Below are positions 1 to 29,835 of a DNA stretch of 29,835 nucleotides, one piece after another. The DNA comes from Candidatus Woesearchaeota archaeon (GTDB lineage: Archaea > Nanobdellota > Nanobdellia > Pacearchaeales > GW2011-AR1). The stretch's first letter is position 1; each line of letters opens with the position of its first letter. The notes beneath the pieces are model-generated. The model was not told the origin of the DNA, ran no database searches, and was given only the letters and a program-made list of their open reading frames with translations. The DNA lies in contig CAYGVK010000001.1 in the NCBI GenBank assembly GCA_964353375.1, positions 315 to 30,149 on the forward strand. The letters run 5' to 3'. Position numbers and translations under genes: made by a program.

Positions 1-9252: not shown

Positions 9253-10953
9253 ATGAAAATTTTATCATTGCATTGCGATTATATAAAATTCAAGCCATTG
9301 AAAAAAGCTTTAAAGCAGATTGAAGAACTGCCAGAAACAAAAAAGAAACTAGAAGAAGTAAAAGAGCCTTTAGTTATTCTTACTGCAATTGAAAAACAAG
9401 ATGAAAGCAACCCAAATATAATAACCCAATTAGTTTCTGAAATAAAAGATATTGCAAAACAAGTTAATGCAAAAAACATAGTATTATATCCATATGCTCA
9501 TTTATCTTCTTCTTTAAGCAGCCCTGATTTTGCATTAAAAACATTAGAACAAGCAGACAAAGAATTAAAAAAACAAAAATTCAAAACAACAAGAGCTCCT
9601 TTTGGTTATTACAAGGAATTTGAATTAAAAGTAAAAGGACATCCTTTATCAGAACTTTCAAGAGAAATAATAAATATAAAAAGCAAAGTAGTTGAAGAAA
9701 AATATAATTATAAGCAGCTTTTAGATGAAATCTCAAAAACAAAATTAGACAGGAGAAAGTTAAAAGAAAATGATCATAGAATTTTAGGACAAAACATGGA
9801 TTTATTTTCTTTTTCAGAAACAGCACCTGGAATGGTGTTTTGGCATGACAAAGGATTAACAATAAGAAATTTATTAATTGAATTTTGGAGAGAGCAACAT
9901 AAAAAAGCAGGTTATCAGGAAATTTCTACTCCTCAAATTTTAGATAAAAGATTATGGCAGATTTCAGGACACTGGGAAAAATACAGGGAAAATATTTTCT
10001 TAACAGAATATGAAAAAAGAATTTTTGCAGTAAAGCCAATGAATTGTCCAGGAGGAATATTAGTTTATAGAAATTCTCCAAAATCATATAAAGATTTTCC
10101 TTTAAGAGTTGCTGAATTAGGATGTGTACATAGACAGGAACTTTCAGGTGTTTTAGGAGGATTATTCAGAGTTATCCAATTTACTCAAGATGATGCTCAT
10201 ATATATTGTGCAAATGAAAAACAAATGGAGCAAGAAGTAATTAATATAATGAATTTAATAGATTATTTTTATAATAAAATTTTCAAGTTTAGTTATCATG
10301 TTGAACTTTCAACACGCCCTGAAAAAAGAATTGGAACCGATTCGCAATGGGATAAAGCAGAAGCTATTTTAGAAAAAGTATTAGAAAAACAAAACATAAA
10401 ATTTAAATTAAACAAAGGAGAAGGTGCTTTTTATGGCCCCAAAATTGATTTTCATATTAAAGATTCTTTAGGAAGAACATGGCAATGTGCAACTATTCAA
10501 GCTGATTTTGCAATGCCAGAAAGATTTGATTTAAATTATACAGATGAAAAAAACAAAAAACAAAAACCAATTATGATTCACAGAACAGTTTATGGCTCAT
10601 TAGAAAGATTTATAGGAATCTTGCTTGAGCATTTTAAAGGACATCTTCCATTATGGCTTGCACCTGTTCAAGTTAAAGTAATTAATTTTACAGATAGAAA
10701 TAATAAAGCATGTGAAAGATTATTTGAAGAATTAAAAGCTCATAACATAAGAGCTGAAATTGATTTAAGACAAATTCCTCTTGAAGGAAAAATAAGAGAT
10801 GCTGAACTTCAAAAAATAAATTATATAATTGTAATTGGAGATAAAGAAGAAAAATCAAATACATTAGCAGTAAGAAAAAATGGAAAAGTTTCATCATCAA
10901 GCAAAAATGATTTTATTAAAACAATTAAAAAAGAGATTGATGAGAAAGACTAA
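9253..10953 (+). CDS. thrS: Threonine--tRNA ligase
   Basis: N-terminal archaeal editing domain (ILSLHCDY, LYPYAHLS, APFGYYKEF, KGHPLSELSR); core motifs KPMNCPG, QDDAHI, GEGAFYGPKID, HRTVYGSLERFIG; C-terminal anticodon-binding domain. Confidence 0.97.
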   Translation: MKILSLHCDYIKFKPLKKALKQIEELPETKKKLEEVKEPLVILTAIEKQDESNPNIITQLVSEIKDIAKQVNAKNIVLYPYAHLSSSLSSPDFALKTLEQADKELKKQKFKTTRAPFGYYKEFELKVKGHPLSELSREIINIKSKVVEEKYNYKQLLDEISKTKLDRRKLKENDHRILGQNMDLFSFSETAPGMVFWHDKGLTIRNLLIEFWREQHKKAGYQEISTPQILDKRLWQISGHWEKYRENIFLTEYEKRIFAVKPMNCPGGILVYRNSPKSYKDFPLRVAELGCVHRQELSGVLGGLFRVIQFTQDDAHIYCANEKQMEQEVINIMNLIDYFYNKIFKFSYHVELSTRPEKRIGTDSQWDKAEAILEKVLEKQNIKFKLNKGEGAFYGPKIDFHIKDSLGRTWQCATIQADFAMPERFDLNYTDEKNKKQKPIMIHRTVYGSLERFIGILLEHFKGHLPLWLAPVQVKVINFTDRNNKACERLFEELKAHNIRAEIDLRQIPLEGKIRDAELQKINYIIVIGDKEEKSNTLAVRKNGKVSSSSKNDFIKTIKKEIDEKD

Positions 10954-11431
10954 ATAATCTTGTAGATGCTATTCTTATCCACCAAGATATATCTCTAGAA
11001 TTAAGGCCCCAATCTTTTCCCTCTTCTCTATCTGCCACTTTATCTAATAATAAAGCTTTTCCTTGATATTTTTGTAAAAATCTCTGCATTCTCGGATTTA
11101 ATTGTCTGCATATCTCTCTAACTGCTGGAACAAGTTCTTTTGGTTTCCATAAGTCTGTATGTTCATCAAATACAAATCTTCCTTCATTTTCCAAAATACT
11201 ATATATTGCATCAGCTAATTTAGATTCTGGCTGAAAAATTTTTCCATCATTAACAATCCAAGAAGGACGATAACTTGACCATCCAATATACATCCAACCT
11301 TCTTCAAACATTTGTTTTTCATAAGGTTTTACTCCTTTTCTTCTCTGAACAACGCCCTCCATCCTTTTTTGAAAATCTTCTAAAGGCTCTCTATCTTGCC
11401 AAAGAAGTCTAAGATTTTGATGAGTAGTCAT
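10925..11431 (-). CDS. Hypothetical protein
   Basis: 168-aa ORF with normal composition and a TATA-like sequence upstream; overlaps the thrS 3' end by 29 nt. Confidence 0.65.
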   Translation of the reverse strand: MTTHQNLRLLWQDREPLEDFQKRMEGVVQRRKGVKPYEKQMFEEGWMYIGWSSYRPSWIVNDGKIFQPESKLADAIYSILENEGRFVFDEHTDLWKPKELVPAVREICRQLNPRMQRFLQKYQGKALLLDKVADREEGKDWGLNSRDISWWIRIASTRLFSLSHQSLF

Positions 11432-11491
11432 AAAATTAAATTAATATTTCAATATATAAATATTTATATCTTAAATAAATATTATTAAAAC

Positions 11492-11992
11492 ATGCTCTTC
11501 AAAACACTTTTTCAAAAAATAGAATCATCAAAAGCATTTGAAAGATTCAAGCAGGATTATGAAAATGCAGAGCTTGTCATAGGTTATTTTGTTCTAGATT
11601 TTATAGGAATTGGCAACCAATTTCAATTAGATTACAAGACAGATAATAAAATATTTAGTTTTTCAATTGACATAAATAATCAAATTTCAATGAAACAAGA
11701 AGAGCTCATTCAAACAGAGACTAAACAAGAATTAAAATCAATCTCCCCTAATATTAATATTGATTTAAATAAACTTCAAGAAATTATAAAAAACAAACTA
11801 AGAGAAGAAAAAATAACTCAAGAACTTCAAAAAATAATAGCTATTTTGCAAATTTATAATAATGAACAAGCATGGAATACAACTTGCATTTTTGAAGGAT
11901 TAATAATAATTAATATAGTAATAAATTCTCAAACAGGAAAAATTATTAAATTTGAAAAAAAGAACTTAACAGATTTCATAAGGAAAGTTTAA
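11492..11992 (+). CDS. Hypothetical protein (C-terminal WNxT...IxINSxTGKII resembles PepSY-like strands)
   Basis: 166-aa ORF with an upstream TATA-like sequence. The fold suggestion is weak. Confidence 0.7.
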   Translation: MLFKTLFQKIESSKAFERFKQDYENAELVIGYFVLDFIGIGNQFQLDYKTDNKIFSFSIDINNQISMKQEELIQTETKQELKSISPNINIDLNKLQEIIKNKLREEKITQELQKIIAILQIYNNEQAWNTTCIFEGLIIINIVINSQTGKIIKFEKKNLTDFIRKV

Positions 11993-12600
11993 ACAATTAT
12001 AACATCCCAATCAATAATTCCTAGATTCCATCCATTCAAAAATCTTTCTTTTGATATTTTTCTATTTGGTTCAGCAGTTACAGGACCAGAATCATGAGCA
12101 TAAATATATTTTTTACCAATTCCTGTTAAAATAAGGTAATGCCCTTTCTTTCTATCCTCTTTTCCATCCATTTTCTCAATATTAATTAAACATATGGGGA
12201 TTTGTCCGGCCCTCAATAGATTTTGTAACTCTTGTAAAGACTGTCTATTCATACGAACAGTATATGCATTTCTATTTCTAATATCAAGAAAAGAAGATTG
12301 TATTGCATCGAAATCAAATGAATCTATTAATTCATTAGGATATACTTTTTTACTAAATCTTTCTAACTCTTCCCAAGAAAGCCTTTCAAAAACAGCTCGA
12401 ACTGGATAATAAAAATCAATTCCTAAAGTATCAAATGCGCTAGCTATCTGAACCAAAGTAATTGGGGTTCCTGGATTAACTCGCATTAATTCATCAATTT
12501 CATCAAGAGATTTTTCAATGCCCTTAAAGCTTAATACAGAACGTATTGATGTTTGAGCACACCGTCTACCCTCATTTAGATAAAAAGGGATCTGTAGCAT
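11989..12600 (-). CDS. C39-like cysteine peptidase (stand-alone, no transporter fusion)
   Basis: IPFY...RRCAQTSIRSVLSFKG (catalytic Cys), GHYLILTG (His) and YAHDS (Asp); starts 2 nt after the precursor stop. Confidence 0.8.
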   Translation of the reverse strand: MLQIPFYLNEGRRCAQTSIRSVLSFKGIEKSLDEIDELMRVNPGTPITLVQIASAFDTLGIDFYYPVRAVFERLSWEELERFSKKVYPNELIDSFDFDAIQSSFLDIRNRNAYTVRMNRQSLQELQNLLRAGQIPICLINIEKMDGKEDRKKGHYLILTGIGKKYIYAHDSGPVTAEPNRKISKERFLNGWNLGIIDWDVIIV

Positions 12601-12602
12601 TT

Positions 12603-12875
12603 TTAATGGCGTCTAGCATATGAATCATCATAGCAAGGGGGATCTTTAGTATCTTGATAACTATATGTTATTTCATCTCTATGGTTGCTCCCAGATCCAG
12701 AGTCGACATGTATTTCTGTGTGTCCATCAGAATATGGACTATCTCCATAATTAAATAAAAAAAAGTTTTGCCTATTTCTTATTGCCCTTTTTAAATGCGG
12801 ATTTTCTATATTCGCAAGCCTAATTTTATGTCCTAAAATTTCTATTTCTTCTTGTTCAAAATTGTGTTCTGTCAT
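12603..12875 (-). CDS. Putative RiPP precursor peptide with a leader and seven [Y/H]-x-[D/E] motifs
   Basis: 90 aa; the core contains YGD, YSD, HTE, HVD, HRD, YQD and YDD. The start overlaps the rSAM stop (ATGA). Confidence 0.75.
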   Translation of the reverse strand: MTEHNFEQEEIEILGHKIRLANIENPHLKRAIRNRQNFFLFNYGDSPYSDGHTEIHVDSGSGSNHRDEITYSYQDTKDPPCYDDSYARRH

Positions 12876-13988
12876 TTTGCTTCTGCTTCTGCTAATTCAC
12901 TATGCAAAAACTCCTCCACATGTTTAAATATTTTCTTATAAGCTACACAATATCCATCTTTTTTCATAACATCTCCAACCATTTCAAATGCATTATGCAT
13001 ACACCCACCATTACAAATTTTTCCGAAATCACAAGAACTACACCCTTGTATTGTTTCTAATCCTCTGTCTTTTAATCTACATTGAATCTCTGAATTTAAT
13101 GCATTTGCTAATCCTCCAACCCCATTCACATTTCCCATCTTAAATTCCGGAATTCCATCAAATCTACCACAAGGATAAATATCTCCTTGAGGACCAATAG
13201 AAACAAAACTGTTCCTACATGAAACAGAATAATTGCAACCAAATGGAATTCCAGTCATAAGATTCCCCATTATATCAGCAAAAGGATCTATATCTATTGA
13301 ATCATAATCATTAATCCATAAATCAAACAATTCGCACATCCCTTTACCATACTCTATAGGGGTTAATCCAAAACCATTTAAAACAGAAACTGTACATGGT
13401 ACAATAGGATTTACTTTTATATTTATCCTTTCCCTTTTAAAAAATTCATAAATCTCTCTAATTTGACCTATATTTCCTCTATTGAGAACAACTATTACTC
13501 CTCCACCTACATTTATTTTTCCATCCCTATCTGTTCTTCTTTTCTTTACAAGTTTTATACCTCTCATCACATCTTCAAATACGCCTCTCCCATCAGCATA
13601 TTTCCTCGTTTTATCATTTACCTCATTAGGGCCATCTAAACTTAATCCTAATCGAAAATCGTTTTCCTCTTCTATAAAATCTAATAATGCTTCTGTAACT
13701 AAAGTGCCATTGCTTTGTATACTATTACTAACAAAATAATCTCTTCCTCTTAATTTTCTAGATATAGTTGCAACCTCTCGATAGAAATCTACTCCCATTA
13801 ATAAGGGCTTCCCCCCCATGCCAAATAAAATGAACCTTTTTATCTTCTGAATTTTGAGCAACTTGCTCCATAGTATTTCTCAAAGTTTCTCTAGTCATTC
13901 TCCCCCTCTCAGCACTAGAAGGCACATAGCAATATACACAAGAAAGATTACAGTCATGTGTTGGTTTTACAATAGCTGTCAATGACAT
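12872..13988 (-). pseudogene. Radical SAM/SPASM peptide maturase (anSME-like architecture) split by one 1-nt frameshift; a sequencing error cannot be excluded
   Basis: Frame 1 (13988..) gives CNLSCVYC (CxxxCxxC) and WHGGE. Frame 2 continues PLLMGVDFY, QSNGTL, LGLSLDGP and the SPASM motif CNYSVSC...GDIYPC...CSSCDFGKICNGGC...C. The joined product is about 371 aa. Confidence 0.9.
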
Positions 13989-14009
13989 AATTTTATAGTG
14001 GTAACTAAC

Positions 14010-14025
14010 TATATAAATATTTCTA
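14010..14025 (-). promoter_or_regulatory. BRE/TATA-like promoter of the rSAM operon
   Basis: The minus strand reads tagaaatatttatata, with TTTATATA ending about 22 nt before ATG 13988 (leaderless spacing). Confidence 0.55.
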
Positions 14026-14072
14026 TAAATAGAAAACGTTAATATTAAAAACCTGCTTAGATTAATATCTTC

Positions 14073-15635
14073 ATGGATGACGTATCTTTATTAATATCTA
14101 TCATAAATCCTAAATATAGTTCGCAACCTAATACTATAAAAAAATTATTAAAAGAAAAAGGATTTTCAGAGACATATAGAATTGCTGAAGAAAAAAATAT
14201 CAAACCAAATCCTCCAGTAGAGCATAAATTAGTTTATGATTCAGCTGTTCAGACATTAGAACCAATTTATTTTTGGATATTAGATTTTATGAATGATATG
14301 TTTGGAGGAGATGTTGAAAAACTTATAGATAATTTCACAAGCTCTCCTGGAAGCGGGCATTTTTCAGAATTGCAGGGGAAAGCTTCTCAAATGCAACAAG
14401 AAGCTTCAAGGGTTTTAGGAACAGTAAATAATATTTTAAAGGGTATTATCAATCTGATTTATGATTTAAAAGAATGGCAGATAATTTTAAGTCACTATGA
14501 CCAGGCAAATTCAAAAGACAAACAAAAAGCAGAGGCAGGAATTCTAGCTTTAAAACAAAGGTGGTTAGATAAAGTAGATATTCAAAGAGGACAAGGAAGC
14601 ATACATGCAATGACAACAGGACAATTAAATTTTGTAACTTTAAGAGATGCTTTTATGGCTGTAAAATCATTAAATGATGTTGATAAATTAGATTTAAATG
14701 AAAGAGTTAAAAGAATATTAAAACCAAGATTTCAGGAATTTTTAGAATGGAAAAAAAGAAGCGAACAGGAATTAAAAAAAAGATATGAAATTGAAAAAAG
14801 TTATTTAAAAAGTCAGGTAGAGGCTTTAAAATTAAACACAAAATGGGCAAAACCATATTTAAAAGCAGCTGCAAAATTAACTATGAATGAAAAATTAGAA
14901 AAAAATCCTGAATTTATCAATATATTTAACACAGTTCTTTTAGAATTAAGTATTATGGGAAAAAGAGCAGTTAATGTTGAACAAGAAGCAGTAAATAATC
15001 CAAGAGGCCTGCCTGAAAACTTTAAAAATATAGCAAAAAAATTAAGAAAATATTATGCAATTGTTTTAGTTGATTTTAATTTTAGAGGGATTCCAAGCAA
15101 AGTAGGACAGCATTATGCATTTGGAGGAAGAGCAGATGTAAGTTTTAAAGCATATGCATTAAATGAAGACGAACTTAAATTGCTTCATAAAAAATTAGAC
15201 AGTTCTGACATAGATGATTCTTTAAAATTAATTCAGGGAATGACAGATGAATCATTAGCACAGATAAAAGCAGATTTAGATGAATTTTTAGAAGATAAAC
15301 ATAAAGAACATAAAGAAGAAATTAAATCAGATGATACAAATCCATTTTCAGCATTGTTTAGCTTTTTAATAAAACCAAAAAAAGAAAAACCAAAATCAGC
15401 AGATGCTGAAAAACAAAAATTAGAGGAATTAGAAAAAAAAGGAATTAGAAAAGACAAATACGCAGAGCAATATGTAAGAAGCATAGCAGAATCAAATGCA
15501 GTAAATAATTGTTATAATGTCTTTGATATTTACAAAAAAGCACATGGTATGGCTTCATTGCCTTATATGCAGGAAAAAGAACCTACTCCGCCTGAAACTC
15601 AAGCAGAAAGATTATTCAGAATCCATAAGTTCTAA
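14073..15635 (+). CDS. Hypothetical protein, 520 aa, helical/coiled-coil-rich
   Basis: Long ORF with host-like codon usage; no catalytic motif recognised. Confidence 0.85.
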   Translation: MDDVSLLISIINPKYSSQPNTIKKLLKEKGFSETYRIAEEKNIKPNPPVEHKLVYDSAVQTLEPIYFWILDFMNDMFGGDVEKLIDNFTSSPGSGHFSELQGKASQMQQEASRVLGTVNNILKGIINLIYDLKEWQIILSHYDQANSKDKQKAEAGILALKQRWLDKVDIQRGQGSIHAMTTGQLNFVTLRDAFMAVKSLNDVDKLDLNERVKRILKPRFQEFLEWKKRSEQELKKRYEIEKSYLKSQVEALKLNTKWAKPYLKAAAKLTMNEKLEKNPEFINIFNTVLLELSIMGKRAVNVEQEAVNNPRGLPENFKNIAKKLRKYYAIVLVDFNFRGIPSKVGQHYAFGGRADVSFKAYALNEDELKLLHKKLDSSDIDDSLKLIQGMTDESLAQIKADLDEFLEDKHKEHKEEIKSDDTNPFSALFSFLIKPKKEKPKSADAEKQKLEELEKKGIRKDKYAEQYVRSIAESNAVNNCYNVFDIYKKAHGMASLPYMQEKEPTPPETQAERLFRIHKF

Positions 15636-15726
15636 AATCAGAATTTATGTATGTTTAAAAGTTCTAAAATAAAAATATAATTAATAATATAATACAACTT
15701 GAATATAAAAATCAACAATCAAAATA

Positions 15727-15745
15727 TAATCTCGAGCGAAGAAGT
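15727..15745 (+). repeat. Dispersed intergenic repeat family 2, copy B
   Basis: taatctcgagcgaagaagt is 18/19 identical to 3603..3621. Confidence 0.65.
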
Positions 15746-15861
15746 CAACTAAACGCTTGAAGTTATAACTAAAACACATAATGATTTATAAAATTAATGA
15801 TATAAAATATAACAAAAAATAATTTAAGTAAATTTAAATAAACAAATTTCCTAATATAATC

Positions 15862-16494
15862 ATGAAAGAAGAAGATTCTGATTTTGATGAAATAGAAAAT
15901 TCAGATATAAATGAAGATGAATTAAAAAGAACATTGAAAGAATTAGAAACAGAAGCAGATGAATATGGTTTTGAACAAGAAACAGATGAGGAAAATCTTG
16001 AACAAGAAAAAGAGTTAGAAGAAATATCTGAATCTAAGGAAAATATAATTGAACCAAGTTTTGAGAATTTTTTTACTTCAAACAAGCAAGAACTTCCTTC
16101 TTTGCAGGCAGCTCCAATTGAAAATTTAGAACAAGATTTGCAAAATATTGCAGGAACCCAGCAACAAACACAAAACCAACAAAATGAAACTCAACAACCA
16201 ACATATGATGTTCCTCACCAATATTCAAGCTCAGAACAGTTTTATGAAACTGTTGAAAATAGAAATATATCAGAGCCTGAAATGACAATAAATCCTGGTT
16301 TGATAAGAAGAGAAGCTGAAATTATTCCAGCAGAACAGCAAAGAATGAGCTTTCAGCCATGGCAAGAAACTTCAGATTATCCTGGTCATGGACATCCTAA
16401 ACAAGAAAGAGTAGAAGATTATGTTAGCAGACTTGAGAAAAGAGAAGAACAAGGCTTACCTTTTCAAGATAAACCTAGAAAAAGAAGATTTTAA
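15862..16494 (+). CDS. Acidic, E/Q-rich, probably disordered hypothetical protein
   Basis: 210 aa dominated by E/D/Q/N, with a basic C-terminus (KPRKRRF). Confidence 0.75.
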   Translation: MKEEDSDFDEIENSDINEDELKRTLKELETEADEYGFEQETDEENLEQEKELEEISESKENIIEPSFENFFTSNKQELPSLQAAPIENLEQDLQNIAGTQQQTQNQQNETQQPTYDVPHQYSSSEQFYETVENRNISEPEMTINPGLIRREAEIIPAEQQRMSFQPWQETSDYPGHGHPKQERVEDYVSRLEKREEQGLPFQDKPRKRRF

Positions 16495-16743
16495 ATTATT
16501 TAAAATCTTTAATAATCAATAATAACTAATAGAAAACAATAAAAAGGAAACAAGAAATAATAGAGAACAAGAGGATATAGAAAATATAAGAATAATAAAA
16601 GAAAATATGAATATAATAAATAAACAAATAACCGAGAAGAAATTAACTAAATAGAGTAATAATGTTTAAACATTAATAACAAAAAAATAAAAACTCAATA
16701 GATATTTAAATATAAAATAATTAATAAAATAATAAATATTGCA

Positions 16744-16779
16744 TCGAGTAATAAGCAAGGTAGATTATATATTAATGAT
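16744..16779 (+). repeat. Dispersed intergenic repeat family 1, copy C
   Basis: tcgagtaataagcaaggtagattatatattaatgat is 34/36 identical to the 26093..26058(-) copy. Confidence 0.75.
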
Positions 16780-16797
16780 ATAAAAAAGAGGAAAAAT

Positions 16798-18567
16798 ATG
16801 GTAACATATGACACTATTTATCCAGGAGCATCTTATTTTCTTGAACCTAATTATAATATCATAGGCTATAGAGTAAATCCAGGAGAAATAGGAGGAACAA
16901 CAAGTATACAAACAGCCAATCAATTAAAAGAAGTTACTAATTTATTAAATCAGGGTATGAAACAAACAGAACTTTCTGTGATTAATCCAGAAGTTTTTGA
17001 AATGATACCTAAAGGACAATTAAAAGAAATTGAAAGATTAAATAAATTAACAGGAGCACAATCTTCATTGCATGCACCTGTCATAGACCCTTCTGGATTT
17101 ACACAGCAAGGATGGAGTGAAGACAACAGAGAATCTGCAGAAAGACAATTTACAGATATTATAAAAAGAAGCCATGAAATTGACCCTAATGGAAGTATTC
17201 CTGTAACCATACATTCTTCTGGTATTTATGGAAGCGAGATGATTCCTGCAAAACAAGCTGAAAAGGCAGGATTATTATTGCCAGAAGAAAAAGAAAAAAA
17301 ACAAGTAATGCAGAGATTAATAGCAGTTGACCAGTCAACAGGACAGTTTATCCCATTAGAAAGAGAAAAAAGATGGTATCCAAGCATACCCCAAGGAGAA
17401 ATTTATACACCTGAACACGAATTAAAAATAGCAAATGACAGTTATTGGGATGAAAAACTATCTCAGTTGGTTTTTTATAAAGAAGGTGCTGACAAGCTTT
17501 TAAGAGATTTTTGGCCATTAGTTGCAACAACAAGTCCCCAAGATACTAAATTAACAGGTGAACAAATAGCAGCATGGAATAATATTGGAAATGCACAAAC
17601 TTATTTATCAAATGCATATAAATCAATTAATACATTATATAATCAGGCATATAAATATTCAGATGAACAAGGAAAACAAGCTCTATTAGGAGTTTCTAAA
17701 CAATTAGAAAAAGATTTTAAAAATGCTAATTTCAATGACCTAAGAAATGCAAGCAAATTCTCAGATACATTGCAAAAGGTGTTAAACAGCATGAAATTTA
17801 TAGCACAAACGCACACGCCTGAAATATATAAAAAAGCAGATGATTTTGCAAGAGAAAAAGCAAGTGAAACTTTTAGTTCAGTAGCTATAAATTCTTATAA
17901 AAAATTTGGGAATAAATCTCCTATTATAAGTATTGAAAATCCTCCCTATGGATTTGCAATTTCAAGCGGAGAAGAATTAAAAAATTTAGTTGAAGAAACA
18001 AGAAAAAAATTTGTAGATAAATTAGTTAAAGAAGGAAAATCAAAAACAGAGGCTGAAAATGCAGCTGAAAAATTAATAGGAGCAACATGGGATACTTCTC
18101 ATATAAATATGATTAGAAAACAGGGTTTTGGAAAAGAAAAAATTGTTGAAGAAACTAAAATAATTGCTCCTTATGTGAAACATGTTCATTTTAATGATAA
18201 TTTTGGTTCAACACATACTGACTTACCTCCTGGAATGGGCAATGTTCCTATGTCAGAAGTCATGCAAGAATTAGAAAAAAAGAAATTCAAAGGAAGAAAA
18301 ATAATGGAAGGAGGAGGATTTTTCCAGCATTTTCAAACATCTCCTTTTCCATATACATTAGAAACATCAGGAGGGCAAATTTATCAAGGAGGTCCTTATT
18401 GGAATCAGGCAATGTGGGGAATAGCTCCAACTTATATGGGGTTTGGCCCAATTAATCCTCAAATACATCATTCATTATATGGCTCTGGGTTTACAACTCT
18501 TCCTGTTGATTTAGGAGGAGAAATGCCAGGAGCACAAAGTAGGTTTTCAGGAGCACCTAATCAATAA
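16798..18567 (+). CDS. Xylose isomerase/AP endonuclease 2-like TIM-barrel protein with a large insertion
   Basis: SLHAP, ISIENP, WDTSH and HVHFNDN...DLPPGMGNVP are metal-binding motifs of this superfamily. Confidence 0.75.
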   Translation: MVTYDTIYPGASYFLEPNYNIIGYRVNPGEIGGTTSIQTANQLKEVTNLLNQGMKQTELSVINPEVFEMIPKGQLKEIERLNKLTGAQSSLHAPVIDPSGFTQQGWSEDNRESAERQFTDIIKRSHEIDPNGSIPVTIHSSGIYGSEMIPAKQAEKAGLLLPEEKEKKQVMQRLIAVDQSTGQFIPLEREKRWYPSIPQGEIYTPEHELKIANDSYWDEKLSQLVFYKEGADKLLRDFWPLVATTSPQDTKLTGEQIAAWNNIGNAQTYLSNAYKSINTLYNQAYKYSDEQGKQALLGVSKQLEKDFKNANFNDLRNASKFSDTLQKVLNSMKFIAQTHTPEIYKKADDFAREKASETFSSVAINSYKKFGNKSPIISIENPPYGFAISSGEELKNLVEETRKKFVDKLVKEGKSKTEAENAAEKLIGATWDTSHINMIRKQGFGKEKIVEETKIIAPYVKHVHFNDNFGSTHTDLPPGMGNVPMSEVMQELEKKKFKGRKIMEGGGFFQHFQTSPFPYTLETSGGQIYQGGPYWNQAMWGIAPTYMGFGPINPQIHHSLYGSGFTTLPVDLGGEMPGAQSRFSGAPNQ

Positions 18568-18787
18568 TCAATTGCCCAAAATAAAAATAATTAATATAAT
18601 AAATAATTAAAAATCTAAAATATAATCGAGAGAGAAAAAGTTAAGCAGTATCACATAACAATGCTTAATATTAACAATAAAAGATAATTTTTAAAAGCAG
18701 AGCCGAGTAGCAATATATAATATTAATAAAGAATAAAAGATAAAGATTTAAAAACAAAAACAAACTTATAATAAAAAAGAGGATAAG

Positions 18788-19630
18788 ATGAAATTAAAAA
18801 AAACACACAAAAAGAAATCTGCAACAAATAAAATCTCTAGAAAAAATTTATCAACATTGCAGTTTAAAACAGAAAGAGACATTGCAATGGATTTTGCAAT
18901 AAAAGTTTATAGAAAATTTGACAAGCTTGTTAAATCAATAATTTTATTTGGCTCATCTGCAAAACATGTAGCTGTTCCTGGCTCTGATATCGATATTATT
19001 ATAATAATAGATGATGCCTCAATTAAATTTGATGAAAAAATAATTTTCTGGTATAGAGAAGAGCTTGCAAATATAATAAAAGAAAATCCATATAAAAAAG
19101 ATCTGCATATTAACACAGTAAAACTCTCTACTTGGTGGAAAGATTTAACAAAAGGAGACCCTACTGTTATTAATATTATAAGATACGGAGAAACATTAAT
19201 TGATTTTGGAGGATTTTTCAATCCATTAAAAATTTTATTAGAGCAAGGACTTATAAGACCGACACCTGAATCAATTTACAATGCTTTAAACAGAGTTCCA
19301 TTTCATATAATGACAAGCAAACAATCTGAAATAAGTGCTATTGAGGGTTCATATTGGGCTTTTGTAGATACTGCCCAGTCTTTGTTAATGGCAAGAAAAG
19401 TATTGCCTCCAAGTCCAGAACATATAGCTATTCTTTTAAAAGAAAATTTTGTTGATACTAACTTGTTAAAAATGAAATATGTTGTATGGTACAGAGATAT
19501 TTATGACTTGCATAGAAAAGTTATGCATGGAGAAATCAAAGATATAAGGGGAACAATAATTGATGAATGGCAAGACAGAGCAGAAGAATTTCTTAATATA
19601 GCTTTAAAATTAATCAAAAAATTGATTTAA
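18788..19630 (+). CDS. Minimal nucleotidyltransferase (Pol beta superfamily) fused to a HEPN-like domain
   Basis: ILFGSSAK...SDIDIIIIIDD, followed by a helical C-terminal domain ending LHRKVMHG. Confidence 0.8.
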   Translation: MKLKKTHKKKSATNKISRKNLSTLQFKTERDIAMDFAIKVYRKFDKLVKSIILFGSSAKHVAVPGSDIDIIIIIDDASIKFDEKIIFWYREELANIIKENPYKKDLHINTVKLSTWWKDLTKGDPTVINIIRYGETLIDFGGFFNPLKILLEQGLIRPTPESIYNALNRVPFHIMTSKQSEISAIEGSYWAFVDTAQSLLMARKVLPPSPEHIAILLKENFVDTNLLKMKYVVWYRDIYDLHRKVMHGEIKDIRGTIIDEWQDRAEEFLNIALKLIKKLI

Positions 19631-19651
19631 ATAAAAAAATTTAAATTAAAA

Positions 19652-20215
19652 CTATTGAGGATGTTGTTCAGCTGGTTTTGGAAATAAACCTTCTAATCCT
19701 GCAGCTGTATATTTTGATACTAAATCTGCTTGCATTCTTGAATCAAATTTATAATTTTCAAGTATGTTAACAGCATCTGATACTTTTTTTGCTTTGTTTC
19801 TTCCTTCTTCTGGCTTTGTATTATCATCAATATATTTCACTAAATCTTTATATTTTATATTTCCAAATTCATTTATTGCACTTGACACATGAGCAGGTAA
19901 TTCATATCCTGAGCTTGCAACTATATCTGCAACTGTTGACTCACCAAATGCCTCATTATATTTATTAGAATAAACTGAGATAGCTTTCATTACTCCTTCA
20001 TTAGTTATATGTCCTGCTTGAAGTCCACCTTGAGCTTCTGCAAAAGCAGAATTTAATATAGGATCATCATCTAAACCAAATTGAAGATAATGTTCTCTCA
20101 TTGCTGGTAAAACTAGATTTTTTTGTCTTCCTAAATTTCTAGCAGCAAACATAGCCCATTGATTTTTTAACAATTCACTAGTATTTGCTAATTGTTCAAG
20201 ATTCCTTTTTGCCAT
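19652..20215 (-). CDS. Hypothetical protein
   Basis: 187-aa ORF with TTTATAAA about 28 nt upstream. Confidence 0.75.
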   Translation of the reverse strand: MAKRNLEQLANTSELLKNQWAMFAARNLGRQKNLVLPAMREHYLQFGLDDDPILNSAFAEAQGGLQAGHITNEGVMKAISVYSNKYNEAFGESTVADIVASSGYELPAHVSSAINEFGNIKYKDLVKYIDDNTKPEEGRNKAKKVSDAVNILENYKFDSRMQADLVSKYTAAGLEGLFPKPAEQHPQ

Positions 20216-20303
20216 CTTAATATTTTCAATATCTCCCCCTTTATAAACCTTTCTATATAATGTTATTTAGTAGTAGTAACAAAAACTAAAGATAGAGGTT
20301 TAT

Positions 20304-23081
20304 CTAAAATACCTCACTAAACTCATCTTTATCTTCATCATCAAACTTATATTTATAATCTTCATATCTGTCTTTTAAAGGTTCATCTGTATTATAAACG
20401 CCAATATTTAGTTTATCTTCTGACATATATTCGTTTTCTTTTGTTTCTTGTTGTTCTTCCTTATATTCATTATTTTTTTCTTCACTTTCTTGCTCTTTTT
20501 CCTCTTCTCTATCCTCATCAATATCTTCATTTTCATCACTATATTTTCTTTTATTTTCTTCATATGGTCTTTGTTTAAAATTATCAATCTCAGATCTTCC
20601 AAATCTGTCTTCATACATATCTTTTATTAATAATGAAACATCATAAGCAGCATCTGCATTAACAGAAATTGAATTTATTCCTTTTCTTATTAAAAATTTA
20701 ACCATATCTCTGTTACTTCCTGCCTGCCCGCATATACTTGACTCAACTTTATTTCTTCTGCATGAACCTAAAACTCTTTTAATCAAAGATAAAACACCTG
20801 GATGCATTTCATTGTATAAATACTGAACCTCTTCATTATTTCTGTCAATTGCTAATGTAAACTGTGTTAAATCATTTGTTCCAAAACTTATAAATTTAAC
20901 TTCATTGCATATTTCATCTATAACCATGCATGCAGAAGGAGTTTCAATCATAGCACCTATTTCCATATTAGAAGTTTTAAATTTATTAAAGACTTGTTTT
21001 GCTTTTTTAATTTCTTCAATTGAAATTACCTGAGGAAACATTACTCCAAATTTTTTATTAGTATATTTTAAAGCTATATTTTTTATGGCTTGAAGTTCTG
21101 CTTCAAATAATTTTAAATGTTTTAAGCTAAATCTTATTCCATGATTTCCTAACATTGGATTAAGTTCTCTTTCTTTAGGTGCTCCTTCTAAAGTTGAATA
21201 TTCATCACTTCTTATATCAGAAGTTCTTATCCATATTGAATTAAAGAATTCAGAGATTTTTCCAATTCCATGTTCTAATATTTTAGTATATTCATCTAAT
21301 TTTCCGGATTTTTCAAACATTAAAGGGTGTTTTCCTGAACTTGCAATTATTCCTTCTAATCTTAATAATCCTATTGAATCAATTCCAGTTTGAGCAGCCC
21401 TTTCAGCAAAATCAGGTATATCTAAAATTAATTTTAATTTTATTCTTGATTGTGATTTAACAATTGGCTTTATTTCAGCAAAACTTGTCTTTGCAACTTC
21501 TCCTTCATATATTTTTCCTGCTTTACCATCAACTGTGATTTTCATTCCATCTTTTAAGATTTTAGTTGCTTTATCTGTTCCAACAACAGCAGGAATTCCC
21601 ATTTCTCTGCTTACTATTGAAGCATGTGAAGTTAATCCGCCCTCATCTGTAACAATAGCATTAGCTTTTTGCATACTGACAACCATATCAGGATTTGTCA
21701 TTTTTGTAACTAAAACATCTCCTTTTTTTATTTTATCTAAATCAGCCATTGTATTAACAATTTTAACAATTCCAACACCTATTCCAGGACTTGCTCCTAA
21801 ACCCTGCAAAATCACAGCTCCTTGGATACTTACTCTTTCTGTTTTTTTATCTAAAGTTGTGATTGGTCTCGACTGCAAAATATAAATGTCATCATTTTCA
21901 ACTGCAAACTCGATATCCTGGGGTTTTTTAAAATAATCTTCTATTTTTTTAGCATAATCCCCTAATTCAAGCAAATGTGCATTTGACAAAACTCTTGAAT
22001 TTGCTTTTTCATGATTTAATGTAACCTGTTCTGTTTCCCCGCTTCCTGTTCTTATAATTGCTATTTTTTTATTTCTTATTTTAATATCTTTAATTTTTAA
22101 ATCTCTTGAAATCACATAACCATCTGGATTTATTCTTCCTGAAACAACTCCCTCTCCTAAACCAAAAACAGCCTCAATAACAATCTCATCATTTAAAGTT
22201 ACAGGGTCTCTTGAAAATATTACTCCTGACTTATCTGAATTAATCATCTTTTGAACAATAGCCGCCAAACTGCTTGTTTTATCAAATCCTTTCTTACTTC
22301 TATAATAAAGAGCTCTTGCAGTATAAAGAGAAGCAAAACATTTTTTTACATTTTCAATCAAACTTCTATCTCCTTTAACATTAAGAAAACTTTCTTGCTG
22401 TCCTGCAAAACTTGCATCTGCTAAATCCTCTGTTGTAGCTGAACTTCTAACAGAAACAAAAATAGGCTCATATGTATTTTTTAAAATAGTAAGTGCATCT
22501 TCTGAAATATTTCTATCAATTTTTTCAGTACTCAACATATTATAGGCTTCTAAAATTTCCTGCCTCATTTTTTCAGGCATTTTTTGATTAATAATAAGTT
22601 CTCTAATCTCTTGTGTTTTTGAATTAAGTTCATCTATATTTTCTAAATCAATTGATTCTATTATTATTTGGATTTTTTCATTTAAATTACCAAAAGAAAG
22701 AAAATCATCAAAAGCTTTTGTTGTTATAACAAATCCAGGAGGAACAGGTAATTTTAATTTAAACATAATTCCTAAATTCTCTGCTTTTCCTCCAACTTCT
22801 CTAATATCTCCTTTTTTAATTTCATAAAACCATTTTATATATTTACCATTTCCAAAAACATCATTTTTGTTTTTGTCTTTAATGTTTTTGTCTTTATCTC
22901 TCTTATAATTATCAGTATCTATTAAATCTCTCGAAGTTTTGTTGCTTAAGCTACCTTTTTGTGTATCTTGATTATTTTTAGGATTACTGGTTTCAATATC
23001 ATCAAAATTAGAATTAAGCAAATCATCAGCAGTAAATTTATTATGATTATCCAAAGCATCTTTTATTAATCCACCTAACAT
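20304..23081 (-). CDS. ppsA: Phosphoenolpyruvate synthase (pyruvate, water dikinase) with N- and C-terminal low-complexity extensions
   Basis: VGGKA, VSVRSSA, SFAGQ, ILQSRPITT, GGLTSHASIVSRE (phospho-His), SFGTNDLTQ and SICGQ; AAGGTGA SD upstream. Confidence 0.95.
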   Translation of the reverse strand: MLGGLIKDALDNHNKFTADDLLNSNFDDIETSNPKNNQDTQKGSLSNKTSRDLIDTDNYKRDKDKNIKDKNKNDVFGNGKYIKWFYEIKKGDIREVGGKAENLGIMFKLKLPVPPGFVITTKAFDDFLSFGNLNEKIQIIIESIDLENIDELNSKTQEIRELIINQKMPEKMRQEILEAYNMLSTEKIDRNISEDALTILKNTYEPIFVSVRSSATTEDLADASFAGQQESFLNVKGDRSLIENVKKCFASLYTARALYYRSKKGFDKTSSLAAIVQKMINSDKSGVIFSRDPVTLNDEIVIEAVFGLGEGVVSGRINPDGYVISRDLKIKDIKIRNKKIAIIRTGSGETEQVTLNHEKANSRVLSNAHLLELGDYAKKIEDYFKKPQDIEFAVENDDIYILQSRPITTLDKKTERVSIQGAVILQGLGASPGIGVGIVKIVNTMADLDKIKKGDVLVTKMTNPDMVVSMQKANAIVTDEGGLTSHASIVSREMGIPAVVGTDKATKILKDGMKITVDGKAGKIYEGEVAKTSFAEIKPIVKSQSRIKLKLILDIPDFAERAAQTGIDSIGLLRLEGIIASSGKHPLMFEKSGKLDEYTKILEHGIGKISEFFNSIWIRTSDIRSDEYSTLEGAPKERELNPMLGNHGIRFSLKHLKLFEAELQAIKNIALKYTNKKFGVMFPQVISIEEIKKAKQVFNKFKTSNMEIGAMIETPSACMVIDEICNEVKFISFGTNDLTQFTLAIDRNNEEVQYLYNEMHPGVLSLIKRVLGSCRRNKVESSICGQAGSNRDMVKFLIRKGINSISVNADAAYDVSLLIKDMYEDRFGRSEIDNFKQRPYEENKRKYSDENEDIDEDREEEKEQESEEKNNEYKEEQQETKENEYMSEDKLNIGVYNTDEPLKDRYEDYKYKFDDEDKDEFSEVF

Positions 23082-23199
23082 CTTTCACCTTTTTTAAATT
23101 TCAACTTATTTTTTATTTATTTTCATTTATTCCAAGAAAAATCGAGATTATTATTTAAATGTTGTTGTGATAGAATGAGAGATTTAATGAAACCTTAAT

Positions 23200-23245
23200 A
23201 ACAAGCTCGCTTCGCGCTCCTGCGCATCGCGCTCGCTCGCTTGTT
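23200..23245. other. GC-rich inverted-repeat (REP-like) element in the ppsA/tRNA-Gly spacer
   Basis: Terminal inverted repeat aacaagc...gcttgtt; 27 of 36 nt at 23205-23240 are G/C; the minus strand contains GCGAAGC. Confidence 0.6.
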
Positions 23246-23398
23246 TAAGATACCCTGCTCCATAATCTCCTCTTGCTCGATTATTTCGCAGTTATTTATA
23301 ATATTATTAATAATAAAATAAAGCAATAGAAAGAAAAAGTATCAGCGAGACATAAAGTAAATAAGATTAAATATCTAAGATATTTATAATTTAAACAT

Positions 23399-23469
23399 GC
23401 GCTAGTAGTTTATCGGTAGAATAAAACCTTCCCAAGGTTTAGAGCCGGGTTCAATTCCCGGCTGGCGCA
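23399..23469 (+). tRNA. tRNA-Gly (CCC), no encoded CCA
   Basis: Acceptor GCGCTAG/CTGGCGC, anticodon arm AAACC-TTCCCAA-GGTTT, T arm CCGGG-TTCAATT-CCCGG, discriminator A. Confidence 0.95.
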
Positions 23470-23475
23470 TTTTTA

Positions 23476-23649
23476 TTAATGACATTCATATTCAACAATA
23501 CCAGAACATGATGCTTGATATTGCGGTGAAAAACCAGGGGCATGATAACTAATCATATCTTTAATACCATAATTAGAATTTGGTCTTGCAAGTGAATAAC
23601 TAGTTCCTTTTCCTTCTGGTATAGGCATTGATATTGGTTTTCCTATCAT
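23476..23649 (-). CDS. Small hypothetical protein (57 aa) downstream of metG
   Basis: Translated by hand as MIGKPISMPIPEGKGTSYSLARPNSNYGIKDMISYHAPGFSPQYQASCSGIVEYECH. It starts 6 nt after the metG stop and fills the gap to the tRNA. Confidence 0.5.
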   Translation of the reverse strand: MIGKPISMPIPEGKGTSYSLARPNSNYGIKDMISYHAPGFSPQYQASCSGIVEYECH

Positions 23650-23655
23650 TTTATC

Positions 23656-25065
23656 TCAAATCTTCTTAAATAAAATTTCACTCTTTTTAATCTTTTTTAT
23701 TTTAATTGGCTTGTTAATCTCATCAAAACTCATTTTAAAACCAAGCAATTTTGCAATCTTTTCAGATGTTTCAGGAATAAAAGGAAATAATAAAATTGCA
23801 ATTGCTTTAATGCTGTCAATTAATTCATATAATTTCTTTTTATCATGACTTTCCCATAATTTATTTTCCTGGACATATAAATTACATTTATCAATAAACT
23901 CAAAAATCTTATCTAAAACAATATTAAGCTTAAACTCATCAAAAAGCTTGCTGATTTCTCTTAAATTAAGCTTTTTCAAAAGATTATTTTCGCATTTTTC
24001 AATACCGTACTTTTCAGCTAAAGCTGTAACTCTTGATACAAGATTTCCTAATTTATCAGCTAATTCATTATTCCTTTTAATTAAAATTTCCTCACTATAA
24101 TCAGAATCATCAAAAACAGAGCATTTTAATAAAGAATATCTCAAACTATCGCTTGAATATTTTTTCAATAAATCCAAAGGATTAATTACATTACCCTTTG
24201 TTTTTGATATTTTTTCTCCTTTTAAATTTAAATAACCATGAACTAAAAGTTTTTTTGGAAGTTCATAATCTGCTGATAAAAGGATTGCAGGCCAAATTAC
24301 AGAATGAAACCAATTAATTCCCTTGCCTATTACATGAACATCAGCAGGCCAATTTCCATTGCTTCCTGTTATATAATTTACAAGAGCATCCAGCCAAACA
24401 TAGATTTTGAATTTTTTATCAATAGGAGAATCAATTCCCCATTCTAAATTACTACGAGAAACACATAAATCTTTTAATTCTTCATTTTTTAATCTAGATA
24501 ATATTTCATTTTTTCTTGTTTCAGGAACAATATAATTTTCAACAAACTTAATTAATTTATTTTTATACTTGCTTAGTCTAAAAAAATAAGCTTGTTCAGA
24601 ACACCATTCTGGTTTTTCATTATGTTCAGGACATTTTCCATTAACTAATTCTTTTTCAGTAATAAAAGCCTCACAACCATTGCAATAATAACCTTCATAT
24701 TTTCCTTTGTAAATCTCTCCTTTATCATAAACTTTTTTAAAAATCTTTTGAGCTAAAATAACATGTCTTTTTTCAGTTGTTCTTATAAAATCATTATTGC
24801 TTATATTAAGTTTCTTGCATAATTCAATAAATATTTTAGAGTTTTTATCTACAAATTGCTTAATTGGAATTCCTACTATTTCAGCAGCCCTAACATTTTT
24901 CTGGGCATTTTCATCTGTTCCTGTTAAAAACCAAACTTTTTCTCCTTTCAGAACATGCCATCTTGCTATAGCATCAGCTATAACTTTTTCAAATGCATGC
25001 CCTATGTGGGGGCTAGCATTTACATAATCAATTGCAGTTGTGATGTAAAATTTTTTTGATGTCAT
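23656..25065 (-). CDS. metG: Methionine--tRNA ligase (short form, no C-terminal dimerisation domain)
   Basis: FYITTAIDYVNASPHIGH, TGTDE, zinc knuckle CNGC...CPEH, YVWLDAL and KISKTKGN (KMSKS). Confidence 0.97.
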   Translation of the reverse strand: MTSKKFYITTAIDYVNASPHIGHAFEKVIADAIARWHVLKGEKVWFLTGTDENAQKNVRAAEIVGIPIKQFVDKNSKIFIELCKKLNISNNDFIRTTEKRHVILAQKIFKKVYDKGEIYKGKYEGYYCNGCEAFITEKELVNGKCPEHNEKPEWCSEQAYFFRLSKYKNKLIKFVENYIVPETRKNEILSRLKNEELKDLCVSRSNLEWGIDSPIDKKFKIYVWLDALVNYITGSNGNWPADVHVIGKGINWFHSVIWPAILLSADYELPKKLLVHGYLNLKGEKISKTKGNVINPLDLLKKYSSDSLRYSLLKCSVFDDSDYSEEILIKRNNELADKLGNLVSRVTALAEKYGIEKCENNLLKKLNLREISKLFDEFKLNIVLDKIFEFIDKCNLYVQENKLWESHDKKKLYELIDSIKAIAILLFPFIPETSEKIAKLLGFKMSFDEINKPIKIKKIKKSEILFKKI

Positions 25066-25105
25066 AATTAGTTTAGAAATAGTGAATATAAAAAACTAAC
25101 CTTTC

Positions 25106-25453
25106 TTAAAGCTTGCCAGAAGATACTTTGTTAATAAGATCATTCCAATCATTTGGATCTTGTCTAGGTTTAAGTCTTCTATCCTCACCTTTAACTTTTC
25201 CTTGATATATCTTAGAAAAATCTGGTTCAAGAACAGGAGAAACTAGCTCCCACAATTCATAATGCAAGCCAGCAGAATTACGAATCATTCCACAAGCGAT
25301 TCTTCTTTCATCAATTACAGGCTTTAACTGCATTCTCAATCTTTGCATAATTATCTCTATTTCCCTAGTAACATTAACAATTAAAATATTATATGTATGT
25401 CTTTCAGGATTAGCTTCAGATTCTCTATACCAAAGAAACTGTTTATCTATCAT
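25106..25453 (-). CDS. Hypothetical protein
   Basis: 115-aa ORF co-oriented between rpl10e and metG. Confidence 0.65.
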   Translation of the reverse strand: MIDKQFLWYRESEANPERHTYNILIVNVTREIEIIMQRLRMQLKPVIDERRIACGMIRNSAGLHYELWELVSPVLEPDFSKIYQGKVKGEDRRLKPRQDPNDWNDLINKVSSGKL

Positions 25454-25485
25454 TAATCTATCAAAAAATTATATATTATAAACAT

Positions 25486-26037
25486 TTATATACTATGTTT
25501 CAAGAACTCAAAATTAACTTTTGTTTTACCAGGAAGTTTAGGTGTTGCCTTTTTAAAACCTAATCTTAGTTTATGAATTGCATTTTTATCATTAAAATAA
25601 ACTGAAAAAATAGGCTTTCCTCTTTTTACTACAGCTGCTCTTCCTTCTGGAGTTCCAAAACTCTGCCTCATACCTGTCTGAACTCTTTCACCCTTGCTTG
25701 CTCCTGAAAAAACCCTGTTATTTCTTAATATATTGTGCGGATAAGGATGAACTTTTAAAAAAAAGTTTTTCTGAAATAATTTTTGTAAATCTTTATTCAA
25801 AGATTGCCTTGCTGCCTCTAATGCCATGTCTCTTATCTGTATATTTTCATCGCAATAAATTATTCCTTTTATTTCAAATTGCCCCTTTTCAAATTTCTGA
25901 ACATTTCCAACATTAAATTTTTTAACTTTTTGCTGCGGAACAGATTTTACATAACTATATTTTTTAACTTTAGACTTCCTAGTATTTATAACAGGTTTTC
26001 TTTTTGAATATGCTGATGCTTTTCTTGCTTTTGCCAT
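25486..26037 (-). CDS. rpl10e: 50S ribosomal protein L10e (uL16)
   Basis: MALEAARQ, KVHPYPHNILR and TGMRQSFGTPEGRAA match archaeal/eukaryotic uL16. Confidence 0.92.
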   Translation of the reverse strand: MAKARKASAYSKRKPVINTRKSKVKKYSYVKSVPQQKVKKFNVGNVQKFEKGQFEIKGIIYCDENIQIRDMALEAARQSLNKDLQKLFQKNFFLKVHPYPHNILRNNRVFSGASKGERVQTGMRQSFGTPEGRAAVVKRGKPIFSVYFNDKNAIHKLRLGFKKATPKLPGKTKVNFEFLKHSI

Positions 26038-26053
26038 TTTTATTCTTTATTTT

Positions 26054-26096
26054 ATTAATCATTAATATATAATTTTCCTTGCTTATTACTCGACTC
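26054..26096 (-). repeat. Dispersed intergenic repeat family 1, copy D
   Basis: The minus strand reads gagtcgagtaataagcaaggaaaattatatattaatgattaat, upstream of rpl10e. Confidence 0.75.
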
Positions 26097-26162
26097 TTCT
26101 CTTGCTTACTAGTTATTTGTTATAATATATTATTGATATATTTAATTATTTATTTTTATAGT

Positions 26163-26417
26163 TCACTCAACCTCTACCTCTGTATTCATAGCTTGTCCAG
26201 GCAAACCTTTTTCAAAAATACTTCTAACCATGCCTTTGTTTCCATGAGTACTTGATATTTTCCCATTTATTTTTTTACCAGCAGGGCTTGTCCATATTAA
26301 TTTTTTTCCAACAAATTTTTCAGCCTCTTCTTTTGTTTTTGCACCTACATCTATAATATAATGTCTTTCATGAATCCTTTTCAAACTTCTTCTAAATTGT
26401 ATAACTTTTGCTTTCAT
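26163..26417 (-). CDS. rpl35ae: 50S ribosomal protein L35Ae (eL33)
   Basis: GKISSTHGNKGMVRSIFEKGLPGQA is the L35Ae signature region. Confidence 0.92.
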   Translation of the reverse strand: MKAKVIQFRRSLKRIHERHYIIDVGAKTKEEAEKFVGKKLIWTSPAGKKINGKISSTHGNKGMVRSIFEKGLPGQAMNTEVEVE

Positions 26418-26624
26418 TTTTATTTATCTTTATTAATTTCTTTATTAACTTTTATACATCGCCACTCGAAAACGTGTATCTTCTTGCTCTCTAATTCTAT
26501 AAGTTAATAATATAGAGTTATTAATAGATTATTAATAATTTAGGTTTTTAAGAGTTTTTAAAGGTTTTTAAAACTATTATTGAACAATAGAAATCCTTAT
26601 AACTCTTTTATTAATAAAAAAATA

Positions 26625-26873
26625 ATGGCAGTCCAAACAACCCCATTAGAAATAACAGTAGAAATTCCATCAGGGTTATTAACAAGATTTTTTAGAAGAA
26701 CTAAAATCTCGAGTAATGGAGAAATAATAAAAGGACTTGAAAGAGATGAAAAAAGAGAATTTAAACATGGCTGCACACCAATATATATAGATGGAGTTGC
26801 AACAGGACATTATATATTAAGAATCTCTCATATGATTGATAAAACATTAAAAAGATATTATGTTTTAGAATAA
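26625..26873 (+). CDS. Hypothetical protein (82 aa)
   Basis: The track start 26580 is TTG; ATG 26625 (MAVQTTPLE) lies about 22 nt after a TATA-like CTTATAAC. Confidence 0.55.
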   Translation: MAVQTTPLEITVEIPSGLLTRFFRRTKISSNGEIIKGLERDEKREFKHGCTPIYIDGVATGHYILRISHMIDKTLKRYYVLE

Positions 26874-26889
26874 GAATAAAATTCTTTAA

Positions 26890-28677
26890 TCAAAACCCAA
26901 TTTCAAATTCACCAAGCTCTTTCTTTAGCAAATTAAGAATTTTATTATCTAATTTATCAGGCTTGCCTTTAAAATCAGCTAGAACATTATTAAACTCAGT
27001 TATATTTGAATCTTCTATTTTATTTGTTATTTTCTTAATTTTGTCTTTTTGAATTAAAAACATTGGTTTTGTTAAAAATAATTCAGCTGTTTTTCCTTTA
27101 GCATTAATTATAAGTTTTGTTTTTTCTACTAATCCCAAATCTTTTCTCTGTGCATATTCAATTAAGTCATTTATTAGATAAGCTGTGGCTGATCTTATTT
27201 TTTCAAACTCATATTTATCTAATGGCTTTTTCTGTTTAAGCTTTTTGCTTATATTCATTAATTCATTTAAAGTATGAAGATATTTTGGATTTGTTTTTCC
27301 CTTATTAACAAGTTCTTTTTCAAATTCATTAATCAATTCTTTCTCAGTTTTATTTCCAAAAATTGATTTTAAAAGCTTAACAACATTTGCATGAATCTCA
27401 ACCAAATCTTTTTCCTGAATCCTTTTTTCAATCTGCTCTCTTAATTCTTTTAATCTTTTCAAATAATCTTCAGCATCTTTCAATAATTTATCAACTTCTT
27501 TTCCTGTAACTGTCTTGATTTCCATATGCTCATAACCTTTATAATATTTAATCAAGATAGTTTCTAAAATATCAATATATTTTTTCTCAAGCATTTTTTC
27601 TTTTTCCATAAATATTTTTTTCATTTGTCCAGGAGTTTCTTTTACATTTGGAGGAGGCAATCCATATAACATTAAAAGAGCTTGTGTTGGAGTAATAACT
27701 CCCCAATAAATATCACCCATTACAATATCAAGTAATTTTCTTTCAACAATCTGCCTTGTTTTGTCTCCCATTGACATAAACATATCAATTGCTTCTGGAG
27801 AAGGTTTAATCTTGCCCATCCTTAATAATAATTTCCAAGGCAAAAACCCTCCTCTGTCATACAAAGGAATACCGTCTCTTATAAAATTAAAAAATACAGG
27901 ATTAGCATCTTTAACACCTTCCCAAAATTCTGTCAATAAATAAACCTGAACATTAAGCTTATTTTTTACTCCTGCTAATTGTTCTGCTTCTAAAATATAA
28001 CTGTAAATTATGTTTCTTAACTTGTCTTTTAATTCCAACCTTGGCATTCTCTTGACATCTGTATCATCAATTATGATTGCTATATCAACATCACTTGTTT
28101 TAGTTAAATCTCCTCTTACAACACTCCCCCATATAACATAACTATAAACATATTTTTCAAACTTTCTTAATACTAATGATTTGTGAACTTGTGAAACCCT
28201 CAAGCTTGCTAATGTTCCTTTGTCATGCATTGGAAAACTCATTCCAATTGCTTCAATAACATCAAACTTGCTGTCCATGCAAATCTCCCATAAATCCATA
28301 ATTAAAAAAAGATTTAACCAAACATTCAATTTATCTTCTTTAATTTTAGATAAAATTTCCTGTTTAATCTTGTTGTATTCTTTTTCTTTGTCATCAGGCA
28401 TTACAATAACAATATGAATTGGCTTCTTTTCTTTTTCTTCTTTTGTTAATTCATTTTCCTCATCAAATCTAACTGCTGCCTGAGGGGGGATGATTCCAAT
28501 TGATTCAATAAAATCATATTTTTTTAAAAGAAATTTTTTAAAAGATTCTAATTGCGCCCTTGTTTTTTCCATTTCTTTTTTCTGTTTTTCATTCTCAGGG
28601 CTAGAAACACTTGCTCCAGGCAATTGTGGATTATACTTTATATCTTCTAATGGTTTATACTCAATATTATTTGTCAT
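26890..28677 (-). CDS. Nucleotidyltransferase-domain protein: degenerate N-terminal NTase-like domain, intact MNT domain, HEPN-like domain and C-terminal extension
   Basis: YVIWGSVVRGDLTKTSDVDIAIIIDD; the following region aligns by eye with the 18788..19630 protein. Confidence 0.8.
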   Translation of the reverse strand: MTNNIEYKPLEDIKYNPQLPGASVSSPENEKQKKEMEKTRAQLESFKKFLLKKYDFIESIGIIPPQAAVRFDEENELTKEEKEKKPIHIVIVMPDDKEKEYNKIKQEILSKIKEDKLNVWLNLFLIMDLWEICMDSKFDVIEAIGMSFPMHDKGTLASLRVSQVHKSLVLRKFEKYVYSYVIWGSVVRGDLTKTSDVDIAIIIDDTDVKRMPRLELKDKLRNIIYSYILEAEQLAGVKNKLNVQVYLLTEFWEGVKDANPVFFNFIRDGIPLYDRGGFLPWKLLLRMGKIKPSPEAIDMFMSMGDKTRQIVERKLLDIVMGDIYWGVITPTQALLMLYGLPPPNVKETPGQMKKIFMEKEKMLEKKYIDILETILIKYYKGYEHMEIKTVTGKEVDKLLKDAEDYLKRLKELREQIEKRIQEKDLVEIHANVVKLLKSIFGNKTEKELINEFEKELVNKGKTNPKYLHTLNELMNISKKLKQKKPLDKYEFEKIRSATAYLINDLIEYAQRKDLGLVEKTKLIINAKGKTAELFLTKPMFLIQKDKIKKITNKIEDSNITEFNNVLADFKGKPDKLDNKILNLLKKELGEFEIGF

Positions 28678-28926
28678 AATTAATCAAAAAATATAACCTA
28701 TTTAAACATTACTACTTAAAACTGATAAACTAAACTAACAGTATAAAAACATATTTTCTTTAACGATAATTAAAAGAATTATCATAAATAATATTATAAT
28801 AAATATATATTACATCATATATATTATAAAATATATTATAAAAGATATAATTAAAGACAAAAAGAATAAACTTAAAAACCAAAAATTCTTTACTAAATAA
28901 CAAATATTATAAAAAGGAGGTGAAAA

Positions 28927-29202
28927 ATGGCAAAGCTAAATAAAAACCATATAGGGTTAACAGTTGGAATATTTTTTGCAATAATACATGCTGTTTGGGC
29001 ATTAATAATTGCGATTACTCCAAGCAGTGTGCAAAAATTCCTTGACTTGATATTTCCAATGCATTTCCTAAACAATGTATATTCTGTAACTTCATTTAAT
29101 ATAAGTTATGCAGTTTTATTAATCATATTTGCATTTGTTGGAGGATATATCTGCGGATGGGTGTTTGCAGCAATCTCAAACTGGTTTGCAAAGAAAAAGT
29201 AA
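28927..29202 (+). CDS. Small membrane protein (DUF5676-like)
   Basis: GIFFAIIHAVWALII...FLDLIFPMHF pattern and two hydrophobic helices; SD AGGAGGTGA. The family name is from recall. Confidence 0.7.
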   Translation: MAKLNKNHIGLTVGIFFAIIHAVWALIIAITPSSVQKFLDLIFPMHFLNNVYSVTSFNISYAVLLIIFAFVGGYICGWVFAAISNWFAKKK

Positions 29203-29290
29203 ATTTATTTAATTTTTATTATTATTTAATAAGGTAAACTTTAAAAGTCCTTAATTTATTATATTTTTAAGATTAATCAAATTAATTTAT

Positions 29291-29361
29291 GGACTCATAA
29301 GCTAGCGGTAAACTGACTCGTTTACACCGAGTATTCCGAGGTTCAACTCCTCGTGGGTCCA
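29291..29361 (+). tRNA. tRNA-Val (TAC), no encoded CCA
   Basis: Acceptor GGACTCA/TGGGTCC, anticodon arm ACTCG-TTTACAC-CGAGT, T arm CGAGG-TTCAACT-CCTCG, discriminator A. Confidence 0.95.
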
Positions 29362-29387
29362 TATTTTCATAAGGAGATAAAAGTAAA

Positions 29388-29735
29388 ATGGAATATTTTT
29401 CAAAAAGAACCGGTATATGTCTATTTGTTATAGGAATTGCAATGTTTTTACTTAATTACTTTACCTCAACATGGTGGAATATAGATATTGATATTCTTAG
29501 TGCAATGATTGCAGTTCTTAGTTTAGTTATTGTAATAGCGACGAGTTCTAAAATGAAAAAGTCAAAAGAATGGTTAACAAGAAAGAATGGAATATGGTTG
29601 TGTGTAATTGGAGTAATAATAGAGATTATAATCGGACTTCTAAATCTTTTAGGACTTAGTAGCAATGGTGGTGGCTTTGGTGCAATAGTTTTTGTTTTAG
29701 GTATAATACTTATAGCTGTGAGATGGAAACATTAA
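29388..29735 (+). CDS. Four-TM membrane protein with an internal duplication
   Basis: FSKRTGICLFVIGI and LTRKNGIWLCVIGV are similar halves; GGAG SD upstream. Confidence 0.7.
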   Translation: MEYFSKRTGICLFVIGIAMFLLNYFTSTWWNIDIDILSAMIAVLSLVIVIATSSKMKKSKEWLTRKNGIWLCVIGVIIEIIIGLLNLLGLSSNGGGFGAIVFVLGIILIAVRWKH

Positions 29736-29766
29736 AAAGAAAAAGGAGTGGGCTAAACAGCCCGTT
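29736..29766 (-). terminator. Hairpin followed by a U-rich tract (terminator-like on the minus strand)
   Basis: GGGCT-AAAC-AGCCC stem at 29750-29763; the minus strand continues actcctttttcttttt. Confidence 0.45.
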
Positions 29767-29835
29767 GTAACTGAACCATCTTAAAGAAGTAGCTCGTTAG
29801 AAAAGGTTACCTTTTTGTTCTATTTGTTTAAACTG

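Follow-up and report, generated by a model that had tools for sequence, protein, structure and literature searches.

Cross-links between residues i and i+2 are installed by several characterized peptide maturases. YxdB joins Tyr-C3 to Asp-Cβ at this spacing, as described in the review PMC11002830, and the SPASM radical SAM (rSAM) enzymes HaaB (motif HAA), YhhB (HNR) and HtkB (HTK) link His-C2 to Cβ, likewise at i/i+2 (PMC11499958). The dynobactin maturase forms two i/i+2 cross-links, one of which originates from a His side chain (PMC11002830). An archaeal member of these triceptide-type systems was not found in the indexed literature that we searched, in agreement with an earlier, sequence-only reading of the locus described here, which knew of no characterized RiPP system in its lineage.

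The locus lies in a 29,835-nt stretch of DNA (hereafter the window), in which an rSAM/SPASM peptide maturase, a 90-aa precursor and a papain-fold peptidase are encoded next to each other:

14010..14017, minus strand: TATA-like octamer TTTATATA, assigned from sequence and position only
12872..13988, minus strand: rSAM/SPASM peptide maturase gene, with its ATG at 13988 and a TGA stop at 12874-12872
13805..13820, minus strand: frameshift site in the WHGGEPLL codons, located by comparing the frame with that of homologues
12875..12603, minus strand: precursor gene, 90 aa, with its ATG at 12875-12873 and stop at 12605-12603
12750..12875, minus strand: precursor leader, residues 1-42, EIEILGHKIRLANIENPHLKRAIRNRQNFFLFN, delimited by alignments and column conservation
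12603..12749, minus strand: precursor core, residues 43-90 and the stop codon, delimited by sequence and a shuffle test
11989..12600, minus strand: stand-alone papain-fold (clan CA) C39-like cysteine peptidase, 203 aa, assigned from Pfam, invariant residues, AlphaFold2 and Foldseek

The three genes probably form a RiPP cassette that belongs to a conserved and largely DPANN-archaeal family and installs triceptide-type rings on [H/Y]x[D/E] motifs. The gene layout is as the sequence-only reading had it. All three genes are co-oriented at the coordinates then given, the rSAM stop and the precursor start share 4 nt in an ATGA overlap, and 2 nt separate the precursor stop from the peptidase ATG (12600-12598), the peptidase gene ending at 11989. 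As for the single TATA-like promoter, TTTATATA is located 22-29 nt upstream of the rSAM ATG on the minus strand, a plausible place, and was found 10 times in the AT-rich window versus 9.2 expected. Because the octamer is not enriched, its assignment follows from its position, and the TATA box was dropped as evidence in itself; the octamer could serve as promoter of a leaderless operon transcript. No transporter gene was found in the operon or adjoining it. The divergent neighbour encoding 520 aa was rejected as a fourth component, as 38 of 40 genomes of the archaeon's family carry it as a core gene, and nearly all of these do not have the cassette. It has no Pfam or PHROG match, and its structure model is poor (pLDDT 56).

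The genome is archaeal: among the control genomes, its ribosomal protein S8e had matches in the four archaeal ones only. The small size of the assembly (0.60 Mb at 79% completeness) and its low G+C content (about 27%) fit a DPANN-type lineage; rRNA for naming the lineage was not found in the assembly.

The core of the window precursor contains seven [Y/H]-x-[D/E] triplets (YGD, YSD, HTE, HVD, HRD, YQD and YDD), compared to a mean of 2.0 when the core was shuffled, and seven or more were reached in about 1 of 10,000 shuffles (P ~1e-4). Across 134 representative cores, [HY]x[DE] was observed 1214 times versus 392 expected (z = 56). No signal in the cores is stronger than the i/i+2 spacing of aromatic and acidic residues, spacings 1, 3 and 4 being depleted, and because this spacing dominates we take the substrate logic to be of the triceptide type. 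Position 1 of the motif accounts for 73% of all core His and 71% of all core Tyr, while the middle residue varies. Individual precursors carry 2-18 motifs, with a median of nine, and the near-identical precursors L004 and L095 show one His-to-Tyr swap at motif position 1. The leader of the window precursor bears the family-conserved Gly, Asn-Pro, Arg and F-x-F positions, for which column conservation among 150 representatives is 97% (G), 98% (N), 84% (P), 81% (R) and 75% and 83% (the two F). In the same 150 sequences, the leader-core junction has the consensus F-L-F-N-Y-G-D-H, and no Gly-Gly (or Gly-Ala/Ser) cut site is conserved at the leader end. Adjacency to the enzyme and aromatic-X-X motifs with i/i+2 spacing, the marks of a 3-CyFE precursor, are both present.

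The family to which the cassette belongs is conserved and mostly DPANN-archaeal. With a precursor profile, 240 clusters (defined at 50% identity) were recovered from 1.84 billion representative proteins at E <= 1e-3, of which the stricter limit of E <= 1e-10 leaves 40; the matches are all 56-167 aa long. Conserved synteny, to which the sequence-only reading had looked for support, was found for the rSAM-precursor pair: a homologous small ORF lies directly downstream of the enzyme in all nine of the loci that were reached by way of the rSAM only (L001, L002, L004, L005, L006, L007, L008, L009 and L063), usually overlapping the rSAM stop, and some loci hold two or three precursor copies in tandem. 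Seven of 13 loci also carry the peptidase gene. In L011, a bacterial relative outside the clade, an aromatic-x-acidic tail is fused to the enzyme itself, though the leader profile matches it at no better than E = 0.29. The family is visible only via gene neighbourhoods and the profile. Unlike these, a word-based homology search matched the precursor to itself only and the peptidase to one relative. A metagenome scan with the leader pattern returned five loci only, and a genome-collection scan with rSAM patterns returned mostly distant bacterial enzymes, which served as outgroup only.

The maturase has ~371 aa when read through, and its homologues are 55-62% identical. Pfam detected Radical_SAM on both maturase fragments (1.4e-8 and 5.1e-10) and SPASM on the C-terminal one (5.6e-5), and the TIGR04085 SPASM model scored 55.8 bits, above its cut-off of 27. 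A CX3CX2C motif near the N-terminus and eight invariant C-terminal SPASM cysteines give the enzyme the triceptide/3-CyFE architecture of an rSAM core with auxiliary-cluster cysteines; no RRE domain was found in it. Frameshift aside, the window copy keeps all family-invariant residues. Comparison with curated families, which the sequence-only reading had proposed, yielded an order of likeness and no membership, as the maturase falls below every NCBIfam cut-off other than that of the SPASM model. The closest is the dynobactin maturase (DynA, NF041298; 66.3 + 221.6 bits for the window fragments, sum 288, and 280-310 for intact homologues; cut-off 450), followed by the anSME model TIGR03942 (182 + 45 and 225-242 bits; cut-off 349) and the methanogen peptide-modifying rSAM model TIGR04083 (155 bits for a window fragment and 177-197 for intact homologues; cut-off 300). 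The YhhB model gave 115-157 bits (136-157 for intact homologues; cut-off 445), and intact homologues also scored below cut-off with the models for GrrM/OscB (111-132 bits; 310), AmcB (105-117; 425), FxsB (98-112; 370) and XyeB (88-98; 450).

In the tree, the family rSAMs form one clade (SH-aLRT 98) apart from the true sulfatase maturases, and a precursor adjoins the rSAM at every clade locus with readable context. The neighbours of this clade are bacterial rSAMs that stand beside small ORFs rich in aromatic-x-acidic (Tyr/Trp-x-Asp/Glu) triplets. One outcome that the sequence-only reading had named as fatal to its proposal, an rSAM placed among sulfatase or cofactor enzymes whose homologues have no peptide neighbours, was therefore not observed.

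The third gene matched three Pfam families just above their cut-offs: PF13529 Peptidase_C39_2 (26.3 versus 24), PF11814 DUF3335 (27.6 versus 25) and PF03412 Peptidase_C39 (22.8 versus 22). Its AlphaFold2 model is papain-like (pLDDT 92.5), with Foldseek matches to PeiR, the ComA peptidase domain, 3erv and PCAT1. Cys14, His154, Asp170 and Asn9 are conserved, the first two of them invariantly. The enzyme accordingly has the papain-like fold and the catalytic Cys and His of C39 peptidases, but their Gly-Gly cleavage site is not conserved in the precursors, and the enzyme is neither fused to an ABC exporter nor paired with one. The earlier proposal of C39-type leader removal keeps its C39-like papain-fold peptidase, and as no double-glycine site is conserved, the cleavage is proposed by analogy. 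The role of the peptidase is uncertain because there is no double-glycine junction and because the gene is missing from about half of the loci.

In the mechanism that we propose, the 90-aa peptide would be the substrate, and its leader (E-I-L-G-H-x-I-x-L-x-x-I-x-N-P-x-L-R-R-A-I ... F-L-F-N-Y-G-D) would dock on the RRE-less rSAM/SPASM enzyme. The enzyme would then cleave SAM reductively and take H from the acidic side chain at position 3, most likely at Cβ. This carbon would be joined to the ring of the aromatic residue at position 1, much as in the Tyr-C3 or His-C2 triceptide links, so that every triplet could close into a three-residue cyclophane and every motif lose 2 Da. The window peptide might thereby carry up to seven rings. 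Trimming would fall to the co-transcribed stand-alone Cys-His peptidase, which would probably cut close to the conserved FLFNYGD junction. Both the kind of cross-link and its place are drawn from the likeness to triceptides.

Two other readings of the enzyme were weighed against triceptide-type ring formation. The rSAM might be a sulfatase-maturating enzyme or a PQQ-, mycofactocin- or haem-type cofactor maturase, with the small ORF encoding an unrelated acidic protein. TIGR03942 is the second-best NCBIfam model (182-242 bits) and anSMEcpe is the closest solved structure by sequence (4k37 sulfatase maturase, 229 bits, compared to 131 bits for the triceptide synthase ChlB, 9gm3), yet the TIGR03942 cut-off is not reached. 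The clade, window copy included, reads YPCGRFDG where anSMEcpe and the Bacteroidota clade read YPCD, so that Gly-Arg replaces the proposed catalytic base of anSMEcpe, the Asp after the auxiliary-cluster Cys. A sulfatase gene (PF00884) was not found in the assembly either, although at 79% completeness this leaves its absence unproven. The small ORF is translationally coupled to the enzyme and conserved beside it at all nine loci, and its variable copy number (up to three tandem genes), core length and motif number (2-18) are unlike a single-cofactor precursor. This reading is very improbable. The cassette could instead be what it seems and make another bond, such as a C-N bond from the His imidazole nitrogen, a Tyr C-O ether or a Glu Cγ link. 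Dynobactin has a His-to-Tyr C-N link and darobactin a C-O ether, and PqqE forms a Cγ link on Glu/Tyr. The best curated model is that of the dynobactin maturase, an enzyme that forms a C-C as well as a His N-C link at i/i+2 (PMC11002830), although the homologues score well under its cut-off. Position 3 is often Glu (376 of 1214 motifs), and for Glu at this position, as for His-x-Asp motifs, the literature searched held no characterized triceptide precedent. Against a different bond, the C3-Cβ link is the only characterized chemistry for the Tyr-x-Asp motif type, and the free interchange of His and Tyr at position 1 suits attack by a ring carbon common to both. We regard another bond as unlikely, and the triceptide-type link is preferred. 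That an enzyme-substrate-peptidase cassette exists at all, as first read from the DNA, is borne out by conserved synteny, motif enrichment and the separate rSAM clade.

Whether the cassette still functions in the window genome is a separate matter. Two frames share the maturase gene, an N-terminal one of 76 aa (13988..13758) and a C-terminal one of 329 aa (13861..12872). On the minus strand the sequence runs CAT GGG GGG GAA G CCC, in which one extra base separates the Glu codon from the Pro codon. GGEPLL stands in all 19 aligned homologues, and the homologue L086 has identical DNA minus the extra G; the frameshift noted earlier is thus real in the sequence, as homologues keep the W-H-G-G-E-P-L-L frame. 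Programmed +1 frameshifting was rejected, since the shift occurs in no homologue and the ten checked at the DNA level are all in frame. Either the cassette was freshly inactivated or it was mis-assembled at the extra base. To the former, a decaying relic with a genuine maturase pseudogene and with a precursor and peptidase no longer in use, we give slightly less than an even chance. The extra base falls inside the essential GGE motif and is not a simple change of homopolymer length, hence not a typical sequencing error. The cassette is also rare in its lineage, which suggests frequent loss: among 120 other genomes of the same family there was no close orthologue (best score 344 bits, where true orthologues score 500 or more), and the precursor was detected in 6 of 400 genomes of a phylum sample. 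On the other side, all other invariant maturase residues are kept, the terminal branch of the window maturase (0.28) is like those of its intact neighbours (0.26-0.40), and the reading frames of the precursor and peptidase are intact. The site also adjoins a G7 run, a place where assembly and polishing errors concentrate; G/C runs of at least 7 number just 13 in the genome. Owing to the frameshifted maturase, the peptide product may be absent from the window genome, which would then perhaps show the cassette in the act of being lost.

Given the minimal genomes of DPANN archaea and their dependence on hosts, a dedicated, conserved peptide-modification cassette was unexpected in them. Such a cassette may have its place of action where symbiont and host meet. 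Through the family, triceptide-type chemistry would reach the Archaea, His-x-Asp/Glu motifs and peptides far richer in rings than the characterized ones, and the ~240 diverse precursors of the family would offer a natural set in which to explore how cyclophane synthases select their substrates. A bolder picture, possible but doubtful in our estimation, is that of hyper-cross-linked peptides with 7-18 three-residue rings per chain and new His-Asp and His/Tyr-Glu bonds, in which Gly-Arg reads the substrate carboxylate and the products, rich in His, Asp, Glu and Tyr, work outside the cell in metal binding or in interaction with the host. DPANN symbionts would thereby have their first dedicated RiPP class.

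Set beside known systems, the maturase is like anSMEcpe (PDB 4k36-4k39) in overall architecture, length and the eight auxiliary-cluster cysteines, and unlike it in the Gly-Arg substitution and in forming a clade separate from the YPCD Bacteroidota enzymes. The peptidase shares the papain-like fold, the Cys/His pair and an Asn/Gln six residues before the Cys with C39 enzymes of the ComA/PCAT1/LahT type, and its gene adjoins a RiPP precursor as those of C39 leader peptidases do. Unlike ComA and PCAT1, it is stand-alone, with TM-scores of 0.5-0.58, and its top fold match is PeiR, a pseudomurein endoisopeptidase. The dynobactin precursor has a single short Trp/His/Tyr core and a proteobacterial host, whereas the archaeal family has an acidic repeat. 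Thr is often the middle residue of the family triplets, as in the HTK motif of HtkB. HaaB, YhhB and HtkB are bacterial, act on precursors with one to three motifs and have Ala, Arg or Lys at position 3, which in the archaeal family is acidic. YxdA/YxdB (Sugiyama et al., JACS 2022, as reviewed in PMC11002830), likened here by motif type, also pairs an rSAM/SPASM enzyme without RRE with repeated Tyr-x-Asp triplets. Compared to YxdA/YxdB, the family uses His as frequently as Tyr at position 1 and commonly Glu at position 3, carries a median of nine motifs behind a distinct conserved leader, and is mostly archaeal (DPANN), often with a stand-alone C39-like peptidase.

The cassette is real and belongs to a branch of triceptide-like RiPPs that is undescribed and mainly archaeal. 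The sequence-only reading had proposed three consecutive same-strand genes joined by an ATGA overlap and a 2-nt gap, and this was borne out by the coordinates:

13988 (ATG) to 12872 (TGA), minus strand: rSAM/SPASM gene, with Pfam Radical_SAM on both of its pieces and SPASM on the second
12875 to 12603, minus strand: 90-codon precursor ORF, starting inside the ATGA overlap with the rSAM stop; no Pfam match
12600 to 11989, minus strand: 203-codon peptidase ORF, starting two bases after the precursor; matched by three C39-like peptidase Pfam models, each barely exceeding its own cut-off
22–29 nt 5′ of the rSAM ATG: TTTATATA, a TATA-like octamer
14073–15635, plus strand: 520-aa coiled-coil protein, divergent from the rSAM gene

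The single TATA-like promoter proposed for these genes was only partly upheld: the box is present before the ATG, but because its frequency in the window (27% G+C) is that expected by chance, it supports nothing alone. Between the rSAM start and the divergent 520-codon gene lie 84 bp. The product of this gene has no Pfam or PHROG match and gave a poor AlphaFold2 model (pLDDT 56); counterparts were located in four homologous loci (L001 6138–7784, L004 6252–7904, L002 2436–3971 and L007 3241–4911). It was rejected as a cassette component, since it belongs to the core genes of the family, with presence in 38 of 40 genomes, and the cassette is rare. Five divergent genomes have the cassette on the 5′ side of this gene, in one orientation or the other.

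The assembly (0.60 Mb, 79% completeness) is archaeal, as it encodes ribosomal protein S8e, which was otherwise matched only in archaeal controls. Cassette G+C (32–33%) is slightly higher than that of the flanks (26–27%). Elsewhere in the window, a 241-aa protein (8432–9157, minus strand) carries a strong SleB-like Cell Wall Hydrolase domain (PF07486, 7.4e-22), unexpected in a peptidoglycan-free archaeon and perhaps directed at bacteria. The 832-aa product of 3707–6205 (plus strand) contains a von Willebrand factor A domain and is possibly a surface or adhesion protein.

The precursor family was explored with a profile built from 14 precursors and searched against 1.84 billion representative proteins, which returned 240 clusters at E ≤ 1e-3, all of 56–167 aa. 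The shared leader ends in Y-G-D, and aligned representatives conserve a Gly (97%), Asn-Pro (98% and 84%), an Arg (81%) and F-x-F (75% and 83%). Across the cores of 134 representatives, [H/Y]-x-[D/E] triplets were observed 1,214 times compared to 392 in composition-preserving shuffles (z = 56). Aromatic–acidic spacings of 1, 3 and 4 were depleted, and the enrichment of spacing 5 is due to the tiling of triplets. Position 1 of the motif holds 73% of core His and 71% of core Tyr, while the middle residue is variable, with Thr or Ser predominating after His and Ser, Gly, Asp or Lys after Tyr. Precursors contain 2–18 motifs (median nine); that of the window has seven compared to 2.0 expected (P about 1e-4). 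Two near-identical precursors are separated by a single His-to-Tyr change, at a motif position 1. Positions 1 and 3 are thus the constrained ones, as expected of substrates for i/i+2 cross-linking.

The C-terminal fragment of the window rSAM matched 224 proteins, the best at 55–60% identity and some labelled Pacearchaeota, Nanoarchaeota or Aenigmarchaeota. Five of 13 loci had been reached via the precursor itself; the non-circular synteny count is the nine reached via the enzyme alone (L001, L002, L004, L005–L009 and L063). In all nine, a small ORF directly follows the rSAM gene, often overlapping its stop, with the same leader as the window precursor and a core rich in His/Tyr and Asp/Glu; the cassette is a conserved family. 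Two or three tandem precursors per maturase, with alike leaders and very different cores, were found at L086 1206–2253, L063 506–1026, L096 3977–4443 and L087 1146–1728; one precursor of 147 aa contains as many as 19 aromatic-x-acidic triplets. The cassette is rare in the lineage: a search of 120 genomes from the family of the window genome gave no close rSAM orthologue, and of the 400 genomes sampled from the phylum, six had the precursor. In a Kiritimatiellae MAG (L005 5001–6393), an enzyme of 48% identity, nested within the archaeal clade, is followed by a leader-bearing precursor and no peptidase; this pair looks like a transfer between domains, as it lies on a high-G+C bacterial contig.

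To place the enzyme, the window rSAM fragments and four intact homologues were compared to NCBIfam. The best scores were those of dynobactin maturase (280–310 bits, cut-off 450), sulfatase maturase (225–242 bits, cut-off 349) and TIGR04083 (177–197 bits, cut-off 300), and all scores to named cyclophane synthase families were far under the cut-offs. Among proteins of known structure, the nearest are anSMEcpe (229 bits), CteB and ChlB, a triceptide synthase (131 bits). In a quick IQ-TREE tree of 102 rSAMs, the window enzyme falls inside a 26-row clade (SH-aLRT 98) containing all loci at which the precursor bears the leader, together with 13 metagenome proteins that lack context. Among the neighbors of this clade are bacterial enzymes whose genes adjoin small ORFs with many Tyr/Trp-x-Asp/Glu triplets. 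A Bacteroidota clade of 16 rows is located on the opposite side of the tree. The three members of the latter readable by motif scan have YPCD, as in anSMEcpe, whereas the clade of interest has YPC-G-R-FDG (window 13150–13175, YPCGRFDG). Gly-Arg likewise replaces the sulfatase-maturase Asp after the auxiliary-cluster Cys in several relatives beside aromatic-x-acidic ORFs, and this Arg is a candidate for recognizing the carboxylate of the substrate. The assembly, 79% complete, yielded no sulfatase gene. On this evidence, the enzyme does not group with sulfatase or cofactor maturases whose homologues never neighbor such peptides.

Outside the clade, a 470-aa rSAM/SPASM protein from a Spirochaetia MAG (L011 4965–6377) ends in a tail that combines a leader-like segment (FDKIENPAIKRLL; weak match to the leader profile, E = 0.29) with a Tyr/Trp-x-Asp/Glu-rich end, and may be a natural maturase–substrate fusion. 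Six Bacteroidales gut MAG loci (L014, L015, L019, L022, L023 and L025) encode rSAMs of 30–36% identity, with small ORFs ~0–900 bp upstream bearing Trp/Tyr-x-Asp/Glu-rich tails (for example, ...YDDYNDCHGDYYDAE). They probably represent Tyr-x-Asp triceptide loci, and may form the bacterial sister group.

The window maturase is divided into frames of 76 and 329 aa by a single extra base. All 19 aligned homologues have WHGGEPLL at the junction, where the window DNA reads CAT GGG GGG GAA G CCC; L086 has identical DNA apart from the single G after GAA, which it lacks, and the frame is intact in nine further homologues. This is not a plain length change of the adjacent G7 run, because removing a G there would replace the conserved Glu. 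The rSAM retains all family-invariant residues, among them those of CX3CX2C and the eight cysteines of SPASM, its terminal branch does not exceed those of intact relatives in length, and the downstream precursor and peptidase genes are both intact. We consider a pseudogene and an assembly error about equally probable.

A peptidase homologue follows the precursor in seven of 13 loci, with conserved Cys14, His154, Asp170 and Asn9 (six residues before Cys). The AlphaFold2 model was confident (pLDDT 92.5) and resembled papain-like enzymes with TM-scores of 0.5–0.58, among them the pseudomurein endoisopeptidase PeiR, the ComA and PCAT1 peptidase domains, a C39-like protein from Bacillus and phytochelatin-synthase-like enzymes. 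The earlier assignment as leader remover held in its fold and conserved Cys/His but not in its cleavage site: the window peptidase is a stand-alone protein and no conserved double glycine was found in the aligned precursors, making a leader-peptidase role no more than a reasonable prediction. In the close relative L002 (5468–5911), the peptidase position is taken by a Ser-rich protein of 147 aa whose C terminus forms a coiled coil and which has no Pfam match.

Full-text literature searches on archaeal triceptides and DPANN RiPP rSAMs found no description of the window family, in agreement with the earlier statement that no characterized RiPP system is known from the lineage. Triceptides are defined by aromatic-to-Cβ links installed on aromatic-X-X motifs by SPASM rSAMs (PMC11499958). 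HaaB joins His-C2 to Ala-Cβ, HtkB joins His-C2 to Lys-Cβ in an HTK motif and YhhB forms links to Arg-Cβ (PMC11002830, PMC11499958), and YxdB joins Tyr-C3 to Asp-Cβ (PMC11002830). The window family differs from these in domain of life, His-x-Asp/Glu motifs, motif number per precursor, leader and an enzyme clade outside every curated family, but shares their architecture and motif logic; by analogy, the cassette would probably act by cross-linking.

Follow-up and report, generated by a model that had tools for sequence, protein, structure and literature searches.

The locus described here raises the question of what a small open reading frame (ORF) rich in histidine, tyrosine and acidic residues encodes beside a radical SAM (rSAM) gene, whether the two form a precursor-maturase pair, and which chemistry such a pair would perform. 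The window, by which we mean the whole 29,835-nucleotide stretch of DNA that was analysed, comes from a Candidatus Woesearchaeota contig. The host is a DPANN-type archaeon with a genome of ~0.6 Mb (79% complete, 28% GC), and the ThrRS encoded in the window carries an archaeal editing domain.

A minus-strand ORF with seven regularly spaced triplets

The precursor gene (P0001) occupies 12603..12875 on the minus strand and encodes 90 amino acids. Its ATG overlaps the stop codon of the rSAM gene (ATGA) and its own stop codon, TAA, lies at 12603-12605; the plus strand of 12603-12875 is full of stops, leaving the minus-strand frame as the sole ORF. The first-pass annotation had placed a precursor with a leader and seven [Y/H]-x-[D/E] motifs at these coordinates, which proved right, the strand being minus. 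Residues 1-42 (12750..12875, minus strand) constitute the leader, for which alignments give the signature EILGHKI..L..I.NPHL[KR]RAI..R...F[LI]F, and residues 43-90 (12606..12749, minus strand) constitute the core. Every triplet that had been named was found in the translated ORF, all on the minus strand: Y43GD (12741-49), Y48SD (12726-34), H52TE (12714-22), H56VD (12702-10), H65RD (12675-83), Y73QD (12651-59) and Y82DD (12624-32). We also reproduced the count of 7 acidic +2 residues for the 10 Tyr/His residues after position 42; Y71, Y86 and H90, the last residue of the protein, fall outside the pattern. When residues 42-90 were shuffled 200,000 times, 2.0 motifs arose on average and P(>=7) was 1.25e-4, while shuffling of the whole protein gave P = 1.2e-3 for the seven triplets. 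When offsets from -4 to +4 were scanned in the ORF, +2 was the sole peak (7, with 0-3 at the other offsets). Because shuffled sequences rarely reach seven motifs and +2 is the only peak, the pattern is positional and does not follow from composition alone.

A profile uncovers an uncurated precursor family

A search with the precursor as a single sequence matched only itself, so that a profile was needed to see the family; the single sequence likewise found nothing among 60 relatives. For seven rSAM homologs (45-59% identity), the rSAM gene is in every case followed immediately on its contig by a small ORF (7/7), which overlaps or abuts the rSAM stop in six of the seven. These ORFs have in common the leader EILGHK[IV].L..I.NPH[LI]RRA..R...F[LI]F.Y[GS]D, followed by a variable tail. 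A five-sequence profile identified 172 cluster representatives at E<=1e-3, and 37 at E<=1e-10, among 1.84 billion proteins. The window ORF matches the family profile at E = 6.4e-24 and contains all leader residues that are invariant among its five closest members. Across an alignment of 47 members, N25, P26, F39 and F41 are at least 90% conserved. A Pfam and NCBIfam scan of these 47 members returned no model common to them, and an Atlas search with the precursor gave no match. The resemblance of the IENPHLKRAI segment to leaders of known triceptide precursors, which had been suggested at first pass, is therefore one that no model backs.

Core statistics come from 131 members, those in which the leader provided an anchor. 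In these members, 72% of all core His/Tyr residues are followed by Asp/Glu at +2, against a background of 24%; the proportion is 77% for His, 71% for Tyr, 42% for Trp and 15% for Phe, and the aromatic-x-Asp/Glu pattern is thus conserved in the homologous peptides, as the first reading of this DNA supposed. The 131 cores contain 1116 motifs, compared with 369±14 after shuffling (maximum 413 in 1000 shuffles), a +2 bias about 52 standard deviations above the shuffles and far stronger than that in the single ORF. The number of motifs per core has a median of 8 and a maximum of 17, the commonest triplets being HTD, YSD, HSD, YSE, YGD, HTE, HSE and YDD. The conserved triplet positions are X1 and X3; X2 is free, with Thr or Ser favoured after His (49% of His motifs) and G, D, N, K and R also occurring. 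His is as frequent as Tyr at the first position, and Glu stands in place of Asp in about one third of the motifs. The cores consist of 15.5% D, 11.8% Y, 10.5% S, 10.1% H and 8.6% E, with 1.1% Cys.

In most pairs of tandem paralogs the leader is better conserved than the core (for example, 88% vs 41%), and the cores diverge yet keep their motif density. Judged from these alignments, the combination of a conserved leader and a diversifying core is the classic pattern of a RiPP precursor. At one locus (L034:2601-4070, genome G117), at least four tandem precursors follow one rSAM gene, each with 12-15 His/Tyr-x-Asp/Glu motifs; their leaders are alike and their cores diversified, and the last copy reaches the end of the fetched locus.

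The precursor is coupled to an rSAM/SPASM gene

In the window, three minus-strand genes lie head to tail: the rSAM/SPASM gene (13988..12872), the 90-aa precursor and a 203-aa peptidase-like gene, after which a convergent gene ends the operon. Encoding contigs, searches for related loci and searches of whole genomes together supplied 17 distinct loci; the related-loci searches, run with a five-row alignment, returned only three and four. Precursors, from one to at least four in tandem, directly follow the orthologous rSAM gene in 15 of the 17 loci, which bears out the first-pass expectation that the ORF would be conserved next to the rSAM, and the coupling persists at rSAM identities as low as 34%. 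Two loci depart from this rule. In genome G342 an orphan precursor (L026:5332-5619) has no rSAM gene on either side, over 2.5 kb upstream, where the contig ends, and 5.3 kb downstream; in genome G231 no precursor was detected in the 1.5 kb that follow the rSAM gene.

These results bear on the alternative that the ORF encodes an unmodified metal-binding or disordered protein rich in His, Asp and Tyr and that its adjacency to the rSAM gene is incidental. The core composition given above would suit such a protein, but the adjacency recurs in those 15 loci across deep divergence, with overlapping start and stop codons; tandem copies have a common leader, and the strict i/i+2 register is destroyed by shuffling. 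We consider this explanation very improbable. The 90-aa ORF is very probably the substrate peptide of the adjacent rSAM enzyme, and the assignment as a RiPP precursor with a leader and a multi-motif core, first made from the letters of the DNA, is well supported by family conservation and rSAM coupling. The window ORF is also a typical member of a real family, which probably forms an uncurated, mostly archaeal branch of the known bacterial triceptide peptides.

A patchy cassette in mostly archaeal hosts

Of 400 high-quality genomes from the phylum, 8 encode an rSAM ortholog, and seven of these orthologs are immediately followed by a family precursor. Within the window's own family, no cassette was found in other genomes, either in 36 searched with the single precursor or in 27 searched with both the rSAM and the precursor profile. 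The cassette is thus an accessory element of patchy distribution. Its nearest operon relatives are on contigs titled Woesearchaeota, Pacearchaeota, Nanoarchaeota or "archaeon". The operon (11989-13988) has a GC content of 32.6%, compared with 28.1% for the window; of the 10 other long window genes measured, nine fall at 26.5-28.7% and one at 32.3%. This composition is weakly consistent with horizontal acquisition of a patchy cassette. Separately, a contig of high GC content, labelled Kiritimatiellae bacterium, has an rSAM ortholog with an uncalled family precursor behind it (L017:3001-4393, precursor at 4100-4393); this means either that the family extends into bacteria or that the contig was binned wrongly.

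The cluster encodes no exporter, and its distribution invites the proposal that the modified protein is a cell-associated effector, antiviral or acting at the host interface, analogous to HXS rather than a diffusible natural product. HXS provides the precedent of a defence role for His-x-X repeat proteins matured by rSAM enzymes (PMC13128918), and the occurrence in ~2% of the phylum's genomes and the length of some cores, which can exceed 100 aa, would agree with it. Against it, the maturase scores 82-103 bits with the HxsB model, for which the cutoff is 370, no HxsC, HxsD, signal peptide or peptidoglycan-binding domain was found, and PADLOC detected nothing specific. Such an effector role is improbable on this evidence.

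Two further window genes deserve mention. A minus-strand gene at 8432-9157 encodes a SleB-like cell-wall hydrolase (PF07486, E = 7e-22), here in an archaeal genome; hydrolases of this kind act on bacterial peptidoglycan. A 520-aa gene at 14073-15635 on the plus strand, divergent from the operon, was considered as a fourth component and rejected, given that it is near-universal and single-copy (387/400 genomes, vs 8/400 for the rSAM). It adjoins the operon in the five closest loci, on varying sides. Its product is soluble and helix-rich, with a mediocre AF2 model (pLDDT 63); Pfam gave nothing, the Atlas gave no usable match, and AFDB fold matches were confined to uncharacterised proteins, among them one that bears the name of a zinc-ribbon fragment. 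The product of 14073-15635 is an unannotated core DPANN protein outside the RiPP cluster.

The maturase belongs to no curated rSAM/SPASM family

The maturase gene is split by a frameshift into two minus-strand pieces. The N-terminal piece (13809..13988, residues 1-60) contains C13-x3-C17-x2-C20 and the WHGGE motif, and the C-terminal piece (12872..13807, residues 62-372) contains eight invariant auxiliary-cluster cysteines and an invariant C274-G-R276-F-D-G motif. Read through the break, the protein has 372 aa and matches Pfam Radical_SAM and SPASM, with no N-terminal RRE domain. In 111 homologs, C13, C17 and C20 and the auxiliary cysteines C252, C258, C274, C317, C320, C326, C330 and C348 are 100% conserved. 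The auxiliary cysteines map one to one onto anSME Cys255/261/276/330 and Cys317/320/326/348 (PMC5715301), and the conserved cysteines indicate three anSME-type Fe-S clusters; the catalytic apparatus is intact in orthologs. Of the features of triceptide systems, we found a co-encoded Omega1-X2-X3 precursor and an rSAM/SPASM maturase with the CX3CX2C motif and auxiliary clusters, frameshifted in the window, but no membership in a curated cyclophane-synthase family.

The best curated match is DynA (NF041298), with 283 bits for the read-through sequence and 280-281 bits for intact orthologs against a cutoff of 450, the alignment running end to end (positions 1-354 of 356). Second is anSME (TIGR03942), with 225-240 bits and a cutoff of 349, followed by TIGR04083 (184 bits), DarW (151), CbpB (150), the cyclophane synthase YhhB (142), the ranthipeptide maturase PapB (137) and DarE (135). 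Scores and cutoffs for cyclophane synthases are 79/450 bits for XyeB, 124/310 for GrrM/OscB, 107/370 for FxsB, 142/445 for YhhB and 117/425 for AmcB. Since no cutoff is reached, and intact orthologs behave alike, the maturase falls outside every curated family. In the PDB its relatives are anSME (closest, E = 3e-37), CteB and the triceptide synthase ChlB, and an Atlas search with the rSAM returned only generic rSAM/SPASM neighbours.

The invariant C274-G-R276-F-D-G aligns with anSME C276-D277-F and sets Arg276 beside the residue aligned to Asp277. Goldman et al. in 2013 are said to have proposed D277 as the catalytic base of anSME, beside the target residue of the substrate. An invariant Arg276 at this site would suit a carboxylate-bearing substrate. 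The idea mirrors enzymes of the HtkB/HaaB/YhhB type, in which a charged active-site residue sets X3 specificity; in HtkB, Asp214 (D214) selects Lys at X3 (PMC11499958).

A single surplus base interrupts the maturase in this genome

The frameshift is caused by one surplus base at 13808 (minus strand), beside a G7 run at 13811-13817, where the minus strand reads ...TGG CAT GGG GGG GAA G CCC TTA TTA ATG.... It splits the invariant WHGGE|PLLMG, whose consensus derives from the 111 intact homologs, and the two pieces of the rSAM were found as separate matches. Neither piece can work alone, since the CX3CX2C cluster resides on the N-terminal piece. With one base breaking the maturase frame, the locus is either freshly inactivated or mis-assembled. 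A recently dead relic, in which the frameshift is real and the precursor, if made, stays unmodified and without current function, would fit the position of the break, the absence of a second rSAM copy from the 79%-complete genome and the fact that every other rSAM found in the family loci is intact. Yet the window rSAM has no mismatch at any position with >=90% conservation and no other defect, and the precursor and peptidase genes are intact, in keeping with an error of sequencing or assembly, or with an event that is very recent. A single public run was found; it contributes a contig of 155 nt from the stretch, at depth 2, which lies away from the frameshift. We regard true recent inactivation as a serious prospect, though the lesser one, the remaining weight going to assembly error.

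A C39-like cysteine peptidase is the probable leader peptidase

The third gene of the operon (11989..12600, minus strand) starts 2 nt after the precursor stop and encodes a C39-like (papain-fold, clan CA) cysteine peptidase of 203 aa. Its Pfam scores exceed the gathering cutoffs by small margins (PF11814, 27.6/25; PF13529, 26.3/24; PF03412, 22.8/22). C14 and H154 are invariant in five orthologs, which also share H169 and D197. Five of the first 12 distinct loci (~40%) carry the peptidase gene. The end of the leader shows no conserved GG, GA or GS (double-glycine) site, the boundary reading F[LI]F.Y[GS]D. We consider the gene product a probable leader peptidase; leader removal by this C39-like enzyme would be plausible.

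Proposed product and mechanism

We propose that the three genes form a RiPP operon whose maturase staples [His/Tyr]-x-[Asp/Glu] triplets into small rings, a model that draws on analogy with characterised enzymes and that we favour with moderate confidence. The conserved ~42-aa leader would serve as a handle that the maturase recognises directly, as suggested by the enzyme having no RRE domain. A 5'-deoxyadenosyl radical would then take a hydrogen from the +2 acidic side chain (Asp Cbeta; Glu Cbeta or Cgamma), the resulting carbon radical would attack the His or Tyr ring that lies two residues upstream, and an electron would pass to the auxiliary clusters. Each triplet would yield one small ring with a loss of 2 Da, up to seven in this precursor, after which the peptidase would cut off the leader. 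By the precedent of YxdB, HaaB, HtkB and YhhB, the most likely product would be a multi-ring, triceptide-like peptide. The earlier suggestion of up to seven aromatic-to-Asp/Glu crosslinks thus gains from the YxdB precedent (PMC11002830) as chemistry, whereas the crosslinks may not be made in this particular genome because its maturase gene is frameshifted. A ringed product rich in His, Asp and Tyr could plausibly chelate metals.

The same precursor-maturase pair might instead perform another chemistry, namely C-N (His nitrogen to Cbeta) or C-O (Tyr oxygen) bond formation, anSME-like oxidation of Ser/Thr at X2, or epimerisation. DynA, the best curated family, installs a His-N to Tyr-Cbeta link in addition to a C-C link (PMC10288494; PMC11002830), and DynA and DarE relatives make C-N and C-O links. 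Oxidation at X2 is conceivable because anSME is the second-best family, as well as the best PDB match, and about half of the His motifs have Ser or Thr at X2. However, X1 and X3 are the conserved positions and X2 varies; the family has Gly-Arg where anSME has Asp277; and, according to the triceptide literature, the characterised three-residue cyclophane enzymes all make C(sp2)-C(sp3) links (PMC11499958). Taken together, these alternatives are unlikely, and ring formation between X1 and X3 by C-C linkage remains our preferred model. Thioether chemistry is also unlikely, since Cys makes up so little of the core residues. In cyclophane rSAM chemistry, the aminomalonate side product comes from Ser and not from Asp (PMC12186529).

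More speculatively, and with rather low confidence, the family may make a new ring type (His-N to Asp-Cbeta, or a link to Glu-Cgamma), with 7-19 rings per peptide, giving a rigid poly-carboxylate/imidazole scaffold for metal capture or for the host/virus interface in DPANN archaea rather than an antibiotic. If so, Archaea would thereby have their first characterised rSAM cyclophane RiPP. A survey of archaeal RiPPs reports that few archaeal products have been characterised, only two lanthipeptides having been validated earlier, and counts DPANN rSAM-type clusters only via automated predictions (PMC12144867); our literature search found no paper linking cyclophane rSAMs to DPANN archaea. The family couples a defined enzyme to a defined substrate, counts more than 170 diverse natural substrates and has a very simple, dense recognition motif; enzymes able to staple His/Tyr to acidic residues many times per peptide might be drawn from it. 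It also raises the question of why symbionts with 0.6-1 Mb genomes keep such a cassette.

Comparison with known systems

Triceptides are defined by aromatic-to-Cbeta crosslinks on Omega1-X2-X3 motifs, made by rSAM/SPASM enzymes (PMC11499958). We considered whether an acidic X3 is unprecedented and rejected this notion, as YxdB and OscB already take Asp (PMC11002830). The closest analogue by motif is YxdA/YxdB, an rSAM/SPASM system acting on Tyr-x-Asp, in which YxdB links Tyr-C3 to Asp-Cbeta (Sugiyama et al. 2022, summarised in PMC11002830). It corresponds to the Y-x-D half of the present motif, represented here by YGD, YSD, YQD and YDD. Compared by description only, the present family differs from YxdA/YxdB in that His is as frequent as Tyr, Glu occupies about one third of the motifs and the median is eight motifs; in addition, the hosts are mostly DPANN-labelled archaea and the leader lies outside curated models.

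The His half of the motif finds its counterpart in the rSAM/SPASM enzymes HaaB (HAA), HtkB (HTK) and YhhB (HNR), which link a position-1 His via C2 to the +2 Cbeta and have no separate RRE protein. HaaB joins His-C2 to Ala-Cbeta (PMC11002830), HtkB joins His-C2 to the Cbeta of the +2 residue (PMC11499958), and YhhB joins Tyr-C3 or His-C2 to Arg-Cbeta (PMC11002830). X3 in these systems is Ala, Lys or Arg, whereas it is acidic here, and the YhhB score is 142 bits against the required 445. OscB/GrrM and FxsB resemble the present system in that one enzyme acts on many tandem Omega-x-X motifs, and Asp at X3 is also accepted by OscB, which joins Trp-C7 to the Cbeta of Asn or Asp (PMC11002830); in those systems, however, the aromatic residue is Trp or Phe, and the scores of 124 and 107 bits fall below 310 and 370.

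DynA has the same size, aligns end to end, has no RRE and links an aromatic residue to the Cbeta of a nearby residue; the dynobactin enzyme joins Trp to Asn by a C-C bond and His-N to Tyr-Cbeta (PMC11002830). Its substrate, unlike the multi-repeat acidic cores described here, has a single dynobactin decapeptide core with two rings; DynA comes from Gram-negative bacteria, and 283 bits is below the 450 required. The anSME enzymes (PDB 4K36-4K39) provide the closest solved structure, and their eight auxiliary-cluster cysteines correspond one to one, but the score is 225 vs 349 bits and Asp277 aligns to the invariant Gly-Arg. No sulfatase-type substrate was found by Pfam and NCBIfam in the ten ORFs around the operon.

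The HXS antiphage system (HxsA-D; PMC13128918) is similar in that rSAM enzymes mature a His-x-X repeat protein, and its His-x-Ser repeat protein, once matured by rSAM enzymes, can serve as an antiphage effector (PMC13128918), a reminder that a product need not be a secreted antibiotic. It relies on HxsD in addition to two rSAMs, and its effector is exported and carries a peptidoglycan-binding domain, whereas the operon here has a single rSAM and lacks the rest. The kind of system found in the window, including the use of Y-x-D motifs, is known; what is new is the family, which has its own leader, an rSAM clade outside curated models, equal use of His and Tyr, Glu in addition to Asp, many motifs per peptide and mostly archaeal hosts.
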